A DNA stretch of 59,940 bases from a virus (taxonomy: Duplodnaviria > Caudoviricetes), in IMG/VR virus record IMGVR_UViG_3300027908_000028, positions 1 to 59,940 of that record; one strand, given 5' to 3'. The notes below the pieces were generated by a model. The model was not told where the DNA came from. It made no database searches and saw only the letters and a program-made list of their open reading frames with translations. How positions within the stretch are numbered: the stretch's first letter is position 1; every line of letters starts with the position of its first letter. Made by a program: the position numbers and the translations under genes. This document shows, piece by piece, positions 1 through 59,940 of the stretch.

Positions 1-193
1 CACGTCGAGCATGCCGTGGACGAGATCTCGAAGGCCATCCGTCAGGATGTCGATGGCGAAGAGTTGGCCATCGCGGTGAAGGCGCTCCGCACCATCGCGA
101 ACTACGCCCATGCAGACAAGCGCTCCAAAGGGATCGCGCTTGCGGCTATCCGAAAGATGCGCCTCTCGCGCTGAGACGCGGCATCACGAGACC

Positions 194-364
194 ATGGCAA
201 AGGTCAAAGCGCGCACTCTCGAGGATTCGAGGCGCATCAGAGATGCCGAGAATGTTGTTATCTGGCGCGCACGCATGTTCATCAGGCGAGTCGAAGACGC
301 CTACCGTCTCGATCGCCTTAGAGAAGCCGTTGTCACCTACGAAAAGATGATCGAGGTCAGATGA
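194..364 (+). CDS. small hypothetical protein
   Basis: ORF 110..364; in-frame ATG at 194 lies 6 nt after GGCATCAC; stop overlaps next start (ATGA). Confidence 0.5.
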   Translation: MAKVKARTLEDSRRIRDAENVVIWRARMFIRRVEDAYRLDRLREAVVTYEKMIEVR

Positions 365-777
365 GTCTTTTGATCCACGAGTTCAGGCCTGTCGGCGAAG
401 GGAAGTCCTACGCGGAGATCCGTTCGGAGATCGCGTTCAAGGAAGCGGAGGAGCGCGGGTGCGTAGTCGTCGTGCCCAAGGCCAACGAACTCTTCGTCGA
501 CATCGACACGAAAGAGCAGTTCGACATGTTCACGCGGTGCCTCGAAGTCCTTCGCCGGACAGAGAAGTGCACTGCGACTTGGACGGAGTCACCTTCAGGC
601 GAGCCGCATCACTTTCACATGATCGTGAGTCTCGAGCGCGACGTGAAGGATCCACTCGAGCGCATCACGCTCCAGGCGTGTCTCGGATCCGATCCCATGC
701 GCGAGATGCTCTCTTGGCAACGCTACAAGTGCGGTGACAACGTGCCTACGCTCTTCTTCGAGAAAAAGCCCACCTGA
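361..777 (+). CDS. hypothetical protein
   Basis: 138 aa ORF, GC3-biased codons, coupled to upstream stop; FVDID and HFH motifs. Confidence 0.7.
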   Translation: MSLLIHEFRPVGEGKSYAEIRSEIAFKEAEERGCVVVVPKANELFVDIDTKEQFDMFTRCLEVLRRTEKCTATWTESPSGEPHHFHMIVSLERDVKDPLERITLQACLGSDPMREMLSWQRYKCGDNVPTLFFEKKPT

Positions 778-794
778 CGCGGCATCACTAGCCC

Positions 795-1031
795 ATGCCT
801 GTTGGACCCGGAAAGTACGATGACCTAGCCACCCTCGTTCGCAAGACGGTGCACGCCAAGCTCGCAGGCGTTCTCGTCATCGATGGCGACAAGGGGAGCG
901 GCTACTCAATGCACTTTGATGCGCCGTCGCCCGATCTGGAGATCCTCGAGATGATCCCCAAGTTGATGCGCAAGATGGCCGATGCACTCGAAGTCGACAT
1001 CGAAGAGATCCGAAAGGCACGCCCCAAGTGA
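795..1031 (+). CDS. hypothetical protein
   Basis: 78 aa ORF; stop overlaps the ATPase start (GTGA). Confidence 0.65.
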   Translation: MPVGPGKYDDLATLVRKTVHAKLAGVLVIDGDKGSGYSMHFDAPSPDLEILEMIPKLMRKMADALEVDIEEIRKARPK

Positions 1032-2683
1032 TCATCAACATCCCCGAAGCACTCGGGCAGGCGATCGGCACGAAGTTCTTCGTTCAGTTCGGTGTTTCGG
1101 ACAACGAGTGGACTTGGCGTGGCGGACAGGTGCTCAATATTGCCAAGTACTCCGACACGCAGATCAAGAAGCTTGAGGATGCGCTTCTCAAGCACGAGGG
1201 TCAGCGCGGCGCGAAGGTCGGTATTCGCGACATTCGGACCTGGAGAAGTGCCAAGACGAACGCCGGAGGTGCTAAGCCGCGCAACCTCAAAGGCTTCATC
1301 TCTCTACTGCGCGAGTACCTTCTCACGATCCCCGGTCCGCGTGTGTACGCCCGCAACGAAGACGAGATGTGGCTTGCGTACTACGTCGAAGAGATCGACT
1401 ACCACTCGGCGGACAAATACAGGACCGAGCGTGTGACGGTGGATCTCGTCTATGACACCATTCAAGGGCGCTACGAAAAGGTCGTCCAATTCTACAAGTC
1501 CGATCTGATCGGGTGCATCTCGGACATCCTTCTCGCCCGCGGTTACTACGTCGAGACCGACGAGCTTCGAGAGATCTACCTCGCAGAGCATGAGCGGCTC
1601 ATGGAGATCTTGCCGAGGATCGGTCGCCAGTGCTTTGCCACGGGAACAGGGATCGAAGATCTCGATGGCAGTAATGCGGATCGATATTGGTGGCGCGAGG
1701 TCAACAAGATCAACTTCGTGCGCGATGGGGAGTCCGCGCGTGTGGTCGTGGACGTGGCCTTCGAGGGCGTCGAGAAAAAAGACGCGTTCAAGCTCAACAC
1801 GACTTTCTGGAAGAGCGAGAACGAAGCCGACGAGGAGGATGACGAAGCCGACGAGGATCGCACTCCCAAGTGGATCGAGATCCCGGTTCATCCGTTCGTC
1901 CCTGTCTTCGATCTCAAGAAACACCTGCGGCTTCGCACGCACGTGGAGAACCTCACTCCGTACGTCTACGACGAGGAGATCTCGGAGAAGCTCGTTCTTC
2001 CAAACGAGATGAAGTCCCTCGTGCAGATGCTTGTTGAGCACAAGGATGCTGGCTTCAAGGACATCGTGCGAGGCAAGTCGGGTGGAGCCGTCGTGCTTCT
2101 CTGCGGACCCCCTGGAACCGGCAAGACGCTCACTGCGGAAGTCTTTGCAGAGAACGAGAAGCGCGCGCTCTACAGCGTGCAGTGCTCTCAGCTCGGAGTG
2201 ACAGCGGAAGATCTCGAGACGGAGCTACTCAAGGTCTTCACGCGCGCCAAGCGCTGGAACGCCGTCCTTCTACTCGACGAAGCGGACGTCTACGTCCACA
2301 AGCGCGGGCAGGACATGATCCAGAATGCGATCGTCGGAGTCTTCCTCCGTGTCCTCGAGTACCAAACAACCGTCATGTTCTTGACCACCAACCGTCCCGA
2401 TGACGTCGATGACGCCGTGGCTTCACGATGCCTCGCGCGCTTGACCTACGATCTCCCGAACAAGGAAGAGCAGTGGCGGATCTGGAAAGTGCTCGCGGCC
2501 AACATGGGAATCTTGGTCGATGAGTCGGTCAAGCGCGACATCGTGCAACAGCACAAGCTTTCGGGTCGCGATGTGAAGAACCTCCTGAAGCTCGCGATCC
2601 TCACGAGCAAAGGCAATCCGAAGATCACCGGCGAGCGAGTCCACTTCTCGATGCAGTTTCATCCCACCTTCGAGAAAGGGTGA
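1028..2683 (+). CDS. AAA+ ATPase with long N-terminal domain
   Basis: Walker A GPPGTGKT, Walker B LLLDEAD, sensor-1 FLTTNR, Arg-finger region DDAVASR, sensor-2 LSGRDVKN. Confidence 0.92.
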   Translation: MIINIPEALGQAIGTKFFVQFGVSDNEWTWRGGQVLNIAKYSDTQIKKLEDALLKHEGQRGAKVGIRDIRTWRSAKTNAGGAKPRNLKGFISLLREYLLTIPGPRVYARNEDEMWLAYYVEEIDYHSADKYRTERVTVDLVYDTIQGRYEKVVQFYKSDLIGCISDILLARGYYVETDELREIYLAEHERLMEILPRIGRQCFATGTGIEDLDGSNADRYWWREVNKINFVRDGESARVVVDVAFEGVEKKDAFKLNTTFWKSENEADEEDDEADEDRTPKWIEIPVHPFVPVFDLKKHLRLRTHVENLTPYVYDEEISEKLVLPNEMKSLVQMLVEHKDAGFKDIVRGKSGGAVVLLCGPPGTGKTLTAEVFAENEKRALYSVQCSQLGVTAEDLETELLKVFTRAKRWNAVLLLDEADVYVHKRGQDMIQNAIVGVFLRVLEYQTTVMFLTTNRPDDVDDAVASRCLARLTYDLPNKEEQWRIWKVLAANMGILVDESVKRDIVQQHKLSGRDVKNLLKLAILTSKGNPKITGERVHFSMQFHPTFEKG

Positions 2684-2696
2684 TAGGCTCTTCGAC

Positions 2697-3173
2697 ATGC
2701 CCCGTACCAACGTCGATCAGCTCGCGGACGAAGCTCTCTCGGCCTCCAAACAAGCGCGCATGACGCACGAGCCCGACGATCACAAGGTCGCAGCCGAGGC
2801 GCACAAGAAGGCCGCGCGCACGGCCGATGCTGCAGGGCGCCCTTCACTCGCGTCGTCGCACCTCCAGCAAGCCGCGTGTCACGATCGTGCGCTCAACGAT
2901 CCGGACTCACAAGAGTTCAAGAGCGAGGCCGCTCACATCGCGACCAAGCAAGCGAAGAAGACTGGGCTCGCCAAGGATCACAAGGCAGCGGCCGAGGCGC
3001 ATCAGGACGCAGCGTCCACCGCGGCCGACAACGGCGATCACAAGATGGCGCAGGACCATGCGCGTGCTGCATTCGGACATGAACAGGACTCGCGGGTAGC
3101 CGCTGCCAAGGAAGCGGTCCCCCCGCCCGTGCAGCCGTCTCTCGCGGCTCCGCCTGCCGCGCGCCTGCCGTGA
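2697..3173 (+). CDS. His/Ala-rich helical repeat protein
   Basis: two H-x6-H...H-x6-H units (DHKVAAEAHKKAA, DHKAAAEAHQDAA). Confidence 0.7.
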   Translation: MPRTNVDQLADEALSASKQARMTHEPDDHKVAAEAHKKAARTADAAGRPSLASSHLQQAACHDRALNDPDSQEFKSEAAHIATKQAKKTGLAKDHKAAAEAHQDAASTAADNGDHKMAQDHARAAFGHEQDSRVAAAKEAVPPPVQPSLAAPPAARLP

Positions 3174-3397
3174 ACGAAGACGCGATCCAGCGCAAGGCAG
3201 AGCGCAAGGCGAAGGCCAAGCTTCTTGCCATCGAGGATCGCATCACGGGGATGCTCGTCAGGCGCGGTGTGCCGTATCATGAACTCGATCACGTGAAGAT
3301 GCGGATCGCGGATCGCCTCAAGAAGCTCACCGCGGTAGGTGACATCAGCTGGCGCGACGTCGAGATCGTGACGAGTATTGTGCTCAAGGAGCAATGA
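3170..3397 (+). CDS. hypothetical protein
   Basis: 75 aa ORF coupled to neighbours. Confidence 0.6.
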   Translation: MNEDAIQRKAERKAKAKLLAIEDRITGMLVRRGVPYHELDHVKMRIADRLKKLTAVGDISWRDVEIVTSIVLKEQ

Positions 3398-3754
3398 ATG
3401 TCGTTCGATCCGTCCACGAATGCCGCGCAGATGCAGGCGCTCATCGCGCGCTGCGACTACGGCCAGTTCACGCTGACCATCACGTCAGGAGTCACGCTCC
3501 TCAACGCGGGTCACCCCTATCAGTCGATGTTCCCCGTCGCGCCGGGGATGGCGCTTTCGGCGATCTTCTGGAGTGGCACTTACCGAGGAGTGAGGCGCAC
3601 CGAGCCTCCGCTCATCATGCAGACTGCGCAGAGTGCACAAGGCCAAGCCGCGGTGCTCCAAGGTGCATCCAACTTGCTCGATCTCGCTGATCTCCACGCG
3701 AGCCAGCAAGGTGCCAACCCAAACACGTACGCACCGAGTGGACACGGTCCCTGA
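3398..3754 (+). CDS. hypothetical protein
   Basis: 118 aa ORF starting right after upstream stop. Confidence 0.6.
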   Translation: MSFDPSTNAAQMQALIARCDYGQFTLTITSGVTLLNAGHPYQSMFPVAPGMALSAIFWSGTYRGVRRTEPPLIMQTAQSAQGQAAVLQGASNLLDLADLHASQQGANPNTYAPSGHGP

Positions 3755-3767
3755 CTCACGATAGAAG

Positions 3768-4085
3768 ATGCATCCCGTGAGTCATTCCGACCAACGCGAG
3801 CGCGAAACGCTCGATGAGATCCTTGAAGGAGTCAAATCCATGTCCACTCAGCTCACCGCTCTCCAGGCGCAGGTTGCTCAGAACACCTCCGTCGAACAGT
3901 CCGCCGCGACTCTCATCAACGGACTCGCCTCGCAGCTCGCCGCTGCCATCGCCGCGCAGAACAACGGCGACACCGCGGCTCTCCCCGCGCTTCAGTCGGA
4001 GCTGGCTTCCAGTGCGACCGCGCTCGCAGCGGCCATCACGGCGAACACCCCCGCCGCTCCTCCCGCGCCTCCCGCCGGCTCCTGA
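3768..4085 (+). CDS. Ala-rich coiled-coil hypothetical protein (start may be ATG 3840)
   Basis: AAGGAG SD before ATG 3840; heptad pattern LTALQAQVAQNTSVEQSAATLINGL. Confidence 0.7.
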   Translation: MHPVSHSDQRERETLDEILEGVKSMSTQLTALQAQVAQNTSVEQSAATLINGLASQLAAAIAAQNNGDTAALPALQSELASSATALAAAITANTPAAPPAPPAGS

Positions 4086-4105
4086 TCACTTCAACATTGG
4101 GATTG

Positions 4106-4144
4106 AGCCCCGTTCCTTCTTTGAGGGGACGGGGTTTTCCTTTT
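4106..4144 (+). terminator. rho-independent terminator
   Basis: stem AGCCCCGTTCCTTC / GAGGGGACGGGGTT followed by TTCCTTTT, just after a stop codon. Confidence 0.85.
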
Positions 4145-4160
4145 ACGGCATCATGAGGAC

Positions 4161-4391
4161 ATGGCGGACGACGACAAGGAGGATGAGGATCTGGCGAACT
4201 GCATCGTCGATCGCATCGAGACCCGGCATCGTGATCCGGAGTGTCCGATCGGAAACATCATGCGCGAGATCCAGAAACAGCGTGCGCCTGCAGAGGCGTC
4301 GCGGAGTGGCCCGGCGCAAGTCGCGACTCCCGAGTACCGCAAGAACTGGACGTCGATCTTTGGCGCAAAGCAAGCGGTGGGGCAGGCGTGA
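4161..4391 (+). CDS. hypothetical protein
   Basis: 76 aa ORF, C-terminal YRKNWTSIFG. Confidence 0.6.
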   Translation: MADDDKEDEDLANCIVDRIETRHRDPECPIGNIMREIQKQRAPAEASRSGPAQVATPEYRKNWTSIFGAKQAVGQA

Positions 4392-4675
4392 TCGAGAACG
4401 ATGAAGCGATGGTCGGGATCTTGGATGCGATCCTCGATCCCGAGTCGTCCGGAGCTATCGTGTCCGCCGTCGTGCGTGAGGCGCGTACGCAGGGGGACTC
4501 GCGTCGTTTTCAGGTCAAGTCGGTCACGGTCACCCTGACCGGCGTAGCGATCAAACTTGGAAGCCAGTTCGGTCCATTGTCGGTGGCTCGAATGCGCGAG
4601 GCACGTGTGCTCTTCGGCGCGGTTGCCGCGGATGCTTACTTGCGAGCTACGACGAGAGAAGGATCGAAGCTATGA
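4388..4675 (+). CDS. hypothetical protein
   Basis: GTG overlapping upstream stop, within ORF 4241..4675. Confidence 0.55.
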   Translation: MIENDEAMVGILDAILDPESSGAIVSAVVREARTQGDSRRFQVKSVTVTLTGVAIKLGSQFGPLSVARMREARVLFGAVAADAYLRATTREGSKL

Positions 4676-5154
4676 AGCCGTGGTGGAAGTTCTGGGAAAA
4701 GTCGAAGCCGCGGTTGGAGTTTGCGCCGATCGACGCTGAGGTTCACGAGAAGATCATCCGGGATGTGCGAGCGCTTATAGATAGCGTCGAATCACTTCAG
4801 GCGCGCACGGCCGATCTGTCAGCGCGCGTCCCCTTCCTCGATCCAGACAACATGGCAGATGCACACGACACGCGTGGCGTAGCGGTGTTCATCAATGGTC
4901 TCTGGAGTCGACTCGAGTCGCTTCACAAGTTCGCTGGAAGCGATGCAGAGCGAGAGGCTTACTACGACGATCTGATCGTGCAATTCGGATCGCAGGTGAA
5001 CATTCTTCGGCGCAAGGCACTTGGACGGGTCAACCGTCAGACCGCGATGGTCCAGGTCAAGGGTACGGAGGAAGTGCATTCGCTCGATGATCCCTGCGTG
5101 CCTGTGATCAAGCTCGACACGCAGCAGGCCAAGAAGCGCGGCTACCATTGGTGA
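4672..5154 (+). CDS. hypothetical protein
   Basis: 160 aa ORF, ATGA coupling, N-terminal KPWWKFW. Confidence 0.65.
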   Translation: MKPWWKFWEKSKPRLEFAPIDAEVHEKIIRDVRALIDSVESLQARTADLSARVPFLDPDNMADAHDTRGVAVFINGLWSRLESLHKFAGSDAEREAYYDDLIVQFGSQVNILRRKALGRVNRQTAMVQVKGTEEVHSLDDPCVPVIKLDTQQAKKRGYHW

Positions 5155-5156
5155 TT

Positions 5157-5178
5157 GACCGAAAGTCGACTTTCGGTC
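5157..5178. repeat. 22-bp palindrome copy 1 (perfect)
   Basis: GACCGAAAGTCGACTTTCGGTC, intergenic. Confidence 0.97.
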
Positions 5179-5190
5179 ACGGTCAATCCC

Positions 5191-5550
5191 ATGGGAATTC
5201 AGCTCTGTCCGCACAAGACAAACCCCCTGGCATGTCCGATGTGTTTTCGGAACAAGCCTCCTGAGGTCAAGCCTCCCCCTGCCCATCCTGGCGTGCGTCC
5301 TGGCATCCCCTTGGCCCCCGTCATGGCCGTTGGAGAGGCGACCATGCGCGCTACGCAGGCGCGTGCCATGGCAGCTCAACCCGCAGCAGTCGCCAACGGT
5401 CGAACCTTCAAAGAGCCGTTCAACAGCGGCCATCACTCGCCCCCGCCGGAAGCGTTCAACAGCGAGAAAGTGTGGGAGCCACCCAATCGCAAAGAGCTGA
5501 TCGATCTTCAGCCCAGGCATCCGCACATCGACAAGAGCATCATGAAGTGA
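5191..5550 (+). CDS. Pro-rich hypothetical protein with N-terminal Cys/His cluster
   Basis: CPH...CPMC possible Zn site; ATG 5191 within ORF 5155..5550. Confidence 0.6.
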   Translation: MGIQLCPHKTNPLACPMCFRNKPPEVKPPPAHPGVRPGIPLAPVMAVGEATMRATQARAMAAQPAAVANGRTFKEPFNSGHHSPPPEAFNSEKVWEPPNRKELIDLQPRHPHIDKSIMK

Positions 5551-5978
5551 AGAACCTCTCTCGTCGCCGACTCGTCCCGTATCCTCCGAGGTTCTTCGAG
5601 CTGACGGATGAAGAGACGACGCTTTTCAAAGAGTGCTGGGCCAACACGCGCGGCAACTTCGAACTCGAGGCGTTCCACACCAACTCGCTCCGCGCGAAGG
5701 GCAACGAGTCGCTAGGCGGCTTCCTTGCTCCCACGCGATGGCCCGGACAAGCGATCGGGTGGAGTGGGCTTCTCTTTCCCAAGAAGCTCTTTCTACCGCT
5801 CGACGAGATCGGCAACAGCAAGCTCGAGATCGAAGCCGCTCCCGTGCGCTCTTACCAATTCATTGTCGTGGTTCGACCTGAAGACGCTTCTCGAGCGCTG
5901 ACCGCGATCTTGCGGCATGCCGTGAAAACACTTCGTCTCGCTGAGGTGAATGCTTCTTCGGCAGGATTGATGATCTGA
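5547..5978 (+). CDS. hypothetical protein
   Basis: GTGA coupling within ORF 5472..5978. Confidence 0.55.
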   Translation: MKNLSRRRLVPYPPRFFELTDEETTLFKECWANTRGNFELEAFHTNSLRAKGNESLGGFLAPTRWPGQAIGWSGLLFPKKLFLPLDEIGNSKLEIEAAPVRSYQFIVVVRPEDASRALTAILRHAVKTLRLAEVNASSAGLMI

Positions 5979-5994
5979 CGGCATCACTCATGTC

Positions 5995-6555
5995 GTGACG
6001 ATCAAAGTCTTGCTCGAAGTCGATAGCCGAGGGCAGATCACCATCGGCACACCCGCGTACGAAGTCGTTTCGGACGGGAGAGACGCACCCCTCGCACGCT
6101 TCGACCTCTCACTCGAAGACTTGGAGTACATCGTCACGCACGGGGCAGGTCTGCTCGGCAAGACGGTTGCAGAAGACTTCGATTCATCCAAGCTCCCCAC
6201 CCACGAACAGCTTGTGGATGCAGCCGATCAATCCTCGAAGGGGCATCCCTTCGAGCACCTTCTAGGCTTCCCTCGCTTCCTGCAAACGCTAGCCACCCTT
6301 CGCTCGTACATCGCGTGGCTTCCCATGTCTCATCAGCATTCCGTGAAGCTCGAAGTCGACTTTCTCGAGCGACGGGTGGAGGAGCTGGCGCACATCCGAC
6401 AGTTCGTCGCGAGCTTGAAGAAATTCGGACTTGAGCAGATGCGTCCGGATACGTCTGCGCAGATGTTCTATGAGGCGACCATGTTCGTGCGACACTTGAA
6501 CGAACTTGTCGGGATCGATCTCTGGGACGATTACGCCGAAACCACATGGAGATGA
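5995..6555 (+). CDS. hypothetical protein
   Basis: 186 aa ORF; GGCATCAC 7 nt upstream. Confidence 0.65.
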   Translation: MTIKVLLEVDSRGQITIGTPAYEVVSDGRDAPLARFDLSLEDLEYIVTHGAGLLGKTVAEDFDSSKLPTHEQLVDAADQSSKGHPFEHLLGFPRFLQTLATLRSYIAWLPMSHQHSVKLEVDFLERRVEELAHIRQFVASLKKFGLEQMRPDTSAQMFYEATMFVRHLNELVGIDLWDDYAETTWR

Positions 6556-6561
6556 ACTGCG

Positions 6562-6876
6562 ATGGTCGAGATACCCGTAGGCAAACCGGACGACGAAGAG
6601 CGCGTGGAGCGCGCCGTCGAAGCGCTCAAGAAGGGCAGTGGGCGACGGTACGAGGAGATCATGTCCAAAGCCGGCAAGTTCCTCGCCGAGATCAACGCTA
6701 ACCTTCAGAAAGAGATGGTCTACGAGACCGAAGAGGGACGCATCCTCGAGTCACCTGAGCACATCATGGCGATGATGCTCGCGGGCAAGACTCTCCGGCC
6801 GATTGCGCGTCCCGAAGAGAAGCCACTCGTCGTCACCAAGGGACCGATACTCATTCAGGGAGAGAAAAAGCCATGA
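6562..6876 (+). CDS. hypothetical protein
   Basis: 104 aa ORF in the same gene run. Confidence 0.65.
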   Translation: MVEIPVGKPDDEERVERAVEALKKGSGRRYEEIMSKAGKFLAEINANLQKEMVYETEEGRILESPEHIMAMMLAGKTLRPIARPEEKPLVVTKGPILIQGEKKP

Positions 6877-7382
6877 CGTGGGATCTCGATCAGCTGCAGG
6901 AAGAGCACAAGCCTTGGGTAGCGCACAACTTCGGAGATCGTCCGTCGTGGATGCCGCTTCTTGGACTCGTCGAAGAGACGTGCGACGAGCTGTACACTGC
7001 GATCAAGAAGCCGGATGTCGCGGAGATCAAAGACGCCGCTGCGGATATCGTGATCTTCATGAGCGATTTCTGTACGGCAATGGGCTTTCGCCTTCAGTCG
7101 CTATATGACGCCGCGGTGCGAACGATGGAGTACGAACTCCAATCGCGTAGTATTTGCATCGGTCGTCTTGCACATGCCTACCTGAAGAAGGCGCAGGGTA
7201 TTCGTGGTGATCCCGCGATGCACGACGCGTCCATGCGCACGTCGCTCGAGAACATCTTGCGACATTGCCTCGTCATCGCAGGTGTCAACAACTTCGATCT
7301 TCTCGAGACCGTCCAGGCGACCTGGGAGCAAGTTCGTAAACGCGACTTCGTGCTCTACCCGAAGACAGGTCTACCCTCGTGA
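6873..7382 (+). CDS. MazG-like all-alpha NTP pyrophosphohydrolase
   Basis: LQ..HKPWVAHNFG, LGLVEETCDEL, EIKDAAADIVIF acidic metal-binding pattern, C-terminal WEQVRKRD. Confidence 0.75.
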   Translation: MTWDLDQLQEEHKPWVAHNFGDRPSWMPLLGLVEETCDELYTAIKKPDVAEIKDAAADIVIFMSDFCTAMGFRLQSLYDAAVRTMEYELQSRSICIGRLAHAYLKKAQGIRGDPAMHDASMRTSLENILRHCLVIAGVNNFDLLETVQATWEQVRKRDFVLYPKTGLPS

Positions 7383-7675
7383 AAACGACTCGGACGGACT
7401 TGGAGCTGATGACCAAGCTCCTCGAGTATGACGATCTGAGTCGGGGATGCCGCGAGGCCTTCGAGCGGTGGCACGAGGAGCTGACGACGAGGACACGTCG
7501 ACTCCTCACACCCAAGCAACGATCATGGGCAGAGGACGAACTCGACAAGCGCGCACCCGTGTACAAGAACCTCGTGAGCAATGGCATGTGTCCGATCGGC
7601 CGTCCGGTCATCACACCGGACGTGCTTCGTCCTGAGAACCTACCGAAGAAGCCTCCGACTCGGCGCGCGTCCTGA
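7379..7675 (+). CDS. hypothetical protein
   Basis: 98 aa ORF, GTGA coupling, LTPKQRSW motif. Confidence 0.6.
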   Translation: MKTTRTDLELMTKLLEYDDLSRGCREAFERWHEELTTRTRRLLTPKQRSWAEDELDKRAPVYKNLVSNGMCPIGRPVITPDVLRPENLPKKPPTRRAS

Positions 7676-7910
7676 TCGAAAGGGCTCGTGAAGTCGATCG
7701 AAGTGTGGTGCTGTGAATCGATGTTGTTTTCAACTTCTCTGATTCGCGAGCCATGGGAATCTGATGCCGAAATCGATCGTAAGGTGCGAGAGATCAATGC
7801 GCGACTTGCGGAGAGAGCATCGGAGCCAGATCTAGAAAGTTTGCATCCACTTCATCCACGCCGTGTCCGTTTGGCTGGGAGTAAGGCTGGCAAAGTGTTC
7901 TAGCGAACGG

Positions 7911-7939
7911 TTGTTCGTCGGAATGTTGGGTGATACGTT
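7911..7939 (+). promoter_or_regulatory. sigma70-like promoter, probably leaderless
   Basis: TTGTTC-N17-TACGTT with TGn extension; GTG start 6 nt downstream, no SD. Confidence 0.6.
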
Positions 7940-7945
7940 CTTGGC

Positions 7946-8320
7946 GTGCCCACCAGCAAGTCAAGTTCGACGCATAGCAACGGATCGTCCGGCTCTCATG
8001 AGTCACCTGATCCCCTTGACGACGCGCGCGACGTTGCGGAAGCGGCAACGCTGAAAGCGCAAGCCGCGCAAACGCCCGAGGCTCACAAGGCAGCGGCCGA
8101 CGCGCACAACAAGGCAGCGAAGGAGGCGCTTGCGCAGGGGCACGATCGTCGTGCGAAGAAGCACGAGGCCATGGCGGACTTTCACCGCGGGCAGGCCTCG
8201 AGCGCGTCGTCTGCGGGGTCGACAAGCACCGGCTCTTCGAGTGAGAGCACACCTGTGCCCGACGAGGAGACTTCTCCGAACGCCGATCCGCTTTTGTCTT
8301 GGGTCAATTCGAGAACGTAG
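7946..8320 (+). CDS. Ser-rich His-heptad protein with C-terminal DPLLSWVNSR tag
   Basis: AHKAAADAHNKAA...KHEAMADFH; low-complexity flanks. Confidence 0.65.
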   Translation: MPTSKSSSTHSNGSSGSHESPDPLDDARDVAEAATLKAQAAQTPEAHKAAADAHNKAAKEALAQGHDRRAKKHEAMADFHRGQASSASSAGSTSTGSSSESTPVPDEETSPNADPLLSWVNSRT

Positions 8321-8323
8321 GCC

Positions 8324-9025
8324 ATGGCGTTCAACGAAGATGATCACCCGCGCGACCGCGGGAAGTTCACGACGGTCGGTGGCTCGACGCACACGAGCAA
8401 CGCCACGCGTGCAGCGCAGCAAGCGTCCAAGGATGCGCGCGCAAAGGCTCCCGTAGGGCAGGCATCCGCGCATGAGCATGCGGAGCACGCCACGGCCCAC
8501 AATGCCGCTGCAGAGGCCCACAAGGCCGCTGCAGACGTCCATCGCAAGGCAGCGGCCAGGGAGGCCGATCCCTCTCGCCGGAGCCAGCATCAGGCCAATG
8601 CGGCGTCGCACGAGGCCAAGGCGACAGACCACGCCAAACAGTCCTCAAGTGCGAACACCAAGGCAGGGGAGGCTAGTGCCACGGCACGCGGCATCGGCGC
8701 GTGGGTGAACTCCAAGGTGGGGAGCGGCGCGCGCTCTGCCGCTGAAGCGTTCCATGCAACCGCTGAGAAGGTCAGTGAGCGCGGTAAGGAAGTTACCGAG
8801 AAGATGATCGAGGGCAATCCTCTCACACTCCCTCTAGACGCGGCGAAGGTCGGCGGAGGATCGCTCAGCGGAGGCCTTCACAAGGTCATTGGTGGAGGGG
8901 AACACGAGCACGGACGCGAAGGTGGAGGAGAGCACGCGCACGAGCATGGCGGATTGCATGAGCGCGAGGCCCATGGTGGTGGCTACCACGATGATGAGCG
9001 TGACGACGAAGGCGGAGTCGAGTGA
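8324..9025 (+). CDS. His/Ala-rich protein with N-terminal HPRDRGKF motif
   Basis: His-heptad repeats, His/Gly-rich tail. Confidence 0.7.
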   Translation: MAFNEDDHPRDRGKFTTVGGSTHTSNATRAAQQASKDARAKAPVGQASAHEHAEHATAHNAAAEAHKAAADVHRKAAAREADPSRRSQHQANAASHEAKATDHAKQSSSANTKAGEASATARGIGAWVNSKVGSGARSAAEAFHATAEKVSERGKEVTEKMIEGNPLTLPLDAAKVGGGSLSGGLHKVIGGGEHEHGREGGGEHAHEHGGLHEREAHGGGYHDDERDDEGGVE

Positions 9026-9483
9026 TGGAAGGTCTTTCGTCCTGGACTGACGCGAACGCTCCTCATCGCCAAGAGGCCAAGGAGAAGATTGAAAGCCTGC
9101 CGATGTCTTCCACGGCACACGGCAAGGCAGTCCCCTTCCCCTTCGCGGACAAGACGGAATACAAGAAGGACTTCTCCAACTCCGAGATCAATCAGGCGAT
9201 CACCAACGCTCCCAAGCGCACGATCGCCATCGACGGACTCCACGCGATCCAACACTCTGTCAAAGAGAGCCGCGTCAAGGACTACATCGACTGTCCGAAC
9301 GAGGTTCCCGAAGGACAGCGGCATCCCGTGCACCGCGGCGTGATCGATACGCCGATCGTGATCAGCTACAAGAGCAAGCGCTACATTCACGACGGGCATC
9401 ATCGTCTGACGGGCATGAAGCTCGCGGGCAAGAAGGATGCACTCGTGCGCTACGTGGATCTCGACAACGTGAAGAAGGTCTGA
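9022..9483 (+). CDS. ParB/sulfiredoxin N-terminal-like domain protein
   Basis: PIVI...YIHDGHHRL motif, upstream LHAIQ; no obvious HTH. Confidence 0.75.
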   Translation: MMEGLSSWTDANAPHRQEAKEKIESLPMSSTAHGKAVPFPFADKTEYKKDFSNSEINQAITNAPKRTIAIDGLHAIQHSVKESRVKDYIDCPNEVPEGQRHPVHRGVIDTPIVISYKSKRYIHDGHHRLTGMKLAGKKDALVRYVDLDNVKKV

Positions 9484-9637
9484 ACTCTCATGCCGAGCGA
9501 TACCATCCCGTGCCCACGGCCGGACTTTGATGTCTCTGACGATCCGGACCGTACATCGGAAATCGTTTTCGACAGTCCTCCGTCAGGGACGGCATTACTT
9601 CGGGAGTTCGAGATTGATCTTGCCTCGGAGCACCTTG

Positions 9638-10000
9638 ATGACGAATGCGACTGTTGAAACGAAGCTCGACACCTCCCTCTCGAGGAAGTGCGACTCTCTG
9701 AACTGCCCGAATCCGGGGATCTGGCATCCCGTACTTGTCTTCCGTCACAAGAGTCAGGCGAAGGCCGCTGCCATCCGCGGCGTCATCCCCATTCGACTCT
9801 GCGATGACTGTCGCAGGATCGCGCGTCCGGAATCGCTTCTGACTGATGCTCTCTGGAACGAGGTATCTACGAAGCTCTTGGAGACCGGACGTCGCAAGCC
9901 GACACGCTCGTTCACTGAGATCGATTTCACGATCGTCGGTGGTCCAGAGGCGACACGGTTCTTTCGTCAGATCCCCGAGAATCTTCGAGCCCAGATCTGA
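9638..10000 (+). CDS. hypothetical protein, possible Zn finger
   Basis: GGAG SD before ATG 9638; CDSLNC...LCDDC. Confidence 0.6.
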   Translation: MTNATVETKLDTSLSRKCDSLNCPNPGIWHPVLVFRHKSQAKAAAIRGVIPIRLCDDCRRIARPESLLTDALWNEVSTKLLETGRRKPTRSFTEIDFTIVGGPEATRFFRQIPENLRAQI

Positions 10001-10005
10001 GTTGC

Positions 10006-10188
10006 ATGCTTCCGTTTGCCGAGAAGCTCCAACGCTTCAAAGACAGGGGTTCTCCTCATCGTCGTGGCTGGAAGCCGTGGTCGACTCTGGCGCGCGCTTT
10101 CCGGCGTGAGCTGGCCACCTGGGAGATTGACCGAAGACCCCTCTGGCAGCGCGTCCTAGACGCACGGCAGGGGGGTTGGAAGCCCTGA
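10006..10188 (+). CDS. small hypothetical protein
   Basis: 60 aa ORF whose TGA runs into palindrome copy 2. Confidence 0.45.
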   Translation: MLPFAEKLQRFKDRGSPHRRGWKPWSTLARAFRRELATWEIDRRPLWQRVLDARQGGWKP

Positions 10189-10208
10189 CCGAAAGTCGAC
10201 TTTCGATC
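10187..10208. repeat. 22-bp palindrome copy 2 (1 mismatch)
   Basis: GACCGAAAGTCGACTTTCGATC. Confidence 0.95.
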
Positions 10209-10232
10209 GCCCGTCCACGGCATCACGTGGGC

Positions 10233-10604
10233 ATGCGGACTCGAAACCTTGTGATCAACGGCAGGCACATGGGAGAGCTTCGGATCTCCGATGCGCAGGA
10301 CCCCACCATGGCGCGTGAAGAGAACGTCATGCATGCGCGCGACCGCATCGCGGAGGTGATCGAGTTGTGGCCCGACTCTCTTCCTCCGCAGTCGATCCTT
10401 CTCCTCGCCGCACGGCTCCTCTCGGCGGTCATCCGCGGGTGTGACACGATCAACTCGAACTACATGCGGTTCGATCGCGATCTGCTCATGGAGAACGACA
10501 TCGTGACGGCGTACCTCCGTCACTTCGGACTCGAGTCGTGCAAGACGCTCTTCAACAAGATCAGGACGCGCAACCTGATGCATGGCTCGCCGTCCCGTGA
10601 GTGA
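10233..10604 (+). CDS. hypothetical protein
   Basis: ATG 10233, 6 nt after GGCATCAC, within ORF 10176..10604. Confidence 0.6.
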   Translation: MRTRNLVINGRHMGELRISDAQDPTMAREENVMHARDRIAEVIELWPDSLPPQSILLLAARLLSAVIRGCDTINSNYMRFDRDLLMENDIVTAYLRHFGLESCKTLFNKIRTRNLMHGSPSRE

Positions 10605-11280
10605 TAACAAGCTCCTCAAGCAGCTCGAGGCACTCTACAAGCTCTCCATTCTTCGACCCGAGGAAGAGAACGATCCGGGCAGACAGAACGAGGCGCGCAC
10701 GAGTGCGTTCCTTCTTCTCAAGAAGGCACGTGAGAATGGCGTAGTGGTCAAGTTCATCGTTCCGACCCAGGCCAAGAATCCGTACGATGTGCCTGACCTC
10801 ACACGGAGCGAAGAAGCCGCACGTCGTTACTGGCGTGCAGATCCATTCGGTGTGTCTCCCGAATACACGACGGCAGATCCATTCGGCGGAGTTGCAGACT
10901 TTTTCACTGACTTCCTCAAGCAGCAAACGGCTCGGATGAATGACGAGGTTCGTCGGCAGGCTGCAGAGACCGCACAAGCGCGGGAGAGGGTACAAGCGCG
11001 GGAGAGGGAATACGCCAAGAGAACGCGTGCGGATCACCCTCCGTCATCGCCCTTCACGCGTCCGCAGTCCCCGGGATACAAAGCGCCTCGCGGGCGCAAT
11101 CGCACGACTCGAGATACACCTCCACTCATTCGAAACAGCTACGAGACGGTGTGTCGCGTTTGCAATCAGAAGATCCCGCTCGGACAAGATGTGTGGTGGA
11201 TCCGCGCCGTAGGCGTGGCTCACAAGGAGTGCGGATACACGGGACTTGTCGACCTCGTAGACGAGCCAGAAGAGGGTTGA
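10582..11280 (+). CDS. hypothetical protein with C-terminal Zn ribbon
   Basis: CRVC...HKEC; internal duplications ADPFG x2 and QARER x2. Confidence 0.65.
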   Translation: MARRPVSDNKLLKQLEALYKLSILRPEEENDPGRQNEARTSAFLLLKKARENGVVVKFIVPTQAKNPYDVPDLTRSEEAARRYWRADPFGVSPEYTTADPFGGVADFFTDFLKQQTARMNDEVRRQAAETAQARERVQAREREYAKRTRADHPPSSPFTRPQSPGYKAPRGRNRTTRDTPPLIRNSYETVCRVCNQKIPLGQDVWWIRAVGVAHKECGYTGLVDLVDEPEEG

Positions 11281-11292
11281 AAGGCGAAGGTG

Positions 11293-11321
11293 TTGTGCGT
11301 GAGTCGAAGTGCCGATACACT
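11293..11321 (+). promoter_or_regulatory. sigma70-like promoter
   Basis: TTGTGC-N17-TACACT, ATG 11330 lies 8 nt downstream. Confidence 0.6.
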
Positions 11322-11329
11322 TCGACGTC

Positions 11330-12178
11330 ATGACTACTCCGGCGTTTCTGGGACGATTCGGCAAGGGCTATCTTCCGGACACGCACGACAAGAGCAAAGA
11401 TCTCTCTGCGCGCGCTCTCCTCGGCGCAGCAGTCCGAGTGCCTACGGAGTTTTCACTCGAACAGTACATGCTCAAGATCTGGGATCAGGGCCAGACCTCG
11501 AGCTGTGTCGGTTGGGCTTTCATGCAAGCCGTCATGCTCCGCTGTGCTGCGATGGGCAGCCCCATTCCTCCGCCGAGCCCAGAAGCCATCTACGTGCTCG
11601 CACGTGCTATGGCACGCCAGCAAGACGGACAGACGCCGGAGCAATCTCCTCTCGAGGACAACGGTTCGGTGCCCGCGCTCGCCGTCGCAGCGATGCAGCA
11701 ATGGGGCATCCCCTCGATGACTGCTTGGCCCTTCGATCCGGATACGATCGACAATGAGCCCGATCTCGAAGAGCTGGAGGTTGCGAGCGCGTTCCAGCTC
11801 TTGGGCTCAGGCTACGCGCGCATCAACTCGACGGGAGCGCAGCGCGTGGCCGACATCCAACAGGCCATCAGCAGTGGGTACCCTGTCGCCATCGGCACGA
11901 GCGTCGACAAGGCTTTCGAGGACTACACCGGACAAGGGCTGATCACCGCGCCCGATCCAGCGAACCTCCTCGGTGGTCACATGATGCACCTCATCGGCTT
12001 CCGAGCGGACGGCGCTATCCGTGGGGTCAATCAGTGGGGCACGTCGTGGGGAGACAGCGGCCTTTACTGGGCCGATCAGTCGTTCATTCGAAGCGATCTC
12101 CTGACCGATGCATACATTCTCATGGTCAGCGCGACGGGTCACAAAGGCGCGATCCTCCAGAAGCAGAAGTCGGCGTAA
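11330..12178 (+). CDS. papain-like (C1 family) cysteine peptidase
   Basis: DQGQTSSCVGWA (oxyanion Gln, catalytic Cys), GGHMMHLIG (His), NQWGTSWGDSG (Asn). Confidence 0.9.
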   Translation: MTTPAFLGRFGKGYLPDTHDKSKDLSARALLGAAVRVPTEFSLEQYMLKIWDQGQTSSCVGWAFMQAVMLRCAAMGSPIPPPSPEAIYVLARAMARQQDGQTPEQSPLEDNGSVPALAVAAMQQWGIPSMTAWPFDPDTIDNEPDLEELEVASAFQLLGSGYARINSTGAQRVADIQQAISSGYPVAIGTSVDKAFEDYTGQGLITAPDPANLLGGHMMHLIGFRADGAIRGVNQWGTSWGDSGLYWADQSFIRSDLLTDAYILMVSATGHKGAILQKQKSA

Positions 12179-12195
12179 CGCGAAGGGAGTCTCTG

Positions 12196-12519
12196 ATGAT
12201 TCGATTGGTGCCACTTCTGGCGTGCGCGCTCTTCGCGTGTACGCCGAATCCGAAGACATCGGCGTCGCAGCCCGACGCTTCGGATGCTTCGTTCGTGCTC
12301 GCTCCCACGATCGCGGGACAGTGCGCGCAGGCGTGCACGAACCTACGTTCGCTCGGGTGCGCATCAGGCTTCGGTGTCGATGGCGGACAGTCGTGCGAAG
12401 TCGTGTGCACCAACGCCATGGGCACCACGCCCCCGACGTTCGACATGAACCTCTCATGTCTCATCGGTGCCAAGGACAAGGCGGGAGTGGTCTTCTGCAA
12501 GACGGCGGCGTGCCCATGA
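12196..12519 (+). CDS. Cys-rich lipoprotein
   Basis: hydrophobic signal with lipobox-like LFAC; CAQAC..L..LGC, CEVVC and further Cys. Confidence 0.7.
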   Translation: MIRLVPLLACALFACTPNPKTSASQPDASDASFVLAPTIAGQCAQACTNLRSLGCASGFGVDGGQSCEVVCTNAMGTTPPTFDMNLSCLIGAKDKAGVVFCKTAACP

Positions 12520-13178
12520 GTGTCGGAGTCGTCAGTCAGGCCAAAGCGTTCTCTTTCGGGATCGACACCGTCACGGTTTGTTCGTCCGATCAGCTCAAGG
12601 CGATGCGCGACGATCCGGTCACGCCGATCAAGTTCGTTGCGCTCTACATGGGCGGAGGCGGGTGGAATCCCACCTACCGCGATCTCATCTTCTCGCTCGG
12701 ACTCGGCATCTCCCCGGTGACCTTCTCGCGTGCTTCCGGGTGGACGCCCTCGAGCCAAGAGGGTGCGGTCGATGGTGCGGGTGACGTGGCTCGCCTGACG
12801 TCTCTCGCGTGTCCGCTCGGAGTGACTGTCTGGACGGATCTCGAGGGGTGCTCGGGTACCGTGCAGACCACGCAGGATTGGTGCAACGCGCGCGGCAAGG
12901 CGCAACAGGCTGGTGGGTGGATGCCGGGGCTCTACGTGGGCGCCGCGCAGGCGCTCAATGGCGTCCAGCTCGCGTCCCTCGTGCAGAGTCGATATTGGGA
13001 GGCTCTCTCGATCATCCGTGCCCCGGGGATGCCCTTGGGGAGCGTCGTGCAGCCGTCGTCCGGCTGGTGTCAGAAGCAACTCCCACATACGACCGTGCTC
13101 GGTGGTGCGACGGTCGATATCAACGTCGTCTTCTACGATTGGCAAAATCGATTGCCGACGATCTGGATGCCAAGCTGA
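12516..13178 (+). CDS. DUF1906/GH25-like TIM-barrel glycoside hydrolase, putative endolysin
   Basis: FGIDT, FVALY, G..DG, TVWTDLEG, PGLYVG, VDIN motifs; ATGA coupling. Confidence 0.75.
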   Translation: MSVGVVSQAKAFSFGIDTVTVCSSDQLKAMRDDPVTPIKFVALYMGGGGWNPTYRDLIFSLGLGISPVTFSRASGWTPSSQEGAVDGAGDVARLTSLACPLGVTVWTDLEGCSGTVQTTQDWCNARGKAQQAGGWMPGLYVGAAQALNGVQLASLVQSRYWEALSIIRAPGMPLGSVVQPSSGWCQKQLPHTTVLGGATVDINVVFYDWQNRLPTIWMPS

Positions 13179-13191
13179 CATCTGCTTTTTG

Positions 13192-13220
13192 TTGACCCAG
13201 GGAGCATGAATGACCATGCT
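13192..13220 (+). promoter_or_regulatory. sigma70-like promoter
   Basis: TTGACC-N17-CATGCT with TGn-like extension, ATG 8 nt downstream. Confidence 0.55.
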
Positions 13221-13228
13221 CCCAGGCC

Positions 13229-13774
13229 ATGAAAACAGCACTCTGTCTCTTCGCGTTTTTGATCGTGTCGTCCATGGCCATCGCTTCACATGCAGATGTG
13301 AGAAGTGACGCGCAGGCTGTCACGGTCGACGAAGTTCTTGCGATGATGAAGGCCGTTCCAGAGAAGGCGCATCCCTCGCGCCCGGGTCGGTACGATCAGG
13401 TGGGCGATGCTCAGGAGATCGCGCGAGGAATTGCCATGGTGGCGCCTCAGAAGGACACTGCCGCGCTTCTCGCGGTCTTCGCTGCCTACGAGTCTTCGAA
13501 TCAGAAGTGTGTCGGAGGTGACAAGAACGCCGCTGGCGAGTTCCAGTCGTGGGGAACATTCCAGCTCCGTGGCGTCTCGATGGACACCGCGTGCAATCCT
13601 GAGCTGGCAGCGGCTTACTGGCTGAAGCTCAAGGCGCAGGCAGAAGCAACGTGCGCAGAGAATCCGATCGATGACAGGCTCGCGCCTCTGACTGGCGGAT
13701 CGTGTGAACGTGGGCGGGCTGTCTCGCGTACGCGTCACCGCATCGCGCGCACGGTTGCCGCCGCGGTACCCTGA
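13229..13774 (+). CDS. secreted lysozyme-like / lytic transglycosylase protein
   Basis: Sec signal peptide ending ASHA; AAYESS catalytic Glu; GD...SWGTFQL glycine motif. Confidence 0.7.
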   Translation: MKTALCLFAFLIVSSMAIASHADVRSDAQAVTVDEVLAMMKAVPEKAHPSRPGRYDQVGDAQEIARGIAMVAPQKDTAALLAVFAAYESSNQKCVGGDKNAAGEFQSWGTFQLRGVSMDTACNPELAAAYWLKLKAQAEATCAENPIDDRLAPLTGGSCERGRAVSRTRHRIARTVAAAVP

Positions 13775-13807
13775 CTGGCATACTGATCGCCGGAGGCGCA
13801 CAAGCCC

Positions 13808-14371
13808 ATGCACAAGAAGCACATCGTTGTTTACGATCCCAAGGGGCAGTGGTGGGAGGGAGCACTTGTCGACGAAGAGCGCGCGCGGCAACTCACTTCG
13901 CGCGATGTCGTGGTGCTCCCTGTCATCCCCGATCTCTTCAAGGTCTCGGGGGTCGGTGGGTATCACAAGCGTTCGTGGGGCGCGGGATGGTCTCTCGATA
14001 GCTCGGTACCGCGCACCGTCTCGCCGATGACGATCTATTGCCTCAAGGATGCGAGTGCCTTCTACTGGGCTGCGCGCATCCTTCCAGAGGCGTCCTTTCT
14101 AGAGGACATGAAGGAAGGTAAGCCGCTCACGGGCTTCGTTCGAATCGTGCCGGACAACAGCCAAGCCATTGTGGCCAAGTGCGGTCTTCAGGCGGAGCAA
14201 CACGTCGAGATCAACACGCTCACGAAGGACAAACTTGTAGGGGACTCGTTCCTTGTTCAAGGAAGCGCGAAGATCAGTGTTCCTGGGGATGGCCACTACG
14301 GCTTTGCGCTCTATGGCTACGCGCCCGGTCTCCGTGTAGTGTGGAGCGCGGTGAGTCAGTCCTTCGAGTGA
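13808..14371 (+). CDS. hypothetical protein
   Basis: 187 aa ORF with GGAGG SD. Confidence 0.7.
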   Translation: MHKKHIVVYDPKGQWWEGALVDEERARQLTSRDVVVLPVIPDLFKVSGVGGYHKRSWGAGWSLDSSVPRTVSPMTIYCLKDASAFYWAARILPEASFLEDMKEGKPLTGFVRIVPDNSQAIVAKCGLQAEQHVEINTLTKDKLVGDSFLVQGSAKISVPGDGHYGFALYGYAPGLRVVWSAVSQSFE

Positions 14372-14384
14372 TAGGAGTCCTGCG

Positions 14385-14876
14385 ATGAAGTTCCCGGTGA
14401 AGTTCAGTCGGTACAAGGGCGGCTCCGCTGGTCAGCCGGTACTCGGTTCGGACACCATTCCGACGACCAAGCCGGGAACTCAGGACAACTTCGCTCCGCT
14501 GCGATCGGTCAGCAAGAACGGGTGGCCTACCAAGCGTGTCGCGCTCGCAGCGGCCTTTTTCGGATCTGCGGCTACCCCACCCGCTCTCAATGTCAGCGCG
14601 TATGTGTGGGATGATGCTCTTGGGTTCTGGATCCTCTGCACGGGCAGCGCGACGAGCATCACCCCGGGGAACACGACGAGTAACCCCGTGACTCCGACTG
14701 TTCCGACCTTCTTCGACGTGCCTTGCCTAGGCGACTCCGCTCCGACGTACAGCAACATTCAGTCAGGAACCGATCTCGGAACGCTCGGAGTGCTCTTCAT
14801 CGTGAGCGACAACACTGCTGCGAACGGAGAGTATCGATTTGTCGTCGGTCCGGTGCTCAACGAAAAGAGCATCTAG
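14385..14876 (+). CDS. hypothetical protein, possibly virion-associated
   Basis: 163 aa Thr/Pro/Gly-rich ORF, AGGAG SD. Confidence 0.65.
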   Translation: MKFPVKFSRYKGGSAGQPVLGSDTIPTTKPGTQDNFAPLRSVSKNGWPTKRVALAAAFFGSAATPPALNVSAYVWDDALGFWILCTGSATSITPGNTTSNPVTPTVPTFFDVPCLGDSAPTYSNIQSGTDLGTLGVLFIVSDNTAANGEYRFVVGPVLNEKSI

Positions 14877-14905
14877 TGTTCCGACAGTGGCTTGGCGAAA
14901 GGCTC

Positions 14906-15151
14906 ATGGCCTTTGCCGTCAAGCTACTCGACGTCGAGAAGATCGTTCGCGAGGTTGAACAAGAGAAGCCGCGAGAGGATGAAGAAGACTGGGACGTTGC
15001 GGTCCATCCCGCGGTCACACTCGGTCCCAAGGCGCTCGCGATGCTCGAGTTCGCGCGCATGCCCGCTCCGCCGGCTAAGCGGAAGACGGTAGTGCCTCTC
15101 CGTGGCAGCTTGCAGGATCGAATCGAGAGGGCTCGCGCGCTTCGTCGCTAA
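14906..15151 (+). CDS. small hypothetical protein
   Basis: ATG 14906 within ORF 14723..15151. Confidence 0.5.
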   Translation: MAFAVKLLDVEKIVREVEQEKPREDEEDWDVAVHPAVTLGPKALAMLEFARMPAPPAKRKTVVPLRGSLQDRIERARALRR

Positions 15152-15188
15152 GGGCTCGTGACACCTAACGGGACTTCTGCCATCTTGG

Positions 15189-15845
15189 ATGCAGATGGCG
15201 CAGGATCGCAATACGACGCGTCCCGAGAGGGCAGCGGTTCCTACTGGATTCAAGCGCCTACCCGCCGAGGCATCGACGGATCAGATCATTCACGCCTTTC
15301 ACGAGATGGCGATTGCCTACGCTACGATCGCAGCCGAGTACACGACTACGATTCCGGAGCTGCAAAAAGACAACGAAGAGATGCGCGTGATCCAGGAAGC
15401 GCATGGAGTGCGACTTGGACGTCTCGAAGTTTGGCGTGCAGAAATGGAAGCGTCGGTACTACCTCCCATGCGAGAAAAGTTCGCGAGTTCAAACGACATC
15501 GCGGCGCACATCGGAGAGGTAGCGGCCAAGCACATCGAGGCCGAGCAGAGGAATGTTTCGACGCCCCCACCCGATGCTGCGAAGATTGCGCAGATCATCG
15601 CCGATCCGGTCAAGATCGCGGTCGACGAGATCAAAGCCGGGTGGTGGGATCGCCTCGAGAAAGAGCGCAAGGATGCGGAGTCGGAGCGTGTCCGGGTGGA
15701 GCTGAAGGCCAAGGAGCAACGCGATGCACTCGCACTCGACAACGAGCGATCGAGGAACAAGACGAAGTGGGCAATTGCTCTCGCAGCGGCGTTGGCCTTG
15801 GGGACACTCATTCGGGAACTCGCCGAGCACTATCTGGTAAGGTAA
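15189..15845 (+). CDS. coiled-coil protein with C-terminal membrane anchor
   Basis: charged helices then WAIALAAALALGTLI; GTGACA-N17-CATCTT upstream suggests start at 15195. Confidence 0.65.
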   Translation: MQMAQDRNTTRPERAAVPTGFKRLPAEASTDQIIHAFHEMAIAYATIAAEYTTTIPELQKDNEEMRVIQEAHGVRLGRLEVWRAEMEASVLPPMREKFASSNDIAAHIGEVAAKHIEAEQRNVSTPPPDAAKIAQIIADPVKIAVDEIKAGWWDRLEKERKDAESERVRVELKAKEQRDALALDNERSRNKTKWAIALAAALALGTLIRELAEHYLVR

Positions 15846-15852
15846 CCGGGCC

Positions 15853-17745
15853 ATGCCGATGGGTGAGATGCAGCAAGCGGGAACTACCGCTTTGGGAGAC
15901 GGGGGGACGGGTAGCTCCCGTTTCAGGGCGAAGACGTTCCTTGTCTCGCAGCGCTTCCGCGATCTCGACCGACGGCAGTCCTATTACGACTGCACGCAGA
16001 ACGACTACAAGCGCTTCGACTTCGAAGGGCGCGTCATCTCCTCGGCGGGCGGCATCTCTGCGACGCAGCCACTTCTGAGTTCGGAGAAGTTCGCGCAGTA
16101 CATCCCGCTTCGTTCGCGACGCCCCTCGAGTCCCATCCGGCTCGCGCGCGCGATCGTCAACACCTTCACCAACCTCGTTTTCGGCGAGGGACGCTTTCCG
16201 ACGTTCCAAGTACAGGGCGACGATCAGAGCGAGGACTTCATCGCCACGCTCGTACGCAAGATGTCGCTCCCCGTGAAGATGATCCAGGCGCGTAACCTTG
16301 GCGGCTCGGTCGGCTCCGTTGGATTGTCGTGGTGCTACCTCGAAGGCAAGCCGCGGTGCGAGGTGCACAACACGAAATTTTGCTACGTGCATGAGTGGAC
16401 GGATCGCGAGCAACACATTCCCCGGCACGTCACGGAGCTGAAACAAGAAGCGGTCGACGAATGGGATCCGCAGAAAAAGCAGTACGTCAGAAACGTCTAC
16501 TGGTACCGCCGCGACTGGACTCCAAACGTCGACATCATCTTCGTTCCCGTGCTCGACGAGCCGGGCAAAGATCCGATCTTCGTTCCTGATCTCGCACGCA
16601 GCGAGGAGCACAACGACGGCACGATCCACTTCGTGTGGATCCAGAATACGCCCTGCGACGATATCGACGGACTTCCGGACTACGAGGGTCTTTACGAGCC
16701 GTTCGATGCGCTCGACATCCTCGCCAGCGTGGTGATGAAAGGAGCGACGCTCAACCTCGATCCCACACTCAAGCTCCAGATGGATCCCGACATTGTCAAT
16801 CGGATGGGGATCAAGAAGGGCAGTGACAACGCGCTTATCACGGGCAAGGACGGCGACGCGGATTACCTCGAGCTAAGCGGTCAGTCGATCGAAGCGGGGA
16901 TCAAGCTCATCGAAGCCAAGCGCCGATCCATTCTCGAGGTCGCGCGGTGCGTGATCCCGAACTCCGAAGACGCGACGGCCAACGGCACGTCATCGGTGGC
17001 GATGAAGATGCTCTACGCGCCGTCGCTCGGTGTCTGCGACATCCTTCGCGAGCAGTACGCGCAGGGCATGATCCAGCTTCTCGAGGGGATGACGCAAGTC
17101 GCGCGCATTGCCGCTGCATCGCCGATCTCGATCTACGACAACGACGGCAATGAGCAACAGGTTCAGCGCGTCGTCAATCTTCCTCCGCGCGTGCAACAGG
17201 TCCAGGCTCCTCCTCAGCCCCATGCCCTTCCCGAGCCGACGGAGCCCGGGGAAGAGCCGAGCGAGTCGCAAGAGCCGGATCCGGACAATCCCAATCCCAA
17301 TCAGCCCCCCAAGCCGGAGTTCGACAAGATCGAGCGCACGCCGGGCGAGGGTGGTGAGATTGAGGCGCAGTGGGGTCCGTACTTCCTACCGACTCCGACT
17401 GATCAGCAAGCCGTTGTCACCACGCTTTCGACGGCGCTCGGACCCGGAAACCCTTTCATGTCCCAGCAAACGGCCGTGGAGATCGCGATGCAGGCGTTTG
17501 GGCGTCCCGCGGCCGACGAGCAACAGCGCGTCGCTCAGGAGTCGGCTCAGCAGAAGGCCGATCAGATGCAACAGCTCCAGGGCATCGGGGGAGCGCCTGG
17601 CAAGGATGGTATGCCTCCGGGTGCCAAACCGAAGCCTGGAGGCGGTGGAGCGCCAAAGCCACCCGGGGGCGGCGGAGGTGGGGGTGCGGGCGGAGCGGAC
17701 ACACAGAGCGGCAAGACGAGCGACGACGATGATGCTGAGGTCTAG
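15853..17745 (+). CDS. portal protein (SPP1 gp6-like)
   Basis: LARAIVNTFTNLVFGEG, HFVWIQN, G.DADYLELSG, SSVAMKMLY.P, MSQQTAV motifs; directly upstream of MuF-like gene. Confidence 0.8.
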   Translation: MPMGEMQQAGTTALGDGGTGSSRFRAKTFLVSQRFRDLDRRQSYYDCTQNDYKRFDFEGRVISSAGGISATQPLLSSEKFAQYIPLRSRRPSSPIRLARAIVNTFTNLVFGEGRFPTFQVQGDDQSEDFIATLVRKMSLPVKMIQARNLGGSVGSVGLSWCYLEGKPRCEVHNTKFCYVHEWTDREQHIPRHVTELKQEAVDEWDPQKKQYVRNVYWYRRDWTPNVDIIFVPVLDEPGKDPIFVPDLARSEEHNDGTIHFVWIQNTPCDDIDGLPDYEGLYEPFDALDILASVVMKGATLNLDPTLKLQMDPDIVNRMGIKKGSDNALITGKDGDADYLELSGQSIEAGIKLIEAKRRSILEVARCVIPNSEDATANGTSSVAMKMLYAPSLGVCDILREQYAQGMIQLLEGMTQVARIAAASPISIYDNDGNEQQVQRVVNLPPRVQQVQAPPQPHALPEPTEPGEEPSESQEPDPDNPNPNQPPKPEFDKIERTPGEGGEIEAQWGPYFLPTPTDQQAVVTTLSTALGPGNPFMSQQTAVEIAMQAFGRPAADEQQRVAQESAQQKADQMQQLQGIGGAPGKDGMPPGAKPKPGGGGAPKPPGGGGGGGAGGADTQSGKTSDDDDAEV

Positions 17746-17747
17746 CC

Positions 17748-18797
17748 GTGGCCGATCTTGCGCAACAGGCGCACGCGGTCCTGTCCAAGAACAAGCGTGA
17801 CGCGATCTCTCTTGTCTCTGGGCTAGGCGTTCGCAAGACGCGTGCGCTTCTCGAGACAGCGGCTCGCGATCTCCAGAAGCGGATCGATCAGCGCGTGCGT
17901 GCGCAGACGGGCGAGCCGTTCACGCTCACGCAGCTTCGCACGACGCTCGCTCAGGTGCGCGAGACTATCCGCGAGCTGTCCGATGGTGTGACGGGCGTTA
18001 TTCTCGACACGAGTCACACGGCGGCCGAGCATGCGGTAGAGCACACGGTCGACTATCTGAAGCGGGCAGACAAGGCCTACCGCGGACTCGGAGAACAACC
18101 CCTCGCACTTCGCGAAGCCGCGATGCTCGAAGAATCGATTCAGGGAACTCGTTCGAGCGTTCTTCATCGACTCGCAGCCGATCCAGGGGACGATGATCAT
18201 CCCGCGCGTCCGGGGATCCTTCAGCGCTATGGACTCAACACCATCGACTACTTCGAGAAGACTCTTCAACGCGGTCTCATTGCGCGAAAGACCTGGGGGC
18301 AGATGGAGAAGGACATCACGGAGCAGAGTCCCTTTCTTCAACAGGCTCCCGCGTTCTGGGCTCGTCGTATCGTGGCGACTGAGATTATGGGTGCCTACTC
18401 ACGGAGCACATGGGAGTCGATCCGAGAAGCCGATCAGGACTTGGGTGACATGGTCAAGATCGCAAGCAGCGTTTTTGATGAGAGAACGAGTGCTGATTCG
18501 TACGCTTTGCATGGAGCCATCAGGCGTCCGGAGGAGGCTTTTGAAACCTGGTACGGACCTATGTTACACCCTCCGGACCGTCCGCTAGACAGAGGTATTT
18601 TAGTACCTCACCGCGTTTCGTGGCCCATTCCTCCCTACCTTGTTTGGCGGGATGCAGCGGACATCTTGAAAGCCTGGAGACGCGATGGGCGAAAAGGTTC
18701 ACCTCCTCCGAGACCTCTCATGACGACGGTGCCTCTCAATCAATTCGGACGCGCATCCGATTCGAGTCTCGGCGAAGACATCCGCACGAACGGGTGA
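17748..18797 (+). CDS. MuF/SPP1 gp7-like minor head protein
   Basis: WARRIVATE, FDERT..DS..LHG, HPPDRP.DR (Cys-less variant of the HPNCRC motif); follows portal. Confidence 0.8.
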   Translation: MADLAQQAHAVLSKNKRDAISLVSGLGVRKTRALLETAARDLQKRIDQRVRAQTGEPFTLTQLRTTLAQVRETIRELSDGVTGVILDTSHTAAEHAVEHTVDYLKRADKAYRGLGEQPLALREAAMLEESIQGTRSSVLHRLAADPGDDDHPARPGILQRYGLNTIDYFEKTLQRGLIARKTWGQMEKDITEQSPFLQQAPAFWARRIVATEIMGAYSRSTWESIREADQDLGDMVKIASSVFDERTSADSYALHGAIRRPEEAFETWYGPMLHPPDRPLDRGILVPHRVSWPIPPYLVWRDAADILKAWRRDGRKGSPPPRPLMTTVPLNQFGRASDSSLGEDIRTNG

Positions 18798-19383
18798 TCT
18801 TTCGAAGAAGGTTCGCTCCTCCGACGATGATCCATATTTTGCATGTACAGATGCACATCCATCGGCTCTTGCCGTGGCGATCGTTTTCTACACGCTCCAT
18901 TACGCGCAGACGGTCAAAAATGTCACCCGGGCGGATCTGGGGTCGGTGGTGAGCGAGGAGAGATGGAGTCGACAACGTTCGTTCGACTGACCATCCAAGA
19001 GCAATGCGTCCGTACAAGATGTGACGTTTGATGCCACTGACTTCGGCCCATTCGGCGATCGTTTTGGTCGAACCTTGGTATGTCAGGTGGACGTTGCTTC
19101 TGCGATTACGGGCCTGCTGGCGCCATGTTGCCCATATGCAGTTCGTAGGTTCGTAGTTTCCATTGTTGTCCTTGCGCTCGATGCTGTGCAGACAGCTCGG
19201 GCGGGGACCCATGTCAGAGAAGAATGTATCGAACGCGTGCCACTCTTCGCACACGCGAATGCCGCGCCCGCCATATCGTGGGTAACTCTTGTGATGAGGA
19301 TCCTTGCAACGGGCATGCATGCTCCTCCAGATGCGACGTTCGGCGAGGGCTCTCATCACTTCTGAAGTTATCATAGAGAACAC
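18736..19383 (-). CDS. free-standing HNH-type homing endonuclease
   Basis: IWRSMHARC..P....YPRYGGRGIRVCEEW, SIERKDNNGNYEPTNCIWAT..Q.RN; antisense to the head operon. Confidence 0.85.
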   Translation of the reverse strand: MFSMITSEVMRALAERRIWRSMHARCKDPHHKSYPRYGGRGIRVCEEWHAFDTFFSDMGPRPSCLHSIERKDNNGNYEPTNCIWATWRQQARNRRSNVHLTYQGSTKTIAEWAEVSGIKRHILYGRIALGWSVERTLSTPSLLAHHRPQIRPGDIFDRLRVMERVENDRHGKSRWMCICTCKIWIIVGGANLLRKITRSCGCLRRDSNRMRVRID

Positions 19384-19446
19384 TACTTGCTCACTTTGGT
19401 ACTGCTGTTGCTTGAGACTAAAGTTCCTGTTACCTCTCTAGGAGCG

Positions 19447-19468
19447 GACCGAAAGTCGACTTTCGGTC
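19447..19468. repeat. 22-bp palindrome copy 3 (perfect)
   Basis: GACCGAAAGTCGACTTTCGGTC immediately before the GGAGG SD of the next gene. Confidence 0.97.
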
Positions 19469-19474
19469 GGAGGC

Positions 19475-19702
19475 GTGAAGATGGCCAAGCCCTTCAAGGT
19501 GACCGAGACTTCGAAGACGAACACCAACGAGGTCAAGCCCATCGTTCAGCCGGACATGGGTAAGGCTGTCGTGGAATCCCAGCACACGGGCGAGCCTCTC
19601 CCGGACGGAAGCAAGGACTCGATGCGCGAGCCTCGGATCCCTTGGCCGCAACCCGTTCTAGGCGTAGACCACAAGCCGTTCAAGAACACGAGCAAGAAGT
19701 AG
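19475..19702 (+). CDS. small hypothetical head-region protein
   Basis: 75 aa ORF with GGAGG SD. Confidence 0.6.
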   Translation: MKMAKPFKVTETSKTNTNEVKPIVQPDMGKAVVESQHTGEPLPDGSKDSMREPRIPWPQPVLGVDHKPFKNTSKK

Positions 19703-19712
19703 GAGATCCTCC

Positions 19713-20069
19713 ATGGCCAACGACAAAGCAGCTCCCCCCTTCGCGACCTCGGATGGCAAGCCGAAGATGACGGCAAGCACCGGCGGATCGGGCGGACGCG
19801 ACTTCACCAAGGAGAGTCGCCCGCAGAGCGGCGACGAGACCGGCGGGGCTGCGAAAAACAGCAACAACACCGGCGGACGCGACTTCACCAAGGAGAGTCG
19901 CCCGCAGAGTGAGGCGAAGCCCGAAGTCGTCCCCAATCCCCAGGAGATCCCCGCGGGCGGCAAGGTGCTTCAGGCCGATCCCGGTGCGGTGAGCGCGAAG
20001 GTCTCGGGGACGGCGGAGCACACGACTCCTACGTCCAAGCTCCCGGTCAAGGGTCTGAAGAGCTACTAA
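19713..20069 (+). CDS. disordered head-region protein with duplicated GGRDFTKESRPQS
   Basis: AGGAG SD; exact 38-bp direct repeat 19791-19828 / 19872-19909. Confidence 0.7.
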   Translation: MANDKAAPPFATSDGKPKMTASTGGSGGRDFTKESRPQSGDETGGAAKNSNNTGGRDFTKESRPQSEAKPEVVPNPQEIPAGGKVLQADPGAVSAKVSGTAEHTTPTSKLPVKGLKSY

Positions 20070-20081
20070 GGCGCGATCCAA

Positions 20082-20486
20082 GTGGGTCTCCAAGTCGTTC
20101 TAACCGCGCAGCTCGTCATCGGGCCGGGACAGGTCTCGGATTCGTACTTTCCGAGCGGCTCGACAACGATTCCGATCTTCCTCAACCCGACACCGAAGAC
20201 GTATGCAGTCGACACGGGACCTCAGCGTCCTCAGGTCAACAGTCCATCGGCGTTTGTGGCTCTCTCAGGAATCGGTTCTGGACAGACGGTGACCCAAGCG
20301 TCTTATTTCTACTTTCGGTGTCAAACCCCCGTTCAGCTGAAGATCACCTACCTGGGTGATGCGACGCAGTACATTCGGTACGTGAACGGTGTCGTGATGG
20401 AGGAGTGCGATCCCACTCATCCAATCACCAGCGTGCAGATCCAGGGGTCCGGTCAAGTCGAATACTGGGCCTGCGGTCTCCAGTAG
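20082..20486 (+). CDS. putative virion structural protein
   Basis: beta-rich 134 aa ORF in head cluster. Confidence 0.6.
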   Translation: MGLQVVLTAQLVIGPGQVSDSYFPSGSTTIPIFLNPTPKTYAVDTGPQRPQVNSPSAFVALSGIGSGQTVTQASYFYFRCQTPVQLKITYLGDATQYIRYVNGVVMEECDPTHPITSVQIQGSGQVEYWACGLQ

Positions 20487-20535
20487 CGGGACTTTGCGGA
20501 CAGGTGTAAGGTCGAGCCACTCAGAGGAGACGACG

Positions 20536-21309
20536 ATGACGGTCAATATCAACTCGATTGCACTCGCGGCAGCTCTCAACACGGCACCTGCCGGTCAGAT
20601 CGCAGACATCATGCGAGCGATCGGTTTCGGATCGATCACCCGTCGGCTGAGCGCAACGCTCCGACGCCAGAATCCCAATGCGCAGACGGCGGGCACTGCG
20701 AGTCCGTACGATCTCGGGACTCTTCAGGTCATCTTCCTTCCGGACGATGCGAAGGCGAAGAGCATCTCTCGCGTTTGCGCTCGCGCGAATGCGGGCAGCG
20801 TCGCAAACGGTGAGCTGACCATCGAGCCGGCATACACCACGCCTTCGACCACTCAGGTTGCGGTGACGCCTTCGGGCAACATCGCTTTCCTGGGCTCCGA
20901 CGAATACAGCGACGTGGACATCGACTACACCCCGGCCGATCAGGACGTGATCGAGGTGACGCTTCCCGTCGTGTCGAACGTCATCGTTCTTCCGACGAGC
21001 ATCGCCGGTACCGCGGGTGCGGGTACTCCGGCTACGTCCACCGCAGCCGCCGTCAACAATGTCGGCAACGCAGTGGGCGTCAACATGATCATGGAGGTCA
21101 CGGCGCTCGCCGGGACCACTACGGGCAACTTCATCGTGATCGCGCCGGGCTCCGCGCCTGGCACGACCAAGGAAGCCAACTTGGATCTCACCAAGAGCAA
21201 GGTCCAGTTCAAGTCCAGCGACGCGGTCACGCTCGCGCGCGTCAAACTCGGAGTCTTCCGCGCGATCGACTTGAACGCGCTCCTCGAAGCTCCCTGCAAC
21301 TTCTTCTGA
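20536..21309 (+). CDS. putative capsid decoration/structural protein
   Basis: GAGGAG SD; Ala/Thr/Val-rich; upstream of scaffold. Confidence 0.55.
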   Translation: MTVNINSIALAAALNTAPAGQIADIMRAIGFGSITRRLSATLRRQNPNAQTAGTASPYDLGTLQVIFLPDDAKAKSISRVCARANAGSVANGELTIEPAYTTPSTTQVAVTPSGNIAFLGSDEYSDVDIDYTPADQDVIEVTLPVVSNVIVLPTSIAGTAGAGTPATSTAAAVNNVGNAVGVNMIMEVTALAGTTTGNFIVIAPGSAPGTTKEANLDLTKSKVQFKSSDAVTLARVKLGVFRAIDLNALLEAPCNFF

Positions 21310-21356
21310 TCGAAAACACCGCGTGCGCGTGAAGCGCACGCTTCACGGAGGCGCAC

Positions 21357-22250
21357 ATGCCGGATCCTGTTGCTACGCCGAAGCCTGGAGAGACACCCCC
21401 GATCGTTCGCGACGCGCACGGTCACGAGGTGTCTCTTCAGCAATCCAAGCTCGCGGAGACCGAAACTCCGCCGGCACCCGCTCCCAAGGTCGAGGCGCCG
21501 AAGCCAGCGACGACTACGCAAGCGGCTCCCGCTCCCACGACGCCTACGGAGCCCAAGCGGGCGCGTGTCGGAGTGGACGATGCGATTCCCGAAGACGCCG
21601 ATCTAATCGAGCTTCCTCGGCGAGCGCTCGATTCGCGTCTTGCGCGTCACACGAAGGCGCAGCTCAAGGACCGATTCGGGACGTCCGATCTCGACGAGAT
21701 CAAAACGAAGCTCGACAGACTCGGAGAGCTGGAGAAGGCGGAGGAGGAGCGCAAGCGGGCAGCGATGTCCGAGCAAGAGCGCGTCACCGCTGATCTCGAG
21801 CGAGAGAGACAACTCCGTGTCGATGCAGAGAGACGCGTCCAGCGCATGCAGGAAGAGAAGGTCATCAACAAGACGAACTCTCGTCTAGGCCAACTCGCCG
21901 TCAAGCACGTGCGTTCGAAGTACTCGGACTACGCACTTGGCAAGCTCGCAGCGCACTTGCGAAACGAGTACACGGATGCGGAGCTGATTCGGCTCAAGGA
22001 CTCCACTCTTGACGAGTGGTTCGCGAACTTCGCGAAGGAAAATCCCGAGCTTGCGCGCAAGCCCGCGGAAGCCGCTGCGCCCGTGCCTCCGAAGAAGGTC
22101 CCGCTGACCAACGGTGGCCGGCCGCGGAAGCCGGAGTCCAGTCCATCGAGCGGCACGTCGCAGGCACGGAGCTTCGCTCCGAGCGCTGAGGCTCCCATGT
22201 CCTCGCAAGAGGCGAAGGCGGAAGCGGCCAAACAGGGATACCGCTGGTGA
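21357..22250 (+). CDS. capsid scaffolding protein
   Basis: Pro-rich N-terminus, long charged coiled coil (KRAAMSEQER), immediately before the major capsid gene. Confidence 0.75.
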   Translation: MPDPVATPKPGETPPIVRDAHGHEVSLQQSKLAETETPPAPAPKVEAPKPATTTQAAPAPTTPTEPKRARVGVDDAIPEDADLIELPRRALDSRLARHTKAQLKDRFGTSDLDEIKTKLDRLGELEKAEEERKRAAMSEQERVTADLERERQLRVDAERRVQRMQEEKVINKTNSRLGQLAVKHVRSKYSDYALGKLAAHLRNEYTDAELIRLKDSTLDEWFANFAKENPELARKPAEAAAPVPPKKVPLTNGGRPRKPESSPSSGTSQARSFAPSAEAPMSSQEAKAEAAKQGYRW

Positions 22251-22258
22251 TTGTCCTG

Positions 22259-22280
22259 GACCGAAAGTCGACTTTCGGTC
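22259..22280. repeat. 22-bp palindrome copy 4 (perfect)
   Basis: GACCGAAAGTCGACTTTCGGTC between scaffold and capsid genes. Confidence 0.97.
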
Positions 22281-22449
22281 CTAGACAGCCTTCAGTTCGT
22301 CAGTTAGCTTCAGAGTCGTAGCGGCAGAACCCTCCAAACGCGGCACACCGGCGGTAACAGGTGGAAACGGCGGGAATGGCTGCGAAGTGAATCGGTAGAC
22401 GCCTATTGCGTCCCGAAGGCCTCGCACCCCTCATCCGGAGTTTCCACCC

Positions 22450-23844
22450 ATGCCCGGTATCGTTCTCGGAGTCCCCGCGGCGGTGCTCTCCCTTCAACAG
22501 CAAGGTCTGTTGGAGCGAGCGTTCCACGACGGTTTGTTCCCCAACCTCGCGTTCCGCGCCGAAGCGATGCCCGAGGAGTGGCCCGCCAATACGGGTCAGC
22601 AAGTGTTCATGACGAGGCCGGGACTTCTCCCGACCATCGTGACGCCGATCACCCCTGGCACGGATCCGCTTCCCCAGGCGATTCCGTTCGAGCAGTGGAT
22701 CGCGACCCTGAATCAGTTCGCAGGGACGGTCGATACCCACATGCCGACGTCGACCACGGCGAACGCGAACCTGTTCCTTCGGAACCTGCATCAGCTTGGG
22801 CTCCAGGCGGGACAGTCGATCAATCAGATCGCGCGTAACTCGCTCTTCCAAGCGTACCTCTCGGGACAGACGGTCCTGAGCGTGGCAACCGGATCGAGCG
22901 ATCAGGTGATCCAGGTCGCGAGCTGCAACGGCTTCACGGATGTCGTGATCCCGGGCGGCAACGTCGCTCCTCAGCCGGTCAGCGCGCAGTACCCGCTTCC
23001 GATCACCATCGGTACGGGCGCGAGCGCGGTCAGTGCATCGGTCATCGGGTATACCCTCAACAACCCGGCCGATCCGAACGGTCCAGGCACACTGACTCTC
23101 GCTGCAGCGGTCGGATCCGTCATCGCGATCCGCACCCAGGTGGTCAGCGCCTACGCTCCGACCGTCATCCGCTCCGCCCCAGGCGGTTCGGTCGATGCCA
23201 TCGGCGCGGCGGACACCGTCACGCTTCAGCAGGCGATCAACGCGGTCGCCTTCCTTCGCCGCGCGAACGTGCAGCCGCACGACGACGGGTTCTTCCATGC
23301 TCACGTATCCCCTCTGTCCAACGCGCAGTTCTTCGCGGATCCGGTGTTCCAGCGGATCAATCAGAGCCTTCCGGAGCACGTGATCTACAAGGAAGGATTC
23401 ATCGGGACGATCGCCGGGATCATGTTCTTCATGAACACGGAATCTCCCGAGTCGTTCAATAGCGGCACGCTGACGTCCACCGCGCAGAGTGGCATCTACG
23501 CTTCCGGCATCGGAGCGGAGACGACCAACGGAACCGGCGTGAACATCGGACGCGTTCTCATCACGGGCAAGGGCTCGGTGTACGAGAAGTACATCGACGA
23601 GTCTGCGTACGTGACAGAAGCGGGCATCATCGGGAAGATCGGTGAGTTCGACGTGATCAACAACGGGCTCAACATCTTGACGGAGCGCATCCGTCTCGTG
23701 CTTCGTGCACCGATGGACCGTCTCCAGCAGACGGTGAGCGCGTCGTGGTCGATCTCGACGAGCTTCCCCATCCCGAGCGACATCACGGCTCCGAGCGGCT
23801 CTCAACGGTATAAAAGAGCCATCGTGTTGGAACACAGTATCTAG
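22450..23844 (+). CDS. major capsid protein
   Basis: 464 aa, strong codon bias, follows scaffold; LGLQAGQSINQIARN, GFIGTIAGIMF, P.DRLQQ..S.SW, C-terminal KRAIVLEH. Confidence 0.82.
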   Translation: MPGIVLGVPAAVLSLQQQGLLERAFHDGLFPNLAFRAEAMPEEWPANTGQQVFMTRPGLLPTIVTPITPGTDPLPQAIPFEQWIATLNQFAGTVDTHMPTSTTANANLFLRNLHQLGLQAGQSINQIARNSLFQAYLSGQTVLSVATGSSDQVIQVASCNGFTDVVIPGGNVAPQPVSAQYPLPITIGTGASAVSASVIGYTLNNPADPNGPGTLTLAAAVGSVIAIRTQVVSAYAPTVIRSAPGGSVDAIGAADTVTLQQAINAVAFLRRANVQPHDDGFFHAHVSPLSNAQFFADPVFQRINQSLPEHVIYKEGFIGTIAGIMFFMNTESPESFNSGTLTSTAQSGIYASGIGAETTNGTGVNIGRVLITGKGSVYEKYIDESAYVTEAGIIGKIGEFDVINNGLNILTERIRLVLRAPMDRLQQTVSASWSISTSFPIPSDITAPSGSQRYKRAIVLEHSI

Positions 23845-23856
23845 TTGCGAGTACGG

Positions 23857-23897
23857 TTGGCCGGGGTGAGTAGGCACTATCCTCTCACCCCGGTCGA
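23857..23897 (+). other. strong stem-loop after capsid gene (no U-tract)
   Basis: TTGGCCGGGGTGAG ... CTCACCCCGGTCGA. Confidence 0.6.
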
Positions 23898-23947
23898 CGT
23901 GCGCACGATGCGTAAGGCGTGTTAGCCTTCCTTTCGGAGGTCAGCAC

Positions 23948-24295
23948 ATGCGCACCGTAGTCAAGAGATCAGCTGCAGTCACCGCGTCGCACAACGAATC
24001 CACGGATACGTCTCCCATGGTCGGGGGGACCAGTGGACAGCCCGAGGATCCCAACCCGCGCGCGACGCGCATTCACGGGATCGATGACGTGGCTCCTAGC
24101 GGGACCCGAGATGATCGCCCCGTAGTCGAGCCGAAGCGGTATCGAGTGGTCGGCGGTCCCCCTTCAGTGATGTACGGCGGGGGAAGTGTTCGGATGGTGC
24201 TCGGCAAGATCGTCACGGATGCGAGCACCGATGTCGACTTGCTCCGCCGACAAGGTGTGGTGCTCGAAGAGCTGAAGGAAGAGCAAGCGGCGTAA
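23948..24295 (+). CDS. hypothetical protein
   Basis: GGAGG SD; post-capsid position. Confidence 0.65.
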   Translation: MRTVVKRSAAVTASHNESTDTSPMVGGTSGQPEDPNPRATRIHGIDDVAPSGTRDDRPVVEPKRYRVVGGPPSVMYGGGSVRMVLGKIVTDASTDVDLLRRQGVVLEELKEEQAA

Positions 24296-24301
24296 GACGC
24301 G

Positions 24302-24718
24302 ATGATCTCCGAGAACGACAGAGCGCGCGCCCGTGGGCACATGGGGTATCTCCAAGTGCAACAGTCGGCGACCTTCCAACTCGGGATCCCCGCGGGTACG
24401 CAAACGCAGTTCACGATCGAGCTGGCGTTCACGAAGATCCTTCCGAGCGCGGAGAAGAAGTTCCGCGAACTACTTGATCGTCTCGACATGATCGAGGAAC
24501 AGATCGTCGGCGACACGGAGAACGTTGCTGTAGATAAGGTCGACGAGATTGAGCTTCGGAAGGACGAGTTTCGTCAGCTCATTCTTCGCTACCAACATTG
24601 GCAAGGAGCGTTGGCCAACCTCATGGGCATCGTCCCCAACCCCTTCGATCAGCGCCCCTGGCTTGGATCGGGTTGGAACGGCGGTGGCGGGGGAATCAAC
24701 GTCGGAGTTATTCACTAG
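24302..24718 (+). CDS. putative head-tail adaptor
   Basis: R.RARGHMGY N-terminus, helical, neck position. Confidence 0.55.
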   Translation: MISENDRARARGHMGYLQVQQSATFQLGIPAGTQTQFTIELAFTKILPSAEKKFRELLDRLDMIEEQIVGDTENVAVDKVDEIELRKDEFRQLILRYQHWQGALANLMGIVPNPFDQRPWLGSGWNGGGGGINVGVIH

Positions 24719-24727
24719 GAGGTTCGC

Positions 24728-24991
24728 ATGCTCAGGATTCTCACACTCGTTTCGGTCGTCACCCTCTCGACTTGCAGTCAGCAAGAGGCGAAGTCGATCG
24801 ACAACGCCATCTTCACGGTCGAACAGGGCGCGTGCATCGCGCTCAACGTCGGTGTCTTCGGGGACACCAACGCGGTTCAAGAGCTGGATCAGCTCTGCAA
24901 CATCGCGCCGGCCCTCAACACGCAGGTGCAGAACATGATCAACAGCTTCGGAGCGCAGAAGGCTGCGAAGGAAGCGGCGGCAAAGAAGTAG
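24728..24991 (+). CDS. small lipoprotein-like protein
   Basis: GGAGG SD, hydrophobic N-terminus ending LSTC. Confidence 0.55.
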   Translation: MLRILTLVSVVTLSTCSQQEAKSIDNAIFTVEQGACIALNVGVFGDTNAVQELDQLCNIAPALNTQVQNMINSFGAQKAAKEAAAKK

Positions 24992-25633
24992 ATGGCACGC
25001 ATTCGGGCGCTCTCACCGGAGCAAGCGAAGCGAACGCTTGCGAACAAGCTCGGTGGTCTTACCGATCGAGTTCGTCAGCTCGCTACGAACTTCGGTGTGC
25101 GCCCGTATCGTGTTTTCCTTCGGTGGACGCAGTGGACAGGTACCGAGCGTGGTGAGGGACAGGAAAACGTCATCCTCACCATCGAGATCTTGCCGACACC
25201 GCGACTCACTAATCTCGATTCTCTTTCCTTTTCCTTCTGGCACGCCGGTCAGATCCCCGTCGGCTCCGTGCGACTCGACAGGATCTCGGTTGCGTCGTTC
25301 ACATCGGACATCCTGTTGGGCAAGGCGTTCCCAAACACTGCCATCCTCGAGCGCTACAAGGAATGCGGGATGATTCCACCCGCTCCGCCGCTCGTCGCAC
25401 CACTCCCTGGAATGGATCCGCGTGAGCCACACATCCCCGAGCCCTACGAGTTCTTCTACGAGATCGTCGAAGACGGGCGGGGGGACAATCCCGCCAAGCG
25501 CGCCAAGTTTCGTCCGATGAATCAGCCAATGCGTCGCGCGGGCAAGGTCGACTGGACGATCATGCTCGAACGCGTGAGCCAAGACAGGACGCGAGACGAC
25601 GAGAGTGCCATCGGGACGGGATTGGAAGGTTGA
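24992..25633 (+). CDS. putative head closure/neck protein
   Basis: gene order; beta-rich 213 aa. Confidence 0.5.
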   Translation: MARIRALSPEQAKRTLANKLGGLTDRVRQLATNFGVRPYRVFLRWTQWTGTERGEGQENVILTIEILPTPRLTNLDSLSFSFWHAGQIPVGSVRLDRISVASFTSDILLGKAFPNTAILERYKECGMIPPAPPLVAPLPGMDPREPHIPEPYEFFYEIVEDGRGDNPAKRAKFRPMNQPMRRAGKVDWTIMLERVSQDRTRDDESAIGTGLEG

Positions 25634-25636
25634 CCC

Positions 25637-26194
25637 ATGCCGGTCTCTTTCACCATTCCCGGCGAGATTCCTTCGTTCAATGCGTGGCTCGACAAGGGCA
25701 TCAAGGAAGGCATGCGTAAGGGCGCTCTTTCTGCCGCTCAGCGCATCGTCGAGATCATCACGACGGAGATCATCCCGGATCAGAACCCCCCGCCTGTCTT
25801 CATGCGGGCATACGCGGCAGGTTGGCATGCAGAGCCGACGGCGGAGGGTGCGGACATCGTCAACTCTGTTCCGTACGCCTCGATCATCGAGTACGGCGCG
25901 CGGGGAGAGAACATCAAGATCGGACGCGCGATGATCGACGCGATCGCTCAGTGGGTTCTTCGCAAAGGCCTCGTCGGCAAGCCGGGAAAGTCAGGATCGG
26001 ATGCCCGTCAGCGACAAGACACCCAAGCGCGTGCCATCGCATGGGCCATCGCTGTCCACATGAAGAAGGTCGGTATCTTCAATCGCGACGGCAAGAAGGG
26101 CCTCCGCATTGGAGAGAAGGCGCTCGACAAGGGACGAGCCGTGGTCGGGGAAGAGATCGCACGTGAGCTGATGAACGCACTGGGGTCGCGATGA
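25637..26194 (+). CDS. neck/tail completion protein (HK97 gp10-like)
   Basis: NSVPYASIIEYG motif, AWAIA..M...GI. Confidence 0.65.
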   Translation: MPVSFTIPGEIPSFNAWLDKGIKEGMRKGALSAAQRIVEIITTEIIPDQNPPPVFMRAYAAGWHAEPTAEGADIVNSVPYASIIEYGARGENIKIGRAMIDAIAQWVLRKGLVGKPGKSGSDARQRQDTQARAIAWAIAVHMKKVGIFNRDGKKGLRIGEKALDKGRAVVGEEIARELMNALGSR

Positions 26195-27009
26195 GTAGCG
26201 GCATCATTCCGCAACAGCTCGTGCCCAATCTCCTCGGCACGCCGTGGGGACAAGTCTTTCCACCGAAGTCGGCGGCTCCCTTCCCTGCGCTCGATGGTCG
26301 TACGGCTGCACTCTACGTGCTCCGAGATTACGTCACTGCGTTGACGTTCTGGCGCTATGCGGGCCCGAGCGCTCCGCCGACTGCGTTCCAGATCAAGCCG
26401 GAAAACTTCTACGTCGAGTGGCCCGACTTCACGGCGGACATGGTGACTCCGAGTGTCGCTATCGTGCACTCCCGCGCAGACTACGACGTCATCGGGCTCG
26501 TCTCGTACATCGAGGAAGAGACGCAAGACGTCTACGCACCGAACACCGTTCTCCAGTGGCAAGCGGAGTACGTCGAGACCATCAACCTCGAGATCTGGAC
26601 TTCCAAGAAGTCCGAGCGGCGTGCGCTTCTTGCGGGCCTCGAGACGGCGTTCTCTCCAACAGAGCAAGCGAGCGGTCTTCGCTTCAAGATGCCGCTCTAC
26701 TACAACGAGCTTGTTGTCTTCACGCTGATGCGGCGAGAGATCATGGACGAGCCCGACGCGGCAAGAAACCGGCGACGTGCGCAGCTCGAGATGGAGATGC
26801 GCTTCAACATCGTGGCACTCGTCAACGTGGTCGATGCCAAGCCCGTCATCAAGGTCAACGTGGATGTTGATCTCGACACCAACATCCCAGTCAATCTCGA
26901 TGTACCGGGGGCTCGCTTGGGTCCCGATCTCCAAGGAAAGTACAACTTCGATCGGGCGATGCAGCCTTCCGGCACACGCCCCAATCCCGCCTTCGATCCC
27001 ACTCCCTAG
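26191..27009 (+). CDS. putative tail terminator
   Basis: directly upstream of sheath; INLEIW..K..ERR motif. Confidence 0.55.
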   Translation: MSSGIIPQQLVPNLLGTPWGQVFPPKSAAPFPALDGRTAALYVLRDYVTALTFWRYAGPSAPPTAFQIKPENFYVEWPDFTADMVTPSVAIVHSRADYDVIGLVSYIEEETQDVYAPNTVLQWQAEYVETINLEIWTSKKSERRALLAGLETAFSPTEQASGLRFKMPLYYNELVVFTLMRREIMDEPDAARNRRRAQLEMEMRFNIVALVNVVDAKPVIKVNVDVDLDTNIPVNLDVPGARLGPDLQGKYNFDRAMQPSGTRPNPAFDPTP

Positions 27010-27080
27010 GAAAGGGCTCGTAAAGTCGGGCCCTATCTGACAGAATCTTCGCAGATCCACCCTCCCCGTAGGAGCGACTC

Positions 27081-29663
27081 ATGGCATCCGTATTCGTAAG
27101 GCGGTTCCTCTTCGATCCCGGGAACAATGTTCTTTTGAACATTGAGAGCGTCAACATCCTGGATCTGACACCGCCGGGATCGATCGCTGGAATCGGAACC
27201 GGAACGGTGCTGATCGTCGGCGAGTTCGAGAACGGACCCTTCAACACGCCAACAGAGGTCAACGGCGCGAGCGACTTGTCCCAGAACTGGGGACTGCTCG
27301 GGTACACCTACGGCGGGGTGCAGGGCTTCAACCCTTGCGCGGCTTCGAGATATGCGGACAACACGCTCGCCGCGGAGAACTGGAACGGCAATGCGTTCGT
27401 TCAGCTGAACGGCAAGCAGTTCGCTCAGCTCGTCGTCTGTCGGGTCAATACCTCCGTGGGTGCGGTGACTCTCACGTCGCGGGCCTTCATCACGGGTAAT
27501 GCCGCATTCCGTTACTTCCTTGCCCCCGGAGATGTGCTCGGGCTCGACGTCGGAGCGGGACCGCAAACAGCGACCTTCACGGCGACCGCTGCAACCGTGA
27601 CCAGCGTCAGCGCAACCTACGCCATGTCGGCGGGGCAGACCGTGACCCTCGGCTACGATGGGGCTCCCAACTTCACGGTCACTTTCCTCGCGAGCGATAC
27701 AACGCAAGCCGCGGTCATCGCGCGGATCAATCAGTACGCTGGATTCACTTTCGCTGCGACGGCGACGGGACAGTTCTCCCTGACCGGCATTCAGCAAGGC
27801 AATCAGGGACAGGTGCGCGTCGTCTCGTCGTCTTCGGGTGGAGTTCTCACGGCACTTGGGCTCACGGTGGGAACGACATTCGGCACGGGCAACGTCGCCA
27901 ACATCCAAGCGGTTACCGAGGCGGAGATTCAGACAGTCGTCCAGGCTGCGGTTTCGAACACGGCCGTCGAGATCGATCCGAACGGCGCGCTCCGGATCTC
28001 CAAGACGACGGCGCTCGCGCAGGACTACGTCTACGTCACGTCAGCGACGACATCGAACGTGCAGACGTCGATGGGATTCGTCCCTGGACAGCAAGGCTCG
28101 AACCTCGGAGTGGGCTTCGTTCTGACGTCCACCGAGACGTACCCGCTCACCAACACGGGAACGATCACCCTCGCGGTCGACGACAACTTCGGTGCGCAGG
28201 GCGTCAACGGCGGAGTTCCTTTCGTTGTCACCATCACGGCGAGCATGGCACTCGCTGCCCTCGTCTCGGCGATCAACACGGCGGCGGGAACTACTGTCGC
28301 ATTCGCAGACTCGACAGGTGGCTTCTCGCTTGTCGGTAAGACCCCCGGCGGACGGATCAACGTTGTCGGCGCGAGCGCGGCCAACGTGCTTTCGCAGATG
28401 GGACTCGCGGTCGGTATCTACAACGGGTCCGGCCTGCCCATCGGGCTCATTCCCGCGGGTACCATCGTTCAGGACGCGTCCGCCGCACACGTCTTCGTGA
28501 CGATGCAGGACGTATCCTTCTCGACTACGGGTGTCACTGTCGGTGGTCTCGTCGCTCCGACGATGGGCCCGTGGTCCGTTCCCATTCGCCACGCGCTCGA
28601 CAACACCCTCGGACTCGGAGCGACGGCGGGAGCCATCGTGGTCCTTCCGAATCCGGTGCTGAGCTACTCCTTGTCGGTCATCAATCCTCAGGTGATCACC
28701 GCAGCACTCTCCGACTCGCAGATCGACGCGCAGTACATCAACGCGCTCAACTCGACGCTCGACATCAACACGGTCGCCAAGACCGTGAACATTCTCTACA
28801 GCGCGCGGCAGTCGAACACGGTTCGCAAGGGTGTGAAGGCGAATGCGCTCAATGCGAGTTCGAACGGGTGCTACGGGCGGGTCGCGGTCATCCGCACGCC
28901 TCTCGGTACGAACAAGAACGTCGCCATGTCGTCCACCGCAGAGCCCGGAGTGGGCGCGTACCGCGATCAGCGCGTCATCTACTGCTGGCCTCAGGGCAAC
29001 ACCTTCGTTCCCATCATCGGTCAGCGGGGGACGGCGGGTGGTCTCGGCTACACGTACAACGGCAACGTGGACGTGGGCGCCGATGGCTTCATGGCCTCGA
29101 TCCTCAGCCAGCTCCCACCCGAGGAGAACCCCGGTCAGGAGACGCCGTTCACCACGGCACTCAACTCACTCGAGTCGAGTCCCAACGCAGCGGGACTGCA
29201 GATCACCGACTACATCAACCTGAAGGCGGCGGGCATCGCTGCCCTCCGGATGGACTCGGGGACGGCGATCTTTCAGTCAGGAGTCACCAGCGTCGATCCG
29301 AACGTCTACCCCTCACTCGTTCGGATCTCGCGTCGGCGCATGGCGGACTTCATTCAGGACAGCCTCGCGCAGCTGGCGAGCGGCTTCGGGAAGAAGCTGT
29401 CTACGAACGCACGCCGTGCGGGGCTCACTTCGGAGATCCGGGCGTTCATGGAACAGCTCTTGAACAAGGGCAATCCGAACGGTCAGCGCATTGCCGGCTA
29501 CACGGTCGACGGTGTCACGGGCAACACGCCGGACACTCTCTCGCTCGGTATCTTCCGGATCATCGTCAACGTCCAAACACTTCCGTCGCTCGACTCGATT
29601 GTTCTTCAGACGACGATCGGCGAGCAAGTCCAAGTGCAAGAGGTCTTTCCCCAGGCGGCGTAG
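27081..29663 (+). CDS. contractile tail sheath protein with insertion domains
   Basis: N-terminal IVGEFENGPFNTP; C-terminal LKAAGI, ISRRRMADFIQDSL, IFRIIVNV; followed by tube gene. Confidence 0.88.
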   Translation: MASVFVRRFLFDPGNNVLLNIESVNILDLTPPGSIAGIGTGTVLIVGEFENGPFNTPTEVNGASDLSQNWGLLGYTYGGVQGFNPCAASRYADNTLAAENWNGNAFVQLNGKQFAQLVVCRVNTSVGAVTLTSRAFITGNAAFRYFLAPGDVLGLDVGAGPQTATFTATAATVTSVSATYAMSAGQTVTLGYDGAPNFTVTFLASDTTQAAVIARINQYAGFTFAATATGQFSLTGIQQGNQGQVRVVSSSSGGVLTALGLTVGTTFGTGNVANIQAVTEAEIQTVVQAAVSNTAVEIDPNGALRISKTTALAQDYVYVTSATTSNVQTSMGFVPGQQGSNLGVGFVLTSTETYPLTNTGTITLAVDDNFGAQGVNGGVPFVVTITASMALAALVSAINTAAGTTVAFADSTGGFSLVGKTPGGRINVVGASAANVLSQMGLAVGIYNGSGLPIGLIPAGTIVQDASAAHVFVTMQDVSFSTTGVTVGGLVAPTMGPWSVPIRHALDNTLGLGATAGAIVVLPNPVLSYSLSVINPQVITAALSDSQIDAQYINALNSTLDINTVAKTVNILYSARQSNTVRKGVKANALNASSNGCYGRVAVIRTPLGTNKNVAMSSTAEPGVGAYRDQRVIYCWPQGNTFVPIIGQRGTAGGLGYTYNGNVDVGADGFMASILSQLPPEENPGQETPFTTALNSLESSPNAAGLQITDYINLKAAGIAALRMDSGTAIFQSGVTSVDPNVYPSLVRISRRRMADFIQDSLAQLASGFGKKLSTNARRAGLTSEIRAFMEQLLNKGNPNGQRIAGYTVDGVTGNTPDTLSLGIFRIIVNVQTLPSLDSIVLQTTIGEQVQVQEVFPQAA

Positions 29664-29689
29664 TTTCGCCCTGAACAGGAGGATTCAAC

Positions 29690-30142
29690 GTGCCCGCGGT
29701 AAAGAACCCCAGTCAGCGCATCAAAGGTCAGGAAGTCGCCATCCTCATCACACAGGACGGCGCTCTTCAAGACACCCTCGTCGACATCCAGAACTTCAAC
29801 CTGGAATCGCAATTCGAGATCAAGTCGCAGGGCTATCTCGGAGAGAAGACCAACCGGAAGGACTTCATCTACAACGGATGCAAGTTCGACATGGAGCTTC
29901 ACCTGCATAAGCAGGACTGGTTCAACTTCCAGCAGTCGCTCAAGGACAAGGCGCAGCGCACCAACCCGGACTCTCAGTTCAACATCACGGGGGTGTTCTC
30001 GTTTCCCAACGGCGATACTCCGACCGTGCTCATTCCGGATGCATCGTTCGGATCCAACCCGACATCGATCTCTAGTCGTGGCGACTACGTGAAGGTCAAG
30101 CTCGAAGGCGAAGCGGACGACTTCACGGCGACCACCAGCTAG
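29690..30142 (+). CDS. tail tube protein
   Basis: 150 aa beta-rich, GYLGE motif, GGAGG SD, immediately after sheath. Confidence 0.8.
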   Translation: MPAVKNPSQRIKGQEVAILITQDGALQDTLVDIQNFNLESQFEIKSQGYLGEKTNRKDFIYNGCKFDMELHLHKQDWFNFQQSLKDKAQRTNPDSQFNITGVFSFPNGDTPTVLIPDASFGSNPTSISSRGDYVKVKLEGEADDFTATTS

Positions 30143-30175
30143 CCCAAAGACCCACCGGAGGCGCACATGCAGTAG

Positions 30176-30197
30176 GACCGAAAGTCAACTTTCGGTC
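30176..30197. repeat. 22-bp palindrome copy 5 (1 mismatch)
   Basis: GACCGAAAGTCAACTTTCGGTC. Confidence 0.95.
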
Positions 30198-30332
30198 GTA
30201 TGAGCTTCCGGCTCGACGCTTTACCGAGTACCTCCCACTCCGTTGTTCGGTCGACGGAGTGAACATGACTCGGGGTGGTTGTGCGCCTCCTGCGTTGGGT
30301 CGGAAGCTCTCTCAACGGAGGCGCACAAGCCC

Positions 30333-30938
30333 ATGGACAACGAAGAAGCAAAGGTAGATACGAAGCCGCGAACGATCGACGAAGCGTTCGCCGTCATGAG
30401 CGACATCGAAGCGAAGGCGCTCGAAGACGACACCTTCACGCAGGCCGAGGAACTCGGCGCCCCTCCCAAGAAAGAGGATGGCGAGAAGAAGCCCAGTCCT
30501 CTCGAGGAAGTCGGATCGAAGCCCATCCCTGACTTCGTGACCTTCCCTTCCGGTTTCCGTGTGCCGCCGGGAAAGGAAGTCATCGTCATGGTCTTTCGGG
30601 CCAAGTGGACCGACAGGCCGGAGCGAGGTGATCGCTGGTGTCTTCTCTGGTCCCTCTCGGATGCAGACGAAAAGCTCGCTCTCAAGAGGACGCGCGGAGA
30701 ATCCGCTCGATCCATCGGGGAGCTGGCCAAGCAATCGATCCGCCTCATCGATGGCAAGCGCGCGGATTGGACGAAGACGCTCGCAGAGGGCTATGACGTC
30801 GATCGTTTCTGGGACGAGATCGGCGCCAAGTGCCGTCAGCGCGTGGTCGATTTCTACCTCAAGATGCACTCGCTCAAGGCGGAAGAGCTGACGGATTTTT
30901 TCGAGAATTGTCTCTTCGTCAGGAAAGCGGGTGGGTAG
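30333..30938 (+). CDS. tail assembly chaperone (gpG-like)
   Basis: between tube and tape measure; GGAGG SD; slippery site near 3' end. Confidence 0.75.
   Translation: MDNEEAKVDTKPRTIDEAFAVMSDIEAKALEDDTFTQAEELGAPPKKEDGEKKPSPLEEVGSKPIPDFVTFPSGFRVPPGKEVIVMVFRAKWTDRPERGDRWCLLWSLSDADEKLALKRTRGESARSIGELAKQSIRLIDGKRADWTKTLAEGYDVDRFWDEIGAKCRQRVVDFYLKMHSLKAEELTDFFENCLFVRKAGG
30896..30902 (+). promoter_or_regulatory. programmed -1 frameshift slippery heptamer T-TTT-TTC
   Basis: GAT TTT TTC in chaperone frame; -1 frame stays open to 31225. Confidence 0.75.
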
Positions 30939-31225
30939 AAGAGGCGTGGCAGACCCCGGATCCGGATCTCGTCGATGACTCGCTCGCAATCCTCGCCGTT
31001 CGAGATGGCTCCGCGGCAGACGTCGTGTGGCATCACATCATCGACATCGATCCGGAAGAGAAGCTCCTCGACACGGCGCGAATGAAGATGGCGCTTGCGC
31101 GTTACGGGCGACAGAGCCTTCTTCAGTGGGACGACGTCCCCGTCAGCGAGATCCGATTCTGGTATGATCGCTTGAAGGAGCTGTTCGAGAACGAGAGATC
31201 CCCAGAAGCCATAAGCGAAGACTGA
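30899..31225 (+). CDS. tail assembly chaperone frameshift extension (gpGT-like)
   Basis: -1 frame ORF 30830..31225 ending 10 nt before the tape measure gene; LARYGRQ..LQW. Confidence 0.7.
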   Translation, partial: FRELSLRQESGWVEEAWQTPDPDLVDDSLAILAVRDGSAADVVWHHIIDIDPEEKLLDTARMKMALARYGRQSLLQWDDVPVSEIRFWYDRLKELFENERSPEAISED

Positions 31226-31235
31226 GAAACCTCCC

Positions 31236-33239
31236 GTGGCCGAAGAACAACAGCAATCCGCTGAACTCCGACTGAAGCTCGTCATCGACGATCAGACGTC
31301 GGAGACCGTGAATCGGCTGCGGGAGAATCTCGGAGGAGTCGAAGAGCACACCCACGCCATCGCGGGAGGCACCCATGAGATCGCGATGGGTGTCTTTGAG
31401 GGCAATGCCTACTGGGAGGCGATGAAGGTCACGATCGAAGGGATCGAGGAAGGCGTCAAAGCCGTCTTCGAAGTCGCCGAAGATCTGACGAAAGAAGCTG
31501 TCCACGCAGCCGACGAAGCGTCGCGGCAACAGCGTGGCATGACGGGCATGCTCCACCTGATGGATCAGGGGCAGCACTCGATGCAAGCCGTCGCCGACTA
31601 CGCGGGTGAGGTTCGTGAGGAACTCGAGAAGGGAGGACTCGCAGCGGGTGTCTCTACGCAGACGATGACGGAGATGTTTTCGACCATCGTTGAGCGTGGG
31701 CACATGTCGAGCGAGGCTGCGAAAGAGCTGACCCTTCAGATGGCGGAGGTCGGCAAGATCACACGTGGAGGAACGCAAGGTCTCGCCGAGGGCTTCGCGA
31801 TGATGGAGCTGGGGATCGTGCGCGCGCGCAATCCGCTCGTACAGCTCATCGCAACGACGGGCATCCTTCACGGCAATGCGAAGGCGGTTGCTGCGCAGCT
31901 CCAGAAGATGACGCCTGAAGATCAGATGAAGAAGGCGGAAGAAGCTGTCCGCCGGCAAGCCGAGTCGCTCAAGTCGGGCGGTGGTGTGAAGCTCACGATG
32001 GGTGAGTACAGGACGAGCTTCGAGGGGTATCGAGAGATGCTCTTCGAGGCCATCGGCAAGCCGATCAACAACACCCTTCTTCCGATGCTCGGGCGCGTGC
32101 AGGCGTGGCTCGCGGAGCACGCAGAGCAGATCAAGGAGTTCGGTCAGCATGTCGGCGAGAAGGTCGCGGAGTGGATCAACAAGATCGCTCCTCTCCTTGA
32201 GCACGCGTTCGACTTCCTCTACTCGCACACCGACGACATGATGAACGCGCTCGAGAAGGGTGCCACGGCTCTCTACAACGCCGTCGAGTACATCGTCGCA
32301 CACAAGGATCTCATCCTGGCTATCGGTGCCGCGGCAGGCATCGGAAAGGGGGCCGGGGCGCTCGCTGGCGCCCTTCCTGGCATGGGGTCCGCCCTAGGCA
32401 GGGGGGTAGGGGCGGTCGGCGGTGTGGGCTCTGCTGTGGGCCTTGGCGTGGGCGCAGCGGCAAACGCCGTGATCTGGGAGCAAGCGGCGGCACAAGCCCA
32501 TGCCCTCGAGAAGGAGTCCGGTCTTTCGTTCATCGATTCCGTCGGTCACATGCTCGGCGGTATCGTTGGCGCAACGGACGACTTCACAACGGCGAGCAAC
32601 AAGATCCAGAACTTCAACGCGATCATGGAGCGCATGCACGATCCGACGGTCAAGACGTCGGCGGAGATGAAGAGACTTCAGGCGCAGATGATCGCGATGT
32701 CGGACTCCATCGCGCAAGGCGGTGCGTCGGCGGAGATGATGGCGATGATGGAGCATGAGAAGCAACTTGCTCAATCACGCATCGATGCCGCTTCTCAGCT
32801 CGAGGCCTTCACCAAGTCGCTCGAGATGGCAGCAGTCGCGTCATACGACTCGGACTTCGCTGGTCCGCAGATGACCCTCGCGGAGAGATTCGGCGACGTC
32901 TACAAACAGATGGCGGGGACCAATGCAGCGGCGGCCGACGACGCGGCGAAGAAGATCCTCGAAGGCAATGTCGCTCTAGTCGAAGCGCTCGCGGGTACGG
33001 GTGCGGACGTTGGAGCCGCGCTCGAGGCGCTTCACAAGATGGTCAAGGGAGACAGTCTCGCCGGCATTGCGGGACGCGGCGGAGCAAACATCAACTTCAA
33101 TGGGGCATCGTTCCAGATCCATCAGGACTTCAAGGATCAAGATCCCGATCGCGTGATCGTCGCCTTCCGTCGCGATCTCATTCGGCATACCTTCGCGCGC
33201 GTGGACGCCAGAACGAACATGGGCTTCGGTGGGCTCTGA
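31236..33239 (+). CDS. tape measure protein
   Basis: LRLKLVIDDQTS start, Ala/Gly/Met-rich helices, follows chaperones. Confidence 0.82.
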   Translation: MAEEQQQSAELRLKLVIDDQTSETVNRLRENLGGVEEHTHAIAGGTHEIAMGVFEGNAYWEAMKVTIEGIEEGVKAVFEVAEDLTKEAVHAADEASRQQRGMTGMLHLMDQGQHSMQAVADYAGEVREELEKGGLAAGVSTQTMTEMFSTIVERGHMSSEAAKELTLQMAEVGKITRGGTQGLAEGFAMMELGIVRARNPLVQLIATTGILHGNAKAVAAQLQKMTPEDQMKKAEEAVRRQAESLKSGGGVKLTMGEYRTSFEGYREMLFEAIGKPINNTLLPMLGRVQAWLAEHAEQIKEFGQHVGEKVAEWINKIAPLLEHAFDFLYSHTDDMMNALEKGATALYNAVEYIVAHKDLILAIGAAAGIGKGAGALAGALPGMGSALGRGVGAVGGVGSAVGLGVGAAANAVIWEQAAAQAHALEKESGLSFIDSVGHMLGGIVGATDDFTTASNKIQNFNAIMERMHDPTVKTSAEMKRLQAQMIAMSDSIAQGGASAEMMAMMEHEKQLAQSRIDAASQLEAFTKSLEMAAVASYDSDFAGPQMTLAERFGDVYKQMAGTNAAAADDAAKKILEGNVALVEALAGTGADVGAALEALHKMVKGDSLAGIAGRGGANINFNGASFQIHQDFKDQDPDRVIVAFRRDLIRHTFARVDARTNMGFGGL

Positions 33240-33296
33240 TTCCCATCCTGCCCAGAATCGTGATAGCTACTAAGAGTCATCCTGAGGAGAGACACA

Positions 33297-33551
33297 ATGC
33301 CGACCAGCAATTCGCCCTTTGGCGCCAGCAGTGGATCCGCCGTCGCGTCGGACAGTCCGACGGAGAGTCCGACTCCCAGTAGCACCTCGACTCCCGCGAG
33401 TGCGACGGAGTCCCCCGCGGAGTCGAGTGCTTCGAGCGCGTCTCCGGCTCCGGGTGGCGCTTCGGGCAGCGGCTCAGCGAGTGCGGCTTCGGGAAGTGCG
33501 AGCACGGACAACCCGCTCGCGTCGTGGGCTCGCAAGCGTCGCGGGGAGTAA
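33297..33551 (+). CDS. Ser/Ala-rich disordered protein with C-terminal NPLASWARKR tag
   Basis: GAGGAG SD; resembles 7946..8320 at both ends. Confidence 0.65.
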   Translation: MPTSNSPFGASSGSAVASDSPTESPTPSSTSTPASATESPAESSASSASPAPGGASGSGSASAASGSASTDNPLASWARKRRGE

Positions 33552-33577
33552 CCTCCCTCACTCGAGGGAGATGATCC

Positions 33578-34855
33578 GTGGCTCTTGGCACGTACACAAG
33601 CACCCTCGTCATTGAGGAGCTAACCGCCGGAGCGGGATCATCACCTCGTTCGGTCACGCTCAATGGCCCATCTCTGCCTCTCATGGGCGCGGAATGGGCC
33701 ATGAAGGTTGCCGCTGTTACCACGTGGTACCCCGGCAATCCTGACGAGGCGACCCAACAGGTTCTCGGACCTCAAGAGCTTCCTTCGCGGTGGAATGGGG
33801 ATTGGCGTCGCACGATGATCGGGACCAACCCGGTCGGCTACATCGATGACGGCGGCAACGTTCTCCAGCTCGTCGATCCCGCGGACATCCGGGATGCACT
33901 CGAGTCGATTGCACGTGCGGGGCAGCGTCTTCGTGTGACGTGGAATCAGCTCGGAGCCGCGGGCTCAGCGACTCCAGGACAGGCGCAAGAGCAACAGGTC
34001 GCGCTGAAGTCGATGTCCGGGAAGATCGTGCGCGAAGGGCGCATGACGGAGCTGAAGTTCAAGTACACCCGGCTTCAGGATATCGAGTGGGAAATCCAGT
34101 TCGATTGGATGAGTCGCGGGGGAACGGTTGCGCGCACAACGGCGACGCGCGCGAACACCGTTGTTTCTGACTCAGCTGCGTACCTCAACGCGATCCAAGC
34201 ACTCGTCAACGCCAATCAGGATGCTCAAGCACTCGGACAGCTGCCCACCAATCTCACGCTTGGACAACTTGAGGCGTTCGCGAATGCGCCGACGGCGTTG
34301 GTCAACTCGCTCGCGCGCAAGATGCAACAAGTCGTGTCGAACGTGAGTCAGGTGGTATCGATCGCGCAGACCATCGCATCGCAGCCTGTTCAGATCGCGA
34401 ACCGTGCGGTTGATCTTGCACGCGACTCCGTTTCGCAGGTCAATGCGATGTACGACACGCTTTCTGCCATTCCCTACGAGGGCATGAGTACGAAAGCGAA
34501 GGTGGCCGATCTCGTGCGCGCGTGGACGAGCTTTGGAGAACAGAGCGATCTCGCGCAAGGCGCTGCCCACGCGGGGCAGCAGTTCACGACCAAGCTCGAG
34601 ACGAGCGTCCAGGGATACGTTGCAGGTCAGAAGAACACGAGCAAGCTCGCATCTCCGGCATCGCTTCAACAGATCTACGTGGTCAAGGACGGAGACACTC
34701 CGGCTACGATCAGCCAAGCATTCTTCGATACTCCTGATCGTGCGGTCGATATCTTGAAGACCAATGGCTTGTCCTGGTACACACCGACACTGCCACCTGG
34801 AAAGATCATCCTGATCCCGGTGATCCAGACAACCGATCCGACTCAGGGCGTCTGA
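33578..34855 (+). CDS. tail tube initiator / baseplate protein with C-terminal LysM-like domain
   Basis: YVVKDGDTPATIS..F.......IL..NGL......PGKIILIP. Confidence 0.75.
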   Translation: MALGTYTSTLVIEELTAGAGSSPRSVTLNGPSLPLMGAEWAMKVAAVTTWYPGNPDEATQQVLGPQELPSRWNGDWRRTMIGTNPVGYIDDGGNVLQLVDPADIRDALESIARAGQRLRVTWNQLGAAGSATPGQAQEQQVALKSMSGKIVREGRMTELKFKYTRLQDIEWEIQFDWMSRGGTVARTTATRANTVVSDSAAYLNAIQALVNANQDAQALGQLPTNLTLGQLEAFANAPTALVNSLARKMQQVVSNVSQVVSIAQTIASQPVQIANRAVDLARDSVSQVNAMYDTLSAIPYEGMSTKAKVADLVRAWTSFGEQSDLAQGAAHAGQQFTTKLETSVQGYVAGQKNTSKLASPASLQQIYVVKDGDTPATISQAFFDTPDRAVDILKTNGLSWYTPTLPPGKIILIPVIQTTDPTQGV

Positions 34856-36582
34856 TGCCGAGCGATGACGGTGTTGATCAGTCCTACTACGTCGGCGCTA
34901 AGATCCGACTGACTGTCCGACTCGACGAGTTCGGGGCGACGGGCAAGCTAGCGCCCGCGCCGAAGACTCCGACGAAGAATCTCAAGGGCGTCAAAGATCC
35001 GAACGCTCCGCTGCAGTACCAATCCGATCCGAACAACCCGGGTGCTTACGTTCTCGTGCCCCAGGGATCTTCGGGTGGCTCACAAGCGGCGGGTGATCAG
35101 GCAAGAAGCCCGGACGGACTCACCTTCGATCTCACTATCATTCCCAAGTCGATGAGTTGGAACCTCGTCGGCATTCGGCAAGGCAACACACTGCACGCAA
35201 CCATCAAGTGGATCGATTGTCCGATCGATCCCAGGTGCATCCGTGCGTGCTCGGTCGATGCGTTCATTGGCTCGGTCTCGAGCAAGGCCTATGCGCAGGG
35301 GGTAGCCGGTCAGACCGATTCGGGCTCGTCGGGATCGCAGGGTGCACCGGAGTCGCTCGCGGTCATCCAAGACAATTACATCGATGTGAACAATAATCAG
35401 CGGACCAACCTCCGCTTTCGCGGATGGGTCGACAAGTGGGAGATCGAGTGGACCGATGACGGAGAGCCGGTCATCGAACTCGAGTGCACGGACAATACAC
35501 GGCTCTTCGTCGAGCAAGAGATGCCCCCGAACATCCCGCTCGACATGAACCTTCCGATCGACAAGGCGGTGGCTCAGTACCTCGCCAACTTCTCCCAGTT
35601 CCAAGGACTGAGCGTCCAATACCGCCCTTCATCGGAGACACCTCCGACTCTCAAGGGTCTGCTCATGGGATCGGCGTTTCGCCCGAACCTCGGACCACAA
35701 CCGGCCAAGGGCGGAGGAGCGGACAACAAGCATTCTGTGTGGGACTACTTGACCGACGTGTGCGGATCGATCGGGCGCGCCATTTTCGTGCAGGGTGACA
35801 CGATTGTGATCCAGCGTCCGCGTACGATCACCGATCAGGCGAGCACGCAGACCAACCGTGCCGACGATCCGTTTCAAGGACGCACGGTCAACGGCGAGTC
35901 CTTCAACTATCGTCGCTTCATCTTCGGGCGGAACATCAAAGAGCTTCGCATCCGTCGAAACTACGCACATCAGAAACCGACCAACTATGAGGTTCGTTGC
36001 GTAAACACGGAGAGCAAGCCTCCGCTTCTCGTTGCGCGATTCCCCGAGCCGAAAGATCGCCAGGTCTACGCCATCCCGGGGAGCGCTCAGCCGAATCAGC
36101 AATGGAAGGTGAAGTACGTCTCTGGCGTGAAGGATCTCGCAACGCTCAAGCTCATCGCTCAGGGCTACTACGAGCAGACGGGTAGGAACGAACTCGTTGT
36201 CGAGATCAAGACGCGCAACCTCGCGAGTTGGGGCGGAGGCAACCTCGATCCGGACATCCTCGACATGCAGTTCGGCGACACCTTCGAGCTTCTGGTCAAT
36301 CGCGAGAAGCTCGAGGCATCGACCCTCACCAAGATCGAAAAGGCTCTGACCATTCAGGGAGCCAACGCTGCGCTTCTCGGACGTCTTGGATTCGCGACGG
36401 ACTTCGCGACGGCGTACGGACAGGCCTACTCGAACGTCGGAGTCCCCACGCTCTTCGTGCTCAAGGAGATGCACGTGGAGTGGAACATCGAGCAGGGGAT
36501 CGATCTCACGGTCATCGGCGTGAATTACATCGTTGTGCGTGCGGACAAAGACGACACGGATTCCGGAGCACCTTCGCCATGA
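34855..36582 (+). CDS. baseplate hub protein
   Basis: FRGWVD, LECTDNT, SVWDYL, FIFGRNIKEL; typical position. Confidence 0.72.
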   Translation: MPSDDGVDQSYYVGAKIRLTVRLDEFGATGKLAPAPKTPTKNLKGVKDPNAPLQYQSDPNNPGAYVLVPQGSSGGSQAAGDQARSPDGLTFDLTIIPKSMSWNLVGIRQGNTLHATIKWIDCPIDPRCIRACSVDAFIGSVSSKAYAQGVAGQTDSGSSGSQGAPESLAVIQDNYIDVNNNQRTNLRFRGWVDKWEIEWTDDGEPVIELECTDNTRLFVEQEMPPNIPLDMNLPIDKAVAQYLANFSQFQGLSVQYRPSSETPPTLKGLLMGSAFRPNLGPQPAKGGGADNKHSVWDYLTDVCGSIGRAIFVQGDTIVIQRPRTITDQASTQTNRADDPFQGRTVNGESFNYRRFIFGRNIKELRIRRNYAHQKPTNYEVRCVNTESKPPLLVARFPEPKDRQVYAIPGSAQPNQQWKVKYVSGVKDLATLKLIAQGYYEQTGRNELVVEIKTRNLASWGGGNLDPDILDMQFGDTFELLVNREKLEASTLTKIEKALTIQGANAALLGRLGFATDFATAYGQAYSNVGVPTLFVLKEMHVEWNIEQGIDLTVIGVNYIVVRADKDDTDSGAPSP

Positions 36583-37640
36583 GTGGATCTCGACTCGACG
36601 GCGCATTCAGCTCGACGGACGTTCGCGATCTATTCGCCGCACCGGGTACCGATACGCGGCAGTGGATCTCGATCGGTTGGGTGCAGTCCGATTCCGAGGA
36701 TGGCCATTCCGTTGCTTTCCAAGACGAGAACGGCACACCGCTTCCCAATGGCGTGCGCGTGATGGTGAAACTCGAGCCGTCCGGGTACATCGTGCCTTGC
36801 ATGGTCGGCTCACACGTCTCGGGTGTGGGCGAGTCGGAATATCACCCGATGGGACCGGGCGACATCGTGCTCGTTGCCATCCCTCAAGGCGATGAGCGCG
36901 CCGGGTGCGTGATCATCTGCCGCATCAGCCTCTCGCAGGACACGTTCCCGCAGACCGTTGCGGGAATGGACATCACTCAGAACAACGTCAACTTCAAGCG
37001 CATGTCTCTTCCCTACGTCCTCGAGACGGCGGGCAGCTACTTGATCCGGCACGCGCTTACGGGCGCATCGTGGTCGATCGATCCGTCAGGAAACATCATC
37101 TTCACCGACGGCGAGGGAAATAGCCTCTCGCTCACGCAATCGGTCATCTCCCTCGGAGAGGTGACCAACACGGCGCTTCTCCAGATCGATCCTGCGAAGC
37201 TCACTGTCGCGCTCCAGTCGGGTGCGACATCGCTCGTCTTGGATGACACGGGACAGTCCACGGGCACACCGGGCGTAACCCTCATGACGGGCGGATCGTT
37301 CAACCTCCTGACCTCGGGGGGAGGCTACGCAGCGGGGCACGCAGTCACTCTCGAGCAAGTCCTCAACCTGATCCAAGTCCTCATGTTCGCGATCGCGAGC
37401 AATGCGACGTCGCCCCCAGCGCTCATCTCTTGGCTTGCGAACTGGCTAACCCCCGCGGCACTCGGAGTCCTTGTGCAATCTGCGGCGGAAGGCGTCTCGA
37501 TGCCTCCACTCCCCGCTTCTCCGACCCCCCTTCCGCTCTCCCCCGCCATCACGGCTGCCATTGCAGCGGGACTCGCGGGACAGGTGCCCGATCCGACGGG
37601 ATCTCTGCCTGGAATTGGGCGCACGGGCTTTCTCTACTGA
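36579..37640 (+). CDS. baseplate central spike (gpV-like)
   Basis: OB-fold-like P..GDIVLVAIPQGD, followed by beta-repeat region. Confidence 0.72.
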   Translation: MSGSRLDGAFSSTDVRDLFAAPGTDTRQWISIGWVQSDSEDGHSVAFQDENGTPLPNGVRVMVKLEPSGYIVPCMVGSHVSGVGESEYHPMGPGDIVLVAIPQGDERAGCVIICRISLSQDTFPQTVAGMDITQNNVNFKRMSLPYVLETAGSYLIRHALTGASWSIDPSGNIIFTDGEGNSLSLTQSVISLGEVTNTALLQIDPAKLTVALQSGATSLVLDDTGQSTGTPGVTLMTGGSFNLLTSGGGYAAGHAVTLEQVLNLIQVLMFAIASNATSPPALISWLANWLTPAALGVLVQSAAEGVSMPPLPASPTPLPLSPAITAAIAAGLAGQVPDPTGSLPGIGRTGFLY

Positions 37641-37660
37641 TCGAAAGTCGACTTTCGGTC
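37639..37660. repeat. 22-bp palindrome copy 6 (1 mismatch)
   Basis: GATCGAAAGTCGACTTTCGGTC overlapping the spike TGA. Confidence 0.95.
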
Positions 37661-37709
37661 CTAGGTCCTGTTCACCTAACCGAAGCTCGGTTAGAGTGAA
37701 GACCCGAAC

Positions 37710-38072
37710 ATGGCGAATCTGCCTCCGTCACCGCCGGGCTTTCCGGGTGGAGTTCCGGGAAGCAACCTTCCCCAGAACTTTCCCCAGCCGGGGACAGTGG
37801 GAGGCGGAGGCATTTCGGCAGGGGTCTCGTTTCCCTCGACTCCGAAGGCGTCGATCTGCGGATTCTCGCTTGGACTGCCCACGTTCAAGTTCGGATTCAA
37901 ACTTCCCTCGATCCAGTTTCCCCCGGCACTTCCCATCCCGTTCATCCACTTCAAGCTCTCGTGCAAGCTCCCCAACCCGGTCGACGTCACTGCGGGCTTG
38001 AACATGCCCTACGGCGGTGGGCGAGAGAACAACGCAGGTGTCGATCCTGACGACTTCTCCGAGGCCGCATGA
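37710..38072 (+). CDS. Pro/Phe-rich baseplate-region protein
   Basis: 120 aa ORF coupled to next gene. Confidence 0.55.
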   Translation: MANLPPSPPGFPGGVPGSNLPQNFPQPGTVGGGGISAGVSFPSTPKASICGFSLGLPTFKFGFKLPSIQFPPALPIPFIHFKLSCKLPNPVDVTAGLNMPYGGGRENNAGVDPDDFSEAA

Positions 38073-39382
38073 CCGTTGAACAGTTTGCGAACCTGGCATC
38101 TTCTACGCTCGTCGGAGCCATCTCCTCGGGAGTCACGTCACTGACGATCGCGACTCCATCTTCGTTTCCGACGGTGCCTCAGTTCCGCATTGTCGTCGAC
38201 AACGAGATCATGCTTGTGACGGGAGTCTCGGGGCTCAACTTCACGGTCACGCGCGGAGCCGAAGGAACGACGGCGGCGGCACACGTCGCAGGTGCGACCG
38301 TGACGTGCGTGCTCACGGTGGCTTCGCTTCTCGCAGCGATCCAGCAATCCGCTGCGGTCTTCGGCACGGCTGCCAATCGGCCTGCGCCTACCGGCTCCGG
38401 GAAGATCTATTACGTGACCGACGTTCCGAACGTCGTCTACATCGATTCGACGGCAACGAGCACGTGGCAACAGATCGTCAACGGCGAGTACACCATTCCG
38501 GCTCCGCCCGTGAGCGCTGCCACGCTTGTTGGAAAGCTCGGAGTCACTCAGCTCGCGGATGTGCTCCGTGCATCGAGCTACAAAAACGAGTTCGAAGTCG
38601 CGAACTGCTGTCTCTGGCCCCAGTCGCTTCCGGGCAATACCCGATGGTCGGTCACACTCGTTGCTTCCATGTCCTTCGCGGACATAAGTGGCTATCCCGA
38701 AGTCGATGTCGTCATCGCGAATGGCGTGACAGCCGGGACATCGAACGCGTACGCCATGGGCGCGTACGCATCGGGTGGTGTCGCGGGACTCTCGGGGAAT
38801 CAATTCACTGTCGCAGGGATCCGCAACGGAGGCGCTCCCTACAATCAGCAGTCCGATGCCGTGAGCAAGATGATGAACGGCTCGCCGCTCCTTCATCTTC
38901 GATTGCTCAACGACGGCACCAACCTCTACATGCAGCAGTCGAATGACGGCTACACATGGAACACGTGGTGGGCGCTCATCAATCCCGGCACGATGTCGTA
39001 CTACGGGTTCCAGGTCGGTCAGTCGGCCAACGCGAGCGGGTACACGATCACCAATGCGATGATCTATGAATGCCTCTACGAGGGGAGCGCAGCTGTCTTG
39101 CAAACGGCGCTGACGGGCTTCAGCGGAGCAACGCTTGGCACAACCCTCACGGTTGCAAGCACGACGGGGTTTCAGACGGGGGATTACGTCGGTATCGCAG
39201 GCGTCACGGGCACTGGCGGGACACTTCCCAATTCGGCAGTCAATGGCGGCACGCAGCCGGGGGCCACGGGGAGCGCGGCATTCACGGTCGAAGTCATCGA
39301 TCAAACGCACCTCTTCATCGCCGGGGTCGACTTCACTGGAACATACGCATCGGGCGGTACCGTGACGCTCGTTGGGCGGTGA
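38069..39382 (+). CDS. putative tail fibre / receptor-binding protein
   Basis: IVVDNEIM.VT......VTRGAEGT.AAAH.AGA domain, GT.ANRP motif, lectin-like aromatic region. Confidence 0.7.
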   Translation: MTVEQFANLASSTLVGAISSGVTSLTIATPSSFPTVPQFRIVVDNEIMLVTGVSGLNFTVTRGAEGTTAAAHVAGATVTCVLTVASLLAAIQQSAAVFGTAANRPAPTGSGKIYYVTDVPNVVYIDSTATSTWQQIVNGEYTIPAPPVSAATLVGKLGVTQLADVLRASSYKNEFEVANCCLWPQSLPGNTRWSVTLVASMSFADISGYPEVDVVIANGVTAGTSNAYAMGAYASGGVAGLSGNQFTVAGIRNGGAPYNQQSDAVSKMMNGSPLLHLRLLNDGTNLYMQQSNDGYTWNTWWALINPGTMSYYGFQVGQSANASGYTITNAMIYECLYEGSAAVLQTALTGFSGATLGTTLTVASTTGFQTGDYVGIAGVTGTGGTLPNSAVNGGTQPGATGSAAFTVEVIDQTHLFIAGVDFTGTYASGGTVTLVGR

Positions 39383-39389
39383 GACGACC

Positions 39390-40304
39390 ATGGGGCTCAT
39401 CGGCGGAGAGCTTGGTCGCATCGCGCTCGGCGACTTCGAGCTAGGCGGAGCCCCAAGTCTTGTCGTTCTCTCTGCGCTCGCCATCGCGGAGAACGTCGTT
39501 CAGATCCAGTTCAACCTTCCCGTCTACTACTCGGGTCTCCAAGATCCACCCGACTCTTCGAACTCCGATCTCTACACGCTCACACCCGTCGCGGGGACAG
39601 TGGGCTACGACGGCAACCCGACACGTCCGGTCAGCGTCGCATCCGTTGCTGTCTCTCTGGCGGGACAGACGCTCCCGGCGAATGCCATCGCGGGCACATG
39701 CCTCGATCTCACGCTTGATCGTCCCATGACGCCGTTCCCTTCGCAGTATGTGATCTCCGCAGAGGGACTCTTCTCCGCCGATCTTGGAGAGGCGCTGAGC
39801 GGATCGATGAACAGTGCGCAGCTCTTCGGTCTGTTCAAGGGACTCATCCCTGCGAGCGTCGAGCTGCCCACTCCCACACGCGATTTCTCCAACCCGCAAT
39901 CGCTGGCAGCGGCGCAGAGTAACCTTCCCGTTCCAAGTAACCCGTCTTTCCTTGGTGTCTTCAGTGTCGACGATACGGGCGACTACGCATTCGACTCGGG
40001 AATGATCTCGTTCAAGAAGCGCGTCTACAGGCGCCTCATCACTAACCCTGGTGGCTTCCTCCACCTTGGGCAGAGCTACGGAGTTGGTATCCCGGCGCAG
40101 GGCAAGAAGCTTGCACGTGCCGCCGTCGTGCAAGCGCTCGCGGGCGCGGCAGAGAGTCAGATCGGACAAGAGCCCGAGACTCAAGCCGTCAAGGTGCTTG
40201 TCGCGCTCGATCCGAACAACCCCGGGCTCGTTCGATTCAACATCGCGATTCAGACCAAGGGTGGTCAGAGTCAGAAGTACAGCGCGCCGTTCCAAGCGGG
40301 ATGA
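39390..40304 (+). CDS. baseplate wedge protein (Ig-like plus gp25/gpW-like domain)
   Basis: RRLIT.PGGF.HL...YGVG; directly before baseplate J. Confidence 0.65.
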   Translation: MGLIGGELGRIALGDFELGGAPSLVVLSALAIAENVVQIQFNLPVYYSGLQDPPDSSNSDLYTLTPVAGTVGYDGNPTRPVSVASVAVSLAGQTLPANAIAGTCLDLTLDRPMTPFPSQYVISAEGLFSADLGEALSGSMNSAQLFGLFKGLIPASVELPTPTRDFSNPQSLAAAQSNLPVPSNPSFLGVFSVDDTGDYAFDSGMISFKKRVYRRLITNPGGFLHLGQSYGVGIPAQGKKLARAAVVQALAGAAESQIGQEPETQAVKVLVALDPNNPGLVRFNIAIQTKGGQSQKYSAPFQAG

Positions 40305-40307
40305 CTC

Positions 40308-41417
40308 ATGGCCGATCTACCCACGCGACTCGACCTTTTCTCCCTTGGTGCGGATTACCTCAATCAACGGGCGACCAAGATCGATCCGTCCCAAGTCTTC
40401 GTGCTCGGGAGCGATGCAAACATCTTCGTTGGATCGCAGAGCGTTGTTGCAGACACGATTACCAAGCAGCTCGCGTACTCCTTCGCTCGTCTCTACCTCG
40501 ATGGTGCGACGGGGGATGATCTCGATCGCCTCGCCTTCGATCGATATGGCCTGACGCGCAAGGGTGCATCCGCGGCACTCGGCGCGGTCACCTTCACGCG
40601 CGCGACCTTCGCAGCGGGCGGGGGAAGCATCCCGCTTGGTACGATCCTCACAACGCAGACGGGAGTTCAATACATCACAACGACGGTAGCTACTTTCGGC
40701 AACAGTTCGCTCGGTCCCGCCTTCGCGAACGTGCGCGCGGTGCAAGCTGGGAAGATCTCGCAGGTCGGCGCGAATGCCATCAACGGCTTCGCCACGGCGT
40801 CCGCGCTCTTCGATCCGAGCATCTCCGTGATCAACCCACTGACGACGGCGGGTGGTGAGGATGCGGAAGACGACGACACGTTCCGATCACGCGTCCGCGA
40901 CTTCTGGAACACTGCACGACGTGGAGTGCTTGCGGCTATCGAGCAAGGAGCGCTCACTGTCCCGGGTGTCGTTAGCGCGCAAGCAGTCGAAGTGCTCTCT
41001 GGCCTCGGTCAACCCGCGCGTGTGGTCAATCTCTACATCTCCGACTCGAGTGGCGTTGCCTCGGTGCAGCTCGGTTCTCAGGTGCTCGCGGCTCTCTACG
41101 ACTACAGAGCGGCAGGGATCGCGGTCATTCTCTCGACGTCGATTCCGCTCATCGTTCCGATCCATCTTTCTCTGAGCTTTCAGGCAGGGATCGATACCGC
41201 GGCTCTGTCGACACTCGTCCAGGCAGCGATCTTCAGCTACGTGAACTCACTCCCCGTCAACGGCACGCTACTTCTCTCGGGGCTCTACACTGTCCTTCAG
41301 CGCTTCACGAGCAACGGACTCATTGTCTCCCAAGGAAGCATCATCTCTCCGGCCGGCGATCTGACTCCTCCCATCGGACAGACCATTCGCACCACACTGG
41401 CCTCGATCACTTACTGA
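40308..41417 (+). CDS. baseplate J-like protein
   Basis: ATGDDLDRLA..YGLTRK.A..A.G.VTF, IP.GT, GGEDAEDDDTFRSR, VPGV. Confidence 0.9.
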   Translation: MADLPTRLDLFSLGADYLNQRATKIDPSQVFVLGSDANIFVGSQSVVADTITKQLAYSFARLYLDGATGDDLDRLAFDRYGLTRKGASAALGAVTFTRATFAAGGGSIPLGTILTTQTGVQYITTTVATFGNSSLGPAFANVRAVQAGKISQVGANAINGFATASALFDPSISVINPLTTAGGEDAEDDDTFRSRVRDFWNTARRGVLAAIEQGALTVPGVVSAQAVEVLSGLGQPARVVNLYISDSSGVASVQLGSQVLAALYDYRAAGIAVILSTSIPLIVPIHLSLSFQAGIDTAALSTLVQAAIFSYVNSLPVNGTLLLSGLYTVLQRFTSNGLIVSQGSIISPAGDLTPPIGQTIRTTLASITY

Positions 41418-41425
41418 GTTGCGCG

Positions 41426-43606
41426 ATGGCCGACGACTCGAAAAGCGGACCCCTGACGGTCGACGATCTCGTTGCGGTGTGGACCGCAGCGGTGGATCCG
41501 AGCTACGGACAGGCGTTCATCCAAGCAGGTGAGGGCGGAGGCTTCGAGGCGTATACGCAGGGCTTCGCGCAGTTCGCGCGCGTGTCCCAGGCCATCGACA
41601 TCACCTCGCAGGCTCAGTACATCCTGCCGTCCAGCGCGCAGACCAACGCGCCTGCGATGGGAGAGAACCTTGCGACAGTCACTCTCTCAATCTCGCGCAC
41701 GCTCTACCTCGACAGGCCTCTCGTCATCGGCGCAGGGCTCATCTATTTCCAAGAAGTCGCAAGTGACTGGAGTCCGACGGGACCGACACCCATTCTGACC
41801 GGGCGCCTCTACACGCTCGAAGAAGATCTCGTCTTCCTTCCCGGCGACTCGGGACCTTTCCTCGTGACAGCTGTCGCCGCGGGTCCAGGGTGGGGCTACA
41901 ACAATCCGCAGATCGGGACCATCACGAACATCGTGCAGGTGGGATCGGGCTTCAACAACGATCTGGCGACCGTGACGGATGTGGTCACCGCGACGTCGAT
42001 CATCGTCTCGGTCATTTCGCAGAATGAGCCCGACACCTTCGTCCCCGAGCACATCGGGCAATACATGCTCTTCACGGCGGGCAACAACGCCGGGATCATG
42101 GCGCGCATCATCGGATTCGAGCCGCCTAACCCACCCGTCGCCGGCTCGACCGTGCAGCTCGAGGACTTCGTGTCCGTCGAAGCGTTCAGCGCTATCACGG
42201 GCACCTTCCAAGTCGGCGAGCAAGTCCAGATCAAAAGTGGTGCGACGATCGTAGGGACGGGGCTTCTCAAGGCCGCTCGTGCGGGTGCAGCAGGGCACAC
42301 CAAGATCGGATTCGTGCTCGTCTCCGGTGCGGTCTCTGTCGGAAACACGGTTCACGGAGTCGTTTCCACGGCATCGGCGACTGTGAGCTTCATCCATGCC
42401 GATCCGGCGTTCGTCTCGGAAGCACCTACGGGAAACGTCGGAGGAGCAACATGGGATGTTCTTGATTGGGTCAACGATCTCGGAGTCGTTGTCACCAATA
42501 CCGAACAACCGTCCGGCGGCACGCTCGGAATCCTCGATGCCATTGGTGCTGATCGAAACATCCCTCGTCTGCCGGACGAGACGGACTCCGCGTACCGGAT
42601 CCGGATCTGGCAGATCGCCGACGTGGTGACTCCGAATGCCATCATTCGCGCACTCAATCGGTTGCTAGGTGTCATCCCCTTCTGTTTCCGCGAAGTCGGC
42701 ACGCCGCTTCTCCCTGGCTTCTTCTACGACGGGAACAATCAGTCATCGCTCCAGGTCAACGGCACTTTCACACCGGACGCGTATGACTATGACGTGCTCC
42801 TTTTTCCAGGCACGACGACGAGCGGACAGTTTGCGCCCTGGCCTGTCGTTCCTGGGCTTCAGGGCACCTTCGATGTGACCAACGGAAGCGTCACGGTGCC
42901 CACGACGGCCAATCAAGTAGGCATCGTGTCGGCGGGAGATCAGATCGAGTTCTGGTCTCAACCTGGCATCTTCTACACCGTGCTCGGTGTCGGCTCTTCT
43001 GACATCCTCCTGACGACGGTCTATTCAGGGGTCAACAACACCGCTGCATTGGCGTCGGACATCTCACTCCCGCTCATTGGAAGCACCTACGCGGGCGGGG
43101 GCTTCCAAGAGCCCGTCCAGTATCGCGACGCGTCGGGCAACGTGAAGGCTACGGGGTACCTCGGAAGAATTGCGAGTGGCGTCTTCACGATGATCCGCAA
43201 GTCCGGGCAGGGCTCTCTCGCGAGTCCTGTGGAGTGGGCATCGGGCGACGTCATCGTGGGACTCATCTCGGGAGGAGTGTGGACCACCTCGAGCAACACG
43301 CCGGTCACGACTCCCGCGCAGTTCCGCGAGCATCTCTATCTCGACTACACCGACTTTCGCGCGATGTTCCTCATCGGCGTCCCACGCGTCTCGTATGGCG
43401 AGTTTGGATTCGCGTGGGCAGGGTTGCCCGCGGGCGGACCGGGATCGGAGTTCGGCGCGTACGACGTCGCTTCGATCGACAACTTCTACGACGGCTTCGC
43501 AGTCGGAGCCTCGACGCTCTACCTCAGCGTCTACAATCAGATCAACCGCATCCGGGCAGGTGGAGTTACATTCGATCTCTACATCGAAGACGGTAGCTGT
43601 ACCTGA
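41426..43606 (+). CDS. large baseplate wedge protein (gpI-like core with insertions)
   Basis: LDAIGADRNIPRLPDETDSAYRIRI; C-terminal INRIRAGGV. Confidence 0.7.
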   Translation: MADDSKSGPLTVDDLVAVWTAAVDPSYGQAFIQAGEGGGFEAYTQGFAQFARVSQAIDITSQAQYILPSSAQTNAPAMGENLATVTLSISRTLYLDRPLVIGAGLIYFQEVASDWSPTGPTPILTGRLYTLEEDLVFLPGDSGPFLVTAVAAGPGWGYNNPQIGTITNIVQVGSGFNNDLATVTDVVTATSIIVSVISQNEPDTFVPEHIGQYMLFTAGNNAGIMARIIGFEPPNPPVAGSTVQLEDFVSVEAFSAITGTFQVGEQVQIKSGATIVGTGLLKAARAGAAGHTKIGFVLVSGAVSVGNTVHGVVSTASATVSFIHADPAFVSEAPTGNVGGATWDVLDWVNDLGVVVTNTEQPSGGTLGILDAIGADRNIPRLPDETDSAYRIRIWQIADVVTPNAIIRALNRLLGVIPFCFREVGTPLLPGFFYDGNNQSSLQVNGTFTPDAYDYDVLLFPGTTTSGQFAPWPVVPGLQGTFDVTNGSVTVPTTANQVGIVSAGDQIEFWSQPGIFYTVLGVGSSDILLTTVYSGVNNTAALASDISLPLIGSTYAGGGFQEPVQYRDASGNVKATGYLGRIASGVFTMIRKSGQGSLASPVEWASGDVIVGLISGGVWTTSSNTPVTTPAQFREHLYLDYTDFRAMFLIGVPRVSYGEFGFAWAGLPAGGPGSEFGAYDVASIDNFYDGFAVGASTLYLSVYNQINRIRAGGVTFDLYIEDGSCT

Positions 43607-43626
43607 CCGAAAGTCGACTTTCGTTC
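43605..43626. repeat. 22-bp palindrome copy 7 (1 mismatch)
   Basis: GACCGAAAGTCGACTTTCGTTC overlapping the upstream TGA. Confidence 0.93.
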
Positions 43627-43646
43627 ATTCATAGGAGACGCACACC

Positions 43647-45320
43647 ATGGCCGGCGGACAGAAGAACGTAACGATCAACACTCAAGAGCGCGCGGTCTCT
43701 GTCGACATCAATCGACTCCAGTCCTTCATGAACGCGAGCCAAGCTGAGGCCATGCGTTACCTGATGGACGCGTCTCTCGGATCCGACGATCTGGGTGCGG
43801 GCGGCGTCATCACGGAATACAGCACGCTCAACACACCACTGCAGGCGGAGATCTTGAACGGCATTCAGGTCCAGCCTCAGATCGGATCGCTCAACATCAT
43901 TATCGCTCCGGGTGTCGTGCAGGCCATTGCTCCGGACGGAAGTGAAACACCCGTCGGCTCCCCGGCACTCGGTGACTCGAGCTACTACAAGTACATCCGT
44001 GACGTCGGAGTTCAGACGCTCGGTGCGCTCGCGATGACGCCTAACAGCTCCGGTCAGATCCGGATCGACGTGATCGAGTGTCAGGTTGCAAGCCTTGTCT
44101 CCGAGACCGACAACCGCGACGTCTTCAATCCGTCGACTGGACTCTTCGCAGCGTCAACCGTGACCAAGGCCACCCAAGACGGGCTCTCCTACCGCGTACG
44201 CGCGGGCACACCGGGGAGCGGATTCCCCGGAAGCGTCAACGGTTGGCTCCCCCTGGCCGTTGCGAGCGTTCCGACGGGCACGACCACCAACGACACGATC
44301 ACGTTCTGGGACGTGCGTCCGCTCGTTTCGGCGCGCATCATTCCTCCGTTCAATACGTACCTCAGCACTATCAGCCGTCAGCACGTCACGGGGCGAGTCG
44401 ACTCCACGACGACCGCAGGCAAGTCGCTTCTGATGGCAGCGATGGACGTTCCTGGGATCTTTCCCAGCTCGACACGGCTTGGAGGAGCGTCCGGACGAGG
44501 AACCCCGGGATCGGACATCGGTGGTACACAAGTCGATCTCCAAGATACGGCGAACGTGTCCGGGACGTTCTCCACGGGAGCACCTTGCTACCTCTACTTG
44601 CTCGAGCCGTTCGGACTCCCGCGGTGGGCGCGCTACACCGATGCAGTCAGCGGATCTCGCCTCCCACGCAGTCCACGCGGCATTCTCGTTCTGTCGGCGA
44701 CCAAGCCTACATACAGCGGGATCCCCAGTGCGCCCATTGCGCTTCCGTCTTCGACGGGACTCGCTGGCACGGCGTCATCCGGAGTCTGCGTCGTCGCCGG
44801 ATTCGCCGTCTCGGGCTCGGGTGGGATGGGCAACATCATCATGGATGGCCGCGTGCAGTGGCCATCCACTCCTTGGCCGTCTGCCGCGGGAGCAACGGGC
44901 GCGATCACCGGCACAACGGGTGTCATCTGGAGTCTCGCCGAGAACACAACGCATCCCCCGAATGCGCGCGGGCTTCACATCGGCATCGGAGCAAACCTCA
45001 ACATCTCGGGCTCACCTCCGGCGCTTCTCTTCAATCCTCAGATCCAACTTCAAGACGCGTCCAATCACGTTTTCTGGGAGTCGGGTTACAGCTCGGCGTC
45101 GACTCTATCCGCGATGGCCTTCACGCTTTACGACACGCCCACGTCCACGGGTGGCATCGTGAGCTTCTCGGCGCGTCTGCGGATCCCGCTCATCTCGGAC
45201 TTCCCTTCGCCGTCCGGAGGCCCGTACCAACTCGTTCTCAATTGGAACGCAACGGGCTCCGGATTTGCCGGAGTCGGTTCACCCGCGCTTCTTTGGGTCG
45301 AGGGCTACGAGCTGAACTAG
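43647..45320 (+). CDS. tail fibre-associated protein
   Basis: RIDVI, GWLPLA...VP, I...D.RP anchor-type motifs; last gene of the tail operon. Confidence 0.65.
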   Translation: MAGGQKNVTINTQERAVSVDINRLQSFMNASQAEAMRYLMDASLGSDDLGAGGVITEYSTLNTPLQAEILNGIQVQPQIGSLNIIIAPGVVQAIAPDGSETPVGSPALGDSSYYKYIRDVGVQTLGALAMTPNSSGQIRIDVIECQVASLVSETDNRDVFNPSTGLFAASTVTKATQDGLSYRVRAGTPGSGFPGSVNGWLPLAVASVPTGTTTNDTITFWDVRPLVSARIIPPFNTYLSTISRQHVTGRVDSTTTAGKSLLMAAMDVPGIFPSSTRLGGASGRGTPGSDIGGTQVDLQDTANVSGTFSTGAPCYLYLLEPFGLPRWARYTDAVSGSRLPRSPRGILVLSATKPTYSGIPSAPIALPSSTGLAGTASSGVCVVAGFAVSGSGGMGNIIMDGRVQWPSTPWPSAAGATGAITGTTGVIWSLAENTTHPPNARGLHIGIGANLNISGSPPALLFNPQIQLQDASNHVFWESGYSSASTLSAMAFTLYDTPTSTGGIVSFSARLRIPLISDFPSPSGGPYQLVLNWNATGSGFAGVGSPALLWVEGYELN

Positions 45321-45327
45321 CTCGCGT

Positions 45328-45675
45328 CTAGACCGTCGGGCGTTTTCGTTTCGAGCTGGTTCCCACGATATTGCGTAGCTCATCCAACACATCCCAAAGC
45401 ACCTTGTCGGGGATGTCATCGGCATCTGCGGAATCGTCCCATGCAAGTAGGAGCCGCACCTTGCCAAGAACCTTGTCTAGCGTACCCATTGCGCCGAGTA
45501 CGTCTCCACGGTGCGTATCGAAGTAGGTGCGCAGGGTCTTCATGGCTTCGTCTGCATTCATGGTCTTTATCACTTCTCCAATCTTGCTACTGGCGTGTGA
45601 GCAGTCTCCTAGATCGTTACCGGCGCACGTCCCATCGCACACGAATTGATCCATCTTGACCTCCTTCGCGCGCAT
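45328..45675 (-). CDS. hypothetical protein
   Basis: ORF 45328..45717; TGATG coupling at 45675, or AAGGAG-led start near 45654. Confidence 0.55.
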   Translation of the reverse strand: MRAKEVKMDQFVCDGTCAGNDLGDCSHASSKIGEVIKTMNADEAMKTLRTYFDTHRGDVLGAMGTLDKVLGKVRLLLAWDDSADADDIPDKVLWDVLDELRNIVGTSSKRKRPTV

Positions 45676-45890
45676 CAGTTTCGCCCCGCTGCCTCGTCCG
45701 CGAGCCATCGCAGGCACGCTTCGGGGATGATCTGGGTCTCCGGCTCACCAGGGATCCTCACCTCGAAGACACAGTCTCCAGGGTAGACGAGCACGATTTC
45801 ACACATCGTCGGCTTGTCGATGTCGACGCCGCACACGACGTGACCCTGAAGTCGGATGAGGTCACCGGCCTTCAGGTTCATGCAGCCCAT
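45675..45890 (-). CDS. small SH3-like hypothetical protein
   Basis: GAGGA SD; LKAGDLIRL start. Confidence 0.55.
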   Translation of the reverse strand: MGCMNLKAGDLIRLQGHVVCGVDIDKPTMCEIVLVYPGDCVFEVRIPGEPETQIIPEACLRWLADEAAGRN

Positions 45891-45948
45891 ATCCTCTAGC
45901 GCGCACGTCGTCCAGCACGGTCCTGGTGTTGTTGCAGGTGTCGCACGG

Positions 45949-46107
45949 CTACCCCACCTGCACAGCGGTTACGTCCTCTGGCAGAGGGTCGATGCGCCGA
46001 CATTCGCCCTCGTGCCCCTTCAGCAGGTAGCAGCGCCACCAGTGTATGGCGTGGTTGGCAAGGTGGTCGCTGTGCAACTCCCGGCAGTACTTCTCGCTGA
46101 CGCCCAT
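45949..46107 (-). CDS. small Cys/His protein
   Basis: AAGGAGAGGA SD; C.L.KGHEG.C motif. Confidence 0.45.
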   Translation of the reverse strand: MGVSEKYCRELHSDHLANHAIHWWRCYLLKGHEGECRRIDPLPEDVTAVQVG

Positions 46108-46285
46108 CGTCCTCTCCTCCTTCGCGCGCACTAAATCCCTATGTTCCGAAGCCGCCCCGTTAGCCAGTCCGCGAGGCGCACGTGCCACGGATATCCCGGG
46201 CGGTCGAATCTTGTCGCATAGCGCTGACACCGTTTAGACAAGTTCATATGTTTCTCGGCAACTCAAAGCGCGCATTTCTCGGTGT

Positions 46286-46522
46286 CTATCTGTCGAGCAA
46301 TTTTCGGTGCGACGCGACCCTCGAAAGCAACTCGATCAGGTCGTCTATTGGGACGATAACTTCGTGGCGCCCCGCGTTGCTGCCGGATGTGTCGGCGATT
46401 GACACCTTCGCCGACTTCGGATCACCGTCAATCGAGTTGACTATGATGATGTCTGTCTCGGAGTCCCTCTCGTTGCCATGTACGGACACCGTCCACCTTC
46501 GCTCCACCACCTCGTTGATCAT
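46286..46522 (-). CDS. hypothetical protein
   Basis: AGGAG SD; 78 aa. Confidence 0.55.
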   Translation of the reverse strand: MINEVVERRWTVSVHGNERDSETDIIIVNSIDGDPKSAKVSIADTSGSNAGRHEVIVPIDDLIELLSRVASHRKLLDR

Positions 46523-46543
46523 CGAATTTCTCCTATTGGGGCC

Positions 46544-46738
46544 CTACTGACCCGGCTTCCCTTCCGTTTCAAGCAGCCACACCATCGCGGCTCCAAAGCA
46601 GAAGATCGCGATGGCGATACCGACTCCGCGAAGCGCCGGACCGCCCCACTCGTGGTCGTACGCGAGCGCGACGAGAACACTTGGACCGACCCCCAACATG
46701 GCGACCTTGGTCCAGCCCACCAATGCCTTCTGACTCAT
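46544..46738 (-). CDS. small two-TM membrane protein
   Basis: GGGGAG SD; two hydrophobic segments. Confidence 0.55.
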   Translation of the reverse strand: MSQKALVGWTKVAMLGVGPSVLVALAYDHEWGGPALRGVGIAIAIFCFGAAMVWLLETEGKPGQ

Positions 46739-47001
46739 CGTCGATTCTCCCCAGGAAACACCTTCGTGACCACTCGCCCTTGCTTGGTGTACACCTTGAC
46801 AGGTCCGCCCGTCGTGTCGGCCACAAGCTGAGCGAGCCGCGTGAACGCGCGCCGTACGCCGTCCCACACGCGAGAATCCTCGTCGTCCCGCCACGCGTGG
46901 CGAAGCTTCAGCGCCCCGCCTCCCCGCATCTTCGCCGCAACGTCGTAGCCTTGGAGCGGCAGACCACTGAGCGCTGCGTCTCGTATCTGTTCCTTTTTCA
47001 T
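46735..47001 (-). CDS. hypothetical protein
   Basis: AAGGA SD before MKKEQ. Confidence 0.55.
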   Translation of the reverse strand: MKKEQIRDAALSGLPLQGYDVAAKMRGGGALKLRHAWRDDEDSRVWDGVRRAFTRLAQLVADTTGGPVKVYTKQGRVVTKVFPGENRR

Positions 47002-47191
47002 GGACAATTCCTTTCGTCGCAAGGTGCCCTCGAACCGGGCTCGGTACCCGGACACTACCGGCGCGCCGTGTGTCTACGATCGCGTAGGCTCTTTACCGCT
47101 TCGTTCGGGGGCACCTTGCGACGGGGCACCCACGTGGGTGCCCGCGTCTCTATCGACACATGTCCAGTAGCGTCATTGCCTCCACACCCGG

Positions 47192-47932
47192 TTAGTTGCA
47201 GCAGAGGAGCTGATTGCTCCCGTACGATTGGCAAAGGACCGACACCGGCCACGGCCTGAAGGTCACTCCGCCATCCTCGGCAATCGTGTAGGGCGTCCCG
47301 TTCCAGGTGTTGCATGCCGCTGAGACGCCCCACTTGCTGGGGAGGTAGGCATCGCCGCACGCATCGGTTTGCGGCACGGTCGAGAGACACGCATCACCAC
47401 ACTGATTCGGGATGCCGCTCCCACCGCATGCGGATGTCGCACCGAACGCGCTCGCACATCCATTCAACGTCTTGCCCTGGCTGCAGTCGACGGGGAGCCC
47501 ACCACACGTCACGCCGGGGAGCACACCGCAATTCGCACCACCACGCGCAGGGTTGGCGTCCGCGCATGCTGCTTGGATGCAGGCGCCGTTGGGATCGATT
47601 GCAGTCCCCGAGTCCGGGGCTTCCGAGTCCGGGGCTTGTGCTTCATCCGTGCCGCCATCATCGGCGGGACCGGGGCAGATAACCATACCGTTGATCACCA
47701 CTCGACCCGCGTCCGCACACGATCCGAAGGTCATCCCGTAGCACTCCGGGCCGATGCAGAGCCCTGCCTCGCTGTTGGCCTGCCCAGCGTCTTTCTCGTC
47801 CTGCCCCGCCTCTTGCCCCATCTCAGGGGTACCCCCCTCAGAAGGGCTCGTAGGCGCTCCGGGGACAGAGGTAAACGGCGACCCGCATCCAATCGCGGCC
47901 AAACAGACGAAAACGCTCAGGATCTTCAACAC
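47192..47932 (-). CDS. Cys-rich lipoprotein of myxobacterial style
   Basis: lipobox-like AIGC, DAG/EAG/DSG linkers, NCG...G..CGG..VDC and CGGSG.PNQCG motifs. Confidence 0.75.
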   Translation of the reverse strand: MLKILSVFVCLAAIGCGSPFTSVPGAPTSPSEGGTPEMGQEAGQDEKDAGQANSEAGLCIGPECYGMTFGSCADAGRVVINGMVICPGPADDGGTDEAQAPDSEAPDSGTAIDPNGACIQAACADANPARGGANCGVLPGVTCGGLPVDCSQGKTLNGCASAFGATSACGGSGIPNQCGDACLSTVPQTDACGDAYLPSKWGVSAACNTWNGTPYTIAEDGGVTFRPWPVSVLCQSYGSNQLLCCN

Positions 47933-48043
47933 GACGCACCGTCCTTCCAACTCAGAACCTAATCACTGGGACAAGGCTCGCAAGCCCTCAAGAACTGGTA
48001 TGCCGTCGGAAGCCCTGTTAGCCTCGTTTTTCGAGGTGCATAC

Positions 48044-48508
48044 ATGAAACGACTGTTCATTCTCGCCCTGTTTCTCTTGCCAGCGTACGTCATCCTGACA
48101 CCTGCGCTGGTCTTCGCTCAGGTGATCGTTTCGCCCACGGCACCGCCATCGATTACAGAGGCCTTCGTCGTCGTCACGATCGTCGGCTTCGTCGTTGGCT
48201 TCTTGGCGCAAGGTCTGAAGACCGGAAACCTCTTCGGGATCCTCTTCGTTCCGCAGAAGTGGGCGCCCTATCTCGGAGTCGTGCTGACTTTTCTGACGGG
48301 TGCCGAGCAAGGGCTCAGTGCTTCGACCACGCTGACCGGAGCTGTTTGGCTGAACGTTGTCTTCCTCGGATTCCAAGCGCTCATGACGCAAGGCGGAGCC
48401 GCTGCACTCCACACGCACACGAAGAAAGCGGACGAGGATTCGGGACCACCTTCTTCGGATGCTGCAAAGGCTCCTCCGCTTCCGCGCCCAATCAATCCAG
48501 CGAGTTAG
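48044..48508 (+). CDS. multi-TM membrane protein (holin-like candidate)
   Basis: GAGGT SD; signal/TM plus about three hydrophobic helices; TGn-TAGCCT upstream. Confidence 0.6.
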   Translation: MKRLFILALFLLPAYVILTPALVFAQVIVSPTAPPSITEAFVVVTIVGFVVGFLAQGLKTGNLFGILFVPQKWAPYLGVVLTFLTGAEQGLSASTTLTGAVWLNVVFLGFQALMTQGGAAALHTHTKKADEDSGPPSSDAAKAPPLPRPINPAS

Positions 48509-48701
48509 CGTTTCTCAGCTTCACGACTTCGAACGCGACCGAATCGAGTAGCCGGAGGACTTCGTTCAAGCGAGCGACTTCCTCCGGCATCAGGTCTTTC
48601 ACCGGAGTTTCGTCGAGAATTGCACGAGCTTTTTGAGTGAATGACCGTGCTTGCCCGAGGGCATTGGAAGCACGGTTGGCACAACTTCTCTGAGCACGCA
48701 T
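48492..48701 (-). CDS. small hypothetical protein
   Basis: ATG 48701 lies 7 nt after a minus-strand GGCATCAC. Confidence 0.5.
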   Translation of the reverse strand: MRAQRSCANRASNALGQARSFTQKARAILDETPVKDLMPEEVARLNEVLRLLDSVAFEVVKLRNANSLD

Positions 48702-48726
48702 GCCCGGAGTGATGCCGTACCCTCGC

Positions 48727-48748
48727 GACCGAAAGTTGACTTTCGGTC
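48727..48748. repeat. 22-bp palindrome copy 8 (1 mismatch)
   Basis: GACCGAAAGTTGACTTTCGGTC (reverse complement of copy 5). Confidence 0.95.
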
Positions 48749-48799
48749 GTCTTTCAAAGTATCCCTTCACGCGCGCGCGTCACTCGCAGGTGCGCAACC

Positions 48800-49010
48800 G
48801 ACTATGAATGATCACTTAGATCTCATTAGTACTGATCTGTGATCACAGAGAGATCAGTACTGGGACTTCTCTTCGAGAAGTCCTTACGCTTCGCTACGCT
48901 CGCGTGAGACGGATCGAGATCCAAACACTGCGTGAGCGATCCGAGGGAGAAGAGATCCGAGAAGTAAGATCCGGAAATAAGAGATCCAGAAAAAATAAGT
49001 GATTCAAAAG
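48800..49010. other. candidate replication origin
   Basis: non-coding, AT-richer, 11 GATC, two inverted repeats, A-rich AGATCC repeats, upstream of replication genes. Confidence 0.5.
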
Positions 49011-49039
49011 ATGGGTCGGCGTCTCGAAAGGAAACTGCC

Positions 49040-49348
49040 ATGGGCATCAAGACAGGAGAGCTGTTCGAGAGTGACGGGATCAGTCACCGCGCGTGGATGG
49101 TGCGATGCCCGGCATGCGATGCGCCCCACTCGTTCGACAAGCGATGGACGTTCGTGAACGGCAATCACGAGGCGCCCACGTTCACCGCGTCGATGCTCGT
49201 GAAGTTCTACGAGGGCGACCCCAAAGATCCGGCGAGCAATCGCGTGTGCCATTCGTACCTGACTGACGGCGTCTGGAACTACCTGAGCGATTGCACGCAC
49301 GCGATGAAGGGACAGAAGATTCCCGCACCGGACTGGATCGCCCCCTGA
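49040..49348 (+). CDS. DUF6527-like small Zn-binding protein
   Basis: CPAC..PH, W.F.NGN...PTF..S, CHSYLTDG..NYLSDCTH...GQ. Confidence 0.7.
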   Translation: MGIKTGELFESDGISHRAWMVRCPACDAPHSFDKRWTFVNGNHEAPTFTASMLVKFYEGDPKDPASNRVCHSYLTDGVWNYLSDCTHAMKGQKIPAPDWIAP

Positions 49349-49399
49349 AACGAATTGGCGTGTTGTGGATCGAAGACGGCATTACGGTCTCTGTCCCGA

Positions 49400-52036
49400 A
49401 TGGATTCCGTTCACATCCGCATCGACAACAGGGTCCGCGTCGACACGACGGGACTCGAAGACGTCGTCACCAATGCGCTGAAGGAATCGTTCGACCATTC
49501 CAACCCCGAGTTTCACAAGCGCCAGCACATGGGCTTCGCGACGTGGAACATCCCGCGCGAGATCCGGACCTGGAACGAAAGCAACTCCTGGAATACCAAG
49601 GCGCTCGACTTCCCCCGCGGCGGAGCTGCCCGAGTGCGCGAGGTACTCGATCGCTACGGACTCGATCGCGTGTACGAAGACGCTCGCTGTCTCGGCGCAT
49701 CACTCACGAACGAGATCCCCGATCACAAGGTCGAACTCTGGGACCATCAGAAAGAACTCGTCGACGCCGCGGTCAAGCTCGAGAACTGCATTCTGAAAGC
49801 GCCGACCGGATCGGGAAAAACGACAGTCGCCTTCGCCATCGCTGCCCGCTTGAAGCTTCCGACGCTGGTCATCGTCTCGACGGCGGCACTCTTCAAGCAA
49901 TGGGTCACTCGAGCAGAAAAAGAACTCGGGATCCGAAAGCGCGATCTTGGAATCATCCGCGCGGGCAAGCGCAAGCTCGGAGTACTCACGATTGCGATGC
50001 AGCGCTCTCTCGCCGTCGGAGGGATCGACGGCGATCTCGCGAGGTACTTTGGGTGCGTCATCGCGGACGAATGTTTCGAGTCACACACCCCAGTGTTGAT
50101 GGCGGATGGGACGCACAAGCACATCGAGGACATCGTGGAGGGGGACGAGGTTGCCTTGGGTGGACGGGTGCTTGGCGTGGGGAGTCGCTGGTATGAGGGA
50201 AAGTTGTCGACGTGCGGAGGTAGTCTCGTGACACCCGAGCATCCTGTCTGGACGGAAAGGGGGTGGGTGCCGACAAAGTCTGTTTGCAGCGAAGACAATC
50301 TCAGGCACGATCCGTTGCATGAAGTGCGACGTTTGCAACAAACCTCTTCCAGGACAAAACCGGCGGGGGAGATGTCGTTCCCATGGGATGGGAACGTTCG
50401 ACAAGCAGACGGACGAGTGTCTGTTATGCGGGAGGCAGGTTCCGGCGAAGAAGCGCGGGTATCACGCCTCGACGAAGTGCGAAACTCGGGGGCCTTGGAA
50501 CAAAGGCAAGACGTCCGAGGACTCGCTTTCGGTTCGAGTGGGCGCCGAGAAGCGCAAGGGGCAAGTGCGCACTACGGTAAGCAGGATGTTCCGTCAGCTT
50601 TGGCGCGATCCGAAGAAGCGCGAGCAGTGGACCAAGAGCATGTCTGTAGGGCAGCGCAAACGATTCGAGAAGGACGAGGAACGAAAGGCGTCAAGGGAGC
50701 GTACGTTGGGGCTCATCAAAGAGGGGAAGATGAAGGCGTACGGGGGCAGGACACATGGCAAAGGCGCGATCCCCACTTCCTCGGAGCTGGCACTGTGGAG
50801 GGCGCTGCGCCCACTGGGCTTCAAAAGAGAACTGGTCGTGAGGACCGGGCAGCGGACGCCGACTTACTACGCATTGGACTTCGCGCACGAGGAGACGAAG
50901 TTGGCGTTGGAGATCGACGGGAGCAGTCACCAGCCGAAGGCGAGGAGGGAATCCGACGCGCGGAAGGATGCATTTCTCAAGACGCGTGGGTGGACAGTAA
51001 AGCGCTTCCGGGAGACGTCCGACTCGAGAGACATCGTGGCTTGGTGCGAGCGTTGGATGGTGTCGTTGGCTCGCTGAGGGTTCACAACCTTCAGACTGAA
51101 CGAGGGGTGTACGTGGCAGCCGGGGTGCTCGTACATAACTGTCAGCTCTTCGCAGCCAAGACGTTCATCGAGACCATTGATCCGTTTCCGGCCAAGTACC
51201 GAATCGGGATCTCTGCCGATCACCGCCGCAAGGATCGAAAGGAGTTTCTGATCCATGATCTCTTCGGCAGTGTGGCCGCGGAGGTGAAGCGCCGCGATCT
51301 CATCGACGTGGGCGTCATCGTCGACACGCTCATTCGCGTCGTGCCGACCAACTTCGAGGCGCCTTGGTACGGCAAGCCCGACGACGAACATCCAGCGACC
51401 TTCGAGCAACTTCTGGATGACCGAAAGTCGACTTTCGATCCGTCTGAGATCGCCAAAGAGCTGGACTGGGACAGGTTGCTCGAAGAGATGGCCAACGATG
51501 AAGACAGGCAGCGTCTTGCCGCGTGGTGCGTGAAGGACGGACTACGCGAAGACTCTCAGGTGCTCGTGATGAGTCATCGTCGCGATCACTGTCGCGCGCT
51601 CGATCAAGAGTTCGTGCGCATGGGCCTGACGACAGGCTTTCTCATCGGTGGTGCGGACTACCAACGCGAGTTCGACGCGGTGCGTACACGGTTCGAAAAA
51701 GAAGATCTTCAAGTTGCCATTGGTACATTTCAGGCAATCGGATACGGTATCGACTTACCCAAGGCGTCCGTTGTCGTATGCGTCACCCCCATCGCGTCCA
51801 ATCAGTTTTTCTTCAATCAGGTGCGGGGACGCGTGTGCCGCAAGGCCAAAGGCAAGACGGGCAGCACCATGTTCTACCTCTGGGACGAGAAGCTCTACGG
51901 GGACAAGCATCTCCGGAATCTTCTCCGATGGAATGGTCACGTGGTCGTGTGGGTCGGCGGCAAGTGGATCGGGGCGAAGGAATATCTGCGCGACAAGCGC
52001 GACAAGGCGAAAGCCACTGAAGGGACCGAAACATGA
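49400..52036 (+). CDS. SF2 (DExH/ResIII-like) helicase containing an intein
   Basis: Q motif LWDHQ, Walker A APTGSGKT, Walker B IADE|CQ split by the intein, GISA, GIDLP, QVRGRVCR. Confidence 0.9.
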   Translation: MDSVHIRIDNRVRVDTTGLEDVVTNALKESFDHSNPEFHKRQHMGFATWNIPREIRTWNESNSWNTKALDFPRGGAARVREVLDRYGLDRVYEDARCLGASLTNEIPDHKVELWDHQKELVDAAVKLENCILKAPTGSGKTTVAFAIAARLKLPTLVIVSTAALFKQWVTRAEKELGIRKRDLGIIRAGKRKLGVLTIAMQRSLAVGGIDGDLARYFGCVIADECFESHTPVLMADGTHKHIEDIVEGDEVALGGRVLGVGSRWYEGKLSTCGGSLVTPEHPVWTERGWVPTKSVCSEDNLRHDPLHEVRRLQQTSSRTKPAGEMSFPWDGNVRQADGRVSVMREAGSGEEARVSRLDEVRNSGALEQRQDVRGLAFGSSGRREAQGASAHYGKQDVPSALARSEEARAVDQEHVCRAAQTIREGRGTKGVKGAYVGAHQRGEDEGVRGQDTWQRRDPHFLGAGTVEGAAPTGLQKRTGREDRAADADLLRIGLRARGDEVGVGDRREQSPAEGEEGIRRAEGCISQDAWVDSKALPGDVRLERHRGLVRALDGVVGSLRVHNLQTERGVYVAAGVLVHNCQLFAAKTFIETIDPFPAKYRIGISADHRRKDRKEFLIHDLFGSVAAEVKRRDLIDVGVIVDTLIRVVPTNFEAPWYGKPDDEHPATFEQLLDDRKSTFDPSEIAKELDWDRLLEEMANDEDRQRLAAWCVKDGLREDSQVLVMSHRRDHCRALDQEFVRMGLTTGFLIGGADYQREFDAVRTRFEKEDLQVAIGTFQAIGYGIDLPKASVVVCVTPIASNQFFFNQVRGRVCRKAKGKTGSTMFYLWDEKLYGDKHLRNLLRWNGHVVVWVGGKWIGAKEYLRDKRDKAKATEGTET
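50072..51139 (+). mobile_element. intein (356 aa) in the helicase Walker B motif
   Basis: block A CFESHTPVLMADG, block B VTPEHPVWT, blocks F/G VHNLQT..GVYVAAGVLVHN, +1 Cys. Confidence 0.92.
50319..51077 (+). CDS. DUF559/Vsr-like PD-(D/E)xK endonuclease nested out of frame in the intein
   Basis: CDVC and CLLC Zn-finger-like pairs, PWNKGKT, TSSE..LW..L, LDFA....KLALEIDGSSH, DARKDAFL...GWTVKRF. Confidence 0.85.
   Translation: MKCDVCNKPLPGQNRRGRCRSHGMGTFDKQTDECLLCGRQVPAKKRGYHASTKCETRGPWNKGKTSEDSLSVRVGAEKRKGQVRTTVSRMFRQLWRDPKKREQWTKSMSVGQRKRFEKDEERKASRERTLGLIKEGKMKAYGGRTHGKGAIPTSSELALWRALRPLGFKRELVVRTGQRTPTYYALDFAHEETKLALEIDGSSHQPKARRESDARKDAFLKTRGWTVKRFRETSDSRDIVAWCERWMVSLAR
51419..51440. repeat. 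22-bp palindrome copy 9 (1 mismatch), inside helicase CDS
   Basis: GACCGAAAGTCGACTTTCGATC read as DRKSTFD. Confidence 0.95.
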
Positions 52037-52818
52037 GAAAGCGAAGCGACGTTCAAGCAGCGGCAGATCCGAGACAGACAGCCATTCCAGGGACCGAAAC
52101 TCCCAAAGCCGTGCCTGATCCCCCGCCGAGCAGTCCTCGCCCGAAGTCTTCGACCTCGTCCGCGCCCGACCACGTCACGGTCGACAACGGGATCGTTTTC
52201 ATCAAGTGCATCGATTGTGGTCTCAATCAGTCTGCGGCAACCGGCAAGCTCGTCGAGATGCCCAATGGCAAGAAGCTTCTGCACTGCGTTCGGTGCAATG
52301 GCCTTCTCGATCCGGACGAGGAGCTGACTCCGGAGTTTCTCGAGAAGCTCAAGGCGCAGTCGGGCAAAGCCGCTACCCCGGCTCCCGCACAACCGCCTCC
52401 CAAGGCAGCCGCTCCGGCTCCGAAGCCTACTCCCGCGCAGAGCGCCCCGAATACGAGTGGTCCCAAGTGCGTCAAGTGCGGAGTCACAATGACGCAGACT
52501 TCGAGTGGTCTCTTCGCTCCGTGCGGACACCCGCAGACGACCACGGCACCGAGCGCGACTCCTGTCACGGGTGCCGAGGGAGAGACCGTGACTGCGTGCT
52601 ACGGCGAGGAGAAGTTCTCTCCGCGGCAGTATCAGAGTTTCGGGATCGGGCCGTTCTTCCGGACGACTCGTCTTCAGCCCGGTGAGAACGCTTCCCAAGC
52701 GCTCGCACGCGCCAGCTCCGAGCTTCGCACCTTCGCTCAGATCGAGTTCGAGCAGAAGGCGAAGGACTTCCTGTCCAAGCTAGAGTGGCTCGATGCGAAG
52801 CTTGGGGGTGGCAAGTGA
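52033..52818 (+). CDS. Zn-ribbon, Pro-rich replication-region protein
   Basis: CIDC, CVRC, CVKC pairs; ATGA coupling. Confidence 0.7.
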   Translation: MRKRSDVQAAADPRQTAIPGTETPKAVPDPPPSSPRPKSSTSSAPDHVTVDNGIVFIKCIDCGLNQSAATGKLVEMPNGKKLLHCVRCNGLLDPDEELTPEFLEKLKAQSGKAATPAPAQPPPKAAAPAPKPTPAQSAPNTSGPKCVKCGVTMTQTSSGLFAPCGHPQTTTAPSATPVTGAEGETVTACYGEEKFSPRQYQSFGIGPFFRTTRLQPGENASQALARASSELRTFAQIEFEQKAKDFLSKLEWLDAKLGGGK

Positions 52819-53327
52819 GCACCGTTCCGGAATCGCTATTCGACGTCGATCCCCCCGAAGGCAAGGATCGTGAGTTGGCGGACAAGATGGTCCGCACCTT
52901 CCTGGGATCGAAGATGGAACCCAAGAAGACGGCCAAGACGATCAGTGACTCGGTGTGGAACAAGCTCCTTCGCGAGGTCGATGTTTGGATGCGCACGGGC
53001 GATTGGCGCAACGCGGGTCCGCGTCATCTCGTCGCTCTCTACGAGATGCTTCACACACGCATCTACGAGGTGAAGCCCGTGGAGCTGGGACCGACGACGC
53101 GTCTGCATGCAACAGGTGCCGCCGCGCGTCTGCTCGATCGGGAGTTCGACGGCAACATCTCCGAGATGGTCGATTTCATGCGCTGGACGTGGATGCGGGA
53201 AGAGGATCGCGAGAAGTGGCGCCGCGCGAACAATCGCGACGGGGGCCACATCGGTTGGAAGTACCAGTTCTGCGGAACTATCTTGACGGAGTACCGTCTC
53301 GCCAACGTGCGCAAGGCCGCGCGGTGA
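52815..53327 (+). CDS. hypothetical replication protein (possible initiator or loader)
   Basis: helical Trp-rich protein just upstream of the DnaB-like gene; function from position only. Confidence 0.55.
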   Translation: MSTVPESLFDVDPPEGKDRELADKMVRTFLGSKMEPKKTAKTISDSVWNKLLREVDVWMRTGDWRNAGPRHLVALYEMLHTRIYEVKPVELGPTTRLHATGAAARLLDREFDGNISEMVDFMRWTWMREEDREKWRRANNRDGGHIGWKYQFCGTILTEYRLANVRKAAR

Positions 53328-53527
53328 GACGCTGGGATCGTGTTCGGATGGGGCGGGGAGACCCGCTCGATCCGACGATCTACGAATGCTTCGATCCCCC
53401 GTGGTGGCGCCTCGATCGTTGGATCTGGTGGCTACTCACTTCGCGTCGGACGACTCCCAAGGGACTCATCACGATCGAGGGTCGAAGCATCCGAGCAAAA
53501 GCAGTCGGTAGACCCACCCGCGCTTAG
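53324..53527 (+). CDS. small Trp-rich hypothetical protein
   Basis: GTGA coupling; fills the gap before the helicase. Confidence 0.4.
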   Translation: MRRWDRVRMGRGDPLDPTIYECFDPPWWRLDRWIWWLLTSRRTTPKGLITIEGRSIRAKAVGRPTRA

Positions 53528-53545
53528 TTCGAAAAGGTTCTCATC

Positions 53546-55078
53546 ATGCGACGGCGCAGCGATGTATCGGGAGACGTGTTGCCTAAAGCGACGAGTGAAC
53601 TCGTCGTCAAAGTCGACCTAGTCAATGAGCAAGTTATCATCACCGCGACCATTGTCTCGCTTTGCAGTGACGATTCGGGTCCGGCGTATCGGCTTCTCGA
53701 CAGACTCCCGCCCGAGGTCTTTACTGACGATCGCGCGGCGATCTGGGCTGCACTTCGAGCGATGCGCCAGAGGCGGCTTGCCTACGATCCAGCGACACTC
53801 CAGTCCATTGCGGGTGACAAGGTTCGCATCTCCCTCCTCGCGGAGTGGGTGACGGCGCGTCCCGAGTTCCCCGAGAACATCGAGCATCATGTTGATTCTC
53901 TCCTCTGGGACCGCAAGCGCTCGCAAGCGGTCAAGGGTCCACTCGCATCGCTTCTCGAGGCAATCAAGAACCCACTCGAGACACCCGAGCGAGTCAATGC
54001 GCTCGCACGCGGCATCGTCGATGCCCTTTCAGGACACGAGCGACAATACATCTACGATCCTGCCGCGATCGTCGCTGAGCAGATGGCTGAGATCCGCAAG
54101 CGACTCGAGGGGCAAGCGGTCTACCCCTTCGGGCTCGATGGCCTCGACTACTACGAAGCGGACATCCAAGCGCACCGCCCACGGCGGATGATCCCCGGCA
54201 CGGCTCCAGGCCACGTCACGGTCATCACGGCTGTTCCCGGTGCGGGAAAGAGCACTCTCGCCGCACGTATCGCGCTCGGACTCGGAGTCACCAATCACCG
54301 CCGGGTTGCGTATGGCGCGTGGGAGGTCAAGGGTCCGATGACCCTTGAGATCATGGCATGCATGTCGCTCGGGTGGAGTCGTACCGATCTGCTCGATCCT
54401 CAGGGAGCACTGAAGAAGGGCAAGCCGCTCACTCCCGAGCTTCTCGTGCAGCTCGAGGAGAAGATGCACGAGATCGCTCGATGGGTGACGTTCATCAAGA
54501 ACCCTTTCCGGCGACGTGCCTCCGAGCGCAAGAGCGCCAAGAGCAATGAGGCGAATCTCGATCTCGTTCAGTCACTCGTTTCGGAGTCCGGGTGCGAGGT
54601 CTTCATCGCTGATCTCTGGGCACGGTGTCTCGCGTCGCGCGATCCCGGCGACGAAGAAGAGGCGCTCTTTCGGCAACAGGCGATGCTCGAAGAGATGGGC
54701 GTCCACGGGATCCTCGTGCATCAGCAACGGCACAAGGACATTGAGCTACGAAACGACAAGCGGCCTACGCGCGAAGGGCTCAAAGGATCGGGCGCGTATC
54801 TCGAGACGGCCGACAACTTGATCGGCGTCCACCGTCCGGCACAATGGCGGAAGGTCGAAGACGACAAGATGGAGCTTTTCATCCTGAAACAACGATCGGG
54901 CGAAGAGCGCATTGGCATCGAGTTCGATTGGAATCCTGAGACCGGAGAGATCAGGGGTGGACGATCCATCGATTATGATCCGATGGGCGATGCGTCGGCT
55001 CGATTGGGTGACTCGTTCACGCGCCCGAATACGACGTCGGACATCTCTTCAGAGAAACGGTCGAAACGTGGTCGCTGA
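53546..55078 (+). CDS. dnaB: DnaB-like replicative helicase
   Basis: N-terminal DnaB-like domain (E..II, L.PEVF), Walker A AVPGAGKS, FIADL, HQ, RPTREGLKGSGAYLETAD, KQRSG. Confidence 0.85.
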   Translation: MRRRSDVSGDVLPKATSELVVKVDLVNEQVIITATIVSLCSDDSGPAYRLLDRLPPEVFTDDRAAIWAALRAMRQRRLAYDPATLQSIAGDKVRISLLAEWVTARPEFPENIEHHVDSLLWDRKRSQAVKGPLASLLEAIKNPLETPERVNALARGIVDALSGHERQYIYDPAAIVAEQMAEIRKRLEGQAVYPFGLDGLDYYEADIQAHRPRRMIPGTAPGHVTVITAVPGAGKSTLAARIALGLGVTNHRRVAYGAWEVKGPMTLEIMACMSLGWSRTDLLDPQGALKKGKPLTPELLVQLEEKMHEIARWVTFIKNPFRRRASERKSAKSNEANLDLVQSLVSESGCEVFIADLWARCLASRDPGDEEEALFRQQAMLEEMGVHGILVHQQRHKDIELRNDKRPTREGLKGSGAYLETADNLIGVHRPAQWRKVEDDKMELFILKQRSGEERIGIEFDWNPETGEIRGGRSIDYDPMGDASARLGDSFTRPNTTSDISSEKRSKRGR

Positions 55079-56042
55079 CGTCGAGGCTGTCCTGCGTGTG
55101 CTCGAGATCAAAACCGAGCGACGCGAGCGCGCTGGGTGCCTCTGGGGACTTTGTCCGTTTCACGCGGATACCTCGCCAAGCTGGCGCATTCGTGTCGATC
55201 CCGATCATGAGCGCTACGGGCAGCACCACTGTTTCGCGTGTCAGTCAGGGGGAACGCTCGCGGAACTGGTCTCGCACGTGCGCGGCATCACGCTCTCTGG
55301 CGCGTACGACTGGCTAGACGAATTCAACGAGAAGGTTCACGTTGTTCAGCGAGAGGTCCCTGGCGTGCGTGTCGAGATGACGACGGCAGAGCGCGTCTTT
55401 CGAATGCCGCCGGAAGTGATCTTCGCGCGCTGGGAAGATTGGGTCTCTCCTGCGCGCAAGTACCTCGAAGAGCGCGGTGTCACGAAGAGGCAAGTCGACA
55501 TGTTCGGGATCGGCTACGCGGTCGACGGCCGACTTGCCGGACGCATCGTGTTCACGGTTCTTGATCCCGCGACGATGTCCCCTGTCTCGTACATGGCGCG
55601 CGACTTCTCGGGAAGCCGTCGTGCGAAGCGTTACCTCTGGCCAGCATCGGAGGAGAATGCCGACTCTGACATGATGTTTGGTGAGCATCTCTGGACGTTT
55701 CCGGCGTACCGGACAGATATCGTAGTCACCGAGGGAGCCTTCAATGCGCTCGCGGTCGAGCGCGCACTACTCGGACCCAATAGGGTCACGGTCGGTGCCT
55801 TGGGAACCTCGGCACTTCGCGACGAGCATGCGGGGAAGCTTGCGACTTTCAAGCGTGTGATTGTCCTGACTGATGCCGATCCAGCGGGTGACAAGGCTGC
55901 GAACGAATTGCATACCGCGCTCGCGCGCCACACGCGCGTCACTCGTGTTAGATTGGCTACTGGCAAGGACGCAAACGATCTCTCTGTCGAAGATCTCCGA
56001 GCATCGCTATGGCCCGCCCTCATCACTCCACCTCCTACCTGA
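55068..56042 (+). CDS. dnaG: DnaG-like primase (CHC2 Zn finger plus TOPRIM)
   Basis: CPFHADTSPS...CFAC, YLEERG, VTEG, DADPAG, KDAND. Confidence 0.9.
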   Translation: MVADVEAVLRVLEIKTERRERAGCLWGLCPFHADTSPSWRIRVDPDHERYGQHHCFACQSGGTLAELVSHVRGITLSGAYDWLDEFNEKVHVVQREVPGVRVEMTTAERVFRMPPEVIFARWEDWVSPARKYLEERGVTKRQVDMFGIGYAVDGRLAGRIVFTVLDPATMSPVSYMARDFSGSRRAKRYLWPASEENADSDMMFGEHLWTFPAYRTDIVVTEGAFNALAVERALLGPNRVTVGALGTSALRDEHAGKLATFKRVIVLTDADPAGDKAANELHTALARHTRVTRVRLATGKDANDLSVEDLRASLWPALITPPPT

Positions 56043-56248
56043 ACGAGTTGCACGCGCGCGATCCCGCAGAGCTGAAGGAAGCGATCCGAACGGCGATCTT
56101 CCAAAGCGCTGGATCTGTCACGGAAGCCGCGAGGATTCTCGACGTGTCCCATCTGTGCTTGATTCGGTGGCTGCATCGGATGGGCATGATTCACGAGCCG
56201 AGGATCGTCCGTAAGGAGATGGCGGGACGTTTCCGCCTGACGGCATGA
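56009..56248 (+). CDS. Fis-like HTH protein
   Basis: AI..SAGSVTEAARILDVS...L.RWL..MG. Confidence 0.7.
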   Translation: MARPHHSTSYLNELHARDPAELKEAIRTAIFQSAGSVTEAARILDVSHLCLIRWLHRMGMIHEPRIVRKEMAGRFRLTA

Positions 56249-56787
56249 GCGACTTCGCCGACAAGCACCCGCGCGACGAGCACGGGCGATTCACCTCGGG
56301 GGGAGGTGAGCTAGGTCTCTGGGCCACCTCGCGCGCACCGAAGACCGCGGGCAGCCTTCTCCAACGCGCAGAGAAGGCGGGTGGCTACAGCTATCGGCCG
56401 GACGATCCCCACCCGACGACGGGCTACATGGTCAGCTTGCCGACCAGCGCCGGAGCGAATCACGTCGTTGACATCAAGGAGATGATGTCTCGCACGCCTC
56501 CGCCCACGCGCGCAGAGGCGCGAGCCGAGCTGAAGAAACAGATCGCCGGGTTTCTGAAGGCGAACTTGCCGAAGCTTCAATCCATGCCCAAAGATCACTA
56601 CCTAGGTGGGTGGGTAGAACGGCATAACGGAGACAAGGACGGCACTCCCATCGCCATGCACTTCGACATCTCTCAGCGAATGCCCGATCGTGAAAAGGCT
56701 CTGCAAGCCGGCAGGGAGCGCAATCAGCTTGCGGTCTGGCACCTCGACAAACAGGAAGAGATCTCGACGGGAGGTACCGGGCGATGA
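56245..56787 (+). CDS. hypothetical protein with N-terminal HPRDEHGRF motif
   Basis: GGYS, GYMVS, YLGGW, FDIS, NQLAVW motifs. Confidence 0.7.
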   Translation: MSDFADKHPRDEHGRFTSGGGELGLWATSRAPKTAGSLLQRAEKAGGYSYRPDDPHPTTGYMVSLPTSAGANHVVDIKEMMSRTPPPTRAEARAELKKQIAGFLKANLPKLQSMPKDHYLGGWVERHNGDKDGTPIAMHFDISQRMPDREKALQAGRERNQLAVWHLDKQEEISTGGTGR

Positions 56788-56945
56788 CTACTCCCAAGAA
56801 GGCGCGTAAGCCGGTGATCATCGTTCACCCGAACGAGCTGAAGACGAAGAAGCAACAGGATGCCTTCGTCGACAAGGCGACCGACACGATGATGGGGCTC
56901 CTAGACGAATACGCTCGGAAGACTGGCACCGCGCCACTCAAGTGA
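56784..56945 (+). CDS. small hypothetical protein (53 aa)
   Basis: GGAGGT SD, ATGA coupling; below the ORF-track length cutoff. Confidence 0.55.
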   Translation: MTTPKKARKPVIIVHPNELKTKKQQDAFVDKATDTMMGLLDEYARKTGTAPLK

Positions 56946-56960
56946 CGGCATAACGAAGGC

Positions 56961-57470
56961 GTGGGATTCCCGGTGACCAAGGTCGACGAACTGTTGGCGC
57001 AGACGCGCGAGGCCGGCGAGCGCCTCGACGAAGTGCGTACCGATGCGGTGGATGGCGCCGTGATGGCGCTCCGCGAGCTAGAGACGAAGGTCCAGGAAGC
57101 CCTCGGCGAGGACACACTTCGAGGGATGGTCGACCTTGTCCCCGGCGCTTCAGAGCGCTGCTACGGGGCTCAGCTCAGCGCGAAGAAGTATGGCGTCGAT
57201 ACGGAGCTACCCGACGACGGGCGCGAAGTGCTGTGTATGAACAAGGCCGGGTGCGTCGTGTGGATGCGTCGCATTTCAACGCCCGCGGCGTGGGGCGCGC
57301 GTCCGCTCAAGGATGACGAGATCCGCGCCGAGTTCCTCGAGCCGGCAACGCGCGCCGTGCAGACCATTCTCGAGCGCCACCTTGCGCGCACGGCGCGCAC
57401 GCACGCGAACTATGAAGCCGTGGCCCAGCTGAGCGCGAAGCTCGCCGGTGCCATCGGCTTCAAGCTCTGA
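56961..57470 (+). CDS. hypothetical protein
   Basis: 169 aa; GGCATAAC 6 nt upstream; TGA runs into palindrome copy 10. Confidence 0.65.
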   Translation: MGFPVTKVDELLAQTREAGERLDEVRTDAVDGAVMALRELETKVQEALGEDTLRGMVDLVPGASERCYGAQLSAKKYGVDTELPDDGREVLCMNKAGCVVWMRRISTPAAWGARPLKDDEIRAEFLEPATRAVQTILERHLARTARTHANYEAVAQLSAKLAGAIGFKL

Positions 57471-57490
57471 CCGAAAGTCGACTTTCGGTC
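57469..57490. repeat. 22-bp palindrome copy 10 (perfect; extends to 26 bp)
   Basis: CTGACCGAAAGTCGACTTTCGGTCAG between convergent genes. Confidence 0.97.
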
Positions 57491-57809
57491 AGCCCTTTGT
57501 AGCAGTGCCTTTGAGCACTTCGATCGCGGCGTCAAGTCCCTCCGCGCGTCCGCGGAAGAAGTCGCGATCCTCTGGAGACATCTCTTTCGAATGGGCGCTG
57601 ATATCCGCGAGCTTGCTGAACGTTCGGAGCTGACGAATGCACTTGTCAGCAAACGCCACCTTTGGGGCTACGCGCACGGCGACGACAGTCATCCCGCCGT
57701 CTGCGCATCCCTGACACACACGAGCCCCGCGTCGCTTCCCGTTCGAGTCGAACAAGATCACGATCGCGCCCTTCCTGTACTCCTTGCCACATCCCGGACA
57801 TGTCTTCAT
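57489..57809 (-). CDS. Zn-finger hypothetical protein
   Basis: AAGGGA SD; CPGC...CQGC. Confidence 0.6.
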   Translation of the reverse strand: MKTCPGCGKEYRKGAIVILFDSNGKRRGARVCQGCADGGMTVVAVRVAPKVAFADKCIRQLRTFSKLADISAHSKEMSPEDRDFFRGRAEGLDAAIEVLKGTATKG

Positions 57810-57832
57810 GGTCGTTCCCTTTCTTGCTTCGG

Positions 57833-58015
57833 TCACACTACTCGTCGGTATCCTCGCTCTTTTGCAAGGGCCGCGAGCCACTCGTCGCTTACGTCGCGAA
57901 GAAGATCCATCGCTTCGTTGTATTCATTGCTGCCAGGTTTGCAGCTGAGGGCGTAGGTGCGGAGGTTGTCCGCCTTGATCCGCAACTCCTGAGCCGTGGG
58001 TTTGTCGGTGCTCAT
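57833..58015 (-). CDS. small hypothetical protein
   Basis: 60 aa ORF in the minus-strand run. Confidence 0.55.
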   Translation of the reverse strand: MSTDKPTAQELRIKADNLRTYALSCKPGSNEYNEAMDLLRDVSDEWLAALAKERGYRRVV

Positions 58016-58018
58016 GTT

Positions 58019-58195
58019 TCAGAACTTGCTCGGCTCGAAGGCCGCGTAGTCGTAGAAGTCGACCTCAGGACCCTCAACCGTGTGGGTCACTTCGTAGAAG
58101 GCATCGCACTCCGCGGCGAACCGCGCGGCTTCCTCCACCGTGGCGAAGGACTTGGTGAACTCGGCGACGCAAGTCTCGTAGTTGACCTTGAACAT
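58019..58195 (-). CDS. small acidic hypothetical protein
   Basis: GGGAG SD before MFKVNY. Confidence 0.55.
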   Translation of the reverse strand: MFKVNYETCVAEFTKSFATVEEAARFAAECDAFYEVTHTVEGPEVDFYDYAAFEPSKF

Positions 58196-58237
58196 GACTC
58201 CCGTTCTTTCCGGAGGGACGCATCCCTCACGAGTCAG

Positions 58238-58338
58238 ATCATAGTCACTAGGACAACCGGCGCAAGGGATCTCGCGCAAGTGCGCGATGTCACTAGGACA
58301 AGATCACCCCTTGCGCGGCTTGTCCCAGTGATTATCTT
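58238..58338. promoter_or_regulatory. mirror-image divergent promoters with three TTGTCCYAGTGA boxes
   Basis: left TTGCGC-N16-TATGAT (minus), right TTGCGC-N16-TATCTT (plus); boxes at 58245-58256, 58290-58301, 58320-58331. Confidence 0.7.
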
Positions 58339-58362
58339 GAGTGCTGGAAGGACGGCGCAACG

Positions 58363-58803
58363 ATGACGACGACATGGGAGAGCAAGTTTGCAGCAGTGCT
58401 CGGAGCTTCGGCCAAGAAGGCGGGAATGAGCCTGGACGGTCTGAAGTGGGAGCGGTGCACCACGGATGCTACCTGGGGCGATCGGTGTGGACTCGTCTTC
58501 TTCGGCGCGTCTCCCGAGATCAACAAGCGCGCTGCCAAGTTCTTCGAGGCATGGGCCGCTCTGAACTTGCGCAAGGCCGGCATTGTCGGCGACTACAATG
58601 CTCAGGAGTCGATCCGGTTCGAGGGCCTCTTTCACTACCTCGCGTACAACAACGGTGCGCGGGGTTGGTACCGTGGCGCGGACCTCGAGAGTCTCAAGGT
58701 GGGCGACGTCAAGTACACGCTGAGCAACGGCTTCGATCTGGCGCTCACGGAGAAGCGCGACGGCTTCGCAACGAGCTATGTCTACTACCCCTGCGGGGAT
58801 TGA
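58363..58803 (+). CDS. hypothetical protein
   Basis: 146 aa, GAAGGA SD, downstream of the rightward promoter. Confidence 0.65.
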   Translation: MTTTWESKFAAVLGASAKKAGMSLDGLKWERCTTDATWGDRCGLVFFGASPEINKRAAKFFEAWAALNLRKAGIVGDYNAQESIRFEGLFHYLAYNNGARGWYRGADLESLKVGDVKYTLSNGFDLALTEKRDGFATSYVYYPCGD

Positions 58804-58815
58804 AGGAGAACAGCG

Positions 58816-59013
58816 ATGATGAAGGTGACCATGTTTCGTGAGGGCCACACGATGTACGGCTTCGAGCCTGAAGATGCGGAGACGGCTGGGGAGCTTCGGA
58901 TGCACTTCCCGGATGCCACGTGGCTTGGTCGCGTGATGTACGCCGATCAGCACTACGCTCAGGGGGTTGTGAACGTCCTAGAGGATTTCGGCGTCGAGAT
59001 CGACGTCGTCTGA
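58816..59013 (+). CDS. small hypothetical protein
   Basis: AAGGAG SD; TGA runs into palindrome copy 11. Confidence 0.65.
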   Translation: MMKVTMFREGHTMYGFEPEDAETAGELRMHFPDATWLGRVMYADQHYAQGVVNVLEDFGVEIDVV

Positions 59014-59033
59014 CCGAAAGTCGACTTTCGGTC
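59012..59033. repeat. 22-bp palindrome copy 11 (perfect)
   Basis: GACCGAAAGTCGACTTTCGGTC. Confidence 0.97.
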
Positions 59034-59119
59034 CTCTTCGCTTCTTGACTTCAGCGCCACCAAGGCGCAATAACAGTTCGACAACGCAACGGGCTGCGGC
59101 CCTGGAAAGGAAGAGCGAC

Positions 59120-59940
59120 ATGCTCACGCATCATGACGGAAGGGACTACAACGTCGCGGCGAGTGAAGCTGCGAAGCACGCGCGTGGCATCATGGAGGCT
59201 CGCATCGCGGAAGGTCGCGCGAGTGCCGTCCACCTGATGGAGACGGTCAACTCCAAGATCCCGGCCGACTACATCGCCCGGGGCAACGGGATGAAGTTCA
59301 TTGCAGACGCGGAGGTCGAGGATCACGGCGTGATGGTCAACACTTCGTGCCTGGCCGTCGAGCTGAAGAATCTGAGCGGCCCGGCGTTCGGGATCCACGC
59401 TCACGCGCTTCAGCAGATCTGTACGAAGGCAGGCGTTCCCTACGCCTACCTTTCGGAGTTGGTCCGAGCCAAGGAACCCTGGGCTCGCGCGATGGCGGCA
59501 CACATCCTGAACGAGCACTACAATCAGAAGCGCGACGACAAGGGCGAGAACCTCTCGACATCGCGCAACCTCGTCCGCGCGGTTGACGGTCAGGTTCGCG
59601 GCTTCCTCTCGGACCGCTACCGCCGACTCGACTCTCGTCCTCTGCTCGACACCTTCGCGCGGAGCTGCCAGAAGTACGGCGCGGTTCCCGTCGAAGGTGT
59701 GGTGACCGATACGCGCCTCGCGCTCAAGGCGTACCTCCCGCTCGTCTTCGAGCCGGTTCCGAACGAGGTGATGCTCTTCGGGGTCGAGTGGAGCAATTCC
59801 GACTTCGGCGCTGGCAAACACGCAGTGCGCGCGATCATGCTTCGCCTGTGGTGTACCAACAAGGCGACGCTCGAGGACTCACTCTCCCAGGTCCACATCG
59901 GCGGACGCCTCTCTGAGGACGTCGAGGTTTCGGAGAAGAC
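59120..59940 (+). CDS. DUF932-like protein, truncated by the window end
   Basis: manual translation: HALQQ, VRGFLSDRYRRLD, NSDFGAG, RLWCTN, VHIG; AAGGA SD. Confidence 0.75.
   Translation, partial: MLTHHDGRDYNVAASEAAKHARGIMEARIAEGRASAVHLMETVNSKIPADYIARGNGMKFIADAEVEDHGVMVNTSCLAVELKNLSGPAFGIHAHALQQICTKAGVPYAYLSELVRAKEPWARAMAAHILNEHYNQKRDDKGENLSTSRNLVRAVDGQVRGFLSDRYRRLDSRPLLDTFARSCQKYGAVPVEGVVTDTRLALKAYLPLVFEPVPNEVMLFGVEWSNSDFGAGKHAVRAIMLRLWCTNKATLEDSLSQVHIGGRLSEDVEVSEK

Follow-up and report, generated by a model that had tools for sequence, protein, structure and literature searches.

Genes flanking the spacer

The window, by which we mean the whole 59,940-nt stretch of DNA analysed here, derives from a soil phage with a GC-rich genome. 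It encodes on the + strand a tail tube protein of 150 aa (29690-30142) and a tail assembly chaperone of 201 aa (30333-30938), and these are followed by a tape measure gene (31236-33239) assigned on the basis of phrog_167. The ORF before the tube gene (860 aa) is sheath-like. Structural modelling indicates that the tube gene product belongs to contractile systems: the best matches to its AlphaFold model (pLDDT 76.6) are contractile-system tube proteins, including those of diffocin, phiCD508, AFP, PVC and cyanophage A-1(L) (TM 0.5-0.68, E values of 1.5e-6 and weaker), and 3 of 20 relatives weakly match PF09393.

The downstream gene product has no Pfam or PHROG match. Its assignment as a tail chaperone, made in a preliminary description of this DNA, is upheld, and narrowed to a tail assembly chaperone of the G/GT type, by its position between the tube and tape measure genes, by an in-phase -1 slippery heptamer, T_TTT_TTC (30896-30902, + strand), and by an extension in the -1 frame, which is open to 31225. 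An in-phase TTTTTTN occurs 37-46 nt upstream of the stop codon in 16 of 17 complete chaperone ORFs, and the N-terminus of the chaperone agrees with those of its relatives. Sequence-only searches for the identity of the tube protein, the chaperone and two further proteins considered below (g187 and g297) gave weak or empty results.

The tube and chaperone genes are separated by 190 nt, a site that is a hot spot of gene insertion. All features described in this spacer lie on the + strand, in the order D, H1, P2, H3, A, P2', S and the chaperone ATG. D (30157-30167, GGAGGCGCACA) is an 11-nt Shine-Dalgarno (SD) look-alike whose GGAGG lies 14 nt after the tube stop codon (TAG, 30140-30142). Five nucleotides downstream of this GGAGG is a two-codon ORF, ATG-CAG-TAG (30167-30175), which abuts the hairpin H1 (30176-30197, GACCGAAAGTCAACTTTCGGTC), one copy of a genome-wide 22-bp palindrome found at 11 sites in the window, where 0 are expected. 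The two arms of helix P2, GAGCTTCCGGCTCGACGC (30202-30219) and GCGTTGGGTCGGAAGCTC (30292-30309), were identified by repeat search and constrained folding, and the 5' arm also by covariance-model alignment to P2 of relatives. Atop P2 sits the hairpin H3 (30224-30273), CCGAGT..CACTCCGTTG / CGACGGAGTG..ACTCGG. This stem had been proposed before, and repeat search and folding recover it as 30224-30243 paired with 30254-30273. H3 is followed by the anti-SD strand A (30279-30290, TTGTGCGCCTCC), itself followed by the 3' arm of P2, and S, the extended SD of the chaperone (30317-30328, GGAGGCGCACAA), forms 12 bp with A. We found no sigma-70-like promoter on the + strand between 29600 and 30600, and an intrinsic terminator was rejected as an explanation, as nothing on that strand of the same interval is terminator-like.

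Complementarity of three strands

The preliminary description held that a single anti-SD strand is complementary to two copies of a ribosome-binding site (RBS), and this is exact: GGAGGCGCACA occurs at 30157-30167 and again at 30317-30327, and its reverse complement TGTGCGCCTCC at 30280-30290. An independent repeat search reports D:A as 11 nt and A:S (30279-30290 / 30317-30328) as 12 nt, both 100% complementary, and D and S as a direct repeat of 18 nt with 89% identity. Allowing up to one mismatch, the 11-mer has 7 copies on both strands of the window, compared with 2.15 expected, a count reached in 1 of 100 shuffles. Five of the 7 have no mismatch, three of them inside 171 nt at the tube-chaperone spacer, and A is the sole exact reverse-complement copy within the window. 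The complementarity of D, A and S is far beyond chance.

Conservation in related phages

Judged by comparison of sequences, the spacer is part of a conserved structured RNA, present on at least 20 related phage contigs. R1, a covariance model built from nine relatives with the window left out, finds window positions 30140-30335 with 32.3 bits (E 6.8e-4, 465 kb searched) and aligns the P2, H3, A and S of the window with their counterparts in relatives. Pairing was counted for P2, D:A and A:S in a 21-sequence alignment fitted to P2. Fifteen of the 16 pairs of P2 have compensatory changes, and 91.8% of its cells are paired, compared with 42-50% when the partner strand is slid; the observed values were reached in 0 of 500 shuffles. 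P2 is also recovered from an alignment built without the model. With all 20 elements aligned by MAFFT alone, RNAalifold reports A:S only, because the other helices are misaligned there, and it took the nine-sequence alignment and the covariance model to bring them out.

In the same 21-sequence alignment, D:A (11 pairs) has 89.7% of its cells paired and A:S (12 pairs) has 87.3%. Because D, A and S are largely invariant, formal covariation within them is thin, with three pairs in each helix changed on both sides; the core of A, GTGCGCCTCC, is almost invariant among relatives. One U of A forms a G.U pair with D in 13 cases and an A-U pair in 3, and against S it forms U-A in 12 and U-G in 5, and a U that meets G in D and A in S fits pairing of RNA on the sense strand. 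Matched changes are found in several lineages: GGCAC in D and S with GUGCC in A (L082), GGCUC with GAGCC (L104), AGAGG with CCUCU (L103), and CGGAGG with CCUCCG (L008 and L009). The S:A pairing extends over 14 bp in L012, via GCGCGAAC / GUUCGCGC, and over 16 bp in L095, via GCGCAAAAC / GUUUUGCGC. Conservation of the triple complementarity was the test that the preliminary description had set itself, and it is passed: all three strands are found again in relatives with tube protein identities of 40-82%. An origin of D and S as the target-site duplication of a small mobile insert was considered and rejected, as D, A and S persist in relatives whose inner sequences are quite unlike one another.

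These data bear on two explanations that we regard as very improbable. The first is that the strands have no function in RNA, but are left over from the copying of RBS cassettes or form a DNA motif that a protein binds. The D and S of the window are indeed near-identical to the RBS cassettes of two other genes, spacer and start codon included: D shares the 15-mer CGGAGGCGCACATGC with the RBS of the gene at 21357, and S is identical over 20 nt, CGGAGGCGCACAAGCCCATG, to that of the gene at 13808. Frequent gene insertion in the spacer could also be cited in its favour. However, P2 covaries at 15 of 16 pairs, with G.U pairs that are valid on the sense strand only, the element persists in relatives with as little as 40% identity in the tube protein, and D and S differ systematically where A has U. 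The second is a ligand-sensing riboswitch, a form of the ligand toggle once suggested for this locus. Against it, the hairpins vary in sequence and length, conserved unpaired positions are confined to the three strands D, A and S together with the UACGGG / CCCACC base of P2, with no other conserved junction nucleotides seen, and Rfam 15 has 0 matches at the gathering score in the whole window. With the E value relaxed to 10, a search of 30000-30450 returned one 10-bit lncRNA match on the opposite strand and nothing else.

The individual parts of the element are kept to different degrees. A hairpin stands at the H3 position in all 20 elements. At the H1 position relatives have unrelated hairpins, or none (L088, L082 and L102); the palindrome to which the preliminary description drew attention is thus present in the window but specific to it. 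D occurs in 17 of 20 elements, 7-17 nt downstream of the tube stop codon in 16 of those 17, and in L095 it lies downstream of a reverse-strand gene. A strictly steric mechanism would require a tighter spacing than this. The two-codon ORF is likewise real in the window and not conserved beyond it: a start codon follows D, 3-13 nt downstream, in 5 of 17 elements, where it opens ORFs of 2, 16, 16, 20 and 20 codons. A leader-peptide translational attenuator was rejected on this ground, there being no conserved short ORF.

The position of D suggests another explanation, in which D is a true ribosome tether or standby site, where ribosomes coming off the tube gene, or free 30S subunits, wait beside the folded domain and from which they pass to S under the gating of A, or in which the extended SD is a translational operator recognised by a phage protein. 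The near-constant placement of D after the tube stop codon, the identity of the window's D with a working RBS at a 5-nt spacing from its ATG, and the way in which H1 and P2 would bring D near S in space all suit a ribosome site, and the recurrence of the extended SD at selected genes suits either version. We nevertheless judge both quite improbable. D is missing from L089, L100, L144 and L009, start codons after it are not conserved, and in G007, G008 and L080 it lacks GGAGG yet pairs with A; for the operator there is no candidate protein. In G007 and G008 the D:A pairing spans 18 and 17 bp and is shifted away from GGAGG. D need not resemble an RBS, then, and the earlier term 'decoy RBS' does not suit it; pairing of D with A in elements lacking GGAGG means that D is better read as an anti-anti-SD strand.

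Counted over unique tube-relative loci that have 250 nt or more of sequence downstream, 16 of 26 loci with at least 50% tube identity have model matches, 5 have partial matches and 5 have nothing, and below 50% identity a model match is found at 1 of 71 loci. Divergent elements in G007, G008 and G009 escaped R1 and were recognised from the sequence downstream of the tube gene. In L008, G007 and G008 an inserted gene separates D, P2 and A from the chaperone, and the chaperone of L008, parted from its element in this way, has a plain SD. Retention of A away from S indicates that A has some value apart from an adjacent S. Relatives that do not have the element, such as L098, have a strong free SD at the chaperone, so repression is not obligatory in these phages.

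A scan of IMG/VR for GTGCGCCTCC-N20-50-GGAGGCGC returned 68 stretches. Two are model matches, both on contigs already in our set; the remainder looks like chance. No prophage relatives were found among 185,579 species genomes, blastn of 29000-32000 against a GenBank phage collection gave no match, and a literature search found no description of such an element.

Predicted folding

The region 30140-30345 has a minimum free energy (MFE) of -94 kcal/mol (z -5.1), and 0 of 200 shuffles fold as well. The OFF fold of the preliminary description, in which A pairs with S, is this MFE fold (-94.0), and its ON fold, in which A pairs with D, reaches -91.3 when enforced. A third fold, with helix P2 enforced, has -92.6, so that all three lie within 2.7 kcal/mol. 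The smaller stems drawn in the earlier folds fare less well. The extension of the ON fold was traced by the independent repeat search as 30149-30161 / 30289-30301 (13 nt, 85%), but its TGGGTC (30296-30301) and the inner stem of the OFF fold, GTTGGG (30294-30299), are not conserved and overlap the 3' arm of P2. On the comparative evidence, P2 is the one helix with heavy covariation, and these helper stems clash with it.

All 20 elements fold better than their own shuffles (median z -3.3). When D, A and S are kept single-stranded, 20 of 20 fold as [D]-H1-P2-H3-[A]-P2'-[S]-ATG. Duplex energies are -18.8 to -30.2 kcal/mol for D:A and -16.7 to -33.2 for A:S. The two pairings are about equally stable: of 17 elements, 9 have the stronger D:A and 8 the stronger A:S. 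In a check of co-transcriptional folding, D:A is within the MFE fold of 16 of 17 transcripts cut just after A, and D:A is the first structure predicted on the growing transcript. Pseudoknot-free models place A:S 4.5-15 kcal/mol above the MFE fold in most relatives, with P2 winning, and give strong equilibrium masking of S in only the window, L095, L089 and L144; across relatives, these energies yield no consistent winner among the ON, OFF and P2 states. P2 has 15-25 bp and is separated from S by 2-18 nt, and full A:S pairing probably needs P2 to be opened first.

P2 stacks under H3, with a loop of 13-20 nt on the 3' side only. In length, P2 plus H3 fits the roughly two turns of helix that an RNase III-type processing hairpin would have, along with an internal loop. 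Potentially, the element could be mainly a device for mRNA processing or stability, in which P2-H3 is cut by an RNase III-like activity or blocks exonucleases and gives the abundant sheath-tube message its own stable 3' end, apart from the message for the chaperone and tape measure; D:A would close the 3' structure and A:S would act on the uncut form only. The D, P2 and A of L008, G007 and G008, which directly follow the tube gene with other genes next, would be in keeping with this, as would the strong GC-rich hairpin directly 3' of the tube stop codon in L098 and L021, even though these relatives are element-less. We think this explanation unlikely. It accounts neither for the conserved sequence of A nor for the 9-16 nt of complementarity that S maintains to A through lineage changes, and the structure lacks the U-tract of a terminator.

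A candidate translational control element

The reading that we favour, with somewhat more belief than doubt, is that the spacer forms a three-strand SD / anti-SD / anti-anti-SD element acting in cis on translation initiation of the chaperone. Its place in this mechanistic class follows from what was found, namely that A is complementary both to the SD and to an upstream strand, in pairings that are mutually exclusive. A (UUGUGCGCCUCC), at the far end of helix P2, would be able to pair with either D or S. Pairing with S would mask the chaperone SD and turn translation off, and pairing with D, the putative anti-anti-SD, would leave S free. D would resemble an RBS mainly because it must complement an anti-SD. 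Since P2 competes with both pairings, three states are expected: D:A, P2 alone and A:S.

Masking is expected to lower chaperone synthesis, and the element probably sets the amount of chaperone made. Our best guess is that the balance would be set by the order of folding during transcription and by ribosomes terminating on the tube gene, 7-17 nt upstream of D; initiation at D may add to the shift in a minority of members. The chaperone gene carries a frameshift extension and is next to the tape measure gene, and the control is therefore likely to include that module. Tailed phages make hundreds of tube subunits and few chaperone and tape-measure molecules from adjacent genes, and to our knowledge the control of this step in output is mostly unknown beyond frameshifting. 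Here, a sizeable conserved RNA with apparent switch logic lies exactly at the tube/chaperone boundary.

Extended Shine-Dalgarno sequences at other genes

The extended SD, GGAGGCGC[A/G]C, also heads g187 and g297, in the window and in orthologues of relatives, and every genome in which it was found carries A. Besides S and D, the exact 11-mer in the window is found on the + strand at 13792-13802, before a gene of 187 aa (13808-14371), and at 21347-21357, before a gene of 297 aa (21357-22250). A scaffold-like function for g297 is only a lead, and a single-protein scan returned no relatives of g187. The control RBSs of the tube, sheath, tape measure and portal genes form merely 5-9 bp with A, outside the core.

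This distribution raises a further possibility, that A is the active end of a phage anti-SD riboregulator. The P2-H3-A hairpin, within the tail mRNA or excised from it, would pair with the chaperone RBS in cis and with those of g187 and g297 in trans, and D would be its built-in antagonist. Such a regulon would extend the three-strand reading and does not exclude it. The g187 and g297 orthologues of G003 (37-39% protein identity) retain GGAGGCGCAC-ATG, and g187 orthologues in eight genomes other than that of the window carry the extended SD. Counting the window, all nine genomes with an extended SD at g187 have the A motif after the tube gene, and none of the three with a plain SD has it, although this split is not phylogenetically independent. 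Distant copies also share lineage-specific variants, GCGCGAA in S, A and g297 of G002 and GCGCAA in D, S, A and g297 of G004, and, as described above, three elements retain A without an adjacent S. Several observations weigh on the other side. The g297 orthologues of G001 and G005 have plain SDs, and G009 offers only 7 bp. The copies in the window also agree at spacer bases that have no pairing partner in A, AAGCCCATG and ATGC, which points to copying of RBS cassettes. When the whole window is scanned for pairing energy with A, the g187 RBS is the best non-self match, but against a dense background of 1277 windows at -17 kcal/mol or better in this GC-rich genome. Taken together, we rate the riboregulator as rather unlikely.

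A more far-reaching version would be a private translation code, in which the tail chaperone, the scaffold-like protein and the 187-aa protein share an extended SD, the lone structured anti-SD represses all three in cis and in trans, and D restrains the anti-SD until ribosomes finishing the tube gene release it. We hold this to be doubtful. If true, it would couple the assembly factors of head and tail to how fast tube protein is made.

Comparison with known systems

The closest parallel to the three-strand element is found in the expression platforms of translational riboswitches, which likewise have three competing strands; pairing of the anti-SD to the SD gives the off state, and pairing to an upstream anti-anti-SD gives the on state. 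Unlike these platforms, the element has no recognisable aptamer or conserved ligand pocket and is flanked by two structural genes of a phage late operon. Its pairings are of 9-16 bp, not 4, its anti-SD is carried atop a 15-25 bp helix that competes with both of them, and the same extended SD recurs at other genes here. In the translational attenuation of ermC and cat, alternative hairpins precede a masked SD, and the pairing is rearranged by a ribosome that occupies the first strand. The present element differs in having no conserved leader ORF, and its first strand follows the stop codon of a full-length structural gene.

RNA phages control RBSs through long-range and kinetic folding, as in the MS2 maturation-gene leader and in coat-replicase coupling. 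The interplay of RBSs in Qbeta is a further RNA-phage case (PMC2978339). As in these phages, the SD of the chaperone would be masked by a distant strand, and its accessibility could depend on folding order and on ribosomes translating the upstream cistron. In contrast, the element belongs to the tail operon of a DNA phage and has a dedicated anti-anti-SD strand.

Two further resemblances are partial. The 'bar' loci of phage lambda have two-codon minigenes, and the D of the window with ATG-CAG-TAG is similarly a strong SD with a two-codon ORF, but the minigene here is not conserved. T7-type phages have intergenic RNase III processing hairpins, which P2-H3 resembles in its one-sided loop.

The recurring extended SD is comparable to the start-associated sequences (SAS and ESAS) of Cluster K mycobacteriophages, which the relevant passages describe as a conserved, RBS-joined sequence that heads certain genes and is shared by their orthologues in related phages, with inverted repeats beside some copies (PMC3203893). 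The extended SD likewise overlaps the RBSs of selected genes and is found again at their orthologues; the resemblance is no more than one of kind. It differs in having one complementary copy, A, held in a covarying RNA and changing with the start sequence, and those passages describe no equivalent of A. If the link between extended SD and anti-SD holds, it could explain start-associated sequences, whose function, going by the same passages, has been open since 2011 (PMC3203893), and phages might thereby address a subset of their own messages.

Genome context

The record is linear (59,940 bp, G+C near 0.60) and about 64% complete; complete relatives measure 82-101 kb, and two have direct terminal repeats. 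On the plus strand, a sheath-like ORF (27081-29663, 860 aa, weak Pfam sheath matches under cut-off) precedes a 150-aa ORF (29690-30142), a 190-nt spacer, a 201-aa ORF (30333-30938) and a tape measure gene (31236-33239, 667 aa, phrog_167). An AlphaFold model of the 150-aa protein, made from 20 relatives (pLDDT 76.6), has as its top structural hits tube proteins of diffocin, phiCD508, AFP, PVC, cyanophage A-1(L) and R2 pyocin, and by its predicted fold the protein is a tail tube protein. Family searches (Pfam, PHROG) gave no match for the 201-aa protein. Its gene carries a conserved site for programmed -1 frameshifting, the in-phase T_TTT_TTC at 30896-30902, and a -1 frame open over 30830-31225, giving an extension of 107 codons that stops 11 nt short of the tape measure start. 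Of 17 complete orthologous ORFs, 16 have an in-phase TTTTTTN 37-46 nt upstream of the stop; the -1 extension runs to 104-116 codons in 15 of the 16 and to 48 in L100. Frameshifting of this kind is a mark of tail chaperones, and from the slippery site, the -1 frame and their recurrence in orthologues we identify the product as the tail assembly chaperone.

A conserved RNA at the tube-chaperone boundary

The spacer between these genes contains a real, conserved, structured RNA element found in a clade of soil contractile-tail phages. Relatives of the tube protein were taken from IMG/VR (70 loci) and metagenomes (best 80 of 138), leaving 111 unique loci after removal of duplicates; a search of species genomes found none. 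The spacer spans 20-50 nt in distant relatives, and 100-260 nt or inserted genes in closer ones. The junction is also an insertion hot spot (L008:3439-4961, L009:3439-4160, L015:3433-3800, L017:3451-3950, L283 and L284), where genes, some of them in reverse orientation, have been inserted before, within or after the element.

Closer relatives repeat three strands: a GGAGGCGCG-type SD look-alike soon after the tube stop (D; 30157-30167 in the window), the anti-SD strand GGGUGCGCCUCCU (A; 30279-30290), and an extended SD, GGAGGCGC[A/G]C, a short way upstream of the chaperone ATG (S; 30317-30328). In the element set, comprising the window and 19 relatives, D was found in 17 of 20 and is missing from L089, L100 and L144. 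L009 has A and S without D, its S heading an inserted gene, and in L008 inserted genes come after D and A.

When D, A and S were constrained to be single-stranded, all 20 elements took a common fold. The order is D, an optional hairpin H1 (30176-30197; missing in L088, L082 and L102), the 5' arm of a long helix P2, hairpin H3 (30224-30273), A, the P2 3' arm, a short linker, S and the ATG. The P2 3' arm terminates in CCCACC in most relatives, a motif not present in the window. There, P2 is an 18-nt inverted repeat (30202-30219 / 30292-30309) that the preliminary description had left unused. P2 was recovered independently by RNAalifold from a nine-sequence MAFFT alignment, and these nine, with the window left out, served to build a covariance model of P2 and H3. 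The model placed the window element precisely at 30140-30335 (32.3 bits, E 6.8e-4, 465 kb searched) and added two members, L104 and L080. In the 21-sequence model alignment, compensatory changes occur in 15 of the 16 P2 pairs and the paired share of cells is 91.8% (42-50% in slid controls; 0/500 shuffles match the observed values); this alignment is fitted to P2 and thus biased in its favour, and the independent alifold and repeat searches agree. Every one of the 20 elements is more stable than its own shuffles (z -0.87 to -7.4, median -3.3), and the window region folds at -94 kcal/mol (z -5.1).

One anti-SD strand with two partners

The core idea of the preliminary description, whose coordinates all agree with the sequence, stands: one anti-SD strand has conserved, mutually exclusive pairing with the chaperone SD (A:S, the proposed OFF fold) and with the upstream look-alike (D:A, the ON fold). 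An independent repeat search of the window found D:A (11 nt) and A:S (12 nt) to be 100% complementary and D and S to form an 18-nt direct repeat of 89% identity; it also lists the palindrome hairpin, the CCGAGT...ACTCGG stem and the GACCCA / TGGGTC extension. With at most one mismatch, the 11-mer has seven copies in the window against 2.15 expected, a number attained by 1 of 100 shuffles. Conservation of the triple complementarity had been set beforehand as a refuting test; relatives keep it, an outcome that favours the finding.

Across the 21-sequence alignment, 89.7% of cells are paired in D:A (11 pairs) and 87.3% in A:S (12 pairs), with both-sided change in three pairs each; formal covariation is thin because the cores are nearly invariant. 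All three strands change jointly in L082 (GGCAC / GUGCC) and L104 (GGCUC / GAGCC), matched variants occur in L103 (AGAGG / CCUCU) and in L008 and L009 (CGGAGG / CCUCCG), and lineage-specific flanks extend S:A to 14 bp in L012 and 16 bp in L095. L080 has rewritten D, A and S with overlapping complementarity preserved, and in genomes G007 and G008 D has lost its GGAGG, yet forms 18 and 17 bp with A and the flank of A. A single U of A is opposite G in D (13 G.U, 3 A-U) and opposite A in S (12 U-A, 5 U-G), a split that fits sense-strand RNA pairing. The duplex energies overlap (D:A -18.8 to -30.2, A:S -16.7 to -33.2 kcal/mol), D:A being the stronger in 9 of 17 elements and A:S in 8.

The look-alike had been described as a decoy RBS heading a two-codon ORF (30167-30175). 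The look-alike strand itself is borne out and the two-codon ORF is not: this ORF is specific to the window, with a start codon 3-13 nt past D in 5 of 17 elements and ORFs of 2 to 20 codons. The conserved property of D is pairing with A, and "anti-anti-SD" is the better name.

Three folding states

The element has three states, not two. In the window, the region reaches its free-energy minimum in the OFF fold, with an A:S probability of 0.88 in the pseudoknot-free ensemble. The ON fold, when enforced, lies 2.7 kcal/mol above the minimum and a fold with P2 enforced 1.4 kcal/mol above it. P2 has 15-25 bp, with A 0-4 nt from its 3' arm and S 2-18 nt past that arm. Full A:S alongside intact P2 looks sterically unlikely, as does D:A where the D-P2 gap is 4-9 nt. 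Two helper stems proposed earlier, the ON extension and the OFF inner stem, both draw on bases of the P2 3' arm and are not upheld.

In growing transcripts, the minimum free energy fold includes D:A for 16 of 17 elements once A is transcribed, and 10 of 17 change to P2 with A unpaired after transcription of the P2 3' arm. In full-length transcripts, A:S prevails in the window and L095 only; enforcing it costs 4.5-15 kcal/mol over the minimum in most relatives (pseudoknot-free energies), which is the main weakness of a simple masking model. Translational control, with a presumed trigger, is the probable function of the element; the ligand suggested earlier does not stand.

The extended SD at other genes

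The element may also act on other genes. The exact 11-mer heads g187 (13808-14371), within a 20-mer that includes the spacer and ATG and is identical to that at S, and g297 (21357-22250), within a 15-mer common to D. The latter gene lies past the portal and head-morphogenesis genes, and its nearest named Atlas clusters, scaffolding proteins, provide a lead only. In whole genomes of relatives, GGAGGCGC[A/G]C is the RBS at a few genes; in G003 these are the g187 and g297 orthologues (37-39% protein identity). Orthologues of g187 have the extended SD in all of G001-G004, and those of g297 in G002, G003 and G004, not in G001 or G005. Variants peculiar to one lineage are shared, GCGCGAA by S, A and g297 in G002 and GCGCAA by D, S, A and g297 in G004.

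Scoring drew on 13 IMG/VR loci from the g187 family and on the window, and covered 12 genomes, leaving out L268 and L272. The extended SD heads g187 in nine (the window, G001-G004, the contig of L009, G007, G008 and G009), each of which has an A motif downstream of the tube gene; the three with a plain SD (the contig of L016, G010 and G011) have no A within 330 nt past the tube stop. This 9 versus 3 split is phylogenetically non-independent. Where an inserted gene parts A from the chaperone, the chaperone SD is extended in G007 and G008 and plain in L008. For control RBSs of the window (tube, sheath, tape measure and portal), off-core complementarity to A amounts to only 5-9 bp. Part of this pattern could stem from copying of RBS cassettes, given that the shared spacers lie beyond the reach of A.

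Read by eye, a hairpin GCGTGCGC-GTGAA-GCGCACGC (21321-21341) lies 5 nt upstream of the extended SD of g297; its 5' arm holds GTGCGC, a hexamer also in A, and could mask that SD locally. A one-mismatch motif copy, GGAGACGCACA (43634-43646), lies 7 nt past a palindrome copy and before a gene for 557 aa (43647-45320); its longest unbroken helix with A is just 6 bp.

A genome-wide palindrome

The palindrome had been taken as part of the element. It is instead a repeat of the window's own genome, forming H1 there, and relatives have unrelated hairpins in its place or none. The 22-bp GACCGAAAGTCGACTTTCGGTC occurs at 11 window sites with at most two mismatches (22 nt each, from 5157, 10187, 19447, 22259, 30176, 37639, 43605, 48727, 51419, 57469 and 59012). 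The sites inspected are intergenic, those at 19447 and 43605 immediately upstream of an RBS. Given their high identity, the copies are more suggestive of a protein-binding site than of plain terminators. The contig of L010 (L198) has a different palindrome, CCCAAACCCGGGTTTGGG, with three copies in 12.6 kb.

Comparison with known systems

The element had no match in Rfam, full-text literature searches turned up no account of an element of this kind, and it is apparently undescribed. Possible parallels are ermC attenuation, MS2 kinetic control, lambda bar minigenes and T7 RNase III sites. Its logic matches that of expression platforms made of SD, anti-SD and anti-anti-SD strands, such as the one in the thiM riboswitch (PMC2018614); unlike thiM, the element is without an aptamer. 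The sequence that recurs at its RBSs is similar to the start-associated sequences of Cluster K mycobacteriophages, the function of which is open (PMC3203893).

Follow-up and report, generated by a model that had tools for sequence, protein, structure and literature searches.

Textbook inteins carry their endonuclease in frame. How, then, is an intein organised in which both splicing halves are in place, the frame between them is open, and a nuclease is encoded there in another frame of the same strand? A helicase gene in IMG/VR record IMGVR_UViG_3300027908_000028, from a soil phage of the Caudoviricetes, raises this question. The whole stretch of 59,940 nucleotides was analysed and is called the window below; the features concerned are as follows.

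49355..52036, + strand: helicase precursor ORF of SF2 type with ResIII/DEAD and Helicase_C; 893 aa when counted from TTG, its first start codon (ATG at 49400)
49355..50071, + strand: N-extein, ending ...VIADE, the acidic pair of motif II (Walker B)
50072..51139, + strand: intein in frame 0, 356 aa, Cys1 to His-Asn, then +1 Cys
50072..50281, + strand: N-terminal Hint subdomain (blocks A and B, TPEH); Hint-N HMM built here, 44.2 bits, iE 8.1e-15; pLDDT 79-97
50282..51079, + strand: linker read through in frame 0; open and without a domain, poor in hydrophobic residues, disorder predicted
50319..51077, + strand: nuclease gene (252 aa, from ATG to TGA) nested in the +1 frame; nuclease HMM 333 bits
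50319..50489, + strand: Cys/His-rich N-terminal region of the nuclease, two CxxC pairs and a conserved PWNKG motif, putative DNA-recognition part
50775..51017, + strand: Vsr-like/DUF559 catalytic domain, nuclease residues 153-233
51080..51139, + strand: C-terminal Hint subdomain (blocks F and G, ...VLVHN); Hint-C HMM built here, 23.0 bits, iE 1.9e-8; pLDDT 85-96
51140..52036, + strand: C-extein, starting CQLFAAK (completing the DE-CQ of motif II) and carrying Helicase_C

The long ORF matched Pfam ResIII (E 4.6e-10), DEAD (3.3e-8) and Helicase_C (7.4e-6), as well as PHROG 16, DNA helicase (2.6e-39). An earlier note had described a 356-aa intein breaking the Walker B motif of this helicase between DE and CQ, and it lies exactly there, at residues 240-595 of the ORF, beginning CFESHTPV and ending VLVHN, with Cys next, so that motif II (...VIADE/CQLF...) is the site broken. 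The class 1 N-terminal nucleophile is present as the Cys at 50072, directly after ...VIADE, and is invariant in 43 aligned related inteins. The Thr-x-x-His of block B is present as TPEH, with H57 invariant and T54 nearly so in the same alignment, and the C end (...VLVHN/C) fits class 1, N356 being invariant and H355 nearly invariant. Pfam matches at the N end (Vint 3.6e-5, Hom_end_hint 1.1e-4) both fell below the gathering score. In an AlphaFold model of the frame-0 intein, residues 1-90 had pLDDT 79-97 and residues 331-356 had 85-96; the top Foldseek matches were all inteins or Hint domains, including gp41-1, with probability ~1.0 and E values of 3.7e-3 and weaker. No Foldseek match reached E ≤1e-3 for either this model or that of the nuclease. 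The segment 50072-51139 is thus a class-1-type intein whose Hint fold is formed by its N and C parts. The intact catalytic residues and the helicase motifs on both sides suggest that it would splice and restore a functional helicase. A search for an intein-less allele of this helicase found none.

The middle of the intein is of a different kind. A Pfam search in frame 0 returned no domain and no endonuclease match, the linker is poor in hydrophobic residues (ILVFMWY 0.20, R 0.14, G 0.13), and 209 residues of the model had pLDDT <50 and no secondary structure. Together with a non-coding GC pattern by codon position, this agrees with the earlier description of central in-frame residues that show no LAGLIDADG/HNH motifs and look off-frame. 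A canonical bifunctional intein, with the endonuclease in the intein's own frame, was rejected on the lack of a frame-0 endonuclease match and the presence of a DUF559 match in the +1 frame.

That match (PF04480) had an E value of 1.5e-11 and 44.6 bits, against a Pfam cut-off of 20.6. The coherent 252-aa DUF559/Vsr-like nuclease with its own ATG and stop, as first noticed, is therefore real: 1815 library proteins matched the +1 product at E ≤1e-3, the best being a 265-aa relative (E 2.5e-56) covering residues 1-232. Its TGA overlaps the frame-0 codons CTG AGG, just before the start of the C-terminal Hint match at 51080. Across 15 relatives, residues D187, E198, D200, H204, D213 and K216 do not vary, and at block level ExDGxxH...D can be aligned with 3hrl and 3r3p; D187, E198, D200, H204 and D213 are candidates for the composite EDxHD motif of Taylor et al. 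(2011). Against solved structures, the nuclease profile matched 3hrl, a DUF559 protein and the closest by sequence, at 1e-7 and 3r3p (I-Bth0305I) at 7.6e-5. The nuclease model had pLDDT 76, mostly >90 in the catalytic domain, and its best fold matches were PvuRts1I, 3hrl, 3r3p and 1vsr; TM scores normalised to the target were 0.64 for 3hrl, 0.62-0.63 for 3r3p and 0.50 for 1vsr, with probability 1.0 but E >1e-3. The +1 ORF is a DUF559/Vsr-like nuclease lying between splicing blocks B and F, and its catalytic domain is predicted to have a Vsr-type fold. Of the other motifs that the earlier note had seen in it, PWNKG is conserved and the zinc finger is matched weakly by C2H2 profiles (E 0.002-0.03); the N-terminal region has two CxxC pairs, and C54, W60, N61 and G63 are nearly invariant. 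The EDxHD family of homing endonucleases has I-Bth0305I as its prototype (Taylor et al. 2011, PMC3239194). Like the window protein, I-Bth0305I has a Vsr-like catalytic domain at the C-terminus, in which acidic and His residues are conserved, and a DNA-binding region at the N-terminus, putative in the window. It differs in residing in a group I intron of recA and in having NUMOD-type N-terminal motifs (PMC3239194); the N-terminus of the window protein is rich in Cys and His, and its gene is nested in an intein.

We read the locus, with a probability of about 0.8, as a composite mobile element: a contiguous class-1-type intein at motif II of an SF2 helicase (DE/C), whose homing endonuclease is an independent, overlapping +1 gene. 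Frame-0 translation of the helicase precursor would run through about 265 codons of non-conserved, disordered linker, kept free of stops, and the two Hint halves would fold together and excise the insert in full, so that DE-CQ is restored. A separate product, started at its own +1 ATG, the Vsr-like nuclease (EDxHD-type, DUF559) would cut intein-less helicase alleles of co-infecting phages near the sequence coding for DE-CQ; repair of the cut allele would copy in intein and nuclease together. Splicing, separate translation of the nuclease, its target site and homing are the parts that we infer.

Both frames are stop-free across the overlap, over 759 nt as previously stated, and frame 0 has no stop at all from 49355 to 52036; the mark of a fractured gene, a closed host frame with a restart at the C-intein, is thus absent from the window. 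Codon-position GC in the overlap was 0.54/0.51/0.76 in the +1 frame, which is gene-like (exteins 0.61/0.44/0.74), and 0.76/0.54/0.51 in frame 0, which is not. Window GC is 60.5%, and the caution that high GC eases an open alternate frame was justified. Judged by how often stops occur when genuine coding frames are read one base further upstream, the probability of frame 0 being open by chance was about 0.03-0.035 for the window alone, which is mildly unlikely. An open frame is cheap at this GC. On its own the window therefore gives weak evidence of frame-0 selection, and that argument is carried by relatives of low GC. A synonymous-permutation test (0/20000) was set aside when a control showed its null to be biased for every window gene.

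The nuclease profile was run on 115 fetched loci and the window. In this first pass 65 nuclease ORFs were nested in a long open frame equal to the nuclease frame minus 1, two were in frame and 49 were otherwise arranged; the other nuclease offset (+2) was not seen in this set. Merging copies at ≥97% nucleotide identity left 88 clusters, half of which (44, window included) were nested. The dual-coding arrangement first proposed for the window, with a +1 nuclease between blocks B and F and frame 0 kept open, therefore recurs in 43 further non-redundant viral or metagenome loci, which come from many samples and span 30 to 68% GC. When only the 51 clusters with a profile score of at least 60 were counted, 44 were nested, two were in frame and five were other. 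Hint flanks were found in 44/44 nested loci, the N-Hint match ending at or overlapping the start of the nuclease ORF and the C-Hint match lying at its end or within a few codons of it. The 44 hosts scored with the Hint HMMs are also those from which these HMMs were iteratively built; Pfam, an independent check applied to 10 of the 44 only, found Hint or Intein_splicing in nine of these ten and called the hosts ResIII/DEAD, SNF2 or terminase large subunit. One nested locus, L062, is cut at its N end, and 43 of the 44 inteins were aligned: Cys1 and the terminal Asn are invariant, about 40 end in His-Asn and three in Ser-Asn, and the +1 residue is Cys in all but one. Among loci on genome contigs, 5/80 scored high, and all five had Hint halves in the nuclease-minus-1 frame (four contiguous, one split). 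Recurrence in the 43 other non-redundant loci gives strong support for a layout beyond chance.

The chance of an open host frame was computed for 41 of the 44 loci (three had flanks that were too short), with stop frequencies taken from the coding-minus-1 frame of each gene's own flanks. Its median was 3.4e-5, it lay below 0.01 in 30/41 loci, and it fell to 3.5e-12 at GC 0.39 and 7e-11 at GC 0.30. Frame-specific selection was measured in the middle region of 16 loci with inteins of 273-276 aa. Amino-acid identity was higher in the nuclease frame for every one of the 120 pairs (median 66% versus 38% in the host frame). The frame-specific dN/dS comparison suggested in the earlier note gave, over 33 pairs at nucleotide identity 0.6-0.97, a median omega of 0.15 in the nuclease frame, where dS is saturated, and 1.55 in the host frame. 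The relatives thus show purifying selection on the nuclease frame and not on the host frame, together with selection against stops in the host frame.

Other architectures were found around the nested loci. L004, L057 and L119 have the same nuclease, Hint halves and frame offset, but stops of mixed type (35 in L004, 17 in L057) close the host frame, so that these are split inteins in fractured genes. L052 is a free-standing relative. In L062, which belongs to the same helicase family and has its intein at the same site, the middle is 65 aa as against 270 aa, and this mini-intein holds a 68-codon nuclease relic, still in the +1 frame. The earlier suggestion of a free-standing nuclease invading a mini-intein is fitted by this set of free-standing, split and mini forms.

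A search for a close DNA-level relative of the window's own nuclease found none, and for dN/dS another subclade of the family had to serve. For this reason it is hard to gauge how selection acts in the lineage of the window itself, and the window's +1 ORF might be a silent or decaying passenger of an intein that splices and no longer homes, with stops not yet accumulated. No SD-like motif was found in the 22 bases upstream of the window's nuclease ATG (only an AGG at about -17), and the L062 relic documents nuclease decay in a related helicase. Against decay, the ORF is full length at 252 aa and aligns end to end with relatives of 255-266 aa (E down to 2.5e-56), every family-invariant residue is kept, and GC3 is gene-like at 0.76. 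We consider a passenger unlikely.

The missing SD-like motif could also mean that the nuclease is reached by programmed ribosomal frameshifting, which would give an N-extein-Hint-N-nuclease fusion ending at the +1 stop, or an in-frame intein-nuclease if the ribosome shifted twice. Ahead of the ATG the +1 frame has a further 29 open codons, which reach back into the region coding for Hint, and in canonical inteins the Hint domain aids DNA binding. The start signals of the relatives speak for independent initiation instead. An SD-like 4-mer lies at -16..-6 of the nuclease ATG in 24/43 relatives, compared with 179/1754 ATG triplets (10%) of those ORFs (p 1.8e-13). These 24 cannot be counted as independent cases, as they come partly from one clade in which GGAG is also a Val-Glu codon pair of the Hint frame. 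A start (ATG, in one case GTG) precedes the first CxxC or the nuclease domain in 42/43 other nested loci. The window's ATG lies one codon before the first Zn-motif Cys, inside the CxxC matched by the start-position scan, and the scan thus scored no start ahead of the motif there. In the split-intein relatives the host frame is closed, and the nuclease must initiate independently. A conserved slippery motif was not seen on reading the window's junction by eye, and we know of no precedent for two frameshifts in one precursor. Frameshifting is accordingly a rather poor candidate.

The layout might also be an artefact of assembly or sequencing, two compensating indels, one on either side of the nuclease, masking a canonical intein whose Vsr-like endonuclease is in frame. 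As a metagenome contig the window has modest depth (about 11), and in-frame DUF559 inteins do exist: in the UvrD-type helicases P0133, P0137, P0141, L055 and L061, Intein_splicing and DUF559 share one frame. These are of a different helicase family, however, and score low with the Hint HMMs derived from the window (6-28 bits; in nested loci the N part scores 49-99 bits). The earlier note had proposed a check for such indels. Contigs of a second assembler from two soil-metagenome runs, which may be the window's source sample and in which rare variants are dropped, showed 0 differences and 0 gaps over 49900-51300, at a word depth of about 11. The same +1 offset occurs in the 43 other non-redundant nested loci and four genome contigs, with conserved junctions and the nuclease tail overlapping block F. 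The window layout is not an assembly artefact, and sequencing error is excluded as far as contigs allow; we regard compensating indels as very improbable. Among the runs listed as containing the stretch there was no RNA run. That frame 0 is instead a real, unrecognised endonuclease or regulatory domain and the +1 ORF a by-product of composition, as an open frame 0 in a 60.5% GC genome might suggest, is scarcely credible, given a +1 product above the Pfam DUF559 cut-off with its 1815 library matches and a frame 0 with no domain, non-coding GC, no predicted structure and omega of about 1.55 in relatives.

As a composite element with an overlapping nuclease gene, the locus resembles several described systems. 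Dassa et al. (2009, PMC2677866) described fractured genes, in which the halves of a split intein are separated by a free-standing gene for a Vsr-like or GIY-YIG endonuclease, and the 3′ end of that gene overlaps the C-intein coding start by 6-69 bp in 15 loci. The window shares with them the Vsr-like family, the site between Hint halves, the same strand, hosts in phage DNA metabolism (helicase, terminase) and the 3′ overlap with the C-intein. It differs in that the host frame has no stop or restart, so that cis-splicing is required of a single polypeptide and both frames are read over about 265 codons; the helicase is SF2 DExH, where theirs is gp41 (DnaB-like). The model in their Fig. 5 legend has fracture or in-frame insertion as outcomes, and the out-of-frame contiguous state is not seen in that legend. 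L004, L057 and L119 have the arrangement of Dassa et al. at the same +1 offset as the window, whose element is a contiguous sibling of the fractured genes. We give even odds to a wider reading, of a large and old phage intein lineage in which the Vsr-like endonuclease is a true overlapping gene, always +1, and the main form of its nuclease clade; one clade would have its ribosome-binding signal and start inside the Hint frame, most loci would have the nuclease tail over block F, and the contiguous state would convert into fractured-gene split inteins, or arise from them, by gain or loss of stops in the linker. Contiguous, split and mini forms side by side at one frame offset make a concrete series for the origin of split inteins, which, if this wider reading is true, is testable with living intermediates.

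The principle of an out-of-frame or antisense homing endonuclease within a contiguous intein is not new, having been reported in 10.1101/2025.01.02.630785 and 10.64898/2026.09.14.751524, both of which cite Gorbalenya 1998 for it. Gosselin, Arsenault and Gogarten (10.1101/2025.01.02.630785) describe contiguous non-canonical actinobacteriophage inteins with the endonuclease in another frame than the splicing domain, in DNA polymerase, minor capsid, terminase and thymidylate synthase, and propose invasion of an intein by a free-standing endonuclease, with Vsr-like/EDxHD among the types. Their same-strand out-of-frame case is endonuclease VII-like in frame 3 and their Vsr-like cases are antisense, such endonucleases being otherwise known, according to that preprint, only with split inteins. 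Here the Vsr-like gene is on the same strand, +1 and mostly at helicase motif II, and this is the majority state of the nuclease clade in our sample. The cyanobacterial dnaX intein (Phillips, DeSimone, Gogarten, 10.64898/2026.09.14.751524) is likewise contiguous with an out-of-frame endonuclease; the endonuclease frame shows a low dN/dS and the intein frame an elevated one, there are mini-intein relatives, and secondary invasion of a mini-intein is proposed. It differs from the window in its LAGLIDADG family, +2 ORF, bacterial chromosomal gene and single insertion site. Our literature search, outside which lay the supplementary tables of 10.1101/2025.01.02.630785, returned no report of a Vsr-like nuclease at +1 on the same strand within contiguous inteins of helicases or terminases, and none of such abundance. 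The recent preprints treat out-of-frame cases as rare. With +1 nesting in 44/51 high-scoring non-redundant loci, gene callers and intein databases that follow only the host frame will label such inteins endonuclease-less or degenerate and the nuclease a stand-alone hypothetical protein.

In the ShiLan insertion (Arsenault et al. 2025, PMC11855218), an HNH endonuclease is hidden out of frame within the methylase gene of a phage; as in the window, an alternative-frame endonuclease gene goes with an insertion open in the host frame. The ShiLan insertion has no splicing domain, so its read-through stays in the protein, whereas the flanking Hint halves of the window should remove the insert. The window offers a natural example of long dual coding on one strand, where the sole demand on one of the frames is to avoid stops. 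It seems that a Hint domain can accommodate a linker of about 200-270 residues whose sequence is essentially arbitrary, which would be of use in intein engineering if splicing is confirmed.

The window carries an SF2 helicase gene in which motif II is interrupted by an intein, so that the order is ...VIADE, 356 intein residues and then CQLFAAK. A second open reading frame, for a nuclease, lies inside the intein:

49355..52036, + strand: SF2 helicase ORF of 893 aa (ResIII 4.6e-10, DEAD 3.3e-8, Helicase_C 7.4e-6, PHROG 16 at 2.6e-39)
50072-51139, + strand: intein of 356 aa, with Cys1, TPEH block B, terminal His-Asn and +1 Cys
50319..51077, + strand: nested nuclease of 252 aa, ATG to TGA in the +1 frame (DUF559 E 1.5e-11, above the Pfam cut-off)

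The intein starts CFESHTPVLMADG... and finishes ...GVLVHN; without it, the helicase would be ~537 aa long and the host coding sequence at the insertion point would read ...GCGGACGAA/TGTCAG.... In frame 0, which encodes helicase and intein, Pfam gave weak matches to the Hint splicing domain at the N end of the intein only, and no Pfam domain was found in the central ~250 intein residues. The nuclease TGA sits across the frame-0 codons CTG AGG, directly before the C-terminal Hint match (51080). The earlier note had described, from the sequence alone, a 356-aa intein (C...HN/C) in Walker B at DE/CQ, an in-frame centre lacking endonuclease motifs, and a 252-aa nuclease with its own ATG and stop in the +1 frame. 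Coordinates, Pfam searches and ORFs agree with this description in every detail, and the finding is real. The dual-coding mechanism proposed there is the best-supported reading; according to it the intein would splice, the nuclease would be translated separately, and the element would home.

The +1 frame is the coding frame of the overlap. GC content by codon position is 0.54/0.51/0.76 in this frame, similar to that of the exteins (0.61/0.44/0.74), and 0.76/0.54/0.51 in frame 0. A representative protein library contains 1815 relatives of the +1 product at E up to 1e-3; the best of them are 255-266 aa long and align end to end (E 2.5e-56). Residues D187, E198, D200, H204, D213 and K216 are invariant across 15 aligned relatives. 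Two solved structures were matched by a nuclease profile: 3hrl, a DUF559 protein (1e-7), and 3r3p, the catalytic domain of I-Bth0305I (7.6e-5). The structure model of the nuclease has a pLDDT of 76, with the catalytic domain mostly >90, and its best Foldseek matches were PvuRts1I, 3hrl, 3r3p and Vsr, every E-value being above 1e-3. PHROGs gave an uninformative match (phrog_9529 at 9.4e-4, unknown function), and a word-index protein search gave 3 weak matches only.

The frame-0 intein was modelled with 42 related inteins. Residues 1-90 (pLDDT 79-97) and 331-356 (85-96) formed the two Hint halves, and 209 residues of the middle had pLDDT <50 and no secondary structure. The top structural matches, with weak E-values, were all inteins or Hint domains, including gp41-1 of fractured genes. 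Hydrophobic residues (ILVFMWY) make up 0.20 of the frame-0 middle in the window and on average 0.215 over 43 loci, compared with 0.32 in the exteins.

Contigs built by a different assembler from two soil-metagenome runs showed 0 differences and 0 gaps over 49900-51300. As these runs may be the source sample, the identity rules out assembler error over this stretch and not read-level error. No RNA run containing the stretch was listed. Recurrence is the stronger argument against an artefact. We fetched 35 viral and 80 metagenome loci with relatives of the nuclease and scored them with the nuclease profile; the metagenome loci were the best 80 of at least 202 confirmed relatives among 599 pattern matches listed, so that the survey is a sample and not a census. 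With the window included, the nuclease was nested in a long open frame in 65 of these 116 loci, and the host frame was always the nuclease frame minus 1; the other offset was never seen. When near-identical copies were merged, 44 of 88 clusters from the same sample (35 viral, best 80 of at least 202 metagenome, window) were nested; of the 51 that matched the nuclease profile strongly, 44 were nested, 2 in frame and 5 other.

In all 44 nested loci the N-terminal Hint match ends at or overlaps the start of the nuclease ORF, and likewise in 44 of 44 the C-terminal match lies at its end or a few codons away. The intein junctions are mostly DE/CF...HN/CH, that is, helicase motif II; two others interrupt terminase large subunits, and three occupy different sites. 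Independent Pfam calls on 10 hosts gave ResIII/DEAD, SNF2 or Terminase_3, with Hint or Intein_splicing in 9. A set with one genome per species gave a further 80 loci, the best 80 of 238. High scores were reached by 5 of these, all with Hint halves in the nuclease-minus-1 frame and 4 of them contiguous. The C terminus of several library relatives is ...STT or ...STI, the sequence that block F (V-Y-D/N-L) yields when read one base later; this hints at a nested position for them as well but does not demonstrate it.

In the window alone, the open frame 0 exceeds chance only mildly. Real coding frames of the window genome have few stops in the frame that lies one base upstream (0.0137 per codon), which puts the probability of an open frame 0 at ~0.03; from the helicase's own flanks it is 0.035. 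Synonymous resampling or permutation of the nuclease ORF left frame 0 open in 0 of 20000 trials and was discarded as a test, the permutation null being biased: it predicts too many stops in all 14 control genes of the window. In these 14 long + strand genes, stops one base upstream are far below the synonymous permutation expectation (3 observed and 16.8 expected for the gene at 27081-29663), a codon-pair effect that renders permutation tests on overlapping frames anti-conservative in the window. Across the 41 nested loci with usable flanks (3 of the 44 were dropped, their flanks being too short), the median probability of a host frame free of stops over the nuclease ORF was 3.4e-5. It was below 0.01 in 30 of the 41, and reached ~1e-10 to 1e-12 in loci of 30-42% GC.

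Selection was compared by frame in 16 loci whose inteins are 273-276 aa long. In the middle region, the nuclease frame had the higher amino-acid identity in 120 of 120 pairs, and median omega over the 33 moderately diverged pairs was 0.15 for the nuclease frame, compared with 1.55 for the host frame. Together with the probabilities of an open host frame, this contrast indicates that purifying selection acts on the +1 frame of the relatives, the avoidance of stops being the only constraint on frame 0. The frame-specific dN/dS comparison suggested in the earlier note thus gave purifying selection on the +1 frame in relatives, from a clade that differs from the window's own subclade. In a tree of loci scoring 58 or more and 10 library proteins, the window groups with several library proteins, P0005 and P0004 among them, and with loci L062, L002, L038 and L058. 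No close DNA relatives of the window nuclease, its helicase or P0005 were found in viral contigs.

The arrangement of start codons suggests that the nuclease is probably made by its own initiation in the +1 frame. An ATG (in one case GTG) precedes the first CxxC or the nuclease domain in 42 of the 43 other nested loci. An SD-like 4-mer stands 6-16 bases upstream of the start in 24 of 43, in part through common ancestry and so not as 24 independent events, compared with a background of 10.2% over every ATG triplet of these ORFs (p 1.8e-13). One clade has its GGAG in the Val-Glu codons of ...VELSNG..., a Hint strand, and its ATG across Asn-Gly, so that the start signal lies within splicing-domain codons. 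No SD-like motif was found upstream of the window's own nuclease ATG, which counts against independent initiation in the window. Less probably, the nuclease is reached by frameshifting from frame 0, but a working intein would then need two shifts, and the scheme is inapplicable to the split relatives; reading the single window junction (50229-50330) by eye gave no convincing frameshift motif.

These split relatives, L004 (a group of five near-identical contigs), L057 and L119, share the nuclease and both Hint halves with the nested loci, and the halves again lie in the nuclease-minus-1 frame, but the host frame is closed. After block B the host frame reads ...LQVV followed by three stops, a Met opens the C-intein part, and 35 and 17 stops of all three kinds lie across the nuclease. 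By this organisation they are fractured genes as described by Dassa et al. 2009 (PMC2677866). The three form one well-supported clade adjoining the nested locus L026. Other relatives are a free-standing nuclease without Hint halves (L052) and canonical in-frame DUF559 inteins in UvrD helicases (L055:353-4276, L061:779-4201 and library proteins P0133, P0137 and P0141). L062, the nearest relative of the window's helicase (Hint N part 50% identical, C-extein 29%), has an intein middle of 65 aa, compared with 270 aa, in which only a 68-codon nuclease relic is left, still in the +1 frame. L033:2265-2884 is a decayed copy with a 55-aa open stretch, a broken nuclease frame, and N- and C-Hint in different frames. 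Two further loci come from bacterial bins: L120 from a contig of a Dethiobacter MAG and L122 from a Eubacteriales MAG.

The principle of an out-of-frame endonuclease in a contiguous intein is already published. Dassa et al. 2009 described Vsr-like endonuclease genes between split-intein halves, with fracture or in-frame insertion as outcomes of their model. The EDxHD family was named by Taylor et al. 2011 (PMC3239194), who characterised I-Bth0305I. In contiguous inteins of actinophages, Gosselin et al. (10.1101/2025.01.02.630785) reported an endonuclease VII-like gene in frame 3 and, on the antisense strand, LAGLIDADG and Vsr-like genes; Vsr-like endonucleases are otherwise, in their account, reported only with split inteins. 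The UvrD-type inteins differ from that account in being canonical Vsr-like inteins, and the nested nuclease differs from the Vsr-like cases described there in lying on the same strand, in the +1 frame. Phillips et al. (10.64898/2026.09.14.751524) described a +2-frame LAGLIDADG gene in a cyanobacterial dnaX intein with frame-specific dN/dS, crediting the idea to Gorbalenya 1998. A methylase insertion described by Arsenault et al. 2025 (PMC11855218) has an out-of-frame HNH but no splicing domains. In the literature searched, mostly outside subscription journals, we found neither the same-strand +1 Vsr-like form in contiguous helicase or terminase inteins nor its frequency and its kinship with fractured genes. 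A same-strand Vsr-like case may stand in Gorbalenya 1998 or in preprint supplementary tables.

The window is linear, 59,940 bases long, estimated to be 64% complete and of 60.5% GC (IMG/VR virus record). PHROG matches identified the following genes:

1028-2680: ATP-dependent protease-like AAA protein
15853-17742: portal protein
53546-55075: DnaB-like helicase

A PHROG match at 1e-5 was absent for 6 of 10 large ORFs, and the window is a poorly charted soil phage. Nor was a match at 1e-5 found for the 261-aa ORF at 52033-52818, the ATG of which overlaps the helicase stop (ATGA); its product has CxxC pairs and a low-complexity, Ala/Pro-rich middle.

Some host genes in the survey hold more than one intein. 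The terminase large subunit at L003:1645-4767 has two, the first (host aa 137-430) carrying a nested +1 nuclease and the second (aa 688-1003) having N- and C-Hint matches plus ~315 aa of other content. The helicase at L010:82-3525 contains, upstream of the first, another intein (N-Hint match at host aa 148-213) with in-frame LAGLIDADG-like motifs by eye, so that canonical and out-of-frame inteins share one gene. Hint matches away from the nested nuclease in the host ORFs of L042 (N 4-32 and C 184-204) and L071 (N 623-691) suggest further inteins in these genes. In L063:1-5544 and L117 the nested nuclease lies in an unusually long host open frame (1848 and 1816 aa). Their nucleases are sister branches of the tree (100/99), and the L117 contig was binned as Spirochaetaceae.
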